Shown: piece after piece, positions 1 through 64,000 of the stretch | How positions within the stretch are numbered: the stretch's first letter is position 1 | How the letters are laid out: each line of letters opens with the position of its first letter | Assembly: GCF_000142905.1 (NCBI RefSeq) | Contig: NW_013657649.1 | Location: 310,001 to 374,000, forward strand | Origin: Thecamonas trahens ATCC 50062 | Lineage: Eukaryota; Protista; Apusomonadida | Length of the DNA: 64,000 nucleotides | Direction of reading: 5' to 3' | Translations under genes and position numbers: made by a program | The notes under the pieces: model-generated | What the model was told of the DNA's origin: nothing | The model's database searches: none | Seen by the model: the letters and a program-made list of their open reading frames with translations, nothing else

Positions 1-2
1 AC

Positions 3-464
3 CGCCACTGCTTCGAGTGCTACGGCTACGACGTGCTCGTCGACGACACCCTCAAGCCGTGGCTCGTCGAGGTCAACGCCTCGCCGTCGATGTCGGCCAC
101 AACCCAGACCGACCGGACCGTCAAGCACACCGTCATCAACGACGTCATCAACATGGTCCTCCCCGCAGGCTTTCCCGACCTTGCCGCTTGCAAGCTTGGC
201 GTCGGCTCCAACCTCGACGCGCCCATGGGTGGTTTTGAGCTCGTTGTTGATGAGCTCAAGGACGCCGCCCGCCCGGGCAGTGCCTCGCCGCGCCCGCCGC
301 CCTCGTCCGCCGCCGCTAGCACCCGTGTCCGTCGCGCCCGCGCTCGCTCGCGAACTCGCGGATCCACAGCCGGCCGCCCTAGTAGCGCAGCCGGCACTCG
401 GACGCCGCGGTCGCGCCCGGCCTCGCGGACCTCGTCGTCCCGCCCGGCCTCTCGCCGGCGGTGA
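3..464 (+). CDS. TTLL1: Tubulin polyglutamylase TTLL1-like, 3' end (5'-truncated by window edge)
   Basis: Frame from nt 3 reads RHCFECYGYDVLVDDTLKPWLVEVNASPSMSATTQTDRTVKHTVINDVINMV, the TTL-domain C-terminal motif (E-x-N-x-x-P) closely matching TTLL1. It is followed by a basic Ser/Arg tail and a TGA at 462-464. Confidence 0.85.
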   Translation, partial: RHCFECYGYDVLVDDTLKPWLVEVNASPSMSATTQTDRTVKHTVINDVINMVLPAGFPDLAACKLGVGSNLDAPMGGFELVVDELKDAARPGSASPRPPPSSAAASTRVRRARARSRTRGSTAGRPSSAAGTRTPRSRPASRTSSSRPASRRR

Positions 465-496
465 CATCCACGCCACGCGCCGCAACGACTCGGGTA

Positions 497-2925
497 CTAC
501 TCGTACTGCATCTCAAACTCCATAACGTCCTTCTTGGTGACAACGCCAACAAGCTCGCCACGGGTCACCACCCACATGTGGGAGATGACAGCCATCTTGA
601 ACAAAAAGTCGACCCGCTCCAACGGCGTCTGTGGCACAATCTGGAACGGCGCCTCGTCGACAGCGAGCACGTCAGCTAGATCGCCGGCAAGAGTGAGGCC
701 CTCCAGGTACCGGAACAGCTCCGGGGAGAGGTGCGGAATGAGCCGAGCGAGATAGCTCGACATGGCCGGTGACGACAGCGCCGGAGGCCCGGTGCGTGAC
801 CAGACCTGCAGCTTGGCGAGGAGCGCGGCTCGGAGCGGCGAGACGGGTTCGGTGGTGGTAATCGACGCGACCGAGAGCAGGAGCGGTGAGGTCGCGTTCA
901 CCTGTGGCGAATTGACCTCGATCCACGACTCACGCCGCGCCACGTACGCCATGATCCGCGCCTCGAGCTCGAGCTCCAGCGAGGTCCTGGTCACCGTTCC
1001 GAGAAACGTTTTGTTGGAGGCCGAGTCGACCAGCGGGTACGAGGTGTAGTCGTTGTCGTACAGCGAGTTGAGCACGTCGAGGTACGAAGCGTCGACGGTG
1101 AGGTAGATGAGGTCGGTGCGCATAATGGTCGAGGCTCGGACGGCGTAAGCGTCCTCGTCAACTTGCGACGGCATGCAAGGGATGCCTTTCATGGTGTGCA
1201 TGACGTCGTAGATCGAGACCGTGAACAGGTTTCCGACCGTGTACGCGAGCGTGACCGCGAGAAAGACAGGAACCAGGTGGTGGGTCTGGCCGGTGAGCTC
1301 GATGGCGATAATGGCGGTCGAAATCGACCGCGTCACTCCGCACGTCAGCGCGCCGGCGCCGACAATGGCGTAGCCGGCGGGGTGCAGGTCGAGCCGCGGC
1401 CAGGCCTGCGCCATGATCTCGCCGACCAGCCGGCCAAGGGCGGCGCCCATGGCAAAGACCGGGGTAAACGTTCCGCTCGGAATCGGGAGCACGATAGCGA
1501 CAACCGTGAGAAAAACTTGACCGGGACAAAGACCGCGAGGTCCAGCAGCGACGATGCGAGCTTGTTGTCACTGCTCGCGTGGTCCGACGCCGGCGAGACA
1601 AGCTGATTGATGGTCACCTGCTCGGTCCCGACAAAATACTGGTTGATCGGGTACGAAATGACGGCAGTGAGGAGGGCAACGCCGACCACAAGCCGGTACG
1701 GGTGGGCAGCGAGAGCCGGCGTCGTCGCCCGCAGCCGCACCAGCTTGCCGGCGACATACACAAAAAGGGCGCCGATGACCCCAGCCACTATGCCGATGAG
1801 GGTAAAGCCGACAAACTCAATCCACGAGTACGGAATCGGCTTGGCCTCGGTGCTAAACAAGTTGAGGTTGGGGTAGACGTCGAGGACCGGAATGTTGCCG
1901 AGGCTCCACACAAAGAACACGCCTGTGACCGACGAGATGAACGCCCACGGCAAGAGGCTCACCCGGTAGTAGTCCGAAGTCACTTCGACCGAGAACAGCA
2001 CACCGCCGATCGGCGCCCCAAACGTGGCTGTCACCCCTACCGCAATCGCCGCCGAGTACAGCTGCAGTCGCATGCCCGCGTCCGAGTGGAGTGCTGAGCC
2101 AAACGGCCGCATCTTCATGAGCGCCGCCGCCATGCCTGCTGCAAGGTGAACAAACGGGCCTTCGCGCCCCACCGAGAGTCCCGCGGCGTGGCCGGCGATG
2201 ACGCCCACAAACTTGGCCAGCAGCGTCCGCGGCGCCAGCAGATCGATGTGGATAATGCCCGAGAGCAGCGACTTCATCTCGGGAATTCCCGAGCCCGACG
2301 CCGCCGGCGCCAGCCACGCCACCGACCACGCCGCAGCCATCGCCGCCGGAATGGGAAGCAAGATCCAGACCAGATACTCCCACAGATCCTCGCCCGGCAG
2401 CCGATACACCTTGTCGCGGGCCGAGAGCAGACCAAAGATAGCGGCGTTGACGGCAAAGCCCGCCAGCGAGGCCACGATGCCGAGAAGGAGAAGAAATACC
2501 GCAAGCAGAATAGACCGCTTCGGTCGCCGCATTCGGCGCCCACAGCATGCCACCTTGCGGCTCCTCGGCGTGGCATCAGGCATCTGATCGGCAGCAGCCA
2601 AGCCCGCCCGCCTCACACCACGCCCCGCACGAGCCATGCCCAGCGACGAGTAGTAATCGACAATGTCATACTGGGCAGAGATGGTCCGTGACGCCCGATC
2701 AATCCGTGCTGAGGCAGCCGCCTTTGCCCGCCGCTCGGCCTGCTCGTGTTCGCTGGCATGTCCCTGATTCAGCTTCTGCTGGACAGGGGCGCCATGGCCT
2801 CTGTCCTGCGGCAGTCGCTGCAGCCGCTGCGCCGGCAGCCCGTCTCCGCCCGGCGGCGAGTACGACGAGTGCTCGGTCGACGAGTCGAACAGCTCGCTCA
2901 ATAGCGGCGGGCTCGTCCCCGCCAT
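497..2925 (-). CDS. CLC chloride channel with two CBS domains (apparent 1-nt frameshift at ~1511-1515)
   Basis: GSGIPE, GREGP, FGAPIGGVLFSVEVT in ORF 1345-3015; IPSGTFTPVFAMGAALGRLVG, SIYD and CBS pair in ORF 497-1492. Adding one base in the T5 run gives ...VKFF-LTVVAIVLPIPSG. Start taken at ATG 2925 (MAGTSPP). Confidence 0.9.
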
Positions 2926-3023
2926 GGCTCGAGGTGTCGAGATGAGAGGGGAGGTGTGCGGTGGGGGCGGGAGGGGGGGGGGGGGGGGGGGTTGTGAAGG
3001 CAGAAAGCAGATCACAGATCACA

Positions 3024-6023
3024 TCACATGTGCCCCAGCTCGTGGAAAAGGGCCAGCGGATCGTGCGAGGTGGTGAGTGAGAGGTACTCGGCCCAATAGT
3101 CAAAGACGATGGGGCAGCGGAAGGGAGCGATGGGAGTGATGGAGCGCGAGGCGACGAAGGAGGCCTGAGTGAGGAGCTTGTGAACGATCTCGGTTGCTTG
3201 CTGGTGCTTGAACGGATCGAGCCGCTTCTGAATGGTGTTGAGCCACTTGCGGACGTCGCGAAAGAGCGACGAGTCGGGCGGCATGACAGCAGGGTCGATG
3301 AGCCTGTCGACCACGGCAAGGATGCGGAGGTGGACCGAGTCGGATGAGGTGTCGCGCCAGGCCTTGCGCAGCGTGTTGAATGTCTCCTTGGCGGCCTCGC
3401 GATTAAGCCTGCACGAGTGGAACAGCCGCTCCATGTCATAGACGTTGAGGCCTGAGAGGAGCGAGCGGACAACCTTGTGGAGGACCGGGGTGAGGATGAT
3501 CCATGGCGACTCGGGCTCGGCTAGGAGCTCCTGTAGGATGACGTCGCGGGCCTCGTGGAGCTTGCGCGAGAGCACCATCTTGATGTGCTCGGTGTGCGAA
3601 AACGGTGCGAGGCCCGTAAAGTGGGCGAGGCCTTCGACGAGCTCGGCTGCCTCGTCGAGTGAGAACGGATACAGCTTGTAGACTGCGTTCTGGGTAAAGA
3701 CCGCGAGATAAAAGGTCGACGGCAGCTTGAGCACGCCGGTGGTGTACTTTGTCACGGCGGTGTAGTTCAGCCGGAGCGGGACGAGGAGCTCGACGCGCCG
3801 CCGGTCGTTTGGCGAGTACACCGTCGGCGTCCAGGCCAGCTCGCTCCGGGTCAGCAGGAGCGTGCCGGCCGAGGTGGAGCAGTACACGTGCTCGATCGAG
3901 TCAAACGACTCGCTCGTGCCCGGGAGATGGACCCGCAGCACGTCCGGATCGTACTGCACCTCAATGCCGGCGACCGAGCCGACCACCGTGGTCGACCACA
4001 GCGAGTCAGAGACGGGCTCGGTGGAAGTGCCTGGCAGCGATGCCGTGCCGCCCGAGCCCAAGCTGCCCAGCGCCGTCGGCGAGATGGCGCGCTCGATGTC
4101 GCCGGCCGAGATGAAAGACTCGAGGAGCGAGGCGTGCGACGAAAGGTCTGGCTGCCTGTTGGTCTCATGGTGGGCGGTGAGCGCCTGGACGGCCGACGAA
4201 AAGCCTGAAGCCGTGCCGAGAATGTCGGAGGGAAGAGCGGCGAGCTCGTGCGGATGCAGCGACGACGAACGCGGTCGGCCGCGCGGTGAGGTCGGGGCCG
4301 GAAATGCCTGGCGCGACGCCGGCGGTGCGGCAAGAGCCGGCGCCGGTGTCGTGGAGGCTGCAGCCGGCGCGAGGCCTGCATTGACCGGCATGGGTGGCAG
4401 CGCGACGACGCCCGGATCAACCGACGGCGAGATCTTGTTCGAGTGCGGCGAGAGCGGAAAGGCGATCCGGTCCCGGCTGCCGGGCTCGGGGCCAAAGCCA
4501 AGTGAGCCGCGCTTGGGCGAGAACAGCGAGGTGTTGGCAACGGAGCCCCCGCCTCCGCCGGCGTCGCCGGCGCCACCGCTGCCGACGCCCAACCCGGCAC
4601 AGCGCTCGAGGTTGGACTCGGTCTTGGCGAGGACCTGGGTAAAGACCTCCTTGAGCAGAGTGATCGAGTCAAGGAGGCCGCCGCCAGCGTGCCCGAGAAG
4701 CGGCGCGAGCGAGAGGATGCGGTCGGTCGAAGTGAGGAGCGAGCGGATGAGAAAGGGTGACGGCGGGTAAAGGCGGATGGCGTTCTTGATCGTTGTCACC
4801 AACCAGCGGATCTTGGACGCAAGCTCGGCAGTGTGGTCGCCGGCGGCTTGCTCGTCGACTGCTGGTGAGGCTGAACGGGAGTGGAGGATGGCGTGAGAGG
4901 CAAAGCAGCCTTTGAAGAGGACAAAGATCATACCAAGTGACTGTGAGTATGCGTCGGACCGCGAGGGAACATGGGCGAGCCGGCCCACAAACCACTTGGA
5001 CATGTGCGATGACGGCTTGGTGTACGGGACGCCAAAGAGGCCTTCCTGGCGGTGCGGAAAGGTCTCGGGTGCAATGTCGGCAAGCGCGTTCGGCGACGAC
5101 GAAATTACCGCAAGCACAGCCGAGAGCGGCAGCTTGTCCAGCAACGAGCCGATGGCTGCGCTTCCGCTGGTCACATCGTAGAGGCGAACAAAGACGGCGG
5201 CGACAAAGAGCGCCGAGGTCGAGGTGGCCAGGTCCTCAGAGTTTGGCATGGGCGGAAAGACATCGCGCAGGTCGCCATTCGAACTTCCACCAAAGATCGA
5301 GCTCACGCCGCCGAGGGCCAGCGACGACGACGATTCTTTGTGGAAGAACGGGCCAGGCGCAAGCGAGTCGGGCGACCAGCCGGTCTCAGAGACCTGGCGC
5401 AGTAGCGGCGACAGCTCGCCTGTGAGAGATTCGAGGCTTTTGTTGAGCGAGCGCCGAACAAGCGACTCGATCTCGATGGCCCATTCGGCCATCTGCGAGA
5501 CAAGGACCCGCGACGGCGACCGCTGCAGCGCCGAAGCAAGTGACAGATGCGACGACCGCGAGAACGAGGGTGAGATCTTGGCCAGCCGCTCCTGGGCCGA
5601 GTCGACGGACAGACTCGCCGACGTCGTCAATGAAGATGATGATGATGATGATGACGACGTCGGCTGATCCGGTGAGCTTGACGACGTTGTCGACGACAGC
5701 GACGGCGCCGACCGTGCCGCCCGCCATCTCTGCCGCACACTCCCCACCTGCGGCTGGGGAGACGGTGGTGAGGGCGGCACAGCTTCTGAGTCTTTGCTAG
5801 ACATCTGCGGTGGTGATGACGACAATGATGCCGATGCCGATGTCGATGATGATGCCAAGACCAGCGACGACGAGTGCGGCAGAGGACCAGTCGCAGGAGC
5901 GGCTATGGTTGCGGTTGCGGCTGCCGGTGAAGGAGAAGACGACGACGACGACGACGACGACGAGCATGTGTGTGCCAGGCCACGGGCTCGCCGAGCGGTC
6001 GAGCCCGAGCCGGGAGTGGCCAT
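3024..6023 (-). CDS. Uncharacterised ~1000-aa protein: Ser-rich N-terminus, possible PH-like domain and C-terminal helical (VHS/ENTH-like?) domain
   Basis: Long uninterrupted ORF with GC3-rich codons; first ATG after the N-gap is at 6023 (MATPGSG), and the true start could lie in the gap. Domain guesses are by eye only. Confidence 0.6.
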   Translation of the reverse strand: MATPGSGSTARRARGLAHTCSSSSSSSSSSPSPAAATATIAAPATGPLPHSSSLVLASSSTSASASLSSSPPQMSSKDSEAVPPSPPSPQPQVGSVRQRWRAARSAPSLSSTTSSSSPDQPTSSSSSSSSSLTTSASLSVDSAQERLAKISPSFSRSSHLSLASALQRSPSRVLVSQMAEWAIEIESLVRRSLNKSLESLTGELSPLLRQVSETGWSPDSLAPGPFFHKESSSSLALGGVSSIFGGSSNGDLRDVFPPMPNSEDLATSTSALFVAAVFVRLYDVTSGSAAIGSLLDKLPLSAVLAVISSSPNALADIAPETFPHRQEGLFGVPYTKPSSHMSKWFVGRLAHVPSRSDAYSQSLGMIFVLFKGCFASHAILHSRSASPAVDEQAAGDHTAELASKIRWLVTTIKNAIRLYPPSPFLIRSLLTSTDRILSLAPLLGHAGGGLLDSITLLKEVFTQVLAKTESNLERCAGLGVGSGGAGDAGGGGGSVANTSLFSPKRGSLGFGPEPGSRDRIAFPLSPHSNKISPSVDPGVVALPPMPVNAGLAPAAASTTPAPALAAPPASRQAFPAPTSPRGRPRSSSLHPHELAALPSDILGTASGFSSAVQALTAHHETNRQPDLSSHASLLESFISAGDIERAISPTALGSLGSGGTASLPGTSTEPVSDSLWSTTVVGSVAGIEVQYDPDVLRVHLPGTSESFDSIEHVYCSTSAGTLLLTRSELAWTPTVYSPNDRRRVELLVPLRLNYTAVTKYTTGVLKLPSTFYLAVFTQNAVYKLYPFSLDEAAELVEGLAHFTGLAPFSHTEHIKMVLSRKLHEARDVILQELLAEPESPWIILTPVLHKVVRSLLSGLNVYDMERLFHSCRLNREAAKETFNTLRKAWRDTSSDSVHLRILAVVDRLIDPAVMPPDSSLFRDVRKWLNTIQKRLDPFKHQQATEIVHKLLTQASFVASRSITPIAPFRCPIVFDYWAEYLSLTTSHDPLALFHELGHM

Positions 6024-6044
6024 AGGTGGAAAGGGGGTAGAGGA

Positions 6045-6292
6045 NNNNNNNNNNNNNNNNNNNNNNNNNNNNNNNNNNNNNNNNNNNNNNNNNNNNNNNN
6101 NNNNNNNNNNNNNNNNNNNNNNNNNNNNNNNNNNNNNNNNNNNNNNNNNNNNNNNNNNNNNNNNNNNNNNNNNNNNNNNNNNNNNNNNNNNNNNNNNNNN
6201 NNNNNNNNNNNNNNNNNNNNNNNNNNNNNNNNNNNNNNNNNNNNNNNNNNNNNNNNNNNNNNNNNNNNNNNNNNNNNNNNNNNNNNNNNNNN
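6045..6292. other. Assembly gap (others at 18936-19540, 23426-23525, 51156-52004, 54440-54906)
   Basis: Runs of N; all five fall in divergent 5' intergenic regions next to G/C homopolymer tracts. Confidence 0.99.
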
Positions 6293-6543
6293 TACGGCCG
6301 TCCCACTGCTCGCCCCCCCCCCCCCCCCCTCCATGCACACCATGCTTATCATGCACGGAGGTTTGTGGGCGTGTGCACCATGGTAGTCCGCTGCTAGTTG
6401 CTGTTCCCCAAGACGGCTGCGCATGCTGTTCTCAAACGGGTCGGTGGTACCTTGCAAATGGCTCGGGGCCAATGACTCACTTTTCTTGCGCCACCTACTT
6501 CATCCTCGCTCCACACTCACCCGCCATCATCGCAACTCGACAG

Positions 6544-7078
6544 GACGTACACACACGTCAAGCGGCCGTCGCAGCTCCCGGGTGACTCCAACTACTACCT
6601 CTCGCGCGATCATCACTACCCGATGTGGGAGGCGTTCCCCAACGGCGGCGCGTGGAACATCAAGCTCGACAAGCGCGGCGATGTGATGGACCGCATGTGG
6701 GAGGAGCTCTTTCTGGCGACCATCGGCGAGGCGTTTGGCGAGCCCGACGTGGTCGCCATTGTGCTCGCCATCCGCTCGCAGCGCAACTTTCTCTCGGTGT
6801 GGAACGCCGACAACATGAACCATGCGGTGCGGTTCCAGATCTCTGAGACGCTTCGTGCCCTCTTCTCCATCCGCGGTGTGACCGACTCGCTCGAGTACAA
6901 GTCGCACGCCACGTCGATGAAGGACGGCTCGACCTTCCGCAACGCCATGACCTACCAGTCGGTCGTCACCCAGGAGCCGGCTGCGAAGAAGAACCCGACC
7001 GAGGCCGCCAAGGCCGCAGGCACCAAGCCACCGCCCAACTCGCCGGCAAAGGTCGCAAAGGGCAGCGCCAAGGCTTAG
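6544..7078 (+). CDS. eIF4E-family cap-binding protein, last exon (upstream exon probably in gap)
   Basis: After acceptor CAG at 6541-6543 the frame reads TYTHVKRPSQLPGDSNYYLSRDHHYPMWEAFPNGGAWNIKL...RMWEELFLATIGEAF...LSVWN, matching eIF4E PMWE..N.GG.W and W..L.LA.IGE motifs. Confidence 0.85.
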
Positions 7079-7148
7079 CCTCGGCAAAAAGTAGTAACAC
7101 CGCTCCGCCTCTTTGTCCCGTCGCCTTTATGCCCCCCCTTGTCCTCGG

Positions 7149-9188
7149 CTAGAACAGAACCCCGGCCTCGGCCTGTGCGCACTGGCTCCGGTATCTCGTC
7201 GCCTCGGCCGAGGCCAGGACTGAGAGCTGGGCCTCCTCGCCGCGGGTGATCGTGAGCGGCTCACGAGCGCGCGCCGCCTCCAGGTGTGCCCGGAGCTGGG
7301 CAACTCGTGCGTCACGCGCTTTGAGCATGTCGAGCGCCGCAGAGGTGAGCCGGCGGTAGTGGGCCTCGACCCGCGCGACCTGCGACGCTGGGACCAGCGT
7401 CTGGGCCACATCCCCGTACGCAAGCGTGTTCTCCAGCTCACGTTGGGTTTCCTGCAGCTCGGCAAGGCGCGCTTGCAGCCGGTGGGTGACCTTGGCAATC
7501 TGGTTGCGGAGGCTCGCGATCTCGGGCACGTCGTCGAGCGCAGGGCTGGCCCCGTCGCCACCGGCAGTCACCGCCCGCGACACCGTCGAGCGCAGAACCC
7601 GATCCGGCCCGTAACGAGCGTAGAGCACTGGATCAACAACCAGAAACTCGGCGTCGGCTGCTGCCGCGTACTGCTTGTGGGCTAGATCGCGGGTGACGCG
7701 GCTGAGCACTGCCCATAGCCGCTGGGTGCCGACAACGTCGTGCTCGTTAAACGAAGCCATGAACCGCAGGGCGCGCAGCGCTGTGGAGTAGTGTGGCGTA
7801 TTGAGCACACCCTCCTCGAGCAAATCATAGTGGGTGGTAATCGAGTCGAGCACCCGCGACCGTGCGCTGGTCAGCTTTCGGCGGATCCGCGACCGCGCGC
7901 TGCGCTCGCTCCCGTCGGCGCGCGACCGCCGCGACCTGCTCCGTGCTCGGCTGGGCTCTCGCCCACCACCGTCGACATTGACCACGATAAGTGCCTCTTC
8001 CGACGACGATAGTGGGTCCGAGTCGGACGAATCAAACTCGCCGCGCTCAAGCGCGTCGAGATCAATGCCAGCGAGCAAGTTGTTGAGCGCGCGCAAGTCG
8101 CGGCGCGCCTTGGTGCCGAGCACCAGCGGCGGCGCAGCCGGTCTGGCTGCAGTGGCCGACATGGTCTGTGGAGGCCGCGGCGGCATGGCCGCTGAGGGAG
8201 GTTGCGGCGCGGGCGCCCGTGGCGCCCGAGGCGGCGGCGGCTGGTACGGCCGCAACGTCGGTAGCTCCGGCTGGTAGACAGGAGCCGGTAGCGCCCGCTT
8301 CGACGAGCTCTTCCTGAGCGACTTGCGCGAGCTGGATCGAGCCATGCCGTCACCGCCGGTAGGCGTGCCGCCAGGATCCATCTGGGAGATGAGCGCCATG
8401 AGGTCGGCGGCGCTGGAAACACCAGCGAGATTCCGCTCGGCCCGCGGATCGTCCGATCCGGTGGCAGAGCCGGAGCCGGCCTCGTCAATGCCTTGCAGCA
8501 GGGCAAGGACATCGTTTTGAAGCAACTTGGTCTCAGACCGCCGCAGCTTGGCTGGCGGCGCCGAGCCGGGCTCCGCTCGCATCCGCTCGCGTACGCTGGA
8601 GCCTGTCGATGACGCCTCGCCGTCCGAGGGCCGGCCGAGATTCTGCAGCAACGACGAGAGCAGCTGGTCATTCTGGCTCTCGGCCCGCGACGGAGCTGCA
8701 GTCGCCGGTTGGCCCTCGCTCCCGCGTTTTGACCGTGAGCGACGGAGCTTGCGCGGCGGCGGGACAGCGAGATGGGCCGGGTCTGGAGGTGGTGCCCTCG
8801 CAGCAGCCGATGGCGGCGGGCGCGGTCGGCGCGACTCGCCCGATGTCGAGTACTCATCGGGCGGAATACCGTTGATCAGTGCCTCCAGCTGCGGGTCAAT
8901 ACCAGCCGAGACCGAGTCGTTGCCCTTGGACGAGCCAGTAACAGAGCCTGCTCCACCGAGCAAGGCCAGCAGATCGTCCCGTCCATGTGCACCTCCATCA
9001 ACGTCCAACTCTGACTCGTCCGACTCGAGCTCAGCCAGCATCCTCGCCAGCTCAGCACCGCCACCATCGCCGCCAGCACTGCCCCTGCTGCGCTTGTCCG
9101 GTGGAGCACTGCGGCCCTGGTTCCGCGAGTCTGACTCGGACACCTCCTCATACTCGTACACCTCTTCGTACTCCCACGACTTGGACAT
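7149..9188 (-). CDS. Hypothetical protein, low-complexity N-terminus and C-terminal coiled coil
   Basis: 772-codon ORF 7149-9467; likely start MSKSWEYEEVY at 9188; heptad-like C-terminus (LRNQIAKVTHRLQARLAELQETQRELE). Confidence 0.6.
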   Translation of the reverse strand: MSKSWEYEEVYEYEEVSESDSRNQGRSAPPDKRSRGSAGGDGGGAELARMLAELESDESELDVDGGAHGRDDLLALLGGAGSVTGSSKGNDSVSAGIDPQLEALINGIPPDEYSTSGESRRPRPPPSAAARAPPPDPAHLAVPPPRKLRRSRSKRGSEGQPATAAPSRAESQNDQLLSSLLQNLGRPSDGEASSTGSSVRERMRAEPGSAPPAKLRRSETKLLQNDVLALLQGIDEAGSGSATGSDDPRAERNLAGVSSAADLMALISQMDPGGTPTGGDGMARSSSRKSLRKSSSKRALPAPVYQPELPTLRPYQPPPPRAPRAPAPQPPSAAMPPRPPQTMSATAARPAAPPLVLGTKARRDLRALNNLLAGIDLDALERGEFDSSDSDPLSSSEEALIVVNVDGGGREPSRARSRSRRSRADGSERSARSRIRRKLTSARSRVLDSITTHYDLLEEGVLNTPHYSTALRALRFMASFNEHDVVGTQRLWAVLSRVTRDLAHKQYAAAADAEFLVVDPVLYARYGPDRVLRSTVSRAVTAGGDGASPALDDVPEIASLRNQIAKVTHRLQARLAELQETQRELENTLAYGDVAQTLVPASQVARVEAHYRRLTSAALDMLKARDARVAQLRAHLEAARAREPLTITRGEEAQLSVLASAEATRYRSQCAQAEAGVLF

Positions 9189-9576
9189 GGCGAGTCCAAC
9201 GCCAAGCACAGCCAACCGAGACGAGACGTCCGCCACAGCCACCAAAGGGAGCGAGGTTGTAGGTAGTGGAGTGGACAGGTGGGTCGATGGGTCGGTGACC
9301 GTGCAGGTGGTGGCAGTGGCACTCCGGAGGGGCGCTGGTCGTGGCTGAGGGCGGGGGCAGGGCGGGGGCGAGGGGCTTGATGATGGACATGGACCCGATC
9401 GTGCGGGGATGATCGGAGGGGGGGGGGAGAGGTTATGACAGGCCAAGGTGGGAGCTATGTCATCCATACCTCAGGCAGTGTGTGGTGTGGTAGTGGGTGA
9501 TGGTGGGTGGTGGGTGATGGAGGATGGCCACACAGGCGCAGGCGCACAAGCGGCACCACCGCACTCGGGGCCGACC

Positions 9577-12500
9577 ATGGCCATGCCCGAGCCCTCGTCC
9601 GTGGAGGCGCTAGCATCTCTAGTTCTGGCGGTAGAGACCACAGGCGCACCCGACCCTAGTCTCATTGATGCCCTGTTCGAGATGGTACGTCGTGATGTCA
9701 TGCCTGTGGTAGCCGTAGTGGTGGGGACGGGGGGGGGGGGGGGGGGAGGGGGAGGGGGGAGGGGAGGGGTCGACCTACAGTGGGCGGACAGTGGGCGTGG
9801 TGGGGGGAACGGCGACGGAACCATGGCGGACTGGTGGAGAACAGAGCATTGATATCTATGGCAATGTGGTGCAGGGATCAGAACATGGCGATGCGTTCCG
9901 GTTGATTCTGCTGCTGTTCCCCTCGCTCTCGCTCTCGTCGCAGCTTGCTGTTCTCGGCAAGTTCGAGCGGCTGGCTGCAACCTCGTTTGCCAACCTCGCC
10001 GCGCTGACCGATGACGATCTGGGCCTCATCCCGTTCTTGGTCTCGCTAGCGAGCGGCCAGACAGAGACGGCGGCTACGAGCGATGCTGGTGCTGGCGGGG
10101 CCATTGCATCGCTGCTCTCGGCGCTACTGCTGTACGACGTGCGGGTCGCCGACGTCACTGCCCTGCTGCGGGCGCTCAAGCCGACAGCTCGCGGTTTCCG
10201 TCCTCCTGGTCGCAACCACGTGCTGGCGACGCTGACAGCGGTCCTTGGAAAGCCGGAGGATCCGCCGGTGTTTTGGGCCTTTGACGGCCGCGACTCGGGC
10301 CTGGTCCTCCCGGATCTGGCCGGCTGGCCCACTGCTGGCTACTCGGTTGGACTCTGGCTGCGGGTTGAGGAGTTTTTGGGTGGTTCTCGGGTCTTCTCTT
10401 TCCTCTCCGACTCGGGCGCTGGCTTTGAGGCATGCTTTGCAAAGCCTGATGCTGCCGAAATCGCCTCGGGCGCCGTCGACGCCAACGGTTTTGTTCTCGT
10501 TGTCCGCTCCATCTCAACAAAGGGCAAGGACAACTACGAAGCCGGTAAGTTTGTGTTCTCGCTGGGCACGTGGTACCATGTTGTCGTCACCCACCTCTCC
10601 AAGACCTTCTCGAGATCAGCTGTCAACATTTACGCCAATGGGGAGCTTGTCGACACGCTGGCGGTCAAGTACCCTTCGCTCAAGCACGTGCCCATGACCC
10701 AGTGCTCGCTGGCAACCAACGTGGCCGCCATCGGCGCCGGTCGCGCCGCACACTCGCTTCATGGACAGCTCGGCCCGGGCTACCTTTTTGCGCGGGCTCT
10801 CACTGCGTCCGAAGTCGCCCTGCTCTACGCGCTTGGCCCGGCCCGCGTCGTCGCCTTTCCGCTTGCCGGCGATGCGTCGTCATCGGGCGCCGCCGCTTCT
10901 GCTGCCTGGCCAGCCTCGGGCCTGCCTCCCTCGGGCCTGCTCTTTGCTTTTCACCCGCGCGGCTCTGAGAGCTCCCTCTCCACCACCGTGTACAATCTCG
11001 CCCAGCGGCCGGACACGCTGGTTAACCAGGACGCCCACGGCGCCCTGCTCCGCGGCTCGGAGCTGATGTCGGGTACGAGGCTGCGCCACGTCTTCAATGC
11101 TGTCGGCGGCCTTAGCCTCCTCCTCCCGCTCTTTGGCCAGCTTGACCTCCCACCGGCTCCGTCGGACGCCTCTGGTGCGCTCGGCCCGCCGCTGACCGAG
11201 GTCGACGGCGCCGCCCTCTGGGCCCTCGTCGCCCAGCTTGCCATCCGCGACCGCTCCGCTCAGCTCGCGCTCGCGACGCCGCCGACCATGCGCCTTATTG
11301 GCTACCTGCTCACCACCTGCGCTCCGGCCGCGCTGGGCGCCATCCTCCTTCCCACCCTCCCGGGCCTGCTCGACTTTGCCGCCGCCGCCGCGCCGCCGCT
11401 GCGCTTCGAGCTCCTCGACAAGCTCCTGTTGCCGGGCACACTCTGGAGCCACGTGCCCGATGATGCCATGCGCGCCCGCAACGCCCTCATCTCCGTCCGA
11501 GTCAAGGCCTCGCCGGCCTACTTTCGTGCGGCCTTTGGCGTTGGCTACTTTCTCGATGCCATTGCTGACGCCTACCTCGACGTCCCGGAGCGGGCGCTTG
11601 CCCGCCTCGCCACCAGCTCTGGCGCCGCGCCGCCGCTTGCCCGCTCCCCGGATATGCTCCGCGACACTCGTCGTGCCCTGCTCAAGTCAATCAAGAACAT
11701 GGTGGCCGGCGAACATCTGGACGAGGCCGAGCTCGGCGCCCTGCTCCGCTTCCTCATCACCGTCAACGACCCCGAGGCACTTGTCGAGGTCCTACAGCTT
11801 GTGTTGGTCCTTGTCCTCTCCGGCCCCTCGCTCGCCGAGTGGCTGGTCCCGGTCTCGCCGCCGCCACGTGCACTGGTCGCCCTCTTTGCCACCCTCGATC
11901 GGCTGCTCTCGGCCGAGGCATCGGTCCGGACCGGCCTTTTTGCGCTCAAGGTGGCGCTAGCGATCTTTGTGGCACTTGCCCGTGCCTCCTCGCCCAAGAA
12001 GCTCGCCCGGTTTGTGGCCGCCACTGGGTTCGGCCCGGCTATGCTCGAGCCTGCGCTGCGGACCATGACCTTCTCTCCGCTCGCCTACAACATCCTCATG
12101 GCTGCCGTTCTCGGTGATGTCTCGCTCCACCTGCAGGAGACCGCGCTCACGCCCGGCGTTCCAGTTGTCCTCCCGAGCCTCCTCCCGATGGTCCTGGACC
12201 TTGTGGCGCGGTCGACGTCAGCACGAATCAAGGAGCAGGCGCTGCAGGACCTGCTGCTGCTCGCGCGGTACTCGGCCGAGACCCGCGCGAGCCTCATCCA
12301 AATGGCCGGATGGGAGGCCAAACTAGCAGGCGTGGTCATGGCGTCGGTGCTCAACACGGCTGCGGCGGCTCCCGAGCTCGGCTCTGAGGCTGCAAGCTGT
12401 CTTGACGCGAGTGCACTCGCCCGGAACGTGGTATTTGAGCTCGGCGTCAACGTATTTTTCCTCCTCCTTCGCGATGCGCTCGTCGCCAAGGGCGGCGCCC

Positions 12501-15500
12501 GGGCCGTAGAGCGATCGTACTCGGCCCTGCTCGCCTTTGCCGCCGCCACCTCGTCGGGACTCGCTCCGACCTTTGTTCACTCGCTCCTAACTGCGCTCTT
12601 TATCAAGCTCCTCTCCAGTGCCACCCAAGCCACCGAGGCGGTTGCGGCCGTTGCGCCCGGTGCAGGCTCGGCAGCGAGCTCGGGTAGCAATCCGTTTGCT
12701 GAGGCCGACCACCATGTCGCGGTCCATCCCGGCGCGAGCGCGCTCGGCGTCGAGCTGAGTGGCAAGGCTTTGGCGTCGCTGCGGGAGAACATGCCCGGCA
12801 TGGTGGCGCTGGTTGAGGAGCTGGTCTTTGCCTTTCCGTTTGTGCACATGGGGTCAAGCGCCACGCCGCCGCCCACCTACGACGGCTCGACTGGTGCGAG
12901 CAGCGCGGTTCCGCCACCTACGTACGGCGGCGGGCCGTCACGCTCGCAGCCAGCGCACCGCGCGAGCGACAGCAGCATTCCGCGTGATGCCCAGGGTCGC
13001 TGGATCCTGTACGAGGTGGCATGCGCCGCTGTCGACGCCGCGCTCGCGGTCCTCGTTCCACTTCCGCCCGGAGCTGTGACGACGCCGCCAGTGGCGACGC
13101 TCGGCGAGGGCGTGGCCCGCGGGCTGGGCCGGCTACTCGTCGCGGCCATGCAGCAGGTCGACTTTCAGTTTCCGGATGACTCGCGGCTGATGCAGCTGCA
13201 GAACGAGCTTCTGACGTCGGCGGTGACGCTCGGCACGCCGGGAGGGAGCGCATCCAAGTCGACTGCGGTCGCACTGCACGACTACTCCAAGGCCGGCGAG
13301 CTCCATCGCGTGGTGTACTCGCACCTGCGGTCCAAGCTCGCGGCGCGGTCCAAGGAGGCTCGGCGCAAGACGTCGGCCTACGAACGGCTTTTGCGGCAAG
13401 GCTTGGTGCTGATGTGCGGGTGCGGTGAGGCAAGCGCGCTGGCGGCCGGGCGCGTGGCGCCGGCGCCGGCGCTGTCAGGCATGCGCAAGGGCGTGGTGGC
13501 TCAGGCGCTGAGCTTTGCGCTGACTCTCCTTGTGGCGCCGGCGACGGCCTTCCAAGCCGAGGAAGCGATTCAGGGCGTGACCCATCAGTTTGCGGTTGGA
13601 GTTGCGGCCGTCCACCGCCCGTCACTGGTCTCGCTCGACGTGGACGTGAGGCGGGTAGACTGGCGCGATGCCCAAGTCTCGGCGCAGGTTGCTGCCTTTT
13701 GTGCCGCGGTCGGCGAGGCTGTGGACGCCGCAGGCTTTGAGTACGGCGCCGCGGTGGGCGAGACCCGGCATGCGGCCATGCGGACGGTGCAGGCCGAGGC
13801 GAGCCAGGCCGAGGCTGTGACGTGGAAGGAAGTCAAGCTTGCGTCGGCGCTGACAAGCGGGTGGCTTGGCGAGGCAAGCGCGCGCGAGGCCCAGCGACGC
13901 GCGCTCCACTGCCATGCGCTAGTGTACGATGCACGCGACGCGGCCCGGGTGTGGGCGAGCGTGTTCAAAACTCTGACACTATCGACAGCGTCGTGGGCGG
14001 TCCCGCGCTCACTCCGCAAGTTCTCGCTCGACTTGCGCGAGCGCCCCAACCGCGTCCGCATCCGGCTTGTGCTCGACGATCAGGTTCCAGACCACTCGCC
14101 AGCGCTCATTTCCAGCCGGACTCATGGCGGGTCGGGTGGAGGCGACAATGGGCCTGGAACGAGCTCGGAGGCCGGAGGCGGTGCCGACGACGCGCCGCCG
14201 ACGTACGAGGCGCTCGAGGGTCTTGTCATCAACTCGGCGTACGATCCGGCCACCGGTCTCTCGAGCGGGGACAAGGACTCGCGGGTGTTTGGCGACGACG
14301 AGGCCGGGCCGGCCGACGACGACGAGGCCGGCCCGTCGGACGGCGTGCCACAGGCGAGCCGATTCACTGAAGACTCGCTCGTCCTTGTCCCTGCGCGAGT
14401 CATCACCGGGTTTGTTGAGGTGCCTGGCGAGTTTGAGCTGACCTCGTCGCGGATGTTCTTTCGGACGGCACACCCTGCGGCAGACGAAGCACTGGCGAGT
14501 GCCGTGCCCGAGTACTTGCTTGCGTCTGGGAGCCTGCGCGATGAGCTTCTCCGCGACCGGGCGTGGGAGATGGATGCGCTGGCCAAGGTCCACGGGCGGC
14601 GGGTGCTGCTCCGGCCGCGCGGACTCGAGCTGTTCTTTGTGGATGGCTCCTCAGTGCTGCTCGGCTTTGACACTGAAGGCGACCGCAAGACTATTATCCG
14701 GGCGGTGAGCAACCTCAAGCCACGCAACCTGGTGGAGGTGCACGCAGTAGCGCCTGCGCTGCTGGCCAAGGCGGCCAAGGTGACCGAGGCGTGGGTGGCG
14801 CGGGAGATCAGCAACTTTGACTACCTGATGGCGCTCAACACGCTCGCCGGGCGGAGCTACCACGACCTCTCACAGTACCCGGTCTTCCCGTGGGTTCTCG
14901 CCGACTACGAGTCTGAGAAGCTATCGCTTGACGACCATGCCGTCTATCGCGACCTGTCCAAGCCGATTGGGGCACTCGACGCGGAGCGGCTGGCGTACTT
15001 TGAGGAGCGGTACGCGTCGCTGGAGGAGGCGGATCCGTCGGTGCCAGCCTTTCACTACGGCTCGCACTACTCGTCGCCCGGAGTAGTGCTGTACTACCTC
15101 GCGCGGCTCGAGCCGTACACCTCGATGTTTGCGCACTTTAACGGCGGCAAGTTTGACCACGCCGACCGGATGTTCCACTCGATGGCGCGGACGTTCTCGG
15201 GCGTGCTGCACTCGACGGCAGACGTGAAGGAGCTCATTCCAGAGTTCTACTACTTGCCGGAGATGTTCGAGAATGTGAACGAGGTTGATTTCGGGGTGCG
15301 CCAGGACGGGGTCAGGCTCGACAACGTGATTCTCCCGCCGTGGGCCGAGACGCCGCAAGAGTTTGTTGCCATCCACCGGCGGGCGCTCGAGTCCGAGTAC
15401 GTCTCTCAGCACTTGCACGAGTGGATCGACCTCATCTTTGGGTGCAAGCAGTGGGGCGAGGCGGCGGTCGAGGCGCGCAACGTTTTCCACTACATGACCT

Positions 15501-16834
15501 ACGAGGGCGTGGTGGATTTGGAGGCGATCGACGACCCGATGCAGCTGGCGGCGGCCGAGGCGCAGATTGCCAACTTTGGGCAGACGCCGTCGCGGCTGTT
15601 TGACGGCCCGCATCCGGCGCGCGGGCCACGGACGGTGGGCCCGGGCCGCGAGCTCGTGCCGCGGGTGAATCCGGCCAGGCTCTCGTCGTACCTCGGCGAC
15701 GGGCCTGTGCGGGTGAGCGCGGTGCCGGTGGCGGCGGCGCTCGGGCTAGTGGTGCGGACGCCGTCCGCGCTTCGCGGGACGACGGCTGTCCAGCAAGCGC
15801 TGGTGGTGGTCAACGTGGATCAAGAAGTGGTAGTGGCAGTGGCAGAGCCGCCGTCGAGCGAGCGGGTGGCACCGCAGGTCGTGGTGGCGTCAGAGGCGGC
15901 GGTGCCGCTGGGACGGAGCCTTGCGCAGCGGATCGGCGCCGGCGCCGGTGGGCGGCTCGGGCAGTGCGTAGTGGCTGTTGACGCGCACGCGTTTGCCAAC
16001 ACTCGCACGGTGGCGAGTTCTGCGGCGTTCCCCGCGGTGACGCGGGTGCCGCGGTCGTCGCGGAGCAAGCTCGACGGCTGTCCCGAGGTGGTCATTTCGT
16101 GCGGGCACTGGGACAACACGCTGACGGTGACGGCGATCAAGGGCGACGGCGGGGCGCGGGTACTGCAGCGGGTGAGCGTGGGCATGGACTCTGTGATCCA
16201 GTGTGTGGCAGCGTCACGGAGCGGCGGGCTGGTGGCGACCGGATGCGCGCAGTCGCAGGTGCTAGTGTGGTCGCTGGCACCAGGTGCGCATCCGTCGGGT
16301 GCCAAGCGCGGCACAGTGCTTGCGGCGCATCCGCACGCGATGCTGTACGGACATGAGTCGGGAGTTGTGGCGGTGGCGGTGGAGAGCAGCCTCGATGCGG
16401 TGGTCTCGGGCGCAAGCGACGGACGGGTGCTGATGCACTCGCTCTCGGACGGCGAGGTGATGCACGAGCTGGTGGGTGCGGGTGGCGGTGCGGTGGCGTT
16501 TGTCGGCCTCTCTGCGCTCTCGCACGCAGTGAGCTACCACGCCGAGACTGGTGCCGTCCGAGTCTTTGCCTACAACGGGGAGCTTCTGTGCGAAGAGGAA
16601 CTCTCGTCGGGAGCGTCGGCCATGCTTCTCTCGTGCGATGGGCGGTACCTGTACCTGGCCAGCGACGAGGGCGAGGTCGAAGTCCGCGCGCTGCCGCTCC
16701 TTGATCTCGTGCATGTGTACGATGCGGTGAGCACGGAGATCGTGAGTGTGGTGGAGGACTCGAGCGGCGAGTACGTGTACGCGGTGGCCAGCGACGGGCG
16801 GGTGATGGTCGGCGGCGTGGCCGAGTGGCAGTAA
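9577..16834 (+). CDS. BEACH-domain protein (neurobeachin/LRBA/NBEAL-like): ConA/LamG, PH-BEACH, WD40
   Basis: WVAREISNFDYLMALNTLAGRSYHDLSQYPVFPWVLADY, FHYGSHYSS, DVKELIPEFYYLPE, WIDLIFG, NFGQTP, and terminal WD40 repeats. The N-terminal exon (MAMPEPSS...LFEM, 9577-9684) joins ORF 9791-16834 either via intron 9685-9844 (GTACGT...CAG, phase 0) or via a poly-G error. Confidence 0.92.
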
Positions 16835-16863
16835 TGAACTGTAGCGCGCCAGCCTTTACAGGG

Positions 16864-18879
16864 CTACGACGGGATGGTGGTGGAGACGATGGAAATGGGA
16901 TTGAGCGGGCGCGACGAGTCGTCGACAGGCACCTTTTCGATGGCGAGGACGACGTCCAGGCCCTTTGTGACGCGGCCAAAGATGGTGTGCTTGCCGTCGA
17001 GCCAGGGGGTGGGGACGGTTGTGATAAAGAACTGCGAGGCGTTGGTGTTAGGCCCGGCGTTGGCCATGGAGAGGACACCCGGGGCGTCGTGCTTGAGGGT
17101 GGGCACAAACTCGTCGGCAAAGTCTGCGCCCCAGATGGACTCGCCGCCAGTGCCGTCGCCATCGGGGTCGCCGGTCTGGATCATGAACGATTTGATGACG
17201 CGATGGAAGACGACGCCGTCGTAGTACCCATCCGCGCAGTGGGTGGTAAAGTTCTTGACGGCCTTGGGAGCGGCGTCCGGGTAGAGCTCGAGGTGGACGT
17301 CGCCCATGGTGGTGTGGAGGACGACGGCGGCCGGGCCGGCAGCCGAGCCGGTGGCCTGCCCGGCGGCGCCGACGACGGTGACGAGCTCCTCGCGGGTGGG
17401 CTTCTCGTTAAAGACGTCGCGAGCGTCGTCGGCGTCGTCGGTGTCGAGGACAGGCTCGCGCGAGGTGAAGAGGTAGAACCGCGGTTTGCCGTAAGCAGCA
17501 GCAAAAAGGGTGGGGTCCTCGTGGGCGTCGTCGTCGTTGCGGACGGTGGCCATGGCGGACGAGCCTGCGCCGATGCGGACAAGCTTGGGCGCGCCCTGGA
17601 AGAGGGTGAGGGCGAGGAAGCGCTCGGACGACTCGACCTTGCCCAACAGGCGCTCGACGCGATTCGAGCGGAGGTTGACGACCTTGACGCCGGCGAGAGT
17701 CGGGTAGAGGAGGAAGCGCGAGGAGGCATCAAAGACGGCGTTGGAAGGCGGCGGGCCGGGCGGCGGGAGCGAGTCGCCGGCGGCGACGGCGGCGGCGAGG
17801 GCGGCGGCGGCGGCGGCGGCCTCGTTGTCGAGTGCCTTTTCGAGGGCAAAGCGACGGCCAAAGTCGATGTTGTCGAGGACGTAAGGCGAGGCCGGAGTCT
17901 GCTGGGCGCGGGCGACGACGGCGAGTGACTCGTCGTACTCACGGTAGAGCTTGCCGGAGAGGAAGCGGAAGACGCGGACGTGGCGGTCCGAGGCCATGAT
18001 GGCGAAGAGCTTGCCGTTGGGCGAGACGGCGAGCGAGGTGGCGACCGCGCCGGCGTCAGCGAGGGCGTAGAGAGCGGTGTCGCTCTTGAGTTCGTAGTCG
18101 AGGTAGTCGGGGGTGGCGCCATCGACGGGCGACCAGGTCTCGATGCCGCCGGCCATGTCGACCGAGACGACGGCGTCAAAGGCGGCGTTGTAGGCGAGGG
18201 CGGTGATGGGCGCGGTGTGCGGGAGGCGAAGGCGGTGGAGCGAGGCGAGCGGATCGGGCGCAGCCGGATCCAGAAGCCACACGCCAGGCTCTGCGGCATT
18301 GACATCGGCGAGGGCCAGGACGGGCGAGCCTGCGAGGAGCGGCGAGACAAAGGCGGCGGTGAGGACGACAAAAGGGAGCTTGACGATGGCGATCATGTCA
18401 AAGTTGACAATGTCAAAGAGCTTGACGACATGGCCATGAGCATGCTCAGCCGACTCGCCCACCACCACCAGCCGCCTCCCGCAGACAGAGACGGCCAGAG
18501 CCCGGAGCGATGCCGAGAGAGCCTTGTACTGCTTGACAAACTCGATGCCTGCAGGCGTCTTGTACCAGAACTTGACCACGCCATCCTGGGAGGCAGTGAT
18601 GAGGTAGTCGGTGTGGGAGACGGCGAGTGCTGCCACAGGCGTCCGATGCATGTACGACCGCTCGTACATGGTGGCCTTGGGCAGTCGGGCCAGGGCCTCA
18701 CTCCCTGGCGCCGACGAGGAGGTGGTGGTGGTGGAGGTGGAGGGTGTGGCCGTGGTGGCCGAGGTGGACGACTTGCGTGACCTGCGTCGCCGCCGGCTGG
18801 AGTGTGCCAGTGGCTTGGCCTTCTTGGTGGCGGTGGGGTTGGGCGCAGGGGGTGAGGGTGACCGCTTGCGGCGGGGCAT
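16864..18879 (-). CDS. PPWD1: Peptidylprolyl isomerase domain and WD-repeat protein 1 (CYP71-like)
   Basis: LPKATMYERSYMHR, YLITASQDGVVKFW, RDVFNEKPTREE, followed by cyclophilin domain FHRVIKSFMIQTGDP, SMANAGPNTNASQFFITTVPTPWLDGKHTIFGRV; 671 aa from ATG 18879. Confidence 0.95.
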   Translation of the reverse strand: MPRRKRSPSPPAPNPTATKKAKPLAHSSRRRRRSRKSSTSATTATPSTSTTTTSSSAPGSEALARLPKATMYERSYMHRTPVAALAVSHTDYLITASQDGVVKFWYKTPAGIEFVKQYKALSASLRALAVSVCGRRLVVVGESAEHAHGHVVKLFDIVNFDMIAIVKLPFVVLTAAFVSPLLAGSPVLALADVNAAEPGVWLLDPAAPDPLASLHRLRLPHTAPITALAYNAAFDAVVSVDMAGGIETWSPVDGATPDYLDYELKSDTALYALADAGAVATSLAVSPNGKLFAIMASDRHVRVFRFLSGKLYREYDESLAVVARAQQTPASPYVLDNIDFGRRFALEKALDNEAAAAAAALAAAVAAGDSLPPPGPPPSNAVFDASSRFLLYPTLAGVKVVNLRSNRVERLLGKVESSERFLALTLFQGAPKLVRIGAGSSAMATVRNDDDAHEDPTLFAAAYGKPRFYLFTSREPVLDTDDADDARDVFNEKPTREELVTVVGAAGQATGSAAGPAAVVLHTTMGDVHLELYPDAAPKAVKNFTTHCADGYYDGVVFHRVIKSFMIQTGDPDGDGTGGESIWGADFADEFVPTLKHDAPGVLSMANAGPNTNASQFFITTVPTPWLDGKHTIFGRVTKGLDVVLAIEKVPVDDSSRPLNPISIVSTTIPS

Positions 18880-19602
18880 GGTGAGGTGGGGGGGGGGTGG
18901 GGGTGGGGGGTGGGGGGAGTCGACGAAGTGGTGGANNNNNNNNNNNNNNNNNNNNNNNNNNNNNNNNNNNNNNNNNNNNNNNNNNNNNNNNNNNNNNNNN
19001 NNNNNNNNNNNNNNNNNNNNNNNNNNNNNNNNNNNNNNNNNNNNNNNNNNNNNNNNNNNNNNNNNNNNNNNNNNNNNNNNNNNNNNNNNNNNNNNNNNNN
19101 NNNNNNNNNNNNNNNNNNNNNNNNNNNNNNNNNNNNNNNNNNNNNNNNNNNNNNNNNNNNNNNNNNNNNNNNNNNNNNNNNNNNNNNNNNNNNNNNNNNN
19201 NNNNNNNNNNNNNNNNNNNNNNNNNNNNNNNNNNNNNNNNNNNNNNNNNNNNNNNNNNNNNNNNNNNNNNNNNNNNNNNNNNNNNNNNNNNNNNNNNNNN
19301 NNNNNNNNNNNNNNNNNNNNNNNNNNNNNNNNNNNNNNNNNNNNNNNNNNNNNNNNNNNNNNNNNNNNNNNNNNNNNNNNNNNNNNNNNNNNNNNNNNNN
19401 NNNNNNNNNNNNNNNNNNNNNNNNNNNNNNNNNNNNNNNNNNNNNNNNNNNNNNNNNNNNNNNNNNNNNNNNNNNNNNNNNNNNNNNNNNNNNNNNNNNN
19501 NNNNNNNNNNNNNNNNNNNNNNNNNNNNNNNNNNNNNNNNTGGGGGGGCCACCACAGCCACAGCCAGGGACACCTTGGACAGCACAGCCACCATAGACTC
19601 AC

Positions 19603-19690
19603 CACACACACACACACACACATACACACATACACACATACACACACACATACACACACACATACACACATACACACACATATACACACA
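19603..19690 (+). repeat. (CA)n/(CATA) microsatellite inside SAE1 intron
   Basis: Directly visible cacacacata-type array between branch-like GACTCAC (19596-19602) and the acceptor. Confidence 0.9.
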
Positions 19691-19696
19691 TTACAG

Positions 19697-20705
19697 GCGT
19701 GGCCGCACAGCAGGCGCTCGGGTCGGCCCGGGTGGCCATGGTCGGCTGCGACGGCCTGCACGGCGAGGTGGCCAAGAACCTGGTCCTGGCCGGCGTGGGC
19801 GCACTGGCGGTGTACGATGGCTGCTGCGTGGAAGAGGCCCATCTCGTGCCGCATGTTCTCCTCAACGGTGCTGATGCAGAGTCCATCGTCGGCTCCAGGA
19901 TGGACGCCGCTGTGGCTCCGGCTCTGGCTGAGCTCAATCCGCGGGTCGACGTCGTCGTCCTTGACCAGGCCGAGCTTACCGCAGACGCCCTGGCCAAGGC
20001 CGGCACCTCGGTTGTGCTCATCGGTGGCCTGCTGAGCGAGAATCCGCCTCTCCCGCCAAAGACGCCCTGGCTCTGGCCGACGCGCTGCACGACGCTGGCC
20101 TGGCCGTCTTTGTCTCGGGCGGCATGGGCATGGCCGGCTTCTTCCTCGCCGATCCGGGTGAGGCCTTTCACTACCTTGACACCAAGGCCGCCCGCAACGT
20201 CGCCGATGAGGCCGACGCCTCGCGCATCGCCTCGTACGTCCGCATCTCCGCCGCCATCCACGACTACCCGCTCTCGTCGCCAGCGCTCCGCCGCGCGCCC
20301 GAGCTCGCCTTTGCCATCGTCGCTCTCCTCCGCGCCGCAGCATCCGGCGCAGAGCCCGATCACGCTCGCCAGCTCTGGGCCGCTGCCGGCCCATTTGCGC
20401 GCCCCTCAGTGACCGATGCCACGCTCGAGCGGGCTGCTGCCGCCGCCAAGCTCGGCGCCTCGTTTGCCCCGGTCTCGGCCCTGGTCGGCGGCTTCCTCGC
20501 TCAGGACGTACTCAAGGTGGTGACCCACCGCGACGCCCCGGTCAACAACATGTTTATCTACGAGCCGCTCGGCGCCGACGGCCAGATTGTGCGGCTGCAT
20601 GCGCAGGCCGACGTCGCTCCGCAGGTCCGCAATACCACCGTTGCCGTCGCCCTTGACGCCGACGACTCTCTCGCTCCCACTCCCGCTCCCATGACCATCG
20701 AGTGA
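19697..20705 (+). CDS. SAE1: SUMO-activating enzyme subunit 1 (AOS1, ThiF family), last exon; apparent frameshift at ~20052-20054
   Basis: After acceptor TTACAG (19691-19696): (G)VAAQQALGSARVAMVGCDGLHGEVAKNLVLAGVG...LAELNPRVDV; C-terminus FAPVSALVGGFLAQDVLKVVTHRDAPVNNMFIY matches SAE1. One missing C restores ...PLPAKDALALADALH. First exon presumably in the gap. Confidence 0.85.
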
Positions 20706-20716
20706 GAAGAAGCCAG

Positions 20717-23245
20717 TTACGCGTCGTACGATGACGACGACGGCGACGACGACGACGGCCGCGAGTCAAACGAGACCCAGTCGGTCGGAAGCGGAAGCGC
20801 GCCGCGGGTGGCGGCGAGGACCTCACCCAGCGCAAGCACCTTCTCGCGATTGAGGTTCTTCCGCCGGGTGGCGGCCACAACGGCCGGATCGAGCCGCCGC
20901 CGCTTGGCCGCCACCTCGGAAAGACCCACCCGCGAGCTCTTGGCCTCGAGAAGCTCGGACGACGCCCGCTCAAAGAGCGTGAGCAGGTAGGCGTAGAGGC
21001 CAAGCGAGAAAAAGGCAAAGACGATGAAGAACAGCCGCCCGCCCGTCGTCCGCGGCGAGAGGTCGCCAAAGCCGACCGTCGACGACGTGACAACCGCAAA
21101 GTACACCGCGTTGCCGTAAGGCGTAATGTGCGACTCGAGGCCGTAGAAGACTCCAGCGGCAACCAGGTTCGAGACCAGGTAGATCAAGGCCACAACAAGG
21201 TAGGCAGAGCCCGACCAGTGCGAGAACTCGTGCCAGGTCGCCGACGTGCACTGGCACCGGTATTCGCTCTCCTCCTCCTCCTCCTCCTCCTCGTCATCGT
21301 CGTCGTCGTACGTGTCGTCGCTCTCATCGCTCTCGTCGTCGTGAGAGTCGCTTTCGCTCGCATCATACTCGATTGAGTAGCGAGTCAAAGCCAGTGTTGA
21401 CGTCGAGGTGTCCGAGTCCGGTCCAGACGCAGACAAGCTCGACGAGGTCATCCTCGCCAGCTGCTCCATGTCCAGCGAGAGGCGGCGCTTGGTGACGATG
21501 GCGACGGCAATGGAGAGGAGGATGGCGGCGCAAAACCCGTAGATGATGACAAAAACCCGACCGGCAGTGGTCTTGGGCGTCAGATCGCCGTAGCCGACGC
21601 CAAAAAGAGTGACGCAAAAGTAGACCGACTCGAACCACGACCAGTCCTCGGCGTAAGTGACGAGCGAGGAAAGGAGGGCAAGGATGATGAGGGCGACGAG
21701 GATGAATAGCAGGTCGCGAATCTCGCTGAGCGTCGGCGCGTCGAAAAAGTACCGCATGAACCCGCCGATCCGGTTGTTGCACCACTGGAGCTGCGGTGCT
21801 TTGCTCGGGCGAAAGGCCGGCTGGCCGGTCGCCCGCGCCACCGCGAGCGCATTCTGTCCGTCTGGCGAGTCATCAAAGAGCTCATGCGCGGCGTAGCGCG
21901 AGTTGTAAATCGCAGTGGCAACCGCAATGGCGTAGCCGCGGACAGCAAGGACGCCGACCGCAAAGACAAGGAAGACTCCCCGCGAGGTCTGGGTCGTCGG
22001 CGCAAAGTCGCCGAGCCCGATGGTGAAGACCGTGACAAAGGCCCAGTAGACCGACTCGAAGAACGACCACTCCTCGAGGCCGTAAAAAATGGCACCAAAG
22101 CCGAGAACCACGGCGAGGAAGACCAGAAAGGCGACAGAGATCTCCTTGACTGCGTCAAACGCGTTGTACAGCGCGTCGCGCCCGGCAAATGAGTCGGTGA
22201 CCGGCAGATCGTCGGCACCGACGACGCGGAGGAACATGTGCGTCGACGTCAGTCGCTTCGAAATGAGCACTCGCGGCGTGAGGAGGGCCAGCTGCTCCAC
22301 AACTGCAGGAGAGGCCGCAACCTCGGGCGTGAGCTCAAGGTCGCACGAGACATCGATCCACTCCGACGGCTGCGTCTCCGAGACCGACGACGACGACGAG
22401 GTTGACGACGAGACGTCGGCCGGGAGCGCCAGGTTATGGGCGCGGCCGTGAAACGGAATGTACACCGTGCCCACTAGATCGTCAGCGTTGACGCGGTCCC
22501 AGTCCCAGAGCTCGAGGGTGACGCCCTCGCGGACGCCGCCGGTAAAAGCCCGCGGGATGACAAAGACCGCGTCCCACATCGGGCGCTGCGAGCCGCGGAC
22601 AACCGGCGTCTGCCAGACAGGCGAGGCGAGGACGTTCGGACAGCAGGCCCACTTTGCAGCCTCGTAGGCCTTGCGCCAGCACGAGACACGGATGGCGGCC
22701 CGGTCGGCAGCCGAGACACGGACGTAGGGATCGATGGTGCCCTTGGGGAGTGACATGCGATCAACGACGAACTTGACTCTGGCCAAAGCCGACTCTGCCA
22801 TCTCATCAATGAGCAGACCAAGAACCACGACGCCTGTGACAGAGAAGACAACGACGGTAGCCTTGCCCGCATCGGTAGCCGGGGAGATGTCCCCGTAGCC
22901 AATGGTGGTCATGACGGCCGTGGTCAGATACAAAGCATCGATAAACGACAGATCCTCATAATGGGTAAAGAGACCAGCACCAAGAACAAAGGCCACTCCC
23001 GAGAGCACAGCTGCAAGTCGCAGCTTGGACGCATGCGCCCAGAGGCAAGCCAATGGCGAGGTATCCCACGGCAGCGCAAAGTCGAACACATGGCTGGACG
23101 ACCACGATGACGTCCACGATGACCTGCTGCCTGTCCTCGCCGTCGTGCCCGTCGTCGTCGTCATTGTCGCATGGTGAAGCCCGGACGAGGACTGCGTTGA
23201 CGCCCAGTCACTGCCCCATGGGTCGGCGGTGGATGTGGTCGACAT
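20717..23245 (-). CDS. K+ channel with four TM-P-TM pore units plus C2 domain
   Basis: 842-aa ORF with four filters (TTIGYGD, FTIGLGD, FGVGYGD, STVGFGD), each flanked by hydrophobic helices, and C2 motifs (DPYVRV, P.WD..F, LELWDWDRVNADDLVG) between P1 and P2. Confidence 0.9.
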   Translation of the reverse strand: MSTTSTADPWGSDWASTQSSSGLHHATMTTTTGTTARTGSRSSWTSSWSSSHVFDFALPWDTSPLACLWAHASKLRLAAVLSGVAFVLGAGLFTHYEDLSFIDALYLTTAVMTTIGYGDISPATDAGKATVVVFSVTGVVVLGLLIDEMAESALARVKFVVDRMSLPKGTIDPYVRVSAADRAAIRVSCWRKAYEAAKWACCPNVLASPVWQTPVVRGSQRPMWDAVFVIPRAFTGGVREGVTLELWDWDRVNADDLVGTVYIPFHGRAHNLALPADVSSSTSSSSSVSETQPSEWIDVSCDLELTPEVAASPAVVEQLALLTPRVLISKRLTSTHMFLRVVGADDLPVTDSFAGRDALYNAFDAVKEISVAFLVFLAVVLGFGAIFYGLEEWSFFESVYWAFVTVFTIGLGDFAPTTQTSRGVFLVFAVGVLAVRGYAIAVATAIYNSRYAAHELFDDSPDGQNALAVARATGQPAFRPSKAPQLQWCNNRIGGFMRYFFDAPTLSEIRDLLFILVALIILALLSSLVTYAEDWSWFESVYFCVTLFGVGYGDLTPKTTAGRVFVIIYGFCAAILLSIAVAIVTKRRLSLDMEQLARMTSSSLSASGPDSDTSTSTLALTRYSIEYDASESDSHDDESDESDDTYDDDDDEEEEEEEESEYRCQCTSATWHEFSHWSGSAYLVVALIYLVSNLVAAGVFYGLESHITPYGNAVYFAVVTSSTVGFGDLSPRTTGGRLFFIVFAFFSLGLYAYLLTLFERASSELLEAKSSRVGLSEVAAKRRRLDPAVVAATRRKNLNREKVLALGEVLAATRGALPLPTDWVSFDSRPSSSSPSSSSYDA

Positions 23246-24781
23246 GGGAAAGGGACGGAGGGGGAGGGGGAGCGGGAGGTGGAGTGGCTGGCGGCGGGCG
23301 GGCTCGGGGTGACAGTGGGCGTGGCGGTTGGGTGTGCGGAGGGAGGGCGCTTTTTTTTTGGTGGGGTAGGGTTTTATTTTTAGGAGGTCGGGAGGGGACG
23401 GGGGGTACGGGTTAGGGTAGGGGGTNNNNNNNNNNNNNNNNNNNNNNNNNNNNNNNNNNNNNNNNNNNNNNNNNNNNNNNNNNNNNNNNNNNNNNNNNNN
23501 NNNNNNNNNNNNNNNNNNNNNNNNNTTTTTTTTTTTATATATAATAACAACCCCCCCCCCCCCCCCCCCTTTTTTTTTTTTTTAGTTACAAGACATATAC
23601 AAAAAAAAAGGGTGTGCGGGCGGGGGGGGGCTCCGCCGCCCCCCCCCCCCCCCCCCCGCCCCCCTGGTGCGGGGGAGCAAAAAAAAAAAACAAATTCTTT
23701 TTTTTTTTTTTGGGCCCCCTTTCCCCCCCCCCCCCGGGGCTTTTTTTGGGAGGGGGAAGGGGAAGCCGACGGGGACGGGGATGGGGGGGACGGGGGTGGC
23801 AATCGGGATGGGAGAGGGGGGAGGGGGGGGGGAGAGAGAGAGAGAGAGATGGGGATGAGAGAGGAGGGGGGGGGAGAAGAGGGGGGGATGGACGGGAGGC
23901 AGGCTAGTGATCGAGGGCTAGCGACGGGACGGAAGGACGACTGGGCGGGGAGGAGAACGGATGGGGTAGGGGAAAGAAGGAGATACAGGGAGATTCATTG
24001 GGATAGAGTGAGGGGGGAGGGGGAAGAGGCAGATGAGGGAGGGCAGGAGGGAGGGTATCGGAGTGGACGTGGAGTACTACTGTAACCGATTTTTTTCCTC
24101 TTGCCCACGAATTAAACAGAACAGCAGGTGTTGGAAGATGGAAGGCGCGGAGAGTCGAATGACGGGACGATGAGGCTACGAGAGTGAGCATGGGTGTGAG
24201 TGGGGCAAAGCATTGAAGCTGTAGCCTGCCGCTTCGAGCGGGTCGCCTCCCACTGACCTGTCTCGTCTCGTAAAAGGTTGGAGGCTTTGATCTGGCCAGA
24301 ACCTGCACATCCACAGCCATCTACCGCCAGCAAAAGCCGCATGCTGACAAGAGCAGTAAGCCACGTCGATGGCACGTACAAGCAACGCGCTCCGTGGTCT
24401 GATGGTGAGGCGGCAAGTGTGGTGCAAGCTGACCCAGTTGCCGTGACATAGTCAACATGACCGTCCATTTTATGATCTCGCTGATCTCCATTCTCGTCGG
24501 TTCCTCACGCACCTTCGCGCCCCCCTCCTAGTCATCGCCAGCACCTCGCCCTTCACCACCCACACCATCCCAAAGCTCGCATCAAGCACCACCTATAGCC
24601 ATCTCGAACAGTATCCGATGTTTGTATAGCGAGAGTAGCAGCCTGCGTGCGTCGCTGCTCCGTTGACGAATCCGGCGGCAGCCAACGGACGAGTGACCGG
24701 CGAGCAGCGTGCGGGGCTGTCTGACGGGGCCGACGACGACAAGCAGACGTCACTCGGGGCCGACGGAGGCGCAGTGCGGCA

Positions 24782-27700
24782 ATGGAGCAACGGCGACCCC
24801 TTCCAACCATTGGAGCAGGCGAGGGAGCGGAGCAGGGGACGGCGACGGTGACGGGGCCAGGGACGGGGACGGTGACGGTGACGGCGACGGCGACGGCGAC
24901 GGCGACGGGGACAACAGCAACACCACCACCACCACCACCACCACCACCAGCAGCAGCAACGACAACTTCATCGTCATCATATGCGTCATCGTTGACATTG
25001 GCAGCTGCAACAACATCAACGACTGCAGCAACAGCGGAGACGTCAATGGTGGCAGCCGCTGATGATGGTCTGGGCTGGGAGGGCGGTGGAGCGGCGATGG
25101 AGGGAGTCCTGGTGGCTTTTGATGCTCAGCCGCTGCACCGCCTGCTGAGGGAGATGCGAAGAGGTATGTTGGCGAGGGCGAGGGCGAGGGCGAGGGCGAG
25201 GGCGAGGGTGCGGGCGAGGGCGCGGGCGAGGACAAGGACGAGGACTCACAAGGGCACGCCATGCTACGCGATGGCTGCGATCACTACCTATCCCTCCCCC
25301 AACCCGCAGTCATCTCGACCCAGGCGCACGCTATCCGCTCGCTTCAGTCACAAGTGACCGAGCTCGCATCCAGGCCCTCCCCTGCCCCTGCCCCTGCCCC
25401 CATCACACCATCGCCCCCATCCCCATCCCCATCCCCTTCCCCATCTCCATCTACATCCCCATCCCCATCTCCCTCTCCTCGCCCGGCCCCCATCCCCTCC
25501 AACCCCACTATCATCCCTTCCACTGCCACCACAGCACCGGCCACCACCCAGACTCGGACTCCTTCTCCTATACCCGAGCCCCAAATCGACCTCTCCATCT
25601 ACGCCACCCATGCTGCGACCGACAAGCTGGCGTCACAGCTGCGCTCGCTTGATGCCCGTCTCTCTGCGCTGGAGATGTCCGACTCGTCGCGGAAGGAGCA
25701 GGCGGCCGAGCTGGAGAGCCAGCTCATCTCGGTCGTTGCGACTACAGAGTCGATGCGGGCCACCGTCGCGTCGTCGCAGTCCCAGATGGAGTCCAAGCTT
25801 CAGGCGCTGCGCGCCTTTGAGTCCAACCTCTCGCGCTCCCACGCCGCCATCATGGCTCTCGAGCACTCGACCTCGCGCCTCCGTGACGATGTCACTGCTC
25901 ACCGCTCCGAGCTTGACTCGCTCTCGGCCCAGGCCGCCCTTGCTGCCGCCGTGCCATCCTCCGTAACCGCCGCTGCGGCGCCGCAACCCGGCACTGAGCC
26001 GATGGCTCAGCCGCTGCCCTCGGTCGGCCTGGCCACCCTCGACTCGAAGCTCCGCTCTGCACTCTCGCGCATGTCTCGAACCGAGGACGAGCTGTCGCGG
26101 ACCCGTGGCGATCTCGACGCGCTATCGGCCACTGTGGTCGCACTGCGCGATGCGCCGCCGGCGCCCGCCACGTTGGCCGCTGCGCCCGCAGGCGTTGCCG
26201 CCACGGACCCGCCCGAGTCGGCCGCCCTCGTCGCCGCCACCCTCACCCTCTCGTCCAAGATCCGCGACATCTCCGGCGAAGTCGCCGCCGTCCGCCGCCA
26301 TGCTGATGCTGGCCTCGCCGACCAGGATCAGCGGCTCAACGCCCTGGCCCGTCGCATGGTCCAGAACGAGCGGACTGTCGCCGCCGCCAAGGGCCAGACC
26401 GCTGTCGTCTCCGCCAAGCTCGAAAGCCTCCACAGCGCCAACCTCCCCTCGCGGGTCACAGCCCTCGAAGACCACGGTACCAAGGCCGAGACCCGCATCG
26501 AAGTCGTCTCTGAAGACATCGCCACTCTTCGCCGTACCTCGCAATACCTCCTCCACGAGAACGCCAGTACCAAGTCGGCGCTCGACGATCTCGCCGACGC
26601 GCGGCCCTCGGCCACAGCCCCCGATCTCGTTACTGCCTCGCTCCGTGACGCACTCGCCTCGCTCCGCCGCGATCTCTCGCAGCTTGCAACCGGCGTCGTC
26701 GCCCTCAAGCACGCCGTCGAGAACCCACCCGATCCCGACGACGCTGCCGCTCCGCGACCGTACATCCCCACACCGCCGCCGCCGCCACCGCTCCCGTCGT
26801 CGCAGCCTGACGCCGACAAGTTGCCGCCCCGCGAGCCGGCGCCCGACGCCGCGCCGTCCGATGCCTCGCCGCCGAGCTCACAGACACACACTCCGAACTC
26901 GGGCCCATGCGCACATCCTCGCGCCGCGGCTCGGCCATCGCCTCGCCAGGTCTCGACCCGTCGTTCCTCAAGCGAGTCGTCTCGCCGTCGGCAGCTTCGC
27001 TCGCCGCCGCCCGCGACGCCGCCCGCGACGGCTCGCTCACCCCGCGGACTGGCCTACCACAGCGCACCGCGCTCTCCCACACTCGGCTCGAGCAAATGGT
27101 CGCCGACCAGGCCCGCGCCGCGTCTGAGGAGGCGCTCTCCGATCTCAAGACAATGCTCCTCACCCTCGTCGCCGACCGCGCCGACCTGCCCACTCCCGGA
27201 AGCTCAGCTCCACCGCCTGATCCGCTCTACAAGCTCGCTACTCTCCTCGGCACACAGCCGTCGTCTGACAAGGCTGCTACGCCCACCTCCGCCACCGCCG
27301 CTACAGCCACCACCACCACCACCACGACCACGACGACCACCCACTCGCTCACCCACACCGCGCTCCTCACCAGGTCGTCCGGCGGCGGGCTTGACGCCGT
27401 TGAAGCTCGCAACCTCGTCCGGGTCATCGACGCCAAGGCCGACAAAGATTACGCAGACGCCATCTATCACAACCTCTCCTCCAAGTTTGTCCAGCTTGCC
27501 ACCGTCGCCTCGCGGAACATCGAGATGCTTGCCCATCTCGTCGGCCGCAAGGCTGACCTCGCTGACCTCGTCGACGTCGAGTCGTCACTCAACGAGACTC
27601 TCGCTGCCGCCACCCGCGCCTCGTCGGGCTCGGCCGCCGCCGGCAAGCTCCACTTCCGCTGCCTCACCTGCAACCGCTTCACCCGCCGCCTCGCCGGCGA

Positions 27701-27818
27701 CGCCACCGCCGCCCATCGCTCCGCCCTCGTCCCCACCCCGCCGCACGAGCCGCCTCACCCCCGCCCGCGCGGCCATCCCATCATCCAGCCCTTCTCGGAG
27801 CGGACCCAAAAGTCATAA
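24782..27818 (+). CDS. Coiled-coil protein with C-terminal CxxC motif, QRICH2/C16orf96 (DUF4795)-like; intron 25164-25309; apparent frameshift near 26860-26907
   Basis: Phase-1 intron GTATGT...GGACTCAC...CCGCAG joins ORF 24782 (…AFDAQPLHRLLREMRR) to ORF 25261 (VISTQAHAIRSLQ…). Long coiled coil; C-terminus VIDAKADKD…RKADLADL…GKLHFRCLTCNR resembles QRICH2 (IDVKADK…HFHCLSCDR). Start could be 24782 or a downstream ATG (~25046). Confidence 0.65.
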
Positions 27819-27854
27819 CCATTACAGCGCAGCACACAACCAACAAACTACTCT

Positions 27855-30800
27855 TTACAGTCCCTGAAGATAGAACTCCCACGGCGGCATGCCGTCGGCC
27901 CGGATGGACAGCTTGCCGTTGCGGAGGCCGCCGGCAGCAGTCTTGTACCCGACGCTCACGCTGGTGCTCTTCTTGGAGCTGAGCACCTCGCCAGACTTGA
28001 CGGTAAAGCACGGGTTGTCGACCTCGTACACAAACGAAGTCGACTCGGCAAAGACATTCTTGAACGGGATCGACACCGAACCGCCGCTCTTGATGCTGAT
28101 CGGGCCCTGTGGGACCGGCGGCGTGCAGTGGCCAAACAGCGGGACCACGTACTCACCGGCATCGCGCGAGCTGAGCTTGAGCATTGCCTTGGCATCTCCA
28201 AGCTCACCGGGTTCATACACCACCTCAAACGCGACCGGGACGCCGGCGCTTGTTACCGCGCTGCCGCCGGCCGACGGGCCGGCGCCGTCGGGCGCCGCCG
28301 GCGCGTGCACGCTCTTCGGCACCGAAAAATCCTCAGAGCCCGAGACCGAGCACGAGTAACTAGTGGCGCTTGGGAGGTAGTGCACAATCGTGACGTGCTT
28401 GACCTGCGACGAGCCGAGCCCGGCCCGGAACTGCACAGCAGGCTCAACGTTGGTCGACCGCGCCGAGAGCCGGAGCGAGTAGAGGAATGTTCCCAGCGCA
28501 CTCGACGTAAACGAGAGCTTGCCGGTCGCCTGCCCAACCTTGAGTGGCATGTACGAGAGCATGAACACCGCGTCCGACTGCGGCTCGATGACTGCGCTCG
28601 CAGGCTCCACGCTCAGGCCGGAAATCTTGTGGACCGCCGACACGCTCGCCGGTCGCGGCAGTGGATTCGAAATCACCAGCTCGTGCTCCACGCGCTGTCG
28701 GATCGGCGTCTCCAGCGCGATGACCTCCAGCGGCGACGGCGGGAGCGAGCGGAACACAAACCGGTAGTACATGTACTCGCCGGTGCTCCTGTTGGTGAAC
28801 ACAATCCTTCCACTCAGCACCTCCTCCTTCAGCGCGTAGTACGAGAACTTGTACTGCCGCGACGCAAGCGCCGGCAGATCGATGTGCTGCAGCCCGTTGA
28901 GCGACGCCGTCCGCCGCGGCGACCCGCTCTCGCCGCTCTCGCTGCCGTCGTACTCAAAGCTCACCGCGAACCGCTGCGGGACCGCGAGCCAGTTGGAGAT
29001 CGTTACCGCCTCTGCCACCTTGACCTTGCACTCGACCTCGCGCTTGAGCTCGCCTGCAGCGTTTGGCGGGCCAGCAATGCCCACCAGTGGGAAGAGCAGG
29101 CCCGAGCCGTCCGGCAGCGGGAAGAAGACCTCGCCATGGTGCGGTGCCTCGCGGCTCGACATCACCACAGGCTGGTACGTCAGCACGTATGACGCGCTCG
29201 AGTTGAGAGGCACAGAAATCGACGACGGCCCGCTCCATGGGCCGGCAGACAGCGCAGGCACAATGCCAACCCAGTCCATGCCCGACTTGTTCGCCAGCGA
29301 GATGGTCTTGGTCACGCTCTCGCGAACCGGCGCCTCAAACACGACCGCATGCTGTGGCTCTGGTGGCGGCACACATGCACCCTGCATCGCCACCTCGATC
29401 GGCTCCTGACCCTCCACGTTGCATCGGATGCCCTCGAACCGGATTGCGTCCTGCACCACAGGTGGCGCAAAGATGATCGTGCAGTTGACGTCCGTCCCCG
29501 GAATGAGGTAGCCCTCGGACGGCTCGATCGAGAATGCACGGCTGGCGCGCCCGAGCTCCCACTTGAACCGCACACCGATGTCGCCGATGTTCTGCAGCGC
29601 AAGCACCTTGGTAGTCGACGAGCCCGAGGTCACCGCCCCAAACGCAACCTCGTTGGTGTCGACCTTCACCTCCACGCCCTGACAGCAGCCCGAGACCACC
29701 GCCAGCCCGCGCCGAACGCCCGCCACGCTCGCCACAAACTCCTCCTCAAACGTGTGCTGCCGGTCGACCGGTGCGTACGTCATCGAGATCTTACGGATCT
29801 GCCGCGGCTTGATGACGAAAACGCCCCCCGGCGAGAAGCTGATATGCCGGCTTGCAAAACGCTCCGAGTTCTCCCTCACATCAACCTTGACTGGAATCGG
29901 CGACCGATTGATGAGCGCCACGACCCGCGACGCCGTCGCGCCCTTGTGCAGGACGCCAAACGAGACCATCCGGCTTGTCGCGTCCACAAGCTCCACTCGC
30001 GGCGAGACGCCCGAGCCCTCCACCGTCACCGTCACTTGCGAGAGCGTGTTGACCTCAAACACGAGCTCTTCCCGCATCGCCTCCTCACTCCGCGGCGTAA
30101 ACAGGATCGGGAGCTGCGCAGACTCGCCCGGCGCAAGCACCGTCGGTGGCGCTTGCACCTCCAGGTACTCGGTGTTGTCAAAGAGGCACTCGAACGCGAC
30201 GTCCTTCACGTCCTCGTTCGTCACCACAAGCACCTTGGTCGGCACCGCAGAGCCGACTCGGTGGAGGACGCACGGGCCAAAGTCGTGGTGGAGGACAGAA
30301 AACTTGAGCGCAGGCCGCCGGACCGCGCCCGACACCAGCAGTGGGTACGTCTTGCCGTTAGTCACCTTGCAGTAGACCTTGACGCGCTTGAGCGCAACCT
30401 CGGACTCGGCACCAAGCGTCAGCAGGCACTCGGTCCGCGACTCGCGGCCCACAATACCGAGCGCAGGCTCAATCGAGAGCACGCCAGCGTTCTCATACTC
30501 GGGCGGGAGCGCCCACTTAAAGTCGAGGTTCGTGCTCCCAGCGTTGACCACCACAAGTTTGCGGCTTGCCCGCTCTGAGATCTGGATCCGCCCAAAGTCC
30601 ACCATGTTGCCTGCGCCCGGCGCCAGCCGCACCAGCCGCGCATCCTCAGTGCCACTGCCGGAGCTCAGCCCCGCGCCCGACCGCTCCAGGAAGAGCTCGT
30701 CGCGGATGGCGTAGCCCTCGCCCTTGACGTTGAGCACCAGCCGCGTCGGCTTGTGTTGCACCTTGCACACCATGTTGAAGTTGAACGCCTTCTCTACTGG

Positions 30801-33800
30801 CGCGCAGAACGAGACAACCAGCGGCACCCGCTTGCCGCCGCCTACCGCCCCCGACATCGGGCTCACGTCCACTACCCGCCCATCCACACAGGTAAACGAC
30901 GAGGCGTCAAAGGCAAACCGGTACTCGCCCTCGGTCTCGTTGACAAGCTCAATCTCGGCGCTCGCTGTGTGGCCCACCAGCGACTCCTTAAAGTTGATAA
31001 AGGTTTTCGAGAGGAATACCTCTGGCTCCTTGGTCCGTCCAAGGAGGAGGAACGGAATGACAATGCCCTGCTCGGCAATCTCAAACTCCCAGAACGACTC
31101 GCGGAGCTCAAGATCCTGCGAGACAAACTCAAAGGCCACCTCGTACTTGCGGCCCGACACAACCAGGCCCTCCTCGGTGAGGCAACGGAACGGCGACCGC
31201 GTCGGATCCGAGTCGACACACTTCCACTTGAAGCTGTACGACACGTTCGTCGGGTTAACAACCATAAACTTGTGCACCACCCGGACCCGCACGCCCACAG
31301 ACGTGATCTCGATGACCCGCGTAGCAGGATCGAGCGGTCCCACCATCCCACCAGGCCCGGGAAGGTCCGGCAGCCGCTCGCCAGAGCTCAGGTACTTGCA
31401 CACCGGCAGCTCGAGGTGGCAGACCGGCCGCTTGGCGCTCGCCATGATCGGAATCTCCGGCTCGTCTTGCGACGCGTCGAGCCCAGGAATCGTCGCCAGC
31501 AGGTATCGATCAAAGTTCTTGACCTCGTCCGGTGCAAAGGTCACCATGACATCGATGGACTCGCCCGGCCCGAGACTCCCGCTGGCAGGCTCCACCGCAA
31601 AGTCGCCCGACACGTCCTCCACCCCATCGCCGTACACCACCATCCACTCGTAGGCAAACGCCGTCGTTGACTGCGATGTAAACTTAAAGTGAACCGACCG
31701 CGACTCGAACATGTACGTCTCGGCAAAGACAATCGACTCGACGTCGAGCGAGTACTTGGCCGTGTCAGCAGAGCCCGAGACGTAGAGCGGGAGTGCGAGC
31801 GACGGCGCAAAGCCCATCGCCGCCTCGCTCTCGTCCACGACCTCCACCTCGTCGTACTCGGGCTCGCTCACGGAAACCTTCATCCGCCGCCGCGTCACAG
31901 CGCCCGCAGGCAGCTTGCGCGCAAGCGAGTCCGACACCACCTCGTTTGTCTCGTTGACAACGTTAACAAACTTGGTCACAGACGCCGTTGCGTCCCAGTG
32001 CCCGCGGCTCCCATCGCGCCGCACAATCATCGTCGTCATGCACGACGCCGCCAGCGACTCAAAGCTCAGCGGGTACGGCGCCCGATAGGTGAGCGAGACT
32101 TGGGCCATGGCCTGCGACGGCACATGCCCGATGCGCGGCGAGAACGAAAACAGCGCCGACGAGTACTCGTCGAGCTCGCGCTGACGCGCCTCCAGCGCCT
32201 CGCGCACCTCGACAAGCTCCTCCTCGGCCTCGCGCGCAGAGCTGGAGCCCTCGCCAGAATCGGAGCCGCCCGACACGTTGGCAGACGCCGCCGCCCGGAG
32301 CTCGCGCACCCGATCGCCCAGCTCCTCTACAGCCGCCCGCGCCTCGGCAACCCGGATGGCAATGTCTTCCGGCACCGCCGGAGGCGACCACACGTACCGC
32401 ATCCAGTGCGACGAGTGGTTACAGAGGCCAAACGTGACCGTCCGCGCCACGCCAACAGGCCCGGACCCGACGTCGAGCACGTTCTCCGTATTGCCTGGCA
32501 GCGCGTCAAACGACGCCATCGCCGCGTAGCCCTCGCCGCTCAGCCGGAACACAGTCGTCTCGAACGAGTTGTCCGCCACAGACAGCACAACTTCGCCTGT
32601 GAACGTCGCCGACTCTTGTGGCGTAAAGGTGACGTCAAACCGTGCCTCCTCACCGGCGGCAAGCTCGACTGTTGCCCCGTTCGACTCGACCACAAAAGAC
32701 GGACTCGAGCTCCGCTTCATATCCACACGCACGCTCGCGTTGAGCACGCCGGCATTCGCCACCACAATGCTCAGCACCCGCGACCGCATCAGCATGCACC
32801 GCCCAAAGCCGAGCTCGAGCTCGCCGCGCTCATTGCGGCTGGTGGGCGACTTGACCGAGATCCGCGGCATCGTGCCCTCACCCACCAGGTTGAACCGGAA
32901 GACTGACGACTCGGGCGCAATCTCGCCATTCTCCACCCGTGCCGTAAAGAGGCCGCGGTACTCGAGGAGCGCAGCAGGGTTGAACAGCATCGTCACAAAC
33001 CGGTACTCGTGGTTCGGAATGTGAACCCGCCGAGGCTGAACGTCAAAGACAGGCCGCTCGCCCACAACCTCGCCCTCGTCGCCACCGTCACCGGCCTCGG
33101 CCTCATCGTCGCCATCTCCACCACCACCGCCGCCACCACGACTCGATGTTCCCTCGGTCGTCCGCGACGACTTTTTCCCTTGCCGCCGCTTGGACGAGCT
33201 GCCCGATGTCGACGCGTTGCCCGACGCCGAGCCCGACCGCCGCAGTGATGACGTGTTGGCCGACGTCGAGCCCGAGCCTGACGAGAACGGGAGCTCGGTG
33301 GAGAAGACCACGTCGCACGCAACCTTGTTTGGGTTCGAGATCTTGATCTGTGCCACAGCCTGCCGGCCCACAATGAGTGCACCAAACGAAAACGTGTTCG
33401 ACATCTTGGCGTAGACGTTGGCTGCACCGGCCGCGCTCCGCGCCACCGACTCGAGCTGCGCCACCACCATCTGCTCTTCGAAAATGAGGTCGTAGTCCCA
33501 GGTGTTGATGCCCGGCACACACGATTCGCCGGTCAGCTCGTACGGGATCGGGACCGGGACGCCCACCGCAAGACTGGCCAGTGCGCCCGCGCTCGACGAC
33601 GCCGAGAGCGCCACAGCACCGGTCTCGGCAACCGGAGCCACTGTCAGCGGCGGTGGCGCGTCGGCAAGGTCCGGAATGAACAAGCCGAGCTTTTCGGTAC
33701 AAAACTTAGAGGCCTCGGCGTAAAAATGAACCGTGATCACCGCCTTGCCGCCCGGCTCGATGAGCCCGGTGTACGGCGCGAGCTCAAAGGCGCCGACGTT

Positions 33801-36800
33801 GAGCGCGTCCTTGGCCCCAGTTCGCACGAGAGCCACCGGCTCGGCCGCCGCACTGGAGCTACCCGCCTTACGCGCCGAGACCGACTTAGACCGCGACCGC
33901 CGCGCAGAGCCCTTGGCGCCTGGCCGCGGCGAGATGGCGGCCTCGTGCTCAGCGGCAGCATCGAGAATCGAGTGCGACAACTCGCGATCGTCGCCGCGCC
34001 GCTTCTTGCGTCGCCTGCCCGAGTCGCCGCGCTGCGCGCCGGCGCTCTTGCGACCGCCGCGCCGCTTGTCCGAGTAGCTCTCGGCCCGCTCGAGGCCGGC
34101 ACCGTAGGTGGCGGTGAGGTGGCCAGCGGCAATGGCTGAAAACGCCGCAGCACCTTCAGGATTGCCCATGTCAAAGAAGCAGTACTCAAAGGCAAACGGC
34201 CCAGTGTTCCGCAGTTCAAACGACCGCGTCCGCTGGTTGCCATACACCAGCGGGCCAAAGTTGACAACCCGCTCCGGCACAAGGCTATACGCATTGAACC
34301 GCGCCGTGGCGGTCACCGTCACCGGGATGGTGGCAATGATCTCGTCGGTTGCGGCCTCGAGGACCTGGCACTTGATGTCAGCCGCACCGGTAAGGGTGAA
34401 CTCGGCAAACGAGCGGAAGATAAACTCAACCGTCGACGGCTTATCGTTTGGCCCGAGCACGCCCTCAGCCGGCTCGATGCGAATGACGTCGCGGATTTCG
34501 TTGGTCTCGAACCGGAACCGGAACTTAATGTCGTGCTTGCCCTTGTTCTTGAGCGTTGCAGAGAGGACTCGCGACTCGTAGACCTTGAGCAGGCCGTAGT
34601 CGAGGCAGGCCTCGGTCGTGCCACGCGCAAAGTGCACGTCGATGGCCACGTCGTACGCCTCGCCATCCACCTGCACGTTTTCTGTTTGCAGCGGACCGTA
34701 GAGGCCTTCGGCATCGGTCACCTCGAGCTTGAGCGCCTTGTGGATCGTGATCTGCTTCTTGGCCTGGAACCGCGCAAAGACGTCGACGCTCCCACCCGGC
34801 GGCACCTCGCCCGAGAGTGGCGCGACCCGGATCTCCGGCAACAGCGCCTGTGCGTTAAGCAGCTGCCACTTGACAGGCAGTGCAGTCGGGTTGCTCAGGG
34901 ATAGCGTCCGCGAGTCGAGCCGGTGCAGGAGCATCGGCTCAAACTCGAGCGCCTCGGTCGAAAGCTCCAGCCGTGGCTTGACGCCGACGCAGCGGAGCGG
35001 AAAGACCGTCGGAATCGGGTTGTCCTTAATGATGGCCACCAGTGTGTCGCGGTACTCTCCGTCGGTCTTGGGGAAGGCCCAGACCGTCACCTCGCGCGAC
35101 TCGTCGGGCGCAAGCTCAAACGTCGTTGGCTCGACCGCAAACGTGGCCGAGTTGACATCCGACTCGAAGCAGAGCTCGACCTGCGCCACGAGCGCACCCG
35201 GGTTGACAAAGGTAAAGACGGCGTGGTGCCGCTTGAGCAGTGCCGCTGTCTGTGCCGCCTCCTGGTCGGGCGTCAGGGCTTGCTCAGCTGCCGCGCTCAC
35301 CAGCGCCGCGCTCGACGTCCCGCGCGACATGCGCTTCGACTCGTGGTGGTGCGAGCTCGATCCGCCACCGTGCCGCTTCGAATCCGACCGCCGCTCGCGC
35401 CGCGAGCTGCCGCTTGTGCCGCTCGCACCGGCCGGCCGTGACTCACGCGACTTGCCAAAGAGAAGAGGGCCAAAGTCAAAGACACCCTCGGTCATGACAA
35501 AAGCCGGCAGCTTGGTGAGCATGCTCGCCTCCGAGCCATAGCTGCGGATGCGCGAGGCGAAGACCACTCGCGGGTCGTTTGACACCATCGGATACGACGC
35601 CGACGCAAAGCACTCGAGCGGGAACTGGGCGTCGAGACCGAGTATCTCAAACATGAGCGTGTCGAAAAGTTGCCGGGCGTGCCCGACCGGAACCGCACAA
35701 GAAGCTCTTGCGTCTCGCCCGGCTTGAGCACGTACCGGTACGGGTGCTGCGACTTGAGCCGCAGCGCAGCGAGCTCGCCCTCGACCTCGATAAATGCAGC
35801 TTCGTCCGACTTTGCAGGCTCGGCAGGCTCGGCACTGGCGTTTCCGCCACTGCTCCCACCGCGGCGCCCGCCCTTGCCGCCCTTCTTCCGCGACCGCGAC
35901 TCGGCCTTGGCTGCTGCCGCCGACGCCTTTCTTGCCCGCTCCTCCGCCACAATGTCCGAGTACGACTCGGGCAGGTAGATCTCGAGGTTGGTGCATGGCT
36001 CACGCGGCAGTCGCTCTGCCGGCCGCTCCAGCACTTGCAGCAGCTCGTCGTCGGGCACCTCGAGCGTGATCGGCTCGGGCTCGGGAATCTTGTCAGGCGG
36101 TGGGAGCGAGGCCTCGACCGCGGCAGCCACAACGAGAGGCTTGTGGCTGGCGTCAATGGTGGCAACCGGCTCGGCAAGCGGCGGCTTGGGCGGTGGCTTG
36201 GGTGGGGCGGCGGCGGCCGCAAGTCCGCGCTCCTGAACTGACGACTCGGTGAGCGGGACTGGCGCGACCGAGCCACGCCGCTTAGAGCGTGAGCCCCGCT
36301 TCGACCGGCGCGTCCGAGACGAGGTCGACGCAGCGTTGGACGCTGTCGAGACGCCGAGCGCGTCAGCTGCACCGCCGCTACCGGAAAGCAGCGCGGCTTC
36401 ATGGCTGCCGTCGGCTGCCGACTCACCAGCCCCGGCTCCGGCAGCCTCGGCCGGTCCGACGTTGAGGAGTGCGTACATGGACGCGAGGTCTGCGGCCGCG
36501 TTGGTCCATGCAACGAGGCCGACATGCCAGGGCGGCGGGGCGAGCGATGACGGCTCACCATCAACGCCGACAAGCCCGTCGCCAAAGAAGGTGTCTGGCA
36601 GGTTGAGAAGCGCGGCAATGGCTGGGGTTACGTCGGCGACAGTGAGACCGTCGAGATCGAGCGAGGCGAGGTCGACGGCGTCGCCGTCGCCGGCCTGCGA
36701 CGCTGCCACCGACTCATCGTCCTTGATTGTCCGCTTTGAGCGCGACGACGACTTGCGCAGCTTCTTGCGAGTCTTTGCAACCGCAGCGTCGAGGATAGCC

Positions 36801-39800
36801 TGCTGCTCTTCGACGCGGGCGGCGACGACTGCGCGCTCAGCCTCTTTGCGGGCCTCGTCGGCCTGGCGCTTGCGGAAGAGCGAGCGCTTGTACTCGGCCC
36901 ACTCGGCGTCGTAGGCAGCGCGCTGCTCATCGTCGAGCGCGTCGTACGCCTCTTCGCTCATGGTCATAAACTTCGGCGGCGGGGTCGGCGGCGGCGGGGT
37001 CGGCGGTCTGGTCAGCGCCACGTACCGCTCGTCGACAGTGTCAGGTGAGACCTCCAACATGCGCACAAAGAGGTCGTGACCAGGCATCGAGTTGAAGGCC
37101 GACTTGACGGCGGCGTGCGCTGGGAGTAGGCCACCAGCGAGTGACACAAAGTCGGCGTTGAGCGAGTCGAGGAGGAATCCGTTGCACGGTACGGCAGTGA
37201 CGAGAACCTTGACTAGCGCACCAAGGAGCGGCGCCGGCAGGTACAGCCGCGGTTCGACGTCGTCAGCGTCGCCGACATCCGGCGACGCGGCGCCGTCGTC
37301 GCGGTGGCTCGACCGGCCCTTGCCGGAGACCGAAGCGTTGGAGCGATGGCGGCGGATGGCGGCGGCCTTGTCCGCGGACGCCGCCTCGGCCGAGGCAGCA
37401 AGGAACTCGCGGACAGTGGCGCACACCACCTCGGGGGCGAGGTTGAACCAATCAATGCCATCGTCAACGCCTTTGCTGCGCTTGCCAGCACCACGCTTTT
37501 TGGCGGCGCCAACCCCAGTGGTCGCCGACGCCGCCGCTAAGGAGCTCGGATCGTCACCGGCCTCGCCTTGGCGATGCTTCCGCCGCTTGTGACGGGAGAC
37601 CGACGCCGGCGCCCGCGATTCGGCCACTGCCGCGTTGACAATCGGCATCGAGAGCGCAGACTCGACCGGCGCCTCGCGCATCAGCGCGCGCAGCTTGGCG
37701 AGAATGGCTGGGGCACCGATGACAGGTGCCGCGTCCTCCAGTGGCTCCTCCGGCGCGACCAAAGGCTCGGACTGGCCATCGGCATCCGGGCCGGCGATGT
37801 CACTCGTACCCACATCAGCAGCAGGCGGCGCCAGCTCGCCCGACTCGTTGAGCGAAGTCTGGGAGTCGGGCTCGACACCCGAGTCGTTGAGGACCGACTC
37901 GGATGCTGGCTCGGACGTAGTGTACTCGACAGCCGGAGGCTCGGCGGGTGCAACGATGTCTTCGGTCAACGGAGCTCTTGGGGAGGGCGCCTGTGCGTCC
38001 TGGACCCCATCTGTGAGAAGCTGGGTGAGGAGGTCACCAAGATCGAGCGTGGTCAGGTGCGGGTACCGGGCGGCGAGCGAAGCAGCGACGGTCGACTTGC
38101 CGGCAAGCGGTGGGCCGCAGAGAAGGACCGAGTACAGCGGCCTGCCGTCGCGTGGCGCAAGACGCGGATCGATGACCGGTTCAGGGTTGGCGGCGGCGCG
38201 GGCCTCGAGCTCGTGCGACGAGATCGGAGTGAACGAGAGGTCCGGGAAGATGGCGGCGCGGGCAATGACAGCGTCGACAGCGAGCTGTGCAGTGTTGGCA
38301 GCTTCAACGGCTTCGGCAGCACGGGCCTCGGCCAAAGTAGTGGCGGCGGTGGCCGCGGCATGGGCGGCTTCGAGTGAGGCGATGTGTTGCTCTGCAGCCG
38401 AGTCAAAGCCGGCGGCCTCGGCCACGGCCTCGGCCTCAGCGGCCTCGACCGACGACTTGGGCTTATCGCCGAATGCGGGAATGGTGAGGTCCAGGTCTGA
38501 GGTGAGCTGGACAGCAGGCGCGGACGGCTCCGGAGCGGCGAGTGCGTCTGCGGCAGCAGGAGCGGCGGCGTCCGCGGGTGCGTGCTTGTGGCTCTTGCGG
38601 CGGGAACGCCGACCTGAGCCCTTGCGACGCGACTTGCCGGAGCGCGAGCGGCCCGACTGCGAGGTCTCCGACTCTACGTGGGAGAGTGTGGCCGACGTGG
38701 GTCGGTGCTCGGCGGCGGAGGCTGAGGCTGGATCCTGCGAGGGAGCGACCTCGGACGTTGTGGCCGCGTTTTTGACAATCCTGTCACTGGAGAGGGTGCG
38801 CGAGAGGCGGAGCTTGTCGTTGTTGCCCTCGTCGGCAGCAGCCTCGACCCTGGCGGCCTCTAGCGCAGCGAGGGCAGCCTCCTCGGATGCCTTGGCCATG
38901 GCAGCGGCGTCAAGTGCGGTCGTGGCGTCGTCAGAGGCAGCCGCCGCGGCGGCCTGTGCGGCCTTGAGCTCATCGAGAAGCGTGAGAAGCTCCTTCGGCA
39001 CCGGGTCGCCGGGCTCCCGCGGCTGGATGAGCATGGTGTCCGAGTCGTGAGCGTAGCCTGAGACGTAGCGAAGGGCCTCCTCGTGGCGGGCGTAGTCGTT
39101 GTCAAGTCAACCGAGTAGACTTCGATGGGCACCTCGTTGGGGTTGGTGATGAAAAACTGCGAGTACACACCCTCTGTGTGCGGCTGGGTGGCCGAAAAGT
39201 AGAGCTGCGGCGGCGCAAACTGGAGCTTGAGCATGCGGCCGAGGCCGGAGCAGACAAAGCGGAAGACCTTGCGGTTCATCTTGACACGGACCTTGAAGGC
39301 GTGCTTGTAGGCGGCCTCGCTCCGCGGAGAAAAAGTGATGCAGGCGTTGATGCACTCGCCGGGGGCGAGGACGCCCGACTTGGGTGTGATGGCAAAGGCC
39401 TCGGCCGAGGCCAGTGCCTCGGACTTGCGCGAGCGAGTGGTGACCGGCTTGATGAACCAGGTGGCCGGGACAGCTTGCGAGTTGGTCAGCTGAACGTACA
39501 TGCGCTTGACAAAGCCGACGTGGACGTGGCCAAAGTCAAAGTTGGACCGCGAGACCGAGAGCGTGGGCACGGTGAGCGTGGCCTTAAAGTGGAGAGCGAG
39601 CGTGGCTCCCGAGTCAAGGACAATGGGCACGATCCGCTCGTACAAGCCCTGCTCAAACTCGACGTCGACGGTGGAAAGCGTGGCGGTGAAGATGACCGAG
39701 TCGTGCCCCGGTGCGCCAGGCAGGTTGCGAACCCGCATGGGATCGAGCGAGAGGCCCGAGAGGCGGAGCGACTTTTGGTCGATGATGAGCGAGGCAGGCG

Positions 39801-42800
39801 GAAAGCCGATGTTGGTGAGCGAGAAGCTGGCGGTCTTGGACGTGCCGAGAACGACGTAGCCAAAGTCGCAGACGTACGAGGCCATGACAAAGGCGTTGCG
39901 GGCGCGGCGCATGGCGGCGGCAAGCGCATCCTTGGCCGGCGGCGCGAGGTCTCCCGGGTTGAGGGCGGCGGCGGTCTCGGCGAGCGAACCGGTCGATGAG
40001 GTCTTGAGCGCGCCAAGGGCGAGACGCGCGACGAGGCAGAGCGTCCGCCGCTCGACCTGGAGCCTGTCCATTTCGGCGTCGACGCCCCAGACCGGCTTGA
40101 TGGCTGTCGGATCGACAAGGGCCGACTGGCTGGCCTCGTCCTGCTCGCCGTTGGCGCTCTTGACGTCATCCTCGGACGACTCGGAGGCCGACGAGGGACG
40201 GGGATGCTGAGGGTAGAACGCGATGGCCGGGCCGGAGACAGTCTCGGCATAGGCGCGAAGCTCGGCCTCGCCGGGCCCCAGCATCCGCGGCAGCGAGGTG
40301 ATCATGTGCGGGAAGACGCCCGAGCCTGTGATGGTGACCTGCTGCGGGGCAAAGTGGGCGACGATGACGCGGAAGCTCCCGCAAGACCGGCGTGGGAGGA
40401 GCGGGCTGTAGGTGACGCGGATGGTGCGGGTCTCGTTCGGAGCGAGAACGCCCGAGAGCGGGGCGAGGACAGCTGCGGGCGGGACAAGAGCCTTGAGCAG
40501 GGCTGGCGAAAAGGCGTCGAGGCCCGGCTCGGCCTCGCCGGCCTCGGAGGCGAGGCCGTTGACGGAGCCGACCTCGGACTCGATGATGGGGAGGGTCTTA
40601 TGGGCCGGTGGCGCAGTGGGTGGCGGGAGTGCGGCCTCGATGTGGTGAGGGAGGCCGAGCGGGAGCTCTGTCGAGTCGATGAGCTCGGGCAGGCGCTCAA
40701 AGGCAAACTCGACCGGGACCTGGCCGTGGTTGGTCAGGCTCAGGGTCCTCGTCCGCGGCTTACCGAGCAGCGTCCGACCAAACTCGAGGGTGGTGGGGAA
40801 GAGGGTAAAGTCGATGGAGGAGGCACGGCCGGCGAGTGTGAGCTCGACGGTCGGCCCGCCGAGGACGGTGCAGACGGCAGTGGCAAAGGCTGCGGCGTGG
40901 GCGTGGCCGTAGAAAATGACCTCGATGGTGGTGGTGGCGCCCGGAGGCACTGTGCCGCGGAGCGGGAGTAGGTCAAAGGCTTCGCGGGCGGGCGGAGCGC
41001 GCGAGTCAAGCGAGTCGTCGAGCGAGTCTCCGGTGTCGAGGCCCGACGCGGCTAGCGGGGCGTCGTCGTTAATGAGCATCCACGAGAACGAGGCCGGCAA
41101 GTCCGAGGTGTTGGTGAGCGTCACATACTTTTTGGCCTGTGTCTCGTTGAGGATGCAGCCAAAGTCAAGGGCGTGAGTGTCGAGGTTGAGGGTGGGGAAG
41201 TTGACGACGCCACGGAGCTTGAGGGTGTCACGGCGCGGGTGATCGCGGTAGACAACAATGAGCTCGTCATCGAGGGTGTCTGCGCAGTGGTTGGAGGCGT
41301 AGTCGGGATTAAAGCGCACGGTGAGGCGAGCAGACTGGCCGGGCTGTAGCGCGAGGTCTTCGTCCGAAACGGCAAAGGCGCCAAAGACCTTGATCTGGGC
41401 ATCCAGCGCGAGCGGCGAGACGTTGGTGATGGTGAGGTCTTGGGTGAGGTGCGGGATGTCGTCGTTGTGGGCGACGTCGTGCATGTAGACAAACTCGAGG
41501 AGCGGGGGTAGAAGGCGACTTGCGGGATGACAAACGAGGCCGAGATGGGAGCATCGACAACGACGATGGCCTTGCGCTCGACGGTGGCCACGCAGCGGAG
41601 CTTGTCGACGACGTCGCGCGGGGCAGCCGAGTTGCCGCTGAGGATAAGGGTGTACTCCTCGCCAGGCTCGAGCGAGAACTTTGTCTCTGAGAGGGAGAAG
41701 GCGCCCGATGCCTCGACGGGGGCGTTGCCAGCGCGGCCGCGCTTGTCGCCGAGCGACCAGGAGAGGGTCTGGCGACGGTAGCCGTCGTTGCGGAGGTGGA
41801 AGACTTGCGAGCAGGGCTTGTGTGTGGGGACCTTGCCAAAGTCGACACGCTCAAGCGAGACGTCAGCGGTGATGGTGGAGCCAAAGCCTGCGGCCTTGCA
41901 GGGGACGCGAATGGTGTCGCCTTCGCCGTCGTTGACGGTGAGGATGAGCTCGTCGGAGAAGGGGAGGACGTCGTCGAGGCGAGCCGTGATGACGAGGTCG
42001 AAGGTCTTGCGCGCCGGGATGGTGTAGGTGACGACGTCGACGGAGAAGACCTGGTGCTGGCGGCGGAATGCGGCCGAGATCGAGGCCGGGATGAGCGAGT
42101 CGTTGGCGAGGGTGAGGGTGAGCGGGACGTCTGTGAGGACCTTGACCTTGCCCCAGTTGAGGGTGTTGACCGATGGGACGAGGACCGGGCCTTTGCAGGT
42201 GGCGCGGAGCGAAACTTCGAGCGGGGGAGCATTTGAGCCGAGGATGCGGATGTAGACCGGCATGTTGACATCGCCGAGCTTGTTGGCGACGAGGGCGATG
42301 GGGACCTGAAACTCGGAAAACTGCTCGATGATGCCCTTTGCGCGCGGCGAGGAGTAGGATGCGGCGGCGCGGGCGGAGGGAGCCTGCGGAATGATCTCAT
42401 ACTTTGCGGGCGTGTCGGACTCGTTGATGAGGGTGACGGGCGCCGAGTACTCGTGGCGGATAAAGACTTCGCCAAAGTCGACGAGCGGGGTGGCGAGCTC
42501 GATGGCCGGGACACGGCATGTTGCAGAGACTGGGATGGAGAGAACCGAGGTTCCGACGCCCTCTACGTCGACTTGGAGGGCTGAGGAGACGCGGGCGACG
42601 GTGGCCGGCATAAAGTCGACCTGAACCTGTGCCGACGCCTTGGGCGCAATGGTGCCATGTGACGGGATGACGTCAAACTCGCGGTCGAGGAAGTTGCCGT
42701 CGGCCTCCATGTGCAGCTTGTAGTGCATGGGAATTTCAGAGGTGTTGTAGAGCGAGAAATGGCGGGTCTCGAGGAAGCCGTACGAGACCTGGCCAAAGGC

Positions 42801-44548
42801 GAGGGCGTCGACGTCGGCGTGGAAGGTCGGCCCGATGACGACACCACGGAACGAGACAAACGGATGCGAAGAGGCACCTTCAAGGACGCAGTAGATGCGC
42901 TGCGAGAAGGAGCCGATGACCGGCGGGACAAAGGTGACCAGGATCTCGACCGAGCCGTCGACTGGGAGCGTCCCGGTCTCGGGCTCAAAGGTAAATGCCC
43001 TGGCACACGGCCCGGTCTCGGGGTGAAGGGCAAAGTCTGCGGGGATCTCGCCGACGTTTTCGAGGACGACGGTGGTGCAGATGGGCGCCGAGATGAAGAC
43101 CTGCTCAAAGTCGTGGTAGTCGCGGACAAATGCGGCGGTGGGGCCGAGGCCGTCACCCTGGAGCTCGAGCGGGAGGCGAGCTTCGCGGCCGCCGAGCTCG
43201 ACGTAGGCAAGGGCAGCGACAGGCCCAGCCATAGCGGGCGAAAAGGTGACGGTGACCTCAACCTGCGAGTCGGGCCAGACCTTGCCGGAGAGCGGGGCGA
43301 TGGAGAAAATGCGGTCTTCAAAGAGGAGCGGGTCGGTGGTGAGCTGCGTGAGCTTGGTCTTGAACTCGCGGTCGGTGAGGGCAGCGCCGAGTGAGGGCAA
43401 GCTCGACGGACCGGGCGCTGAGTGGGGGTTGGCGTCGGCTGCATGTGACTGCGACGAGGCGAGGTCGAGGTTGGCGTGGAGTCGTGCCTGAGCCTCGTCA
43501 TGCTCGGAAGCAAAAGCCTTAAAGGCAAACGGAGCTACCACCGACGATCGGTTGATGATCTTAAAGGTGGAGAACGAGCGGAGCGAGATAAAGGTCGGGT
43601 CGAGGACGACCTGCGACTTTTCGAGGCGAACGTTGACTTCGAGGGCCTCGCCGGAGAGGGCGATGCCGACCGAGTCGCCGGACTCGTAGTCGATGCGGAG
43701 AAAGCCAGACTTGCGGCCGACGGTAGAGGGCGCAAAGGCGACGACAAACTGGAGCTGGTCGTCGACCGGGACAACGCCGTCCGAGGGCGAGACGCGGAAC
43801 GGGCCGTCAACACTGGCGGCAAAGCGGGCTGGTGCGTTGCCGACGTTGCGGACAAGGACCGGGCGGTCGGTGATGTGGCGGACCGGGGACGGGTCAAAGG
43901 CGATGGCGTCGGGAAAGTCGAGAATGCCGCGGGCGCCGAAAGCGGCGACCGGCACGACAAACTTCTCGCGCTCGGTGACGACGACAAGGTCGAGGGCGTA
44001 GTCGACGTTGAGCTCTGCGGTGAAGACGATGCGGAAGACGACCTCCATGCCCGGGGCGACCTTGCCCTTGGACTGGACCGAGTGTGTGCCAGCGACCGAG
44101 GTTGCCGGATCGCCCTCGACCTTGAAGAACGGGACGTCCGAGTTGAGGACCTTGACCTTGCGGGCAACGCGGTCGTTGTTGCGGAGGCGGAGGCGCCCCT
44201 CGACCGGAACCAGCGGTGTGTATTGCTGGAAGATGATGGAGCCCGGGAGCGGCGAGAAGAGCGGGGTATCGATGTCCACATGGGTTACCGCCTGAGCTGA
44301 CACATCCGCCACGTTGAGCCACTCGATGATGCGCGGGGCGGGTGGTCCGCCGCAGCCGTTGCCTCGTCCGACTCGAGCTCAAATTGCGCCCGAGCCTGCG
44401 ACGGTGTCGGAAGGTCAAGCGGCAGACCCTGCAGATTATGAGTAGCATCCAGAGTTGAACCTGCCGCGGTTCTTGCTGTCCCCGCAGCTGTTGTGGTGTG
44501 AGGGGCAGGACGTCTGCCCTGGGCCGCCACCCGGCGTGAGAGCGACAT
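27855..44548 (-). CDS. HYDIN: Hydin, axonemal central-pair protein (~5500 aa, no introns evident, four apparent 1-nt frameshifts at ~44338, ~41506, ~39104, ~35666)
   Basis: N-terminus PRIIEWLNVAD…LFSPLPGSIIFQQYTP…LRLRNND…GKVAPGM matches Hydin; many ASH/PapD-like Ig repeats (…FG…L.N.…F.W…F.VEP..G.L.PG); adenylate-kinase-like P-loop VLLCGPPLAGKS; C-terminus GEYVVPLFGHCTPPVPQGP…WEFYLQGL. Five consecutive ORFs join by single-base additions. Confidence 0.95.
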
Positions 44549-44810
44549 GCGGGGTGGAGGGGGGAGGGTGGGGGGGGGGGGGAAGAGGAGGGAGGAAGGG
44601 GGAGAGGGAGATGGGGGTAGGGGTGAGAGTGTGGAGTGTGAAGTGTGGAGTGTGGAGTGTGGAGTGGAGTGGTGGGCGGGAAAGTGGGTGGTTGGTGTGG
44701 TGTAGGGGGAGGGAGGGGGTGTGTGGGAGAGAGGGCGGGTGTTTTGCGCGCGTTGGGGCGTGGCCGGTGAGGATTGGTCGTTGGCGGATTTTATTGTTGG
44801 GGTTGTGGTC

Positions 44811-44995
44811 TGATTAATCGTTGGGTTTGTTGTAGGGGGTTATCGTGTGTGGTGTGTGGTGTGTGTGATTAATCGTTGGGTTTGTTGTTGGGGGTTATCG
44901 TGTGTGGTGTGTGGTATGTGTGATTAATCGTTGGGTTTGTTGTTGGGGTTATCGTATGTGGTGTGTGTGATTAATCGTTGGGTTTGTTGTTGGGG
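44811..44995. repeat. GT-rich ~55-bp tandem minisatellite (3.5 copies) in divergent promoter upstream of HYDIN
   Basis: Unit tgattaatcgttgggtttgttgttgggggttatcgtgtgtggtgtgtggt(a/g)tgtg starts at 44811, 44866, 44921 and 44968. Confidence 0.95.
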
Positions 44996-45208
44996 CAAGC
45001 GGCGGACGGCACACCCTTCCTCAAACTATGCCGTGGAAGCAAGTGACCAACCGCCGGGGGAGGGGAGGGGTGGGAGGGGGGAGGGGTGTATGTGTGTGTG
45101 TGTGTAACACCGCACGCCAGGAGGCAGACAGGGACACGGAAGGAGGGACGAGAAGGTACAGGGCTGCTTACAGACAGAACACGCAAGGAGGGGACGGAGG
45201 GAGAGGCC

Positions 45209-47679
45209 ATGGCATCACCGTCGCCGTCACACCCGTCATCGTCGCACCCGCCATCGCCGTCATCGTCTCACGTGCAAGTCCACCCACCGCCGAACCATCC
45301 AAGCATAGCTGAGTCGCTCTATCTTCCGCGCCCGCTGACAGAGCATGTTCTGGAGCGAGTCTTTGCCATGGCTGGCGGTGTGTATTTGGTTGAGGTCGCC
45401 TCGCGCGCGGCTCATGTTCCGAACGATCAGGGCGTCTTTGCATCGCTTCCAAAGCATGTCGACGCCGTGCTTGTAGCCGGTGTGCTCGCGGATACGACAC
45501 AGACACCGGCCTCGGGCACATCGAGCTCGTTCTTCCCCATGTCTGATGATTCGCCTGCGGCGTCGCCGCTGCCGTCGTCAGCATCGGCATCGTCGATCAG
45601 ATCGTCGCCGTCAGACTCGGCTCTGGCGGGCATCCATCGCCGGCCGTCGTCGTCGCCACTCTACGCAGAGTACATTCCGCCGATCTTTGAAGACTCGCCG
45701 GAAAATGCGAGCAGTGGGCAGGCGGCGAGTGAGCTCCCGCTGGCGCGGCCGCTTGAGTTTGGACTGCCTGGGCACGACGGAAGCGACGACGCGGATGACG
45801 ACGACGACGACTTTGTGCTCATCGACTCGGAGTTTGAGGTCGATGCCGGCGAGCTGGTTGCGGCCGAGAGTTCGCCGTCGACCGAGGCAGCGCGTGCGGC
45901 AGCGCGTGCGGCGGCGAGCGGGGCTGTGACGGCCGCGCGGGCTGCGGGTGGCATGCTGTCGGCGGCAGGCGAGTGGATGACAACCATGTACAGCTCGGCG
46001 GTGGCACCGGCTGTGGCGTCGTCAGTCTCGTCGTCGTCAGCAGTGGTGGCGGCGGCGTACGAAGCGGTGCGCAACCCGTTTACTGGGGCGTACACGGCGA
46101 ACGAGAAGCGGCAGATGGCCGGAGTGCTCTCGCTCTACGCCGAGCACGTGCTCGGGCCGAGCAGCGGGGCAGCGGGAGCGAAGAGTTTCCGCTCTGGCTG
46201 CGGATGGACGCCTCGTTTGACCACCCGCACTTTCGTGGTGTCAAGGCCGGCGACGTGCGTAAGGCCGCGTGGATCAAGCGGATGGGCTCTTCGCTACTCC
46301 GGCCGGTGGCAGAAGAGTTTGTCACGCTCATCTGCGCGTACCAGGAAGAGCGGCTGGCGCGAGTGACCGGCTCGGGCTACCCAGACGACCCGACCCACTG
46401 CGTGCTGACCGAACTGAAGGCCTGGGCACGCGACTCGCTCTCGCACATGGCGCCAGGCGATGAGACGCACCAGGTGCTCAGGGCTCGGACCAGATACCTC
46501 AACGGACTGCTCGAGTCACGGCTCTTCCCGCCAGGCCGGACGTCGCGGACGTCGATGGCGCAGCTCCTGCTCTCGCTTGTCTCGCTGCTCGAGGAGCGTG
46601 TGCTGCCTGTGCTTGAGGCGCACGCGGCCAAGGCGGCGGCCCGCGAGCACCTGACCGCGCTTGGGCGGCACGCGTCGGCCTTTCTCCACCGGCTTGTTCT
46701 CTACCTGTTCTACATTGTGCGCGACACGCCGGCGCCGCGCAACGTGGCGGTCGCACACCTGCTAGGCGCCGTGGAGGCGCCAGCGGAACTGGCAGCTGCC
46801 CTCAGCACGGCGTCGGGCGAGGCGCTTGCGCTGCTCCTCGCCGCGCCGCTTGATCGACTCGGGGAAGGTTCCGTCACAGTTCCACGGCAGACGCTGCTCG
46901 CCGCGACGGCCGGGCGGGGTGGAAGAGGCGCGGACGTGCTGGCCACATCGACGCTCACGCCCGGCGGTGACACGTCGGCGCTCGGCCGGATGCCTGTGCT
47001 CGGCGACTCGCCGGCAAGCTCGTCGTCAGACTCGCTGTCGTCGGCGCTGGCGCTTGCGGCGGCGTCCGAGGTTTTGGCGCTCCCGGCACGGACGTCGCCG
47101 ACCGAGTTTGTGGCGACGTGCTCGGCGCGGCACGCGGCACAGGCCGGCATCGAGCTCGGCGTGGCGCACCCGTTTCGTGAGGACGCGGTCATGCACGCGC
47201 TTGCCTTTGTCCACGTCACCGCGCAAGAGTTAGCGCTCCTCGCGCATCTCTTTGCGCGGGCACAGGCACTGACTGGAGCCGGCGGCGAGCTGCTGCTCTA
47301 CGGCCTCGCGCGTGACCAGCTCGAGCGGCTGCTCGACGCCGCGCTGCAGCTGGTCGCGGCGATGGGCGTGCATCTCGAGACGCTCAACACTCACACTCGG
47401 GCATACTCGCGGCGGATGGTCCGCGAGCGGATCAGTGACAAGGCGTCGCTTGCGTGGCGGCAAAACTACGACGAGGTTGCCCACGTCCGGCCGCTCCTCC
47501 AGTCGTCGCTCGATTCGTTTGCTGATGTGGTGGGCACTATGCGCGCTGCGCTCGCTAGCTACAACCTCAGCAGTCAGCTGTCACGGGCGCAGTCGGCGGC
47601 GGCGGCGTTTGTGGCCCAGGCCGAGTCGTTTGTCCACGACACGTCGGTCCTCATCGAATCGGCGGTGTCACCGATGTAG
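45209..47679 (+). CDS. Uncharacterised protein with acidic LIR-like motif and helical C-terminal region; apparent frameshift at ~46166-46169
   Basis: ORFs 45086-46366 and 45973-47679 join by adding one G (…GPSSG-GSGSEEFPLWLRMD…); ATG 45209 (MASPSPSH). Confidence 0.65.
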
Positions 47680-47696
47680 CCTACCTGCGGCGAGAA

Positions 47697-49043
47697 CTAC
47701 TTGCTCATGACGTACTCGGCGTCGCCGTGCTTGGACACGCCGCCGCGGGCGTGGGCAACAAGCCGATAGCCGGTGAGGATGGCAAACTGCTCGAGAGCGT
47801 CTGTGATGGAAAAGGCGCCGCGGGCGTGGCTGATGCTGAACTTGATGTTGGGCGTGTCACGAGCGGTTTCTGCGTTGACTCTTGCAGTGTCCGGGTGGTC
47901 CTTGAGCCAACGGAGGAAGCGGGCGGCGAGCTGCTTGTCGCCAAAGCCGTGGGCGAGGTGGACGGTGATCGTGAGCGTCTTGGCCTTGGCGGTGGCGTAC
48001 ACGGTGAGATACTTGGCGGCCGGGACAAGGATCGACGCGGCCGGGCGGGCGAGCAGCAGCTCGCGGACGGCGTGAACGCCCGCGCGGTTTTTCTTGCCGG
48101 CCACCACCGCAGACTTGGCCACGTACTCGAACGAGACCAGCCGCCATCCGCCGAGCTTGTTCATCAGCTCCAGAAAGCCCATGGCCGAGAACCACTCGAG
48201 CGAATATTCGACGATGCCGCCCGAGTACATCTTGGACTTGGCCGTCCAGTCGTTTTTCTGCAGTGTCACCATAAACTCCTCCTCCGATCCGTGGAACCTG
48301 AACGCCACCTCGGGCTTGAACTGGATCTTGGTTCGGCTCTGATGAATGACCATGATCTGCAGGTAGGTGACCGACTTGGATGTCGAGGTGGAGCGCACAT
48401 GTCGGGGCGCCGCAGCTTGCGGCGAGGACGTCACCAGAGTCGGTGCAGGGCGAACCGGTGCGAGCGCTGGCGCCGGGCGAGGAGGCACGAGCGGAGACGG
48501 CGGATCTTCAACCTGAGCGCCACACGCTGCAAACATGGCATCGAACTCGGTCACCTCTAGCTCATCCGGGACCCATTCTCGCACGCAATCCGATGACGCT
48601 GTCGACGACTCCGACGCATCGGATCCCGAGCTGGATCTCACCGAAGCGGCCCGCTGCGGAGTAGCGCCAGTGCGCGATGGCGGAGGAGATGCGGAGGATG
48701 AGGACGAGGAGGTCGACGAGGATGAAGAAACATGTGGGCGGTGCTCGGGGCGAGGAGGCGCCGGACAATGAGGCGTCTTCCCAGCGATGGCGGGCGTGGC
48801 GGGTGTGGCGGCGTCCGCGGATGACGACGACGATGAGGACATGGATGGCGAAGATGACTCTGACGACGACCGTGCATCGGCCTTGATCTCAAGCGTGTTT
48901 GATGTCGTTTTTCGTTCTGTCGACGAGGACGATGCGGCAGAGGAGTGTGAGCTCGAGCCCGAGTCCGAGTCCGAGCCCGAGTCCGAGTCGTCCGAGAACA
49001 CGGCATAGCTCGCGGTGAGGGTGTTTGCTTGCGGGGTGGACAT
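47697..49043 (-). CDS. Hypothetical protein: Ser/Pro-rich N-terminus plus two related alpha/beta domains
   Basis: ORF 47697-49124; likely start MSTPQANT at 49043, just after a poly-C tract. Confidence 0.6.
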   Translation of the reverse strand: MSTPQANTLTASYAVFSDDSDSGSDSDSGSSSHSSAASSSSTERKTTSNTLEIKADARSSSESSSPSMSSSSSSSADAATPATPAIAGKTPHCPAPPRPEHRPHVSSSSSTSSSSSSASPPPSRTGATPQRAASVRSSSGSDASESSTASSDCVREWVPDELEVTEFDAMFAACGAQVEDPPSPLVPPRPAPALAPVRPAPTLVTSSPQAAAPRHVRSTSTSKSVTYLQIMVIHQSRTKIQFKPEVAFRFHGSEEEFMVTLQKNDWTAKSKMYSGGIVEYSLEWFSAMGFLELMNKLGGWRLVSFEYVAKSAVVAGKKNRAGVHAVRELLLARPAASILVPAAKYLTVYATAKAKTLTITVHLAHGFGDKQLAARFLRWLKDHPDTARVNAETARDTPNIKFSISHARGAFSITDALEQFAILTGYRLVAHARGGVSKHGDAEYVMSK

Positions 49044-49195
49044 GGGTGGCGGTCGTGGTGTGTGGGGGTGGAGGGGGGGGGGGGGGGGGGGGAGGGCGAG
49101 AGCGAGCGAGTCAACTCGATGCACGACAAGCTGGTGGCTGGCTGTTTACGATTCGAAGCGAAAGGGGGAGGGGGGGAGGGCAGGTCAGGATGCGG

Positions 49196-50865
49196 TCAAT
49201 AGCCACCGGCATCGATGACGGCCTCAAGGGCGTCGACGAGCTCGTCGGCGGTGGGACGGTCGGCGGGCTGAAAGGCAAAGCAGGAGTTGAGGAGCTGGCG
49301 GAGGAGGTCAGGCGCACGCTCGGGGACGGGCGGGGCGACGCGCTGGACGGCGAGCTTGGTGGCGATCTGGAAGAGCGAGTCGTCAACAAACGGCGGCTGG
49401 CCGGTGAACATGTGGACGACGGTGGTGGCCCACGACCAGATGTCGCAGGCGGCGGTGAGCTTGCCGTCGAGGAAGCACTCGGGCGCAGCGTAGTTGGGCG
49501 TGCAGGCTTCGTTGCGGGTGGTGGCTAGCTCGCGCGAGGCGGCGTTGGCCACGACGCGGGCAAGGCCAAAGTCGGCGAGGACAAGGGTGTCGGCGGCGGC
49601 ATCGACAAGTACGTTTGCCGGCTTGAGGTCGCGGACGACGATGCCCATGTTGTGCAGGTCGCGGAGGCCGAGCGCAATGTCGAGCGCCGCCGGCACAATG
49701 TCGACCGTCCGCATGCGGTGGCCTGGGCAGCCGTCGATGACGTCGTGGAGGCACCCGTCGTACAGCTTCATGACAAGGCACATCTTGTCTGGCAGCAGCG
49801 CGTAGCCGTAGAGTTTGCAGACATGTGGCGAAGCGTTGGCGAGCGCGAGCGCGTGGATCTCCTTGGTGACCTCGGCCTTGGCAGCTGCGCCGGGTACAGC
49901 CATGACCTTGACCGCCACAGCGGCGCCGGCGTAGGTCCCAAAGTGGATGGCGCCGTAGCCGCCCGAGTCGAACGACTCACCGACGACGAGGTCATCCGGC
50001 GTTATCTCGGCCGCCCATTCGAGGCTCGGCTGGGCATGCAGTAGCGTGCCGGCCTCGCGTAGCGACCGGACAGTCGCCCGCCGCGCGTGGCTGTACGTCA
50101 CCAGCGGATCCGAGTCAGAGCCGGAGCCCGAGTCAGACGCGCGGCTCACGGCGGCCACAGGCTCCTCGCCCGACGCCACCCGCGCTTTGACGCGCCGTAG
50201 CTTGCGCCGGCGGGACCGCCGCTTCTCGGCGTCGGCGTCGGCGTCGGCGTTGACTGCGCGGCCTGCATCCTTGCTCGGCGCGGCCTCGTCGGCCACAGCA
50301 CTCGAGCCGGTTCGCGCAGCCTTGCTCTTGCTCTTGCTCTTGCTCCCACGTTTGGCCTTGCGGCGCTTCTTCTTCTTTCGCCGCACATCAGCGCCTCCGA
50401 GCGCCTCGGCAATGTGCAACAGACCGAGCTCGTTGGCCAGCACCTGCGGGCTCCACTCATCGCGATAGAAGCCGCCGTCAAAGTCAAAGCCGTGGTACAG
50501 CGCCACCTCTCCCGGCGCCAGCACATCGCAGCCGGCTGCCATCAGCGCGCGCACCATCTCGACCTCTCGGCGGAGGACAGCCAGGTGCAGCACGGTGCCC
50601 GAGACAAGGTGATCACAGCCAGCTGCAGTTCGACGAGGCCACAAGTATCACCCCTCAGCCGAGATGGTGAGTCTTCCTCCTCTGTCCTCCACCCGCGCCC
50701 TCCCGCCTTCCATCCTCACTCCCCATCCGTACCGATGTCCGAGGTCAGATCGAATGCGTAGGGTGCAGCCAGTGGCGCAGCCGTGGCCTCACCCGCAGCC
50801 AAGGCTACCACCTCGTCCACACTTCCAGACCGCACAGCAGCTTCAAGAGCCAAAGCAGAGGCCAT
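49196..50865 (-). CDS. Ankyrin-repeat TKL-like protein kinase; intron 50623-50732
   Basis: Exon 1 MASALALEAAVRSGSVDEVVAL…SDI; phase-1 intron GTACGG…GACTCAC…CTGCAG; ankyrin GTVLHLAVLRREVEMVRALMAAGCDV; kinase VAVK, VRDLKPANVL, DFGLAR, TPNYAAPE, DIWS. Confidence 0.88.
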
Positions 50866-52255
50866 GGCCAAGTGTGACGTCTGTGCGTGAGCGAGTGGTA
50901 GTACGTGCGGTGTGTGCTCTTGAGTCTGTGGCCTCCTTGCTCAAAGTGCGACTCGTGCTGGCCCTGCCAAGGGCTTAGGGCTTGGGGCTTGGGGCTTGGG
51001 CGGGGCTTGGGGCGGGGGGCAGCAGGGGGCAGAGAGAGACAGAGAGAGAGAGAGGCAAGGCCTGATCCTCCATTCGTTTGTCTTGCTGCCCTGCCGATAC
51101 CCCTCGATCCGCCCGATCCACCGTTCCACCCATCTTCCCCCCTCCCCCCCCCCCCNNNNNNNNNNNNNNNNNNNNNNNNNNNNNNNNNNNNNNNNNNNNN
51201 NNNNNNNNNNNNNNNNNNNNNNNNNNNNNNNNNNNNNNNNNNNNNNNNNNNNNNNNNNNNNNNNNNNNNNNNNNNNNNNNNNNNNNNNNNNNNNNNNNNN
51301 NNNNNNNNNNNNNNNNNNNNNNNNNNNNNNNNNNNNNNNNNNNNNNNNNNNNNNNNNNNNNNNNNNNNNNNNNNNNNNNNNNNNNNNNNNNNNNNNNNNN
51401 NNNNNNNNNNNNNNNNNNNNNNNNNNNNNNNNNNNNNNNNNNNNNNNNNNNNNNNNNNNNNNNNNNNNNNNNNNNNNNNNNNNNNNNNNNNNNNNNNNNN
51501 NNNNNNNNNNNNNNNNNNNNNNNNNNNNNNNNNNNNNNNNNNNNNNNNNNNNNNNNNNNNNNNNNNNNNNNNNNNNNNNNNNNNNNNNNNNNNNNNNNNN
51601 NNNNNNNNNNNNNNNNNNNNNNNNNNNNNNNNNNNNNNNNNNNNNNNNNNNNNNNNNNNNNNNNNNNNNNNNNNNNNNNNNNNNNNNNNNNNNNNNNNNN
51701 NNNNNNNNNNNNNNNNNNNNNNNNNNNNNNNNNNNNNNNNNNNNNNNNNNNNNNNNNNNNNNNNNNNNNNNNNNNNNNNNNNNNNNNNNNNNNNNNNNNN
51801 NNNNNNNNNNNNNNNNNNNNNNNNNNNNNNNNNNNNNNNNNNNNNNNNNNNNNNNNNNNNNNNNNNNNNNNNNNNNNNNNNNNNNNNNNNNNNNNNNNNN
51901 NNNNNNNNNNNNNNNNNNNNNNNNNNNNNNNNNNNNNNNNNNNNNNNNNNNNNNNNNNNNNNNNNNNNNNNNNNNNNNNNNNNNNNNNNNNNNNNNNNNN
52001 NNNNGCCCTCGCCGACTACCCCTCCGATCCGCCCGACTCCACCCGTTCCCACCCATCTTCCCCTACCCCCCCCCCCCCCCCCCCCCCCCCTCCCCCCCTC
52101 CCTCCCCAGTCAGCCCGATTCCAACCACCAGCCGAACATCGAACACCACCCCACCCCGACCACCCGACCACCCCACCCCACCACTCGACCACCCCCATCC
52201 CGACCACCCGACCACCTCACCCCGACCACCCTATCTTCCGACGACTGCAGGGATC

Positions 52256-53158
52256 ATGTCGTCATCATCCGACACGCCATGGGCACCGAGCCCGGCAGCA
52301 TTCGAGTCGTGCGAGCCAAAGTGGTTGGCGGAGCAAAGGGTCGATGCGTATGGAGAGCGCTCGGTCCGCTTCCAGGAGGTTCTCCTCGTCACGGCTGTTA
52401 TGGCTCCGTTTGTGGCGCTGCTTGCGGCGGTGGATGGCGCCGATGCGAAGATTACCTTGGCGGTCATTGTTCTCACTGTCTTCTACATCATACATGTGGT
52501 CCTTGCCATCATGTGGGCCCGCTCTCGTGCCCGTGTTGTGCTCTTCTTTGAGATCTTTGCCCTGATCTTGTTCTTTGCCATTGCTGTTGCTGTCGTCATC
52601 GCTGTCCTCGAACGCATCATCGTCGACGGGGAGACCGGTATCCAAATCCTCAATCTGTTTCTCTCGCTGCTGGTGGCTGGTGTCTTTGCCGGCGCGTTGT
52701 ACTTTCTCGTGCCCATGCGGCGAATCCTCAACTCCGAGTTCAGGGTTGCGCAAATGGAGGCGCTACGGTCAAGGCGGTCGCGCTCACGGTTGCGTTCCCG
52801 ATCGCGTTCGCGATCGCGTTCGCGGTCGCGTTCCCGATCGCGCCGTCGCTCACCGTCGCTCTCTGACTACACCAGCTCAAACTCAGATTGGTCGCGCGGC
52901 GAGCCACGACACCCCGCCAGGGGCAAGGGCAAGGGCAAGGGCAAGGGCAAGGGTAAGAGCAAGGCATCTGCCGATCTTGACCGCTACACTGTCGACTCGG
53001 AGCAGTCCCTGTCGTCGGCGAGCTCGTCGTCGCCCTCGTCCGACTCGGGCCCGGCACAGGTCCCGGCCGGTACGGGCGGCGGCAAGGGTGGCAAGAAGAG
53101 CAAGGGTGGCAAGGGCGGCGGCAAGGGCAGCAGCGACAGCCGCAAGGCCCAGGTGTAG
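52256..53158 (+). CDS. Four-TM membrane protein with RS-rich and GK-rich basic tail
   Basis: ATG 52256; four hydrophobic segments followed by (RS)n and (GK)n repeats; TAG at 53156-53158. Confidence 0.7.
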   Translation: MSSSSDTPWAPSPAAFESCEPKWLAEQRVDAYGERSVRFQEVLLVTAVMAPFVALLAAVDGADAKITLAVIVLTVFYIIHVVLAIMWARSRARVVLFFEIFALILFFAIAVAVVIAVLERIIVDGETGIQILNLFLSLLVAGVFAGALYFLVPMRRILNSEFRVAQMEALRSRRSRSRLRSRSRSRSRSRSRSRSRRRSPSLSDYTSSNSDWSRGEPRHPARGKGKGKGKGKGKSKASADLDRYTVDSEQSLSSASSSSPSSDSGPAQVPAGTGGGKGGKKSKGGKGGGKGSSDSRKAQV

Positions 53159-53191
53159 AAAAAAGCCCGATATGTTTACGTCTCTATCGAC

Positions 53192-54138
53192 TTAGCCAGT
53201 AATGACGCGGTAGATGCCGTTGGCAGCGGCCGCGAGGCGCTGCATGTTCTGGGCCGCCACCGGGTCGGAGGCGCCGGCGATAAAGGCGATGGTGTTGACC
53301 GACTTGTCCGAGCCGGCCCACGCCTTGGCAGCCGAGATGATGCCGTCGATCGAGGTGTTGGGCTCACCGTCGGTGAGCAGGTAGACGCCGATGCAGTTGG
53401 GGTCATCGAACGCGAGCTGCAGGCCCTTGAGCATGGCGGTCGAACCGCCGGGCGACATGTTGGTCACAAACGAGACAGCCGACGCAATGTTGGCCGTGTT
53501 GACGTCGACAACGCCCTGCTGCCAGGCCGTGGCCGACGATGCAAACTCGACAACGTTAAACTGCTGCTCGTCGGTGAGGACGTCGGTGATGATCTCGGTG
53601 AGCGCGGTGCGAACGGCGGCCATGCGCGAGGTCGAGCGCGAGCCGTGGTCGTACGAAAACGTCGTCGACATCGAGCCCGAGGTGTCGACCACAAAGACAA
53701 TGCGCGGGATGTTGGTCACATCGCCAAAGATGCAGTTGCGGTCCGGCGTGGCCGCCAGAATCTCAAGCGCGTCGCGCTTGTTGAACGTGTTGCTGAACGT
53801 CGCCAGAATCGTCGCGTTGTTCGCCTTCTTGTCCACAATCATCGGCGAGAGCACCTTGAGTACGTCGAGCGAGTTCAGCTCCGACGAGAAGACATGGAGC
53901 ACGTCAACAGCATCGTCGCACGTCAAGTCGAGCACGTTCGACGAAATGGCGGTGAGCACGTCAATGGCCACGAGCGAGTTGGGGAACGCCGTCATCAGCT
54001 GAGCCGTCTGCTGGCCGCTAAAGCCGGGATGGTTGGCCGCGACAAACTTCTCCACCATGTCCTGACGATCGAATGAGCTGGAAGTCGACGTCAGGTTCGA
54101 CATCAGCTCCGAAAAGGTGGCGTCGTTAACGCCGCCAT
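53192..54138 (-). CDS. DUF4476/PROSER1-N-like domain fused to vWA domain (VWA3-like); 5' exon probably in gap
   Basis: vWA MIDAS FVVDTSGSM…GGSTAM…YLLTDGEP; N-terminal VNDATFSELMSNL…FSGQQTAQLMTAF…LDVLKVLSPMIVDK…ILATFS resembles DUF4476. Acceptor CACTCAC…CGCAG ends at 54139. Confidence 0.75.
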
Positions 54139-55032
54139 CTGCGCGGTCGAGGTGAGTGGCTGTGAAAAAAAAACCTCCACACGGACACAAATCCGATATC
54201 ACGTGCGGACTCTGCCGACTTGAACGTGGAGCTGTAGAAGGGGACAGGAGGGAACAGATAGAGAGAGAGGAAAGAGAGGGCATGCTGGGGATGCCTACAA
54301 TGAGCATTGGCATGCAAATGTGTGGGTGGTCGTCGTGGGGAGCGGTAATGGAGGGCAGCGGGGAGGGAGACGGCAATAATGCGCATGTGCCACCCATGAT
54401 TCACGAAGGTGGGGATCAATGCCGCCCCCTCCCCCCCCCNNNNNNNNNNNNNNNNNNNNNNNNNNNNNNNNNNNNNNNNNNNNNNNNNNNNNNNNNNNNN
54501 NNNNNNNNNNNNNNNNNNNNNNNNNNNNNNNNNNNNNNNNNNNNNNNNNNNNNNNNNNNNNNNNNNNNNNNNNNNNNNNNNNNNNNNNNNNNNNNNNNNN
54601 NNNNNNNNNNNNNNNNNNNNNNNNNNNNNNNNNNNNNNNNNNNNNNNNNNNNNNNNNNNNNNNNNNNNNNNNNNNNNNNNNNNNNNNNNNNNNNNNNNNN
54701 NNNNNNNNNNNNNNNNNNNNNNNNNNNNNNNNNNNNNNNNNNNNNNNNNNNNNNNNNNNNNNNNNNNNNNNNNNNNNNNNNNNNNNNNNNNNNNNNNNNN
54801 NNNNNNNNNNNNNNNNNNNNNNNNNNNNNNNNNNNNNNNNNNNNNNNNNNNNNNNNNNNNNNNNNNNNNNNNNNNNNNNNNNNNNNNNNNNNNNNNNNNN
54901 NNNNNNCGACCCCCCCCCCTCCCCCCCCCACACTCCCCACACTCCTCGCACTCACCCCACTCCACAGGAGCAGACCGAGCTGTATAGTGCTTGCACTACG
55001 CCTCCTCCCTCCTCCTCTCCCACACACGGACC

Positions 55033-57822
55033 ATGTACTCTTCGCGGTACGCAGGGAGCGAGACGGTGTCGGACCATGGCCACTCGGAGCAAGTAGAGGT
55101 CGGGGGCTCTTCTTCCTCCTCCTCCTCGTCTTCTTCTCCTTCCTCCACTCGCACCTCGCCCAACGTGGCCCGCAAGAGTCGCTCCGAGTCTAACGTGTCG
55201 GGCGTGGGCGACTTGCTGGCCTCGTCGGCCTCGTCGACCTCAGCACGGGCTGACCGGGCTGACCGGGCTGACCGTGGTGACCGTGGTGACCAGGCTGGTT
55301 CTGGGCAGCAAGCCAAGTACATGTCGTCGCCCTCGGGCTCGTCGGACTGTGGTCAGGATGGTGTGCTTCTGGAAGAGGTCAAGCGCTCGCGGTCGCGGGC
55401 CGGACGGTCGTACAACGACGGTCCGCGGTCTCGCCGCTCGCGCTCCCGCCAGCCATCGAACGCTCAGCCGCCGTCCTCTGGCCCGCCGCGGGGGCGGCGG
55501 CGGCGCTCGCGCTCACTCAAGCCACAGGCGCTGACAAGCGTTGGCGCAGGGCCGTCGAGCAAGCGGGCAAAGACTTCGCGTGATTCGTCGGGCCGCTCGT
55601 CACCCACGCCTCCCGATGACAATGGGATTGGCGCTGCGTCTACACGCGGCCGAATCGTGGAAGACACAGATGCCGACGCCGGCGCCGGCCGCAGCAGCTT
55701 GGGTGTCTTGGGCGAGGGCGGAAGAGGCTCGGCCGACAGCGCCGCGGCGGATGAGCGGGCAGCGACGGCGACGCTCGCGCCCGCCGATGGCGATGGCGAC
55801 GGCGACGGCGACGACGAGACCCGGTTCCCGTTTCCCAAGTGTTCAGACCCGGGGCTCCTTGTGGAAGTCCTCATCTACATGGCCTTTCTCATTGTGTTCT
55901 CGTTGGTGGTCTTCAACATGCGCGACCCGTTGTACTCGTTCCTCCACAATGACAACATGAAGGATCTGTTTCTCGACGAGGAGTTTCCGGGCATCGACGT
56001 GCTGAAGACGTTCCGCGACGTGGCGACCAAGGAAGAGTTCTGGCAGTTTTTGCATGGCCCATTCATCAATGGCTTGCTCGGCGACTTTGGCGCCGGCGAG
56101 GGTGTCATCTACGGCGTCAACTGGCTCGTCGGCTCGGCGCGGATGCGGCAAGTCCGTGTCAAGCCCGCGCTGTGCGACGTTCACGCCGACTTTTTCCCGC
56201 TCATCACCCAGTGCTACGGCCGGTACGCGATCGGCGAGGAGGACCGCGAGCCGTACGGGCCCGGCGACGCATGGACATACCGCTCGTGCGGCGAGCTCGG
56301 TTCGGTCTGCAAGCAGTACGCGCGTCTGCGGCGGTACGACGGCGGCGGATATACGCAGGACTTTGGCGCTGGCACTCTAGCGACCGAGTCAGCTCGGCTG
56401 GCGGCGCTTGAGGCCGACAACTGGGTCGACTTGCAGACGCGGGCCGTCTTTATTGACTTTACCACCTACAACCCGACGGTCAACTTGTTTCTGGTGGCGC
56501 AGCTCCAGTTTGAGTTTATGCCCTCTGGCGGCGTGTATCCCGACTTTAAGTTCCGGGTCCTCCGCCTCTATCGGTACGAGGGCACCAACGGGACGCTGCA
56601 GCTTGTGGGCGAGCTCGCGATTGCCATCTTTGTCTGTCTGTTCTTCCTTGAGGAGCTGGTGCAGATGTGCGTGTCGTGTCTCCGCTCGCGGCGGGTCCGG
56701 GCGCTGCGGGCGCAGGGCATTCTGGTAGAGTCGCGCCAGACGCCGTACTTTCGCGACGCGTGGAACTACGTGGACCACCTCAACATTGTCTTCTTCCTCG
56801 TCGTCTTTTACTGCCGGTACAAGGTCGACGCGAACTTTGACGCGCTCAACTTGGTGCCGTCGGACCGGTCGACCTATTTTGACTTTACGCGGCCGGTCAT
56901 GTGGGACGCGGCCGAGAAGTCGCTTCTTGCTTGTAACGCCTTCCTCCTCTGGTTCAAAGTCTTCAAGTTTGCCGTCTTTGCGCCGCGAATGGGCATGATT
57001 GCCAAGGTTGTGGGCAAGGCCTTTCTCCCGCTCTTTTTCTTCATCTTTATGTTCATGTTTGTCCTCTTTGGCTTTGCCCAGGCTGGCGCGCTCGCCTTTG
57101 GCTCGGACGTCGAGGGCTACGATACGCTCGGGACAACCATCTTTACCATGCTCCTCGCCACGCTCGGCGAGTTTGACTTTGAGGGCCTTCGCCACTCCAA
57201 CCGCGGCTTTGGTCCGTTCTTCTTTTTCACCTTTATCATCCTCATCTTTTTCATTGTCCTCTCCATGTTCCTCGCCATTGTCGACAACGCGTACGACGAG
57301 GTCTCGGAAGAGCTCCGGCGCTCGCAGGAGCCGTCGGTCTTTGCCAAGGCGCTCGCCTGGTTCTCGACGACCAAGGTCGGCTCGCGGATGGCGTCGTTCC
57401 TCGAGCTGCAGGATAAGCTGACCGAGATTCGCCGGGCCATCGAGATCGGCGACCTCAACCACGACGGCAAGATCTCGAAGAAGGAACTGCAGATCATCAT
57501 GGACTCGAAGCGCGAGTACTTTGAGGGCACTGCCGCCGACCTGATGGAGCGCTATGACGTCGACAACGACAACATGCTCTCCGAGGCCGAGCGCGCCCGG
57601 TTCTATGCCGACATGGAGCGCGAGCAGACGGCCATCGCTTCTAAGATCGTCTCGCTCCGCGAGGCCAACTCGGAAGAGTTTACCCTCCTCTTTGACCTTC
57701 TCTCCGACCGCATCTCCACCGTAGAGTCGCGCCTGGCTGTCCAGCTGGCCCTGCTGGAGGCGCGGGTCAAGGAGGAGGCCCAGCGGCTCGGCCGTGCCCG
57801 TCTCGGCTCCAGCCGCCCGTAG
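55033..57822 (+). CDS. PKD2: Polycystin-2 (TRPP) cation channel with two EF-hands and coiled coil
   Basis: TM1 LLVEVLIYMAFLIVF; TOP domain NWLVGSARMRQVRV, YDGGGY, NWVDLQTRAVFIDFTTYNPTVNLF; pore LGEFDF, GPFFFFTF…LSMFLAIVDNAYDEV; EF-hands DLNHDGKISKKE and DVDNDNMLSEAE. Confidence 0.92.
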   Translation: MYSSRYAGSETVSDHGHSEQVEVGGSSSSSSSSSSPSSTRTSPNVARKSRSESNVSGVGDLLASSASSTSARADRADRADRGDRGDQAGSGQQAKYMSSPSGSSDCGQDGVLLEEVKRSRSRAGRSYNDGPRSRRSRSRQPSNAQPPSSGPPRGRRRRSRSLKPQALTSVGAGPSSKRAKTSRDSSGRSSPTPPDDNGIGAASTRGRIVEDTDADAGAGRSSLGVLGEGGRGSADSAAADERAATATLAPADGDGDGDGDDETRFPFPKCSDPGLLVEVLIYMAFLIVFSLVVFNMRDPLYSFLHNDNMKDLFLDEEFPGIDVLKTFRDVATKEEFWQFLHGPFINGLLGDFGAGEGVIYGVNWLVGSARMRQVRVKPALCDVHADFFPLITQCYGRYAIGEEDREPYGPGDAWTYRSCGELGSVCKQYARLRRYDGGGYTQDFGAGTLATESARLAALEADNWVDLQTRAVFIDFTTYNPTVNLFLVAQLQFEFMPSGGVYPDFKFRVLRLYRYEGTNGTLQLVGELAIAIFVCLFFLEELVQMCVSCLRSRRVRALRAQGILVESRQTPYFRDAWNYVDHLNIVFFLVVFYCRYKVDANFDALNLVPSDRSTYFDFTRPVMWDAAEKSLLACNAFLLWFKVFKFAVFAPRMGMIAKVVGKAFLPLFFFIFMFMFVLFGFAQAGALAFGSDVEGYDTLGTTIFTMLLATLGEFDFEGLRHSNRGFGPFFFFTFIILIFFIVLSMFLAIVDNAYDEVSEELRRSQEPSVFAKALAWFSTTKVGSRMASFLELQDKLTEIRRAIEIGDLNHDGKISKKELQIIMDSKREYFEGTAADLMERYDVDNDNMLSEAERARFYADMEREQTAIASKIVSLREANSEEFTLLFDLLSDRISTVESRLAVQLALLEARVKEEAQRLGRARLGSSRP

Positions 57823-57826
57823 CGGA

Positions 57827-60808
57827 TCACCCAACTCTGATGACAAGCCGCTGCAGCAGCTCGGGCGTGACTGCTCGCTCATACGCCGCAAGCAGTCGCA
57901 GCCCGCGATTGTTGATGGGAGTTTGCTCCAGGAGCTCGCCGAGTGTGGTCACGACAAAGCCAAACTTGACTCGCATGCCCGGGTCCGGCGTCCATGGCGC
58001 CGGCGGGAGCTCACCGGCATCGCCAACCTGGATGTCCGGAAGTGAGAGCCGGGTGCCAGCGTTGCCGGCCCACAGCCGCCACTCGCCGGCGAGCGAGCCA
58101 ACGCCGACGAGCACGGCCTGAAACATGAGGCTCAGCGCCCGCTCAGCAGTCATGCTCGCCAGCGCGTTGCTGCGGGTTATGCCGAGCCCATGCGCGGCCG
58201 TGACCGTCGCCTTCAGCGCGGCGGCGGCGGCGGCGTCGTCGACGCCGGCCACCGCGGCCAGCGCCGTGAGACAGAGCTCGTCGAGCGGATCCGGCGGCGC
58301 CAGTCGCATCCACCCGTCCAGGCGTGGGAGAAGTGGCTCGCTCGGGTGCCAGGTGAGCGTGACCGGGCAGAGGAACTCGGTCGGCTGGTAGCCCATCTTG
58401 TATGCCATCCGCTCGTTGCCGGGCACATAGTACACCATGTAGTAGTAGCTTGCCACGTCCGGGTGGCCTACCACCCACTCGATCTCCTGCAGCACCGAGT
58501 ACACGCCGAGCTTGAGAAAGGCAAGATCCGGGTCGTACATGCAGTAGTTGGAGACGAGCGCGCCGGGCACGATGTCAACCGCGCACACCATTACTAGTGC
58601 ATTGTCGATGTAGTACCGGTAGTGCCAGGCGCCGTAGTGGTGAGCTACGCCGTCGGTCGCGTCGTCGGTGACAAACGGGTCGTTGACAAAGGTGTTCCGG
58701 AACTTGGACGGCGTCACCTCCGTGTCGTTGTGGAGCGCGGCCTGGTACTTGACGTACAAGTTGTAGGTCGGCTTGTGAAAGTACGGCCTGACACGCTCGA
58801 CACGCAGCGTGTGGGGCGCCGGGTTGGCACCATCGCGCGGCTCCCACTCACCGGCCAGGAATCGACGCATGCGCACCAGCACCCGCCGCTTGGAGCGCGA
58901 CGGCCGGAACTCGCTCGCCAGCAGCCGGATCTGGTACTGCGGACAGCACGAGGCAGCGTTCTCGGGCCAGTAGAGCGAGAGGCCGTAGCGCGAGAAGCCA
59001 CGATCGATGAGGAGCGCGTAGTCCTCCGGCCGCAGCGCGAGGGCCAGGAAGACACAGTACGTCCGGCACGACTCGCCCTTGCGGTGGCAGTATGCGCACT
59101 CGCTGGCGTGAAAGGTCTTGTTGCAGAGGCCAACGAGTGAGCCGCCATGCAGCGCGTTTCGAGCGTTCCACTGCCGCACCGTCTCGGCATCTGCTCGCGC
59201 GTTCGCGTCCTCGGCCGCTTCTCGAGCTGCGACCTCGACAGGCGTCTCCGGTGCAGCCTCGAGCGCAGCTGCGTTGCTCGTAGCCTGGGAGGCGGCACCG
59301 GGGTCGACTGCCAGCTGGGACAGCCGCGACATTGTCTGTTGCGTGGCCTGGTCCGCAGAGTGCTCGCTCGGCCAGGGTCCCGCTTGCCATGACGCGAGCC
59401 GGCGGCGGAGCGCAACAAGTGCGGCGTCATCGCCGTCGAGGTCGGCGACAAGCGCAAGGTGCGCCGACTCGCTGGGCGTGAGACGCGCAGACTCAGGCAA
59501 GTTGGCAAAGTAGTATACCGTGGCCGGGAGGCCAGAGTGTGGCGGCACGAGCTGGAGGGCGGCTAGCGAGTCGCGGGTGCGGAGGAGGCCATGCGGCGAG
59601 CAGGCAGCGAGTTTGGCGGCAGCCTCCAGGTGGCCGGCGTCAACGAGGCGGCCAAAGGCGGATTGGAGGAGGGCAGGCCCATTGATGCGGACGGCGAAGA
59701 CGTGGCCACGGTTTGTCACAAAGGTGAATCCTGCAGCATCAGAGCTGACAGTGGTTGCAAGCAATGCGTCGTAGGTGACCCGGGTCGTGGAGAGGCACGA
59801 TCCCGAGCCAAGGTCAAAGACATGGGCGTAGCCAAGCTGAGTGATGCAGACAACAGCGTTGCATGTGGACAGGGCATGGAGCGCAAGTGGAACGTCGTCG
59901 GCGGCATCGGGCGGGTGCACAAGCGGAACGGTTTGCCGGGCTACCGCGGCAGTGGTGCCGCTCTTGGCGATGTCTACCATGCTGACGACTGCGTGAGCGC
60001 CGGTACCCGCAGCGTAGACCAGAACCAACACGCCAGTCTCGTAGACAACAAAGGCGCAAGCGCGGCCGCTAACGTGTCTTGTCGGCTCACCAAACAGCGA
60101 GCAGAGCTGCACCGCGCCGCCGTCGGCGCGCACGCCGGCGACAGCCAGCCATCTCGAGTCGGGCGAGATGCAGCACGAGGTGATGGCAGCGCCGTCAAGC
60201 TCGGGGATGCGGTGAGCGACGTGGAGAGGGCTCGGCTCTGAGGCGACGTGCCAGCAGTAGACGGCCATGGTGGTGATGAGCGCCAGGGTGTTGTCATTGA
60301 GCCATGTGACAAGCTCGACGTCGTTGTCCATGACACACCTTCGGACAGCGGTGCCGAGCTTGAGATCGACGACTTTGATGCTCCGAGCCGAGCGCAGGAC
60401 CAGGACACCCCCACCTGGTTTGAGCAGGGCATCGTCGACGTCTACATCCAAGATCACAACCTGGCCAGGATCCGCTATGTCGACCATGACGATCCTGGCC
60501 TCGTCCTCGACCGACTCGCGGACACAGAGATGGCTCTCCGACTCGAGCGAGACAGCCCCCGCGACCAAGGCCTCGCCGTCGATTCCCAGGTCCGACAGCT
60601 GCAGACAAAGAGAACGGTAGTGAGTCTCAGATAGTTGCTCTGTCTGCTGCTGCTGCCCACCCGGTGCAACCATCCCCTCGACCTCCTCCATCACCACCAT
60701 CGACGACTGACGACCGATGACCGACGACCGTTCCTGCAGGTGGGGATAGCCATGGCGTACCTTGAGAAGCTTGTGCAGAGTGAGTGGTCTGGCACGTGTG
60801 GCAGCCAT
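57827..60808 (-). CDS. Clathrin heavy-chain terminal domain + linker fused to arginyl-tRNA-protein transferase (ATE1-like); in-frame intron 60599-60760
   Basis: One stop-free ORF. N-part LSDLGI…SLESESHLCVRES…IVMVDIADP…WLNDNTLALIT…AVYCW and EAAAKLAACSPHGLLRT match clathrin TD and linker. C-part CAYC, YALLIDRGFSRYG, SCCPQYQIRL, YNLYVKYQAALHND, AVDIVP…YDPDLAFLKLGVYSVLQEI, YYYMVYY…MAYKMGYQPTEFLCP matches ATE1. Confidence 0.88.
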   Translation of the reverse strand: MAATRARPLTLHKLLKVRHGYPHLQERSSVIGRQSSMVVMEEVEGMVAPGGQQQQTEQLSETHYRSLCLQLSDLGIDGEALVAGAVSLESESHLCVRESVEDEARIVMVDIADPGQVVILDVDVDDALLKPGGGVLVLRSARSIKVVDLKLGTAVRRCVMDNDVELVTWLNDNTLALITTMAVYCWHVASEPSPLHVAHRIPELDGAAITSCCISPDSRWLAVAGVRADGGAVQLCSLFGEPTRHVSGRACAFVVYETGVLVLVYAAGTGAHAVVSMVDIAKSGTTAAVARQTVPLVHPPDAADDVPLALHALSTCNAVVCITQLGYAHVFDLGSGSCLSTTRVTYDALLATTVSSDAAGFTFVTNRGHVFAVRINGPALLQSAFGRLVDAGHLEAAAKLAACSPHGLLRTRDSLAALQLVPPHSGLPATVYYFANLPESARLTPSESAHLALVADLDGDDAALVALRRRLASWQAGPWPSEHSADQATQQTMSRLSQLAVDPGAASQATSNAAALEAAPETPVEVAAREAAEDANARADAETVRQWNARNALHGGSLVGLCNKTFHASECAYCHRKGESCRTYCVFLALALRPEDYALLIDRGFSRYGLSLYWPENAASCCPQYQIRLLASEFRPSRSKRRVLVRMRRFLAGEWEPRDGANPAPHTLRVERVRPYFHKPTYNLYVKYQAALHNDTEVTPSKFRNTFVNDPFVTDDATDGVAHHYGAWHYRYYIDNALVMVCAVDIVPGALVSNYCMYDPDLAFLKLGVYSVLQEIEWVVGHPDVASYYYMVYYVPGNERMAYKMGYQPTEFLCPVTLTWHPSEPLLPRLDGWMRLAPPDPLDELCLTALAAVAGVDDAAAAAALKATVTAAHGLGITRSNALASMTAERALSLMFQAVLVGVGSLAGEWRLWAGNAGTRLSLPDIQVGDAGELPPAPWTPDPGMRVKFGFVVTTLGELLEQTPINNRGLRLLAAYERAVTPELLQRLVIRVG

Positions 60809-61408
60809 CCTGCACAGAGAAGAAGGAGACCTTGTATATTGCGCACGCGCGCGTGTGTGTGTGTGTGTGGGGGGGGGGGGGGTGCGTGTGGTGCAGGTCG
60901 TCGAGGGCAGGTGGCCTTGGTGTGGTTGGGGGGAGCTTGTGCCGGTCTTGAGGCTTCATTGATGATGCGAACGGATAACCCAAGAACAGCTTTGACAGAG
61001 CCAGACAGAACAGGTTTTGAGCACGCGCAGGAGGGGGGGGGGGGGGGGGGGGGGCTACTTCTCACCACCGATGACCACCATCACCCCCTAGTATACCTTG
61101 CCCATGATAGTAACCACATCCCCAACCTTTCTGATCCATCCATTCAACTCGCAAGTTGGCGAGCTGGCAGTCCTCCTAATCTTTGCACATCAATGGACGG
61201 AGCGGTGAAGCGGACGAGTGGCACCGTGGTTCATCGTCTGTTCCACATCAGGAACATTGGCCACACCGGACGACGACGCCAGCAACCAGCCAGACGCACC
61301 AACCACCGCCACACGACTCGACCGACCACGAGCACACACATACACACATAGAGAAAGCAAGAAAGAGAGAGAGAGAGACGTACAGAGGTGCATACACATA
61401 TAACTGTC

Positions 61409-62593
61409 ATGGCTGTGGGTGCACGGAGCAGGCCATGGGTTTGGTCGCCTCGTGACGAGGCCGCCGAGCCTGAGCCGGCCTACCACGAGTACCCTGCTGG
61501 TGGTACAGGCGCTGCCGCTGTACCTGCGGAGGCTACCATATCGAGTGGAGCCAGATCACATGCTTATGCCCAGTCCCAGGGGTATGCCCCCGCCCAGTCT
61601 CAGGGGTATGCCCCCGCCCAGTCTCAGGGGTATGCCCCCGCCCAGTCTCAGGGGTATGCCCATGCCCAGTCTCAGGGGTATGCCCCCGCCCAGTCTCAGG
61701 GGTATGCCCCCGCCCAGTCTCAGGGGTATGCCCCCGCCCAGTCTCAGGGGTATGCCCACGATCAGACGCCTGGCCACGGCTACAGCTACAGCCCGTACGC
61801 CGCCACCCAGAGCCCGAGCCCGTACCCGGCGGCTAGCCCGTACGCTGCGCGGGATCCGTATGCTGCGAGCGATGGTCCGGCAGGCGGTGGCAACCCGGCG
61901 TTCCTCGGCACCGCAGCGTATGCTGGTGCCGGGGCGACGCTCGGCGCAAACCAGACGGCGGCTTCATACCACGGCTACACCCAGCAGACCCCAGCTGCTG
62001 CTCTGACCGCGAGTCCGTATGGGCAGGGATACGGCCAGGACTACGCCGGTGGCTACGGCCAGGGCTACGCCGGTGGCTACGGCCAGGGCTACGCCGGTGG
62101 CTACGACCAGGGCTACGCCCAGGGCTACGGTTACGAACCATACGGCGCAACTGGCGGTGGCGGCGCCGTGCTGGGTGCACCGACCGCCGGTGCGGCTACT
62201 GGTGCTGCCACTGTTGGCAGCTACAGCCAGGGCGCGAGTCCGCTACTGGCGTCGATGCGCGGCGGCAGCAACACCCGCCCGCGGCTCGGCGCCGACGAGC
62301 CCTCATACTCGGACTCGGACGACGAGCCAGAGCCGATGGCCCGTGGGCCTGCGCTCCACGCCGTAGCTTCCACGACCGGCTTTGACGCCAGCACTGCGAG
62401 CGCCGACAAGCTGCCGATGGCCGCCGTCTACCACTCGCCGTATGCCCCGCAGGCTGCCACAGCCCCTCCTAAGCCGACGTCGATCAAGGAGCTCATCCGC
62501 CGAAACGCAGCAGTGCAAAAGGTCGGAACGCAAAAGCGCCGCGGCCGCGCCCCCAAGGCCCGCGGCGGCAAGAAGAAGGGCAAAAAAAGGTAG
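61409..62593 (+). CDS. Low-complexity Gly/Tyr/Gln/Ala-rich repeat protein with basic C-terminus
   Basis: ATG 61409; (AQSQGYAP)x8 and (GYGQGYAG)-type repeats; ends KARGGKKKGKKR*. Confidence 0.65.
   Translation: MAVGARSRPWVWSPRDEAAEPEPAYHEYPAGGTGAAAVPAEATISSGARSHAYAQSQGYAPAQSQGYAPAQSQGYAPAQSQGYAHAQSQGYAPAQSQGYAPAQSQGYAPAQSQGYAHDQTPGHGYSYSPYAATQSPSPYPAASPYAARDPYAASDGPAGGGNPAFLGTAAYAGAGATLGANQTAASYHGYTQQTPAAALTASPYGQGYGQDYAGGYGQGYAGGYGQGYAGGYDQGYAQGYGYEPYGATGGGGAVLGAPTAGAATGAATVGSYSQGASPLLASMRGGSNTRPRLGADEPSYSDSDDEPEPMARGPALHAVASTTGFDASTASADKLPMAAVYHSPYAPQAATAPPKPTSIKELIRRNAAVQKVGTQKRRGRAPKARGGKKKGKKR
61568..61759 (+). repeat. 24-bp coding tandem repeat x8
   Basis: gcccagtctcaggggtatgccccc repeated 8 times with few substitutions. 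Confidence 0.95.
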
Positions 62594-62883
62594 CTCGTAC
62601 CGCCCGTCCCAGAGAAGGCCACATCCCCCCCGTCATGCCATCAGCCGGCCAATCTGTTGCAAAGGTCGCCGCTCGTGCGCCCGAGCGAGCCAATTTGCTC
62701 TCCTTGTTGTTTTTTGGATGACGTGACACCAGGGCGTTCCCCACCAAACCCACACGTGAATTGCCAGTCGCCGCACAGAGTCAGCGCCTCACTACACACC
62801 CTCCTTTGAAGCCCCCACGCCCACAGCTCGATCACCACTTGACTCGTCCGGTTTTTTTTTGTCTAGCCTTTGTACAAGCTACT

Positions 62884-64000
62884 ATGTCTGCTTCTGACGC
62901 CCACCCGCTCTTCCAGCCGCTGACGATCGGCCCTGTGACTCTGCCGAACCGCATTGTCCAGGCGCCTTGCACGCGTGACCGTGCCGACAATGACGACGAC
63001 CGTGTGCCGACGCTGCCGCGGATGGCAGACCACTACGCCATGCGGGCCAAGCACGAGTTCGGCCTGCTCATTGCCGAGGCCACGCTGGTTTCGCGCGACG
63101 GCGCGGGCTACATCTGCACGCCGGGCATCTACTCGCCGGAGCAGATCGAGGCGTGGAAGGCCATCACGCAGGCGTGCCGCGAGGCCAACCCGCGGGTCCC
63201 GTTCTTCTGCCAGCTCTGGCACTGCGGCCGCCACTCGCACCGGCTGTTCCAGGCCGACGGCGAGCTCCCTGTGGCGCCGTCGGCCATCCCCATCGGCGGC
63301 AAAGACGAGAAGCTGGTGCCTGGATGGAAGAAGGTGCCGTACGAGGCGCCTCGCGAGGCGACACTTGAGGAGATGCGCGGCTTCCCGGCCGTCTTTGCTG
63401 CCGCCGCCCGCAACTCGATCGAGGCCGGCTTTGACGGCGTCGAGATCCACTCGGCGAACGGGTACCTGCTCGACCAGGCGCTCCGCGACGGCTCCAACCA
63501 GCGGACCGACGAGTATGGCGGCTCCATCGAGAACCGCGCTCGCCTGCTGCTCGAGACCACAGTGGCCGTCATCGAGGCCGTCGGCGACTCGAAGCGCGTC
63601 GGCGTCCGCCTCTCCCCCGCCGGCCTCAACGGCGACATGACCGACTCGAACCCTGTCGCCCTCTTCTCGTATGTCATGACCGAGCTCGACAAGCTCAACC
63701 TCGGGTACATTCACTTTAACGAGGAGAAGCCTGACGACGTCGAGTTCGACTTTGCCCACCTCGCCGGCCAGGCGCCCAACACTCCCATCATCGCCTGCTT
63801 CCGCTACGACCTCGACCGCGCCACCAAGACGCTCAAGGCCTCCGGCGGCTACGCTGACGCCATTGCATGGGGTCAGTGGCAGGTCGCCAACCCGGACCTG
63901 CCCATCCGCTTCCGCCGCGCCATCGACTCGGGTGAGGAGCCTGTCCTCAACCCCATCGACTGGCCCACGGTCTTTGCCGAGGGCGACGAGGGCTACAACA
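62884..64000 (+). CDS. Old yellow enzyme (NADH:flavin oxidoreductase / alkene reductase), 3'-truncated by window edge
   Basis: Not in the ORF track because it runs off the end. Translation: MSASDAHPLFQPLTIGPVTLPNRIVQAPCTRDRA…GLLIAEAT…TPGIYSPEQIEAWK…QLWHCGR…AGFDGVEIHSANGYLLDQ…NQRTDEYGGSIENRARLLLE…GVRLSP…ANPDLP. Confidence 0.95.
   Translation, partial: MSASDAHPLFQPLTIGPVTLPNRIVQAPCTRDRADNDDDRVPTLPRMADHYAMRAKHEFGLLIAEATLVSRDGAGYICTPGIYSPEQIEAWKAITQACREANPRVPFFCQLWHCGRHSHRLFQADGELPVAPSAIPIGGKDEKLVPGWKKVPYEAPREATLEEMRGFPAVFAAAARNSIEAGFDGVEIHSANGYLLDQALRDGSNQRTDEYGGSIENRARLLLETTVAVIEAVGDSKRVGVRLSPAGLNGDMTDSNPVALFSYVMTELDKLNLGYIHFNEEKPDDVEFDFAHLAGQAPNTPIIACFRYDLDRATKTLKASGGYADAIAWGQWQVANPDLPIRFRRAIDSGEEPVLNPIDWPTVFAEGDEGYN

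What the first reader, a model, noticed from the sequence alone, without database searches (positions are those of the whole stretch)
20717..23245. Single-chain K+ channel with four pore loops ('K4P') and an asymmetric filter
Seen: four TM-P-TM units in one 842-aa ORF, with filters TIGYG (~22890-22910), TIGLG (~22010-22028), GVGYG (~21581-21610) and TVGFG (~21061-21084). P3 has Gly in place of the conserved Thr, and its pore helix is one residue shorter than the other three. Known: K+ pores need four P-loops, supplied by tetramers (1P) or dimers (K2P/TPK/TOK). Inference: this protein could form a monomeric, pseudo-tetrameric channel by duplication of a K2P, giving four different filter strands and possibly altered selectivity.
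Basis: partly seen in the sequence, partly recalled or inferred. Interest (0 to 1): 0.8.

Follow-up and report, generated by a model that had tools for sequence, protein, structure and literature searches.

The report
Single-chain four-pore potassium channel gene
A gene of the marine protist Thecamonas trahens puts all four pore loops of a potassium channel, plus a calcium-sensor-type C2 domain, into one protein chain, a design I found described in no paper although similar genes occur in several protist groups.

Summary
ORF 20717-23245 (-) is Thecamonas trahens AMSG_07212. It has four significant Ion_trans_2 pore modules, eight hydrophobic helices, and filters TIGYG, TIGLG, GVGYG and TVGFG at the stated places. 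The pore helix of unit 3 is one residue short. A C2 domain lies between units 1 and 2.

AlphaFold2 models of this protein and of a 48%-identical ortholog from a Tara Oceans scaffold both place the four units in one ring. That ring superposes on all four repeats of Nav or Cav chains (354-405 residues, rmsd 4.0-9.1 A). So a monomer can close a pore in the models.

The architecture is not an annotation accident. Thecamonas has at least five more loci with four pore units. Four of them match this gene unit by unit. Among the 150 best hits from 1.84 billion proteins, 35 have four units, including dinoflagellate, euglenozoan and MMETSP sequences.

Origin by doubling of a two-pore gene is visible in many of those proteins but not in this one. 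Selectivity, stoichiometry and calcium gating are untested.

This scan reached the same reading earlier on a paralog on another contig. I rate it a new variant of a known kind, interest about 0.65.

The parts
20717..23245 (-). Whole ORF, 842 aa plus stop. It is Thecamonas trahens AMSG_07212 and encodes a four-pore-domain channel.
   Evidence: It is 100% identical to NCBI protein P0001 over 95% of its length.
22754..23026 (-). Pore unit 1 (aa 74-164): M1, pore helix, filter TIGYG (22892-22906), and a long M2 helix.
   Evidence: Pfam stretch 86-151. Model helices 74-97, 101-113 and 125-164, pLDDT above 90. Superposes on NaK2K and MthK pore subunits at rmsd 1.5 A over 82-92 residues, Z 14.
22187..22753 (-). 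Cytosolic C2 domain (aa 165-353) between M2 of unit 1 and M1 of unit 2. The chain enters at the DPYV strand and leaves after the L-x-V-V-G-A-x-x-L-P strand, so the strand order looks circularly permuted at Ca2+-binding loop 1.
   Evidence: Pfam C2 E 4.5e-8. hhalign against ordinary C2 repeats: 98% probability, E 2.5e-13, plus a second alignment of the C-terminal strands to the C2 N-terminus at P 0.008. Model strands 173-177 through 336-345. C2 structures match at Z 8.8-9.6 over model 167-335. Asp 172, 248, 250, 256 and 351 are present and conserved in four family members.
21875..22186 (-). Pore unit 2 (aa 354-457), filter TIGLG (22010-22024).
   Evidence: Superposes on SthK, Slo2.2 and AKT1 pore modules at rmsd 1.1-1.5 A over 88-90 residues.
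21731..21874 (-). Linker between units 2 and 3 (aa 458-505). It is cytosolic and modelled with low confidence.
   Evidence: pLDDT 43-58. It stays in frame in the ortholog, with little sequence conservation.
21428..21730 (-). Pore unit 3 (aa 506-606), filter GVGYG (21587-21601). Gly replaces the filter Thr, and the pore helix region is one residue shorter.
21218..21427 (-). Acidic linker between units 3 and 4 (aa 607-676), with a conserved TRYSIEY motif (21365-21385) and a run of 13 Asp/Glu starting at aa 647.
   Evidence: pLDDT 40-48.
20894..21217 (-). Pore unit 4 (aa 677-784), filter TVGFG (21065-21079).
20720..20893 (-). C-terminal tail (aa 785-842), with motif LPLPTDWVSF (20768-20797) that is identical in the ortholog.

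Best explanation
The gene encodes a single-chain, eight-helix, four-pore-loop K+ channel. Four non-identical M1-P-M2 modules of the ordinary K+ channel pore family fold side by side, in sequence order, around one central axis. One polypeptide therefore supplies all four selectivity-filter strands (shown in models only). All four strands keep the G-[YLF]-G-D backbone part of the filter, and three of four keep the Thr hydroxyl of the innermost site. The pore is therefore most likely K+-selective or at least K+-preferring (inferred). Each module starts and ends in the cytoplasm, so all linkers are cytosolic. The first linker is a C2 domain with the five canonical Ca2+-binding aspartates. Its chain is joined to the inner helix of unit 1 and the outer helix of unit 2 at the two halves of Ca2+-binding loop 1. 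I infer that Ca2+, possibly together with acidic lipid, acts on the gate through this tether, giving a Ca2+-activated K+ conductance. The protein belongs to a family of C2-bearing four-pore channels. That family was already four-pore in its common ancestor and has at least five members matching unit by unit in Thecamonas.
For: Four Ion_trans_2 stretches and one C2 in one ORF. Eight hydrophobic segments and four filters. A Tara scaffold carries an uninterrupted 886-aa ORF, 48% identical, with the same layout. AlphaFold2 model: pTM 0.66, membrane units at pLDDT above 90; ortholog model pTM 0.63. The best structural matches are whole four-repeat chains: Cav1.2 8fhs_A, Z 15.3, rmsd 4.3 A, 369 residues, model 72-764 against chain 265-1529; also Cav3.1, Z 15.7, rmsd 9.1 A over 377 residues, and Cav1.1, Z 13.9, rmsd 5.1 A over 384 residues. 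For the ortholog: Nav1.7, Z 18.2, rmsd 4.5 A, 371 residues; Nav1.5, 376 residues; Cav3.1, 354 residues. K2P and TPC chains lie on adjacent units 2-3. Single units fit NaK2K and MthK pore subunits at 1.5 A. The own genome holds five more loci with four or five pore units and one with four on a contig-end fragment. Four of them match this gene unit by unit. Units cluster by position in the tree, with SH-aLRT 94, 88 and 86 for u1, u2 and u3.
Against: No functional, expression or stoichiometry data exist for this protein. The ring is a prediction, and both models used essentially the same 36-sequence alignment. Coordinates could not be inspected, so filter geometry and pore radius are unknown. For mostly helical models, Z values of 13-15 are near the aligner's stated background; the argument rests on aligned length and range, not on Z. 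Unit 3 has Gly for Thr and a deleted pore-helix residue, which might distort that strand. The secondary hhalign match that supports the permuted C2 strand order is weak (P 0.008). The short-piece searches were not significant.
Confidence: 0.65

Rival explanations
1. The chain has four pore units but works as an oligomer. Units from two or more chains would combine, for example as a domain-swapped dimer with two pores, as KtrB and TrkH dimers have, or with pores formed between chains.
For: K2P channels swap their M1 helices between chains, and KtrB/TrkH protomers dimerise (PMC12059179). The linkers here are long (about 190, 50 and 70 residues) and would allow inter-chain arrangements. A monomer prediction cannot show oligomers.
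Against: Both monomer models close the ring on their own with a confident inter-unit arrangement (pTM 0.63-0.66). Other four-pore proteins such as P0010 (382 aa) have linkers of about 2-10 residues, which favours neighbouring units of one chain packing side by side. A dimer of complete pores would not contradict the main reading.
Confidence: 0.15
2. The pore is not K+-selective, or unit 3 is degenerate. Losing the Thr hydroxyl and one pore-helix residue in unit 3 would give a weakly selective cation channel or a poorly conducting protein.
For: GVGYG plus a one-residue deletion in unit 3. In the closest relatives the first filter residue of units 2 and 3 is also variable: Met/Ser in the ortholog, Ala/Gln in P0005. 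So the innermost site is under relaxed constraint in this clade. From general knowledge: channels with altered first filter residues, such as HCN (CIGYG) and NaK, select poorly.
Against: All four strands keep G-x-G-D, and three keep Thr. The unit 3 module is modelled at pLDDT 84-94. It is conserved as a module across ortholog and paralogs.
Confidence: 0.15
3. The ORF yields two separate two-pore proteins (units 1-C2-2 and units 3-4), through an internal start, splicing or cleavage. These would then dimerise like K2P channels.
For: The unit 2-3 linker is poorly conserved and modelled with low confidence. No RNA data were available here.
Against: The frame is uninterrupted for 842 codons, and NCBI models one mRNA. 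The ortholog also has one 886-codon ORF. Paralog C38 has all four units in one 952-codon frame. Each unit position forms its own clade. Four-pore proteins of other protists come from single assembled transcripts: Entosiphon Trinity contigs and MMETSP.
Confidence: 0.05

Closest known systems
Tandem-pore K+ channels: animal K2P/KCNK, plant TPK, fungal TOK1
   Same: Ion_trans_2 pore modules joined in tandem with non-identical filters such as TIGYG and TIGLG, and no voltage sensor. The best sequence matches among solved structures are TOK1 (E 3.6e-19) and K2P chains. K2P chains superpose on two adjacent units.
   Different: Four units per chain instead of two, so no partner chain is needed in the models. 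There is no extracellular cap: only about 3 residues separate M1 from the pore helix. A C2 domain sits in the first inter-unit linker. There are no TOK-type extra N-terminal helices.
Trk/Ktr/HKT K+ transporters (KtrB, TrkH)
   Same: One polypeptide with four non-identical M1-P-M2 repeats forms a pseudo-tetrameric pore (PMC12059179).
   Different: Those keep only one Gly per pore loop and select poorly. This protein keeps the full x-x-G-[YLF]-G-D in all four loops. Pfam gives Ion_trans_2 and no Trk-type family. No Trk/Ktr chain is among the 50 best structural matches.
Four-repeat Nav/Cav/NALCN channels
   Same: One chain with four different repeats around one pore. These are the best whole-model structural matches, with the same cyclic order of repeats.
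   Different: Their repeats have six helices including voltage sensors, and their filters are EEEE or DEKA type. Here the repeats are bare two-helix pore modules with K+ channel filters.
Ca2+-regulated K+ channels (BK and MthK via RCK domains, SK via calmodulin, plant TPK1 via EF hands)
   Same: A cytosolic Ca2+-binding module attached to the inner helix is the likely regulator. Some other four-pore proteins carry EF hands instead (P0016).
   Different: The sensor would be a C2 domain inserted between two pore units and opened at its Ca2+ loop. I know of no K+ channel with that arrangement, and I found none in the held papers.

Membership tests
K+ channel pore family (Pfam Ion_trans_2, PF07885) | An M1 - pore helix - filter - M2 module that matches the profile above its cut-off | tested here: met
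   181.6 bits against a cut-off of 22.5, in four stretches. Unit 1 fits MthK and NaK2K subunits at rmsd 1.5 A.
K+ channel pore family (Pfam Ion_trans_2, PF07885) | Signature filter T-[VI]-G-[YFL]-G | tested here: met
   Met in units 1, 2 and 4. Unit 3 has G-V-G-Y-G.
K2P / KCNK two-pore-domain channels | Two pore domains per subunit, with dimeric assembly | tested here: not met
   There are four pore domains per chain. Assembly state cannot be tested with these tools.
K2P / KCNK two-pore-domain channels | Extracellular helical cap between M1 and the first pore helix | tested here: not met
   M1 ends at aa 97 and the pore helix starts at aa 101, which leaves no room for a cap.
Trk/Ktr/HKT superfamily | Four M1-P-M2 repeats in one chain | tested here: met
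Trk/Ktr/HKT superfamily | Reduced filters (a single conserved Gly per loop) and sequence membership in Trk-type families | tested here: not met
   All loops have the full G-x-G-D. No Trk-type Pfam or NCBIfam hit.
C2 domain (PF00168) | Eight-stranded beta sandwich matching the profile | tested here: met
   33.7 bits against a cut-off of 22. C2 structures match at Z 8.8-9.6, rmsd 2.6-3.3 A, 99-107 residues.
C2 domain (PF00168) | Five acidic Ca2+ ligands in loops 1 and 3 | tested here: met
   Asp 351, 172, 248, 250 and 256, by alignment to the PKC and synaptotagmin pattern. They are conserved in four relatives. Ca2+ binding itself was not tested.
C2 domain (PF00168) | Strand order of topology I or II | tested here: inconclusive
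   The strand that normally precedes DPYV lies at the C-terminal end (aa 336-345), just before M1 of unit 2. Sequential structural alignments stop at aa 335 and skip the first ~20 residues of ordinary C2 chains. Coordinates could not be inspected.

The most novel reading that the evidence does not exclude
This is a natural monomeric K+ channel. Its four non-equivalent filter strands are encoded in one gene, and its gate is driven by a C2 domain whose Ca2+-binding loop 1 is split. One half of the loop continues from the inner helix of unit 1, and the other half leads into the outer helix of unit 2. Ca2+ binding would clamp the two halves together and pull directly on the pore helices. That would be a Ca2+-gating mechanism unlike RCK, calmodulin or EF-hand control.
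Probability: 0.3. Interest if true: 0.85.

Novelty: new variant of a known kind. Interest (0 to 1): 0.65.

Why it matters
All textbook K+ channels with the canonical filter are tetramers or dimers. To change one filter strand at a time, biophysicists have to build artificial concatemers. A natural single-chain channel would let each of the four strands be mutated separately in a native context. It would also show how much asymmetry a K+ filter tolerates, for example Gly, Ser, Gln, Met or Ala at the innermost site in one or two strands.

In evolutionary terms it parallels, in bare pore modules, the two rounds of duplication that produced Nav and Cav channels. The data here suggest that the step from two to four pores happened several times in protists. 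The C2 insertion may add a new way of coupling Ca2+ to a K+ pore in a lineage that is sister to animals and fungi.

Tried and rejected
Searches that added nothing:
- Word-indexed protein searches found only the NCBI model and the Tara ortholog. This held for the whole protein, the 36-sequence alignment at E 1e-20 and the C2 region alone.
- The metagenome contig scan confirmed no relative.
- The ESM Atlas gave no hit by features and only low-TM matches by structure.
- Foldseek against the PDB returned only K2P chains over about 215 columns, with no E-value at or below 0.001. The exhaustive VIA-align search was needed to see the four-repeat matches.
- NCBIfam gave only sub-threshold bacterial K+ channel models.
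- The neighbours of the minimal four-pore gene P0010 had no Pfam hit, so its domain of life stays unknown.

Tests that were not significant:
- phmmer with short pieces of the C2 insert against multi-C2 proteins was not significant, E 0.2-2.

Readings rejected:
- Reading VKFVVDRMSLP (aa 157-167) as the ordinary first C2 strand: both models make it the end of the M2 helix, and it is not conserved in paralogs.
- Origin by recent doubling of a two-pore gene, for this gene only.

Literature: ten full-text searches found no paper describing a natural K+ channel with four canonical pore domains in one chain. The library holds open-access papers and bioRxiv only, so this is not proof of absence.

Complex prediction was not used, because a homodimer would exceed its size limit.
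Full report
WHAT IS THERE. The window is G000:C31:310001-374000 of Thecamonas trahens ATCC 50062. The DNA is about 65% G+C and has several N gaps. One search lists one ORF at 20717-23245 on the minus strand, 842 aa. It is 100% identical to NCBI protein AMSG_07212 (P0001, 809 aa, named only 'uncharacterized' or 'C2 domain-containing'). The two differ only at the N-terminus. NCBI splices in a short upstream exon at 24171-24191, across the N gap at 23426-23525. Everything from residue ~45 onward is one exon in both readings.

CHECK OF THE OBSERVATION. Pfam finds Ion_trans_2 at E 2.3e-54 in four separate stretches, and a C2 domain at E 4.5e-8. A hydropathy scan finds eight hydrophobic segments, in pairs around four filter motifs:
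- TIGYG, aa 114-118
- TIGLG, aa 408-412
- GVGYG, aa 549-553
- TVGFG, aa 723-727

Unit 3 has Gly at the first filter position. Its pore-helix region is one residue shorter than in units 1, 2 and 4, and shorter than unit 3 of the ortholog and of paralog P0005.

THE GENE MODEL IS REAL. Four lines of evidence support it.
- A Tara Oceans scaffold (L001) carries an uninterrupted 886-codon ORF, 48% identical. It has the same order of four units, the C2 domain, an acidic linker and a C-terminal LPLPTDWVSF motif.
- Scanning the Thecamonas assembly with Ion_trans_2 gives 45 matches. They include further clusters of four units at C38 (one 952-codon frame; this is P0005, XP_013755670.1), C14 (two loci), C29, C27 and C126.
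- Units of the C38, C29 and both C14 loci mostly match units 1 to 4 of this gene best in the same order.
- In a maximum-likelihood tree of single units, first, second and third units form position-specific groups (SH-aLRT 94, 88, 86). Those groups hold this gene, the ortholog, P0005, P0008 and the Thecamonas paralogs from C14 and C29.

So the common ancestor of this family already had four units. The C2 domain between units 1 and 2 is shared by L001, P0005 and P0008. P0007 and P0012, which look N-terminally truncated, carry a C2 domain before their first detected unit.

HOW WIDE THE ARCHITECTURE IS. An exhaustive HMMER search of 1.84 billion representative proteins gave 7450 hits. I counted units in the best 150 with an HMM built from the four units of this protein. 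The result was 35 proteins with four units, 14 with three, 101 with two and one with five. Pfam confirmed four stretches in every four-unit protein I rechecked.

The four-unit proteins whose source could be traced include:
- Durusdinium trenchii, a dinoflagellate (P0034)
- Trinity transcripts of Entosiphon sulcatum, Euglenozoa (P0035, P0042)
- MMETSP transcripts (P0029, P0053)
- EukProt entries (P0011, P0039)
- many Tara and JGI metagenome contigs

The transcript-derived ones show that four units on one mRNA occur in other protists. In many of these proteins, units 1 and 3 and units 2 and 4 are each other's closest relatives. Internal scores reach 200-270 for those pairs against about 100 for the other pairs, and they form sister pairs in the tree. 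These are doublings of a two-pore gene, and they happened more than once. The present gene, its ortholog and P0005 show no such signal. Here the four units are 27-45% identical in all pairings. How this family reached four units is therefore not recoverable from the data.

CAN ONE CHAIN CLOSE A PORE? AlphaFold2 with a 36-sequence alignment gave mean pLDDT 73.5 and pTM 0.66. All twelve membrane and pore helices are at pLDDT about 85-98. Low confidence is confined to the N-terminus, one C2 loop, the two later linkers and the C-terminus.

Against 48,161 representative PDB chains, the best matches are whole four-repeat channels:
- Cav3.1 6kzp_A: Z 15.7, rmsd 9.1 A, 377 residues
- Cav1.2 8fhs_A: Z 15.3, rmsd 4.3 A, 369 residues, model 72-764 against chain 265-1529 (roughly IS5 to IVS6)
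- Cav1.1 3jbr_A: Z 13.9, rmsd 5.1 A, 384 residues

Four units of about 92 residues make 368 residues. So all four units are superposed at once and in order.

I repeated the test with the ortholog. The model had pTM 0.63. The matches were Nav1.7 at Z 18.2, rmsd 4.5 A over 371 residues; Nav1.5 over 376 residues; Cav3.1 over 354 residues; and Cav1.2 over 405 residues. K2P and TPC chains lie on the adjacent units 2 and 3. Single units fit NaK2K and MthK pore subunits at rmsd 1.5 A.

Three caveats apply. Z values of this size are near the aligner's stated background for helical proteins. Both models rest on essentially the same alignment. A monomer prediction cannot exclude oligomers.

THE C2 DOMAIN. 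This finding did not mention it, but it is the main clue to regulation. The inner helix of unit 1 runs as one helix from aa 125 to 164 and leads straight into the strand DPYVR (173-177). The sandwich follows, with strands at 223-231, 241-248, 256-264, 297-302, 325-332 and 336-345. The last strand, of the form L-x-V-V-G-A-x-x-L-P followed by V-T-D-x-x-x-G, leads into the outer helix of unit 2 from aa 354. The ortholog model is the same.

In ordinary C2 domains that last strand and half-loop come immediately before DPYV. Several results fit a permuted order:
- hhalign of the insert family against ordinary C2 repeats gives the core match (98% probability, E 2.5e-13). It also gives a second, weak alignment of the C-terminal strands to the C2 N-terminus (P 0.008).
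- phmmer against the PDB shows the same pattern with dysferlin and PKC-gamma.
- Sequential structural alignments to C2 domains (Z 8.8-9.6) stop at aa 335 and skip the first ~20 residues of the C2 chains.

The five canonical Ca2+ ligands are present (Asp 351, 172, 248, 250, 256) and conserved in four family members. So the domain looks cut open in Ca2+-binding loop 1, with each half tied to a pore helix. I rate this as likely but not proven.

HOW IT MOST LIKELY WORKS.
- Shown: four K+ channel pore modules and a C2 domain in one conserved ORF.
- Shown in models only: a sequential pseudo-tetramer.
- Inferred: K+ selectivity. All four strands keep the backbone-carbonyl part of the filter and the following Asp, and three of four keep the Thr hydroxyl.
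- Inferred: cytosolic location of all linkers, because each module starts and ends inside the cell.
- Inferred: Ca2+ or lipid control through the C2 tether on the inner helix of unit 1.
- Speculative: a role in repolarising the cell after Ca2+ entry. Thecamonas has Nav/Cav-type channels according to PMC5824947 and PMC6259924, which I only saw listed.

The first filter residue of units 2 and 3 varies in this clade: Thr/Gly here, Met/Ser in the ortholog, Ala/Gln in P0005. This suggests that the innermost ion site tolerates asymmetry.

COMPARISON WITH WHAT IS KNOWN. By sequence, the nearest solved structures are fungal TOK1 (E 3.6e-19) and K2P channels. This protein fails two defining features of K2P. 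It has four units per chain, not two, and it has no extracellular cap.

In those, one chain holds four M1-P-M2 repeats, but the filters are reduced to one Gly each (PMC12059179). Here the filters are canonical and no Trk-type family matches.

The closest structural analogues are Nav and Cav channels, which have voltage sensors and different filters. From my own knowledge, engineered tandem tetramers of K+ channels conduct, so a covalent four-unit chain is feasible.

Ten full-text searches found no paper on a natural channel of this kind. A 2026 paper on a viral two-pore channel treats tandem pairs as the special case and mentions nothing beyond them (PMC13715775). The library covers open-access papers and bioRxiv only.

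VERDICT. The sequences are already in public databases but are unnamed or misnamed. This scan had already flagged and followed up the C38 paralog with the same conclusion (s1-746484). I class it as a new variant of a known kind, tandem-pore K+ channels carried to a full single-chain pseudo-tetramer, with an unusual C2 insertion.

Noticed in passing
G000:C38:84888-86936 (L032), C14:51057-53236 (L033), C14:315710-318556 (L034), C29:195279-197326 (L035), C27:45293-46896 (L036), C126:767-1579 (L037): The Thecamonas genome holds six further clusters of four or five Ion_trans_2 pore units. C38 has all four in one 952-codon frame. C126 is a 2.9-kb contig that ends next to the gene.
   Followed up: partly
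L034:2682-3720 (G000:C14, about 316700-317700): This locus shows five pore units. Units 2 and 3 have an identical pore helix and filter (…WRLLDAFYWAVITLF TIGYGD) and lie in overlapping open frames. It is either a very recent tandem duplication or an assembly artefact.
   Followed up: no
P0010 (L038:1519-2667, JGI metagenome 3300040806): A minimal 382-aa protein with four canonical pore units joined by linkers of only about 2-10 residues. Its units 1/3 and 2/4 are near-duplicates. The neighbouring gene has no Pfam hit, so the organism is unknown.
   Followed up: partly
window 23426-23525 and 24171-24191: NCBI's gene model takes its start codon from a short exon beyond a 100-N assembly gap. The ORF's own ATG at 23245 gives a 33-residue longer, low-complexity N-terminus. 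Which start is used is open.
   Followed up: partly
window 21365-21385, 21267-21305 and 20768-20797: Three short features are conserved with the Tara ortholog and have no assigned role: TRYSIEY, a run of 13 Asp/Glu in the unit 3-4 linker, and the C-terminal LPLPTDWVSF.
   Followed up: no
P0028, P0030, P0069 (two-pore proteins among the hits): In the unit tree, the second units of these two-pore proteins group with the fourth units of the Thecamonas family (SH-aLRT 81-86). This is a weak hint about where units 3-4 came from.
   Followed up: no
window 16864-20394 (-): The neighbouring long ORF, which ends in a cyclophilin-type sequence, is interrupted by a 605-N gap (18936-19540). A (CA)n-type microsatellite lies next to the gap.
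   Followed up: no

What the first reader, a model, noticed from the sequence alone, without database searches (positions are those of the whole stretch)
57827..60808. Clathrin terminal-domain–ATE1 arginyltransferase fusion protein
Seen: one continuous reading frame encodes a divergent clathrin heavy-chain beta-propeller (~60808-59700), the clathrin linker helices (~59680-59440), an Ala-rich spacer, then a complete ATE1 (ATE_N Cys motifs CAYC/SCCP at ~59100-58930; ATE_C with YDPD…LGVYS and MAYK). There are no CHCR legs or trimerisation domain. Removing the GTACGC…GACTCAC…CTGCAG intron (60599-60760) makes the N-terminus align cleanly with the clathrin start. Known: the clathrin terminal domain binds clathrin-box peptides of adaptors, and ATE1 arginylates N-terminal Asp/Glu/oxidised Cys in the N-degron pathway and is normally a stand-alone enzyme. 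Inference: this may be an arginyltransferase that uses a borrowed clathrin propeller to localise to coated pits or to capture adaptor substrates, coupling membrane traffic to arginylation. I know of no described protein with this architecture.
Basis: partly seen in the sequence, partly recalled or inferred. Interest (0 to 1): 0.88.

Follow-up and report, generated by a model that had tools for sequence, protein, structure and literature searches.

The report
Clathrin propeller fused to arginyltransferase
In the protist Thecamonas trahens one gene joins a fast-evolving copy of clathrin's peptide-binding propeller to a complete arginyl-tRNA protein transferase; no other protein found has this layout, but the propeller has lost every known adaptor-binding residue, so it probably docks something other than clathrin adaptors.

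Summary
Observation confirmed. Window 57827-60808 (-) is one 993-codon frame. Public model XP_013756662.1 (939 aa, Thecamonas trahens) removes exactly the proposed intron. It encodes a clathrin terminal domain and linker, a 116-aa Ala-rich spacer, then a complete ATE1 (PDB hits E 2e-45 and 7e-44; confident AF2 models).

It is an extra paralogue: the genome also has a canonical clathrin heavy chain, a canonical ATE1, a stand-alone divergent ATE and a divergent propeller-only ORF.

No other protein among 1.84 billion cluster representatives matches both halves. Only one 142-aa marine metatranscriptome fragment (58% identical) resembles the ATE half closely.

The architecture looks real and undescribed. 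Recruitment to coated pits or clathrin-box adaptors is not supported: the tested key residues of all four binding sites are replaced, although the genome's canonical heavy chain keeps the nine it could be scored for. The ATE half keeps the Zn cysteines, Arg pocket and catalytic Lys, but near-invariant residues around the acceptor site are changed.

Best reading: an active arginyltransferase retargeted by a repurposed docking propeller.

A single mRNA across the junction is not proven, because the nature of the contigs spanning it is unknown.

The earlier 'mini-clathrin' note concerns the propeller-only ORF, not this fusion.

The parts
60761..60808 (-). Exon 1: ATG plus 15 codons (MAATRARPLTLHKLLK). 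It supplies the N-terminal strand of the clathrin terminal domain.
   Evidence: Sequence read. The spliced public model P0001 aligns ungapped to clathrin residues 6-65.
60599..60760 (-). Intron of 162 nt with GT...AG ends. It is in frame and stop-free, so a retained-intron isoform of 993 aa is possible.
   Evidence: GTACGC...CTGCAG. The 939-aa NCBI model equals 993 minus 54 codons, with query 69 matching model 15. Its codon-phase GC is coding-like.
59681..60598 (-). Seven-bladed clathrin-type beta-propeller (ORF residues 71-376), highly diverged.
   Evidence: PDB phmmer E 2e-45. AF2 pLDDT 87.5 and pTM 0.84. The top 37 Foldseek hits are all clathrin terminal domains, TM 0.82-0.87. It groups with the genome's own heavy chain (SH-aLRT 97) on a branch about 12 times longer.
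59453..59680 (-). Clathrin linker helices (residues 377-452). About 29 residues of the Clathrin-link/first helix segment are missing compared with heavy chains.
   Evidence: Pfam Clathrin_H_link 1e-9. The alignment gap is visible. Helices 307-385 of the AF2 model.
59105..59452 (-). Ala-rich spacer (residues 453-568; 28 Ala of 116), probably a flexible tether. It contains the only in-frame Met of this stretch (M493).
   Evidence: Composition and Met position. Codon-phase GC resembles the linker. An RNA-library contig at 59115-59373 and unbroken contigs at 58322-60215 and 58565-59545 cover it.
58883..59104 (-). ATE_N domain (residues 569-642) with the Zn/Fe-S cysteines C571, C574, C621 and C622. 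klAte1 Arg80 is replaced by Ser606.
   Evidence: Pfam 2e-15. Residue mapping.
58367..58765 (-). ATE_C GNAT-fold catalytic domain (residues 682-814). The Arg pocket (S753, S771, E775, Y789), Y803 and catalytic K804 are retained.
   Evidence: Pfam 1.5e-28. Mapping. AF2 core pLDDT above 90 and best match human ATE1, TM 0.72.
57830..58366 (-). C-terminal region (residues 815-993) of low model confidence. Its end ('PDPGM...' tail) is shared only with the stand-alone C9 paralogue.
   Evidence: homology to the C9 ORF up to residue 935 of P0001. AF2 pLDDT below 50 for most of it.
57827..57829 (-). Stop codon. It lies 4 nt from the stop of the convergent PKD2-like gene.
   Evidence: ORFs 54991-57822 + and 57827-60808 -.

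Best explanation
This is a lineage-specific extra arginyl-tRNA-protein transferase. Its N-terminus is a partial duplicate (terminal domain plus linker) of the organism's own clathrin heavy chain, tethered to the enzyme by a flexible spacer of about 115 aa.

Shown:
- The two halves lie in one frame and one annotated gene.
- Both halves fold confidently.
- The enzyme keeps the Zn site, the arginine pocket and the catalytic Lys.
- The tested key residues of all four known clathrin peptide-binding sites are replaced.
- Several near-invariant residues around the acceptor-peptide site are replaced.

Inferred:
- The enzyme still transfers Arg from Arg-tRNA.
- The propeller now serves as a private docking platform for a different ligand or substrate, not for clathrin-box adaptors.
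- The remodelled acceptor site gives it a substrate range different from canonical ATE1.
- Lacking legs and a trimerisation domain, it cannot join the clathrin lattice.
For: One ORF with domain hits of E below 1e-40 for each half. The public single-gene model XP_013756662.1 has the predicted intron.

Unbroken contigs with no mismatches span the junction, and an RNA-library contig lies in the spacer. The propeller frame is maintained (0.05% of shuffles stay open). AF2 and Foldseek identify a clathrin terminal domain (TM 0.82-0.87) and human ATE1 (TM 0.72).

The genome has separate canonical CHC and ATE1 genes. The propeller groups with the organism's own CHC on a branch 12 times longer. The ATE half forms a clade with the stand-alone C9 paralogue and the marine fragment P0086 (SH-aLRT 93).

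Catalytic residues are kept: C571/C574/C621/C622, Y573, Q689, H693, Y755, S753, S771, E775, Y789, Y803 and K804 (residue roles from PMC9351520 and PMC11283454).

Binding-site residues are replaced: Q89K, F91V, Q152A, I154T, Q192R, R188G, F9L, E11K, Q14K, Q16S and N17D. The canonical CHC keeps the nine it could be scored for; its N-terminal Royle-box residues lie upstream of the piece examined (site list from PMC5182127).

Changes around the acceptor site: R56/klR80 to S, S58 to Y, F318 to T, G407 to V and K415 to R, at positions 95-100% conserved in 142 relatives.
Against: No read-level proof of a single mRNA. The runs that hold the junction-spanning contigs are of unknown type, and none covers the intron. 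The spacer alone stays open in 14% of shuffles and holds an in-frame Met (M493), so a stand-alone ATE isoform is possible.

Only one species shows the fusion, so conservation cannot be used as evidence. The orthologue fragment P0086 lacks its N-terminus.

The role of klAte1 Arg80 is disputed (substrate recognition in PMC9351520, structural in PMC11283454), so altered specificity is an inference. The fast evolution of the propeller could also mean relaxed constraint. No activity or binding data exist.
Confidence: 0.55

Rival explanations
1. One reading: the propeller still binds clathrin-box, W-box or arrestin-box motifs of adaptors. It thereby takes the arginyltransferase to coated pits or lets it arginylate adaptor proteins.
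For: The fold is unmistakably that of a clathrin terminal domain. The hydrophobic arrestin-box residues W164 and L183 are kept. Clathrin-binding motifs are degenerate and bind several sites (PMC5182127).
Against: The residues whose mutation abolishes binding are all changed in the fusion: Q89, F91, Q152, I154, Q192, F9 and E11. E11K is itself a known disabling mutation. The same genome's canonical CHC keeps those it could be scored for (Q89, F91, Q152, I154, Q192), and the C4 propeller-only ORF keeps T87, Q89 and F91. The branch is 12 times longer than that of the canonical CHC.
Confidence: 0.12
2. Gene-model over-merging. The locus makes two products: a propeller-only protein, and a stand-alone ATE started at M493 from an internal promoter. 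Alternatively the propeller part is an untranslated or decaying leader, and the full fusion is rare or absent.
For: The spacer is stop-free in 14% of shuffles, and M493 lies 78 residues before the CxxC motif, within the range seen in relatives (up to 153). The only clear RNA contig in the spacer (59115-59373) does not reach the linker. GC3 differs between the halves, 0.75 against 0.85.
Against: There is no stop codon anywhere between the propeller and the end of ATE, so a propeller-only product has no terminator. The propeller frame is clearly under selection and folds confidently. Contigs run unbroken across 58322-60215. The public annotation gives one gene. GC3 varies from 0.75 to 0.90 between genes anyway.
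Confidence: 0.2
3. The ATE half is a pseudo-enzyme, or has changed chemistry through a different aminoacyl donor. It would then act as a binding scaffold rather than an arginyltransferase.
For: Substitutions at near-invariant positions: R56/klR80 to S, S58 to Y, F318 to T, G407 to V, K415 to R and klC298 to N. R80E abolishes klAte1 activity (PMC9351520).
Against: All residues of the arginine pocket (S255, S273, E277, Y289), the catalytic K304, Y303, Y25, H303 (human numbering) and the four Zn cysteines are retained. The hydrophobic replacements seen in the Leu-transferring Bpt are absent. Four other relatives also have Ser at klR80. K415R is conservative.
Confidence: 0.1

Closest known systems
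ATE1 arginyl-tRNA-protein transferase (Pfam ATE_N PF04376 + ATE_C PF04377; human 8TZV, yeast 7TIF/8E3S, K. lactis 7WG1)
   Same: Both Pfam domains score above their cut-offs. The protein is 34% identical to human ATE1 with a matching fold (TM 0.72). The Zn cysteines, Arg pocket and catalytic Lys are conserved. It is of the compact type, with no large insert between ATE_N and ATE_C.
   Different: It has 570 residues in front of the CxxC motif, against a median of 21 and a maximum of 153 in 137 relatives. It carries substitutions at near-invariant acceptor-site positions. It belongs to a divergent paralogue clade separate from the organism's canonical ATE1.
Clathrin heavy chain terminal domain and linker (1BPO; Pfam Clathrin_propel, Clathrin-link, Clathrin_H_link)
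   Same: A seven-bladed propeller followed by linker helices. All top fold matches are clathrin terminal domains. Phylogenetically it derives from the Thecamonas heavy chain.
   Different: It has no CHCR legs, no trimerisation domain and no light-chain region. About 29 aa are deleted at the propeller-linker junction. All four adaptor-peptide sites are substituted at the tested key residues. It is only 25-34% identical to heavy chains, and the Pfam Clathrin_propel and Clathrin-link models do not score.
Stand-alone divergent ATE paralogue of the same genome (G000:C9:557415-558888) and MERC fragment P0086 (ERR1711991_91191)
   Same: They share the loss of klR80 and klC298, and the K415R change. 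P0086 also shares the G407V change. C9 shares the C-terminal tail. They form a clade with the fusion's ATE half.
   Different: The C9 gene starts with a Met 16 residues before its CxxC motif and has no propeller. P0086 is a 142-aa fragment whose N-terminus is unknown.
Other terminal-domain-only or ATE add-on proteins: C4 'mini-clathrin' ORF of the same genome; P0146 (TD + linker + SH3, Glandiceps talaboti model); P0056 (ATE + UBA); P0042 (ATE + CAP)
   Same: They show that both the clathrin terminal domain and ATE occasionally occur in non-canonical architectures.
   Different: None combines the two domains. The add-ons to ATE are internal or C-terminal, not an N-terminal propeller.

Membership tests
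ATE1 arginyltransferase family | ATE_N and ATE_C domains above Pfam gathering scores | tested here: met
   ATE_N scores 57.2 bits (cut-off 27) and ATE_C 100.3 bits (cut-off 25).
ATE1 arginyltransferase family | Four metal-binding cysteines (klAte1 C23, C26, C95, C96) | tested here: met
   C571, C574, C621 and C622. Residue roles from PMC9351520.
ATE1 arginyltransferase family | Arginine pocket S255/S273/E277/Y289 and catalytic K304 (klAte1 numbering) | tested here: met
   S753, S771, E775, Y789 and K804, each matching the family majority (roles).
ATE1 arginyltransferase family | Basic residue at klAte1 R80 (human R56), proposed to recognise the acidic N-terminal residue | tested here: not met
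   The fusion has Ser606. The position is Arg in 135 of 143 relatives. Its role is disputed: PMC9351520 calls it essential, whereas PMC11283454 places it more than 10 A from the substrate and treats it as structural.
ATE1 arginyltransferase family | Arg-tRNA-dependent arginylation of N-terminal Asp, Glu or oxidised Cys | not testable with these tools
   This needs a biochemical assay.
Clathrin heavy chain | N-terminal seven-bladed propeller of clathrin type | tested here: met
   PDB E 2e-45. AF2 model against PDB gives TM 0.82-0.87 and rmsd about 2.5 A.
Clathrin heavy chain | Seven CHCR repeats (PF00637) forming the leg | tested here: not met
   No PF00637 hit in the ORF. The canonical gene on C5 has seven.
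Clathrin heavy chain | C-terminal trimerisation and light-chain-binding region | tested here: not met
   After the linker the sequence continues into the spacer and ATE.
Clathrin heavy chain | Adaptor-peptide sites: clathrin box Q89/F91, W box Q152/I154, arrestin box Q192 (W164, L183), Royle box F9/E11 | tested here: not met
   The fusion has K/V, A/T, R (with W164 and L183 kept) and L/K at these positions. The canonical Thecamonas CHC keeps Q89, F91, Q152, I154, R188 and Q192 (site list).

The most novel reading that the evidence does not exclude
This may be the first natural arginyltransferase with a built-in substrate-docking domain. A clathrin-derived propeller, re-evolved to recognise a new short motif, would deliver particular proteins to a tethered ATE whose acceptor pocket has co-evolved. 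That would be targeted arginylation, analogous to a substrate-receptor subunit of an E3 ligase, rather than selection by the N-terminal residue alone.
Probability: 0.4. Interest if true: 0.7.

Novelty: new variant of a known kind. Interest (0 to 1): 0.5.

Why it matters
ATE1 is normally a stand-alone enzyme, and how it chooses substrates beyond the N-terminal residue is an open question. A natural fusion to a peptide-binding propeller would be a ready-made example of docking-directed arginylation. It offers a simple experiment: identify what the propeller binds, and that should point to the substrate.

The fusion also shows that the clathrin terminal domain can be duplicated away from the coat and repurposed. 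Thecamonas has at least two such extra copies.

The practical value is limited. Only one species is known to carry the fusion, the sequence is already public, and nothing is known about its expression or activity.

Tried and rejected
1. Whole-protein alignments for a single AF2 model (A4, A5). MAFFT placed the family's ATE_N on the propeller in A4, and mis-registered the clathrin rows in A5. Both were discarded, the halves were modelled separately, and so no inter-domain prediction was made.

2. Searches for a second fusion, all blank apart from the protein itself:
- word search over the full length;
- junction-only search;
- two metagenome contig scans;
- exact-contig look-up of P0086;
- ESM Atlas.

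3. Long ATE relatives (P0056, P0087, P0065, P0100, P0102, P0117) were suspected of N-terminal add-ons. Their extra length turned out to be an internal insert.

4. The GC3 difference between the halves was considered as a sign of separate genes. It was rejected because genes of this genome range from 0.75 to 0.90.

5. A pile-up of metatranscriptome contigs at 58216-58249 is a short GC-rich Ala-run matched by unrelated organisms, with 2-4 mismatches and loose ends. It was not used as evidence of expression.

6. The first careful ATE tree timed out. The reported tree is the quick method on every second relative.

The spliced form was used only as the public protein P0001. The propeller model uses exon 2 alone and so lacks the first 16 residues. 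The C9 paralogue was analysed as separate exon ORFs.
Full report
WHAT IS THERE

The window is G000:C31:310001-374000 of a 28.7 Mb assembly in 131 contigs. The minus-strand ORF at 57827-60808 is 993 codons long.
- Pfam finds Clathrin_H_link (380-435, 1e-9), ATE_N (569-642, 2e-15) and ATE_C (682-814, 1.5e-28). It finds no CHCR repeat.
- Against PDB sequences, residues 69-376 match the clathrin terminal domain (1bpo, E 2e-45) and residues 380-452 match its linker. The C-terminal half matches human ATE1 (8tzv, E 7e-44).

The only full-length database match is a 939-aa protein of Thecamonas trahens ATCC 50062 (KNC50966.1 / XP_013756662.1 / A0A0L0DFM5). It is named 'arginyl-tRNA-protein transferase 1' and carries PF13838, PF04376 and PF04377.
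- The spliced protein aligns without a gap across the exon junction to clathrin residues 6-65. This is good evidence that the intron is real.
- The intron is in frame and stop-free, so a retained-intron isoform is possible.

STRUCTURE

The two halves had to be modelled separately, because joint alignments were mis-registered.
- Propeller plus linker, exon 2 only and so lacking the first 16 residues: mean pLDDT 87.5 and pTM 0.84 with only 8 aligned sequences. Its 37 best PDB matches are all clathrin terminal domains (TM 0.82-0.87, rmsd about 2.5 A). Generic WD40 propellers follow some 15-20 orders of magnitude weaker in E-value.
- ATE half: the core has pLDDT above 90 and best matches human ATE1 (TM 0.72, rmsd 2.5 A, 34% identity). 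Residues of about 865-980 are of low confidence.

IS IT ONE GENE?

For:
- There is no stop codon between the propeller and the end of ATE.
- The propeller plus linker frame stays open in only 0.05% of dinucleotide shuffles.
- The spacer has the same codon-phase GC pattern as the linker, unlike the flat pattern of the upstream DNA.
- Contigs from small runs of the same organism cover 58322-60215 and 58565-59545 without a mismatch.
- A seawater metatranscriptome contig lies at 59115-59373, inside the spacer.

Caveats:
- The junction-spanning runs are of unknown library type, and none covers the intron. RNA origin is therefore only suggested, by the fact that runs of 8-9 Mb each hold 46-74% of this stretch.
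- The spacer alone is stop-free in 14% of shuffles, and it contains one in-frame Met (M493).
- An additional stand-alone ATE isoform therefore cannot be excluded.
- I put the single-polypeptide reading at about 0.75.

GENOMIC CONTEXT OF THE FAMILY

The genome also holds several related genes.
- A canonical heavy chain on C5, with seven CHCR repeats.
- A canonical ATE1 on C92.
- A stand-alone divergent ATE on C9. It starts 16 residues before its CxxC motif and is split by frame changes that look like introns.
- A very divergent propeller-only ORF on C4. This is probably the scan's earlier 'mini-clathrin' note s1-758390.

The fusion is therefore an extra copy, not the cell's only clathrin or ATE.

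ORIGIN

In a small tree the fusion's propeller groups with the Thecamonas heavy chain (SH-aLRT 97). Its branch is about 12 times longer (2.76 against 0.22). It does not group with the other long branch (C4), so long-branch attraction is not the cause.

The ATE half forms a clade with the C9 paralogue and with P0086, apart from the canonical ATE1 (SH-aLRT 93; quick method, and C9 is a long branch). P0086 is a 142-aa fragment from the MERC/Tara metatranscriptome catalogue, 58% identical to the fusion.

Shared rare states support that clade:
- klR80 is lost and klC298 is Asn;
- human K415 is Arg;
- Gly407 is Val in the fusion and P0086 only;
- the fusion and C9 share a C-terminal tail.

The likely history has three steps. 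An ATE duplicate diverged in the apusomonad lineage. It duplicated again. One copy then acquired a duplicated 5' part of the heavy-chain gene.

UNIQUENESS

- In an exhaustive HMMER pass over 1.84 billion cluster representatives, only the protein itself matches both halves. The next hits reach at most 184 bits on the ATE half or at most 171 bits on the propeller.
- In 137 relatives the N-terminus before the CxxC motif has a median of 21 residues and a maximum of 153, against 570 here.
- ESM Atlas neighbours each cover one half only.
- Two metagenome scans and a junction-only search were blank.
- No paper combines Thecamonas with arginyltransferase, and none describes a clathrin-ATE1 fusion.

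FUNCTION: THE PROPELLER

Muenzner et al. (PMC5182127) list the residues whose mutation disables each site. The fusion compares as follows.
- Clathrin box Q89/F91: K/V in the fusion, with T87S, K96G and K98A as well.
- W box Q152/I154: A/T, with F27A and I170V as well.
- Arrestin box Q192: R, and R188 is G. W164 and L183 are kept.
- Royle box F9/E11/Q14/Q16/N17: L/K/K/S/D. E11K is itself a published disabling mutation.

The canonical Thecamonas heavy chain keeps Q89, F91, K96, F27, Q152, I154, I170, R188 and Q192. The C4 ORF keeps T87, Q89 and F91.

The propeller is therefore unlikely to bind canonical adaptor motifs. Lacking legs, it also cannot enter the lattice.

FUNCTION: THE ENZYME

Residue roles come from Kim et al. 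(PMC9351520) and from the human ternary complex (PMC11283454).

Kept:
- the Zn cysteines;
- Y25;
- Y87;
- the arginine pocket S255/S273/E277/Y289;
- Y303 and the catalytic K304;
- human Y298, Q299, H303 and Y367.

Changed at near-invariant positions:
- klR80/human R56 to Ser (Arg in 135 of 143 relatives);
- human S58 to Tyr (Ser in 129 of 142; no relative has Tyr);
- F318 to Thr (Phe in 140 of 142; no relative has Thr);
- G407 to Val (Gly in 142 of 142);
- K415 to Arg (Lys in 141 of 142);
- klC298 to Asn.

The role of R80 is disputed: it is essential for acidic-residue recognition according to PMC9351520, and structural, more than 10 A from the substrate, according to PMC11283454. I read the pattern as an enzyme that still uses Arg-tRNA but has a remodelled acceptor site.

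VERDICT

The architecture is real in the genome and in the public annotation, and it is so far unique.

The best explanation is a neofunctionalised arginyltransferase paralogue that uses a repurposed clathrin-derived propeller as a docking module (confidence 0.55).

Noticed in passing
G000:C4:402201-403085 (L018:775-2847, + strand): A third clathrin-propeller gene: a 690-aa ORF with a very divergent terminal domain and no legs (21-30% identity to the other clathrin terminal domains, no Pfam hit). Unlike the fusion, it keeps clathrin-box residues T87, Q89 and F91. It is probably the scan's earlier 'mini-clathrin' note.
   Followed up: partly
G000:C9:557415-558888 (L014:2415-3888, + strand): A stand-alone divergent ATE paralogue, split over at least three frames (likely introns). 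It has Ala at klR80 and Asn at klC298, and a C-terminal tail homologous to that of the fusion.
   Followed up: partly
window 57822-57827: The stop codons of the convergent PKD2-like channel gene (54991-57822, +) and the fusion gene (57827, -) are 4 nt apart, so their 3' UTRs must overlap. One contig (X10) runs across both gene ends.
   Followed up: no
window 57704-58407 and 59115-59373: Contigs identical or nearly identical to Thecamonas trahens occur in 'subsurface' and 'seawater' metatranscriptome runs from independent studies. Either this organism or a near-identical strain is present, or there is carry-over.
   Followed up: no
window 58216-58249: A 33-nt GC-rich stretch encoding an Ala run attracts many unrelated metatranscriptome contigs (depth 85, 2-4 mismatches, loose ends on both sides). 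This is a mapping artefact, not expression.
   Followed up: yes
window 60835-60894 and 61019-61060 (minus strand upstream of the ATG): A (CA)n/(CG)n microsatellite and a C run of about 20 nt lie just upstream of the start codon. A 'tgcag' acceptor-like motif lies 2 nt upstream of the ATG, which may mark a 5'-UTR intron.
   Followed up: no
P0146 (XP_078000561.1, Glandiceps talaboti); P0056; P0042: Other unusual architectures seen among the hits: clathrin terminal domain + linker + SH3; ATE with an internal UBA domain; ATE with a C-terminal CAP domain.
   Followed up: partly
window 60599-60760: The annotated intron is in frame, stop-free and has coding-like codon-phase GC (0.72/0.39/0.67). A retained-intron isoform with 54 extra residues inside the first propeller strand region is conceivable.
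   Followed up: no
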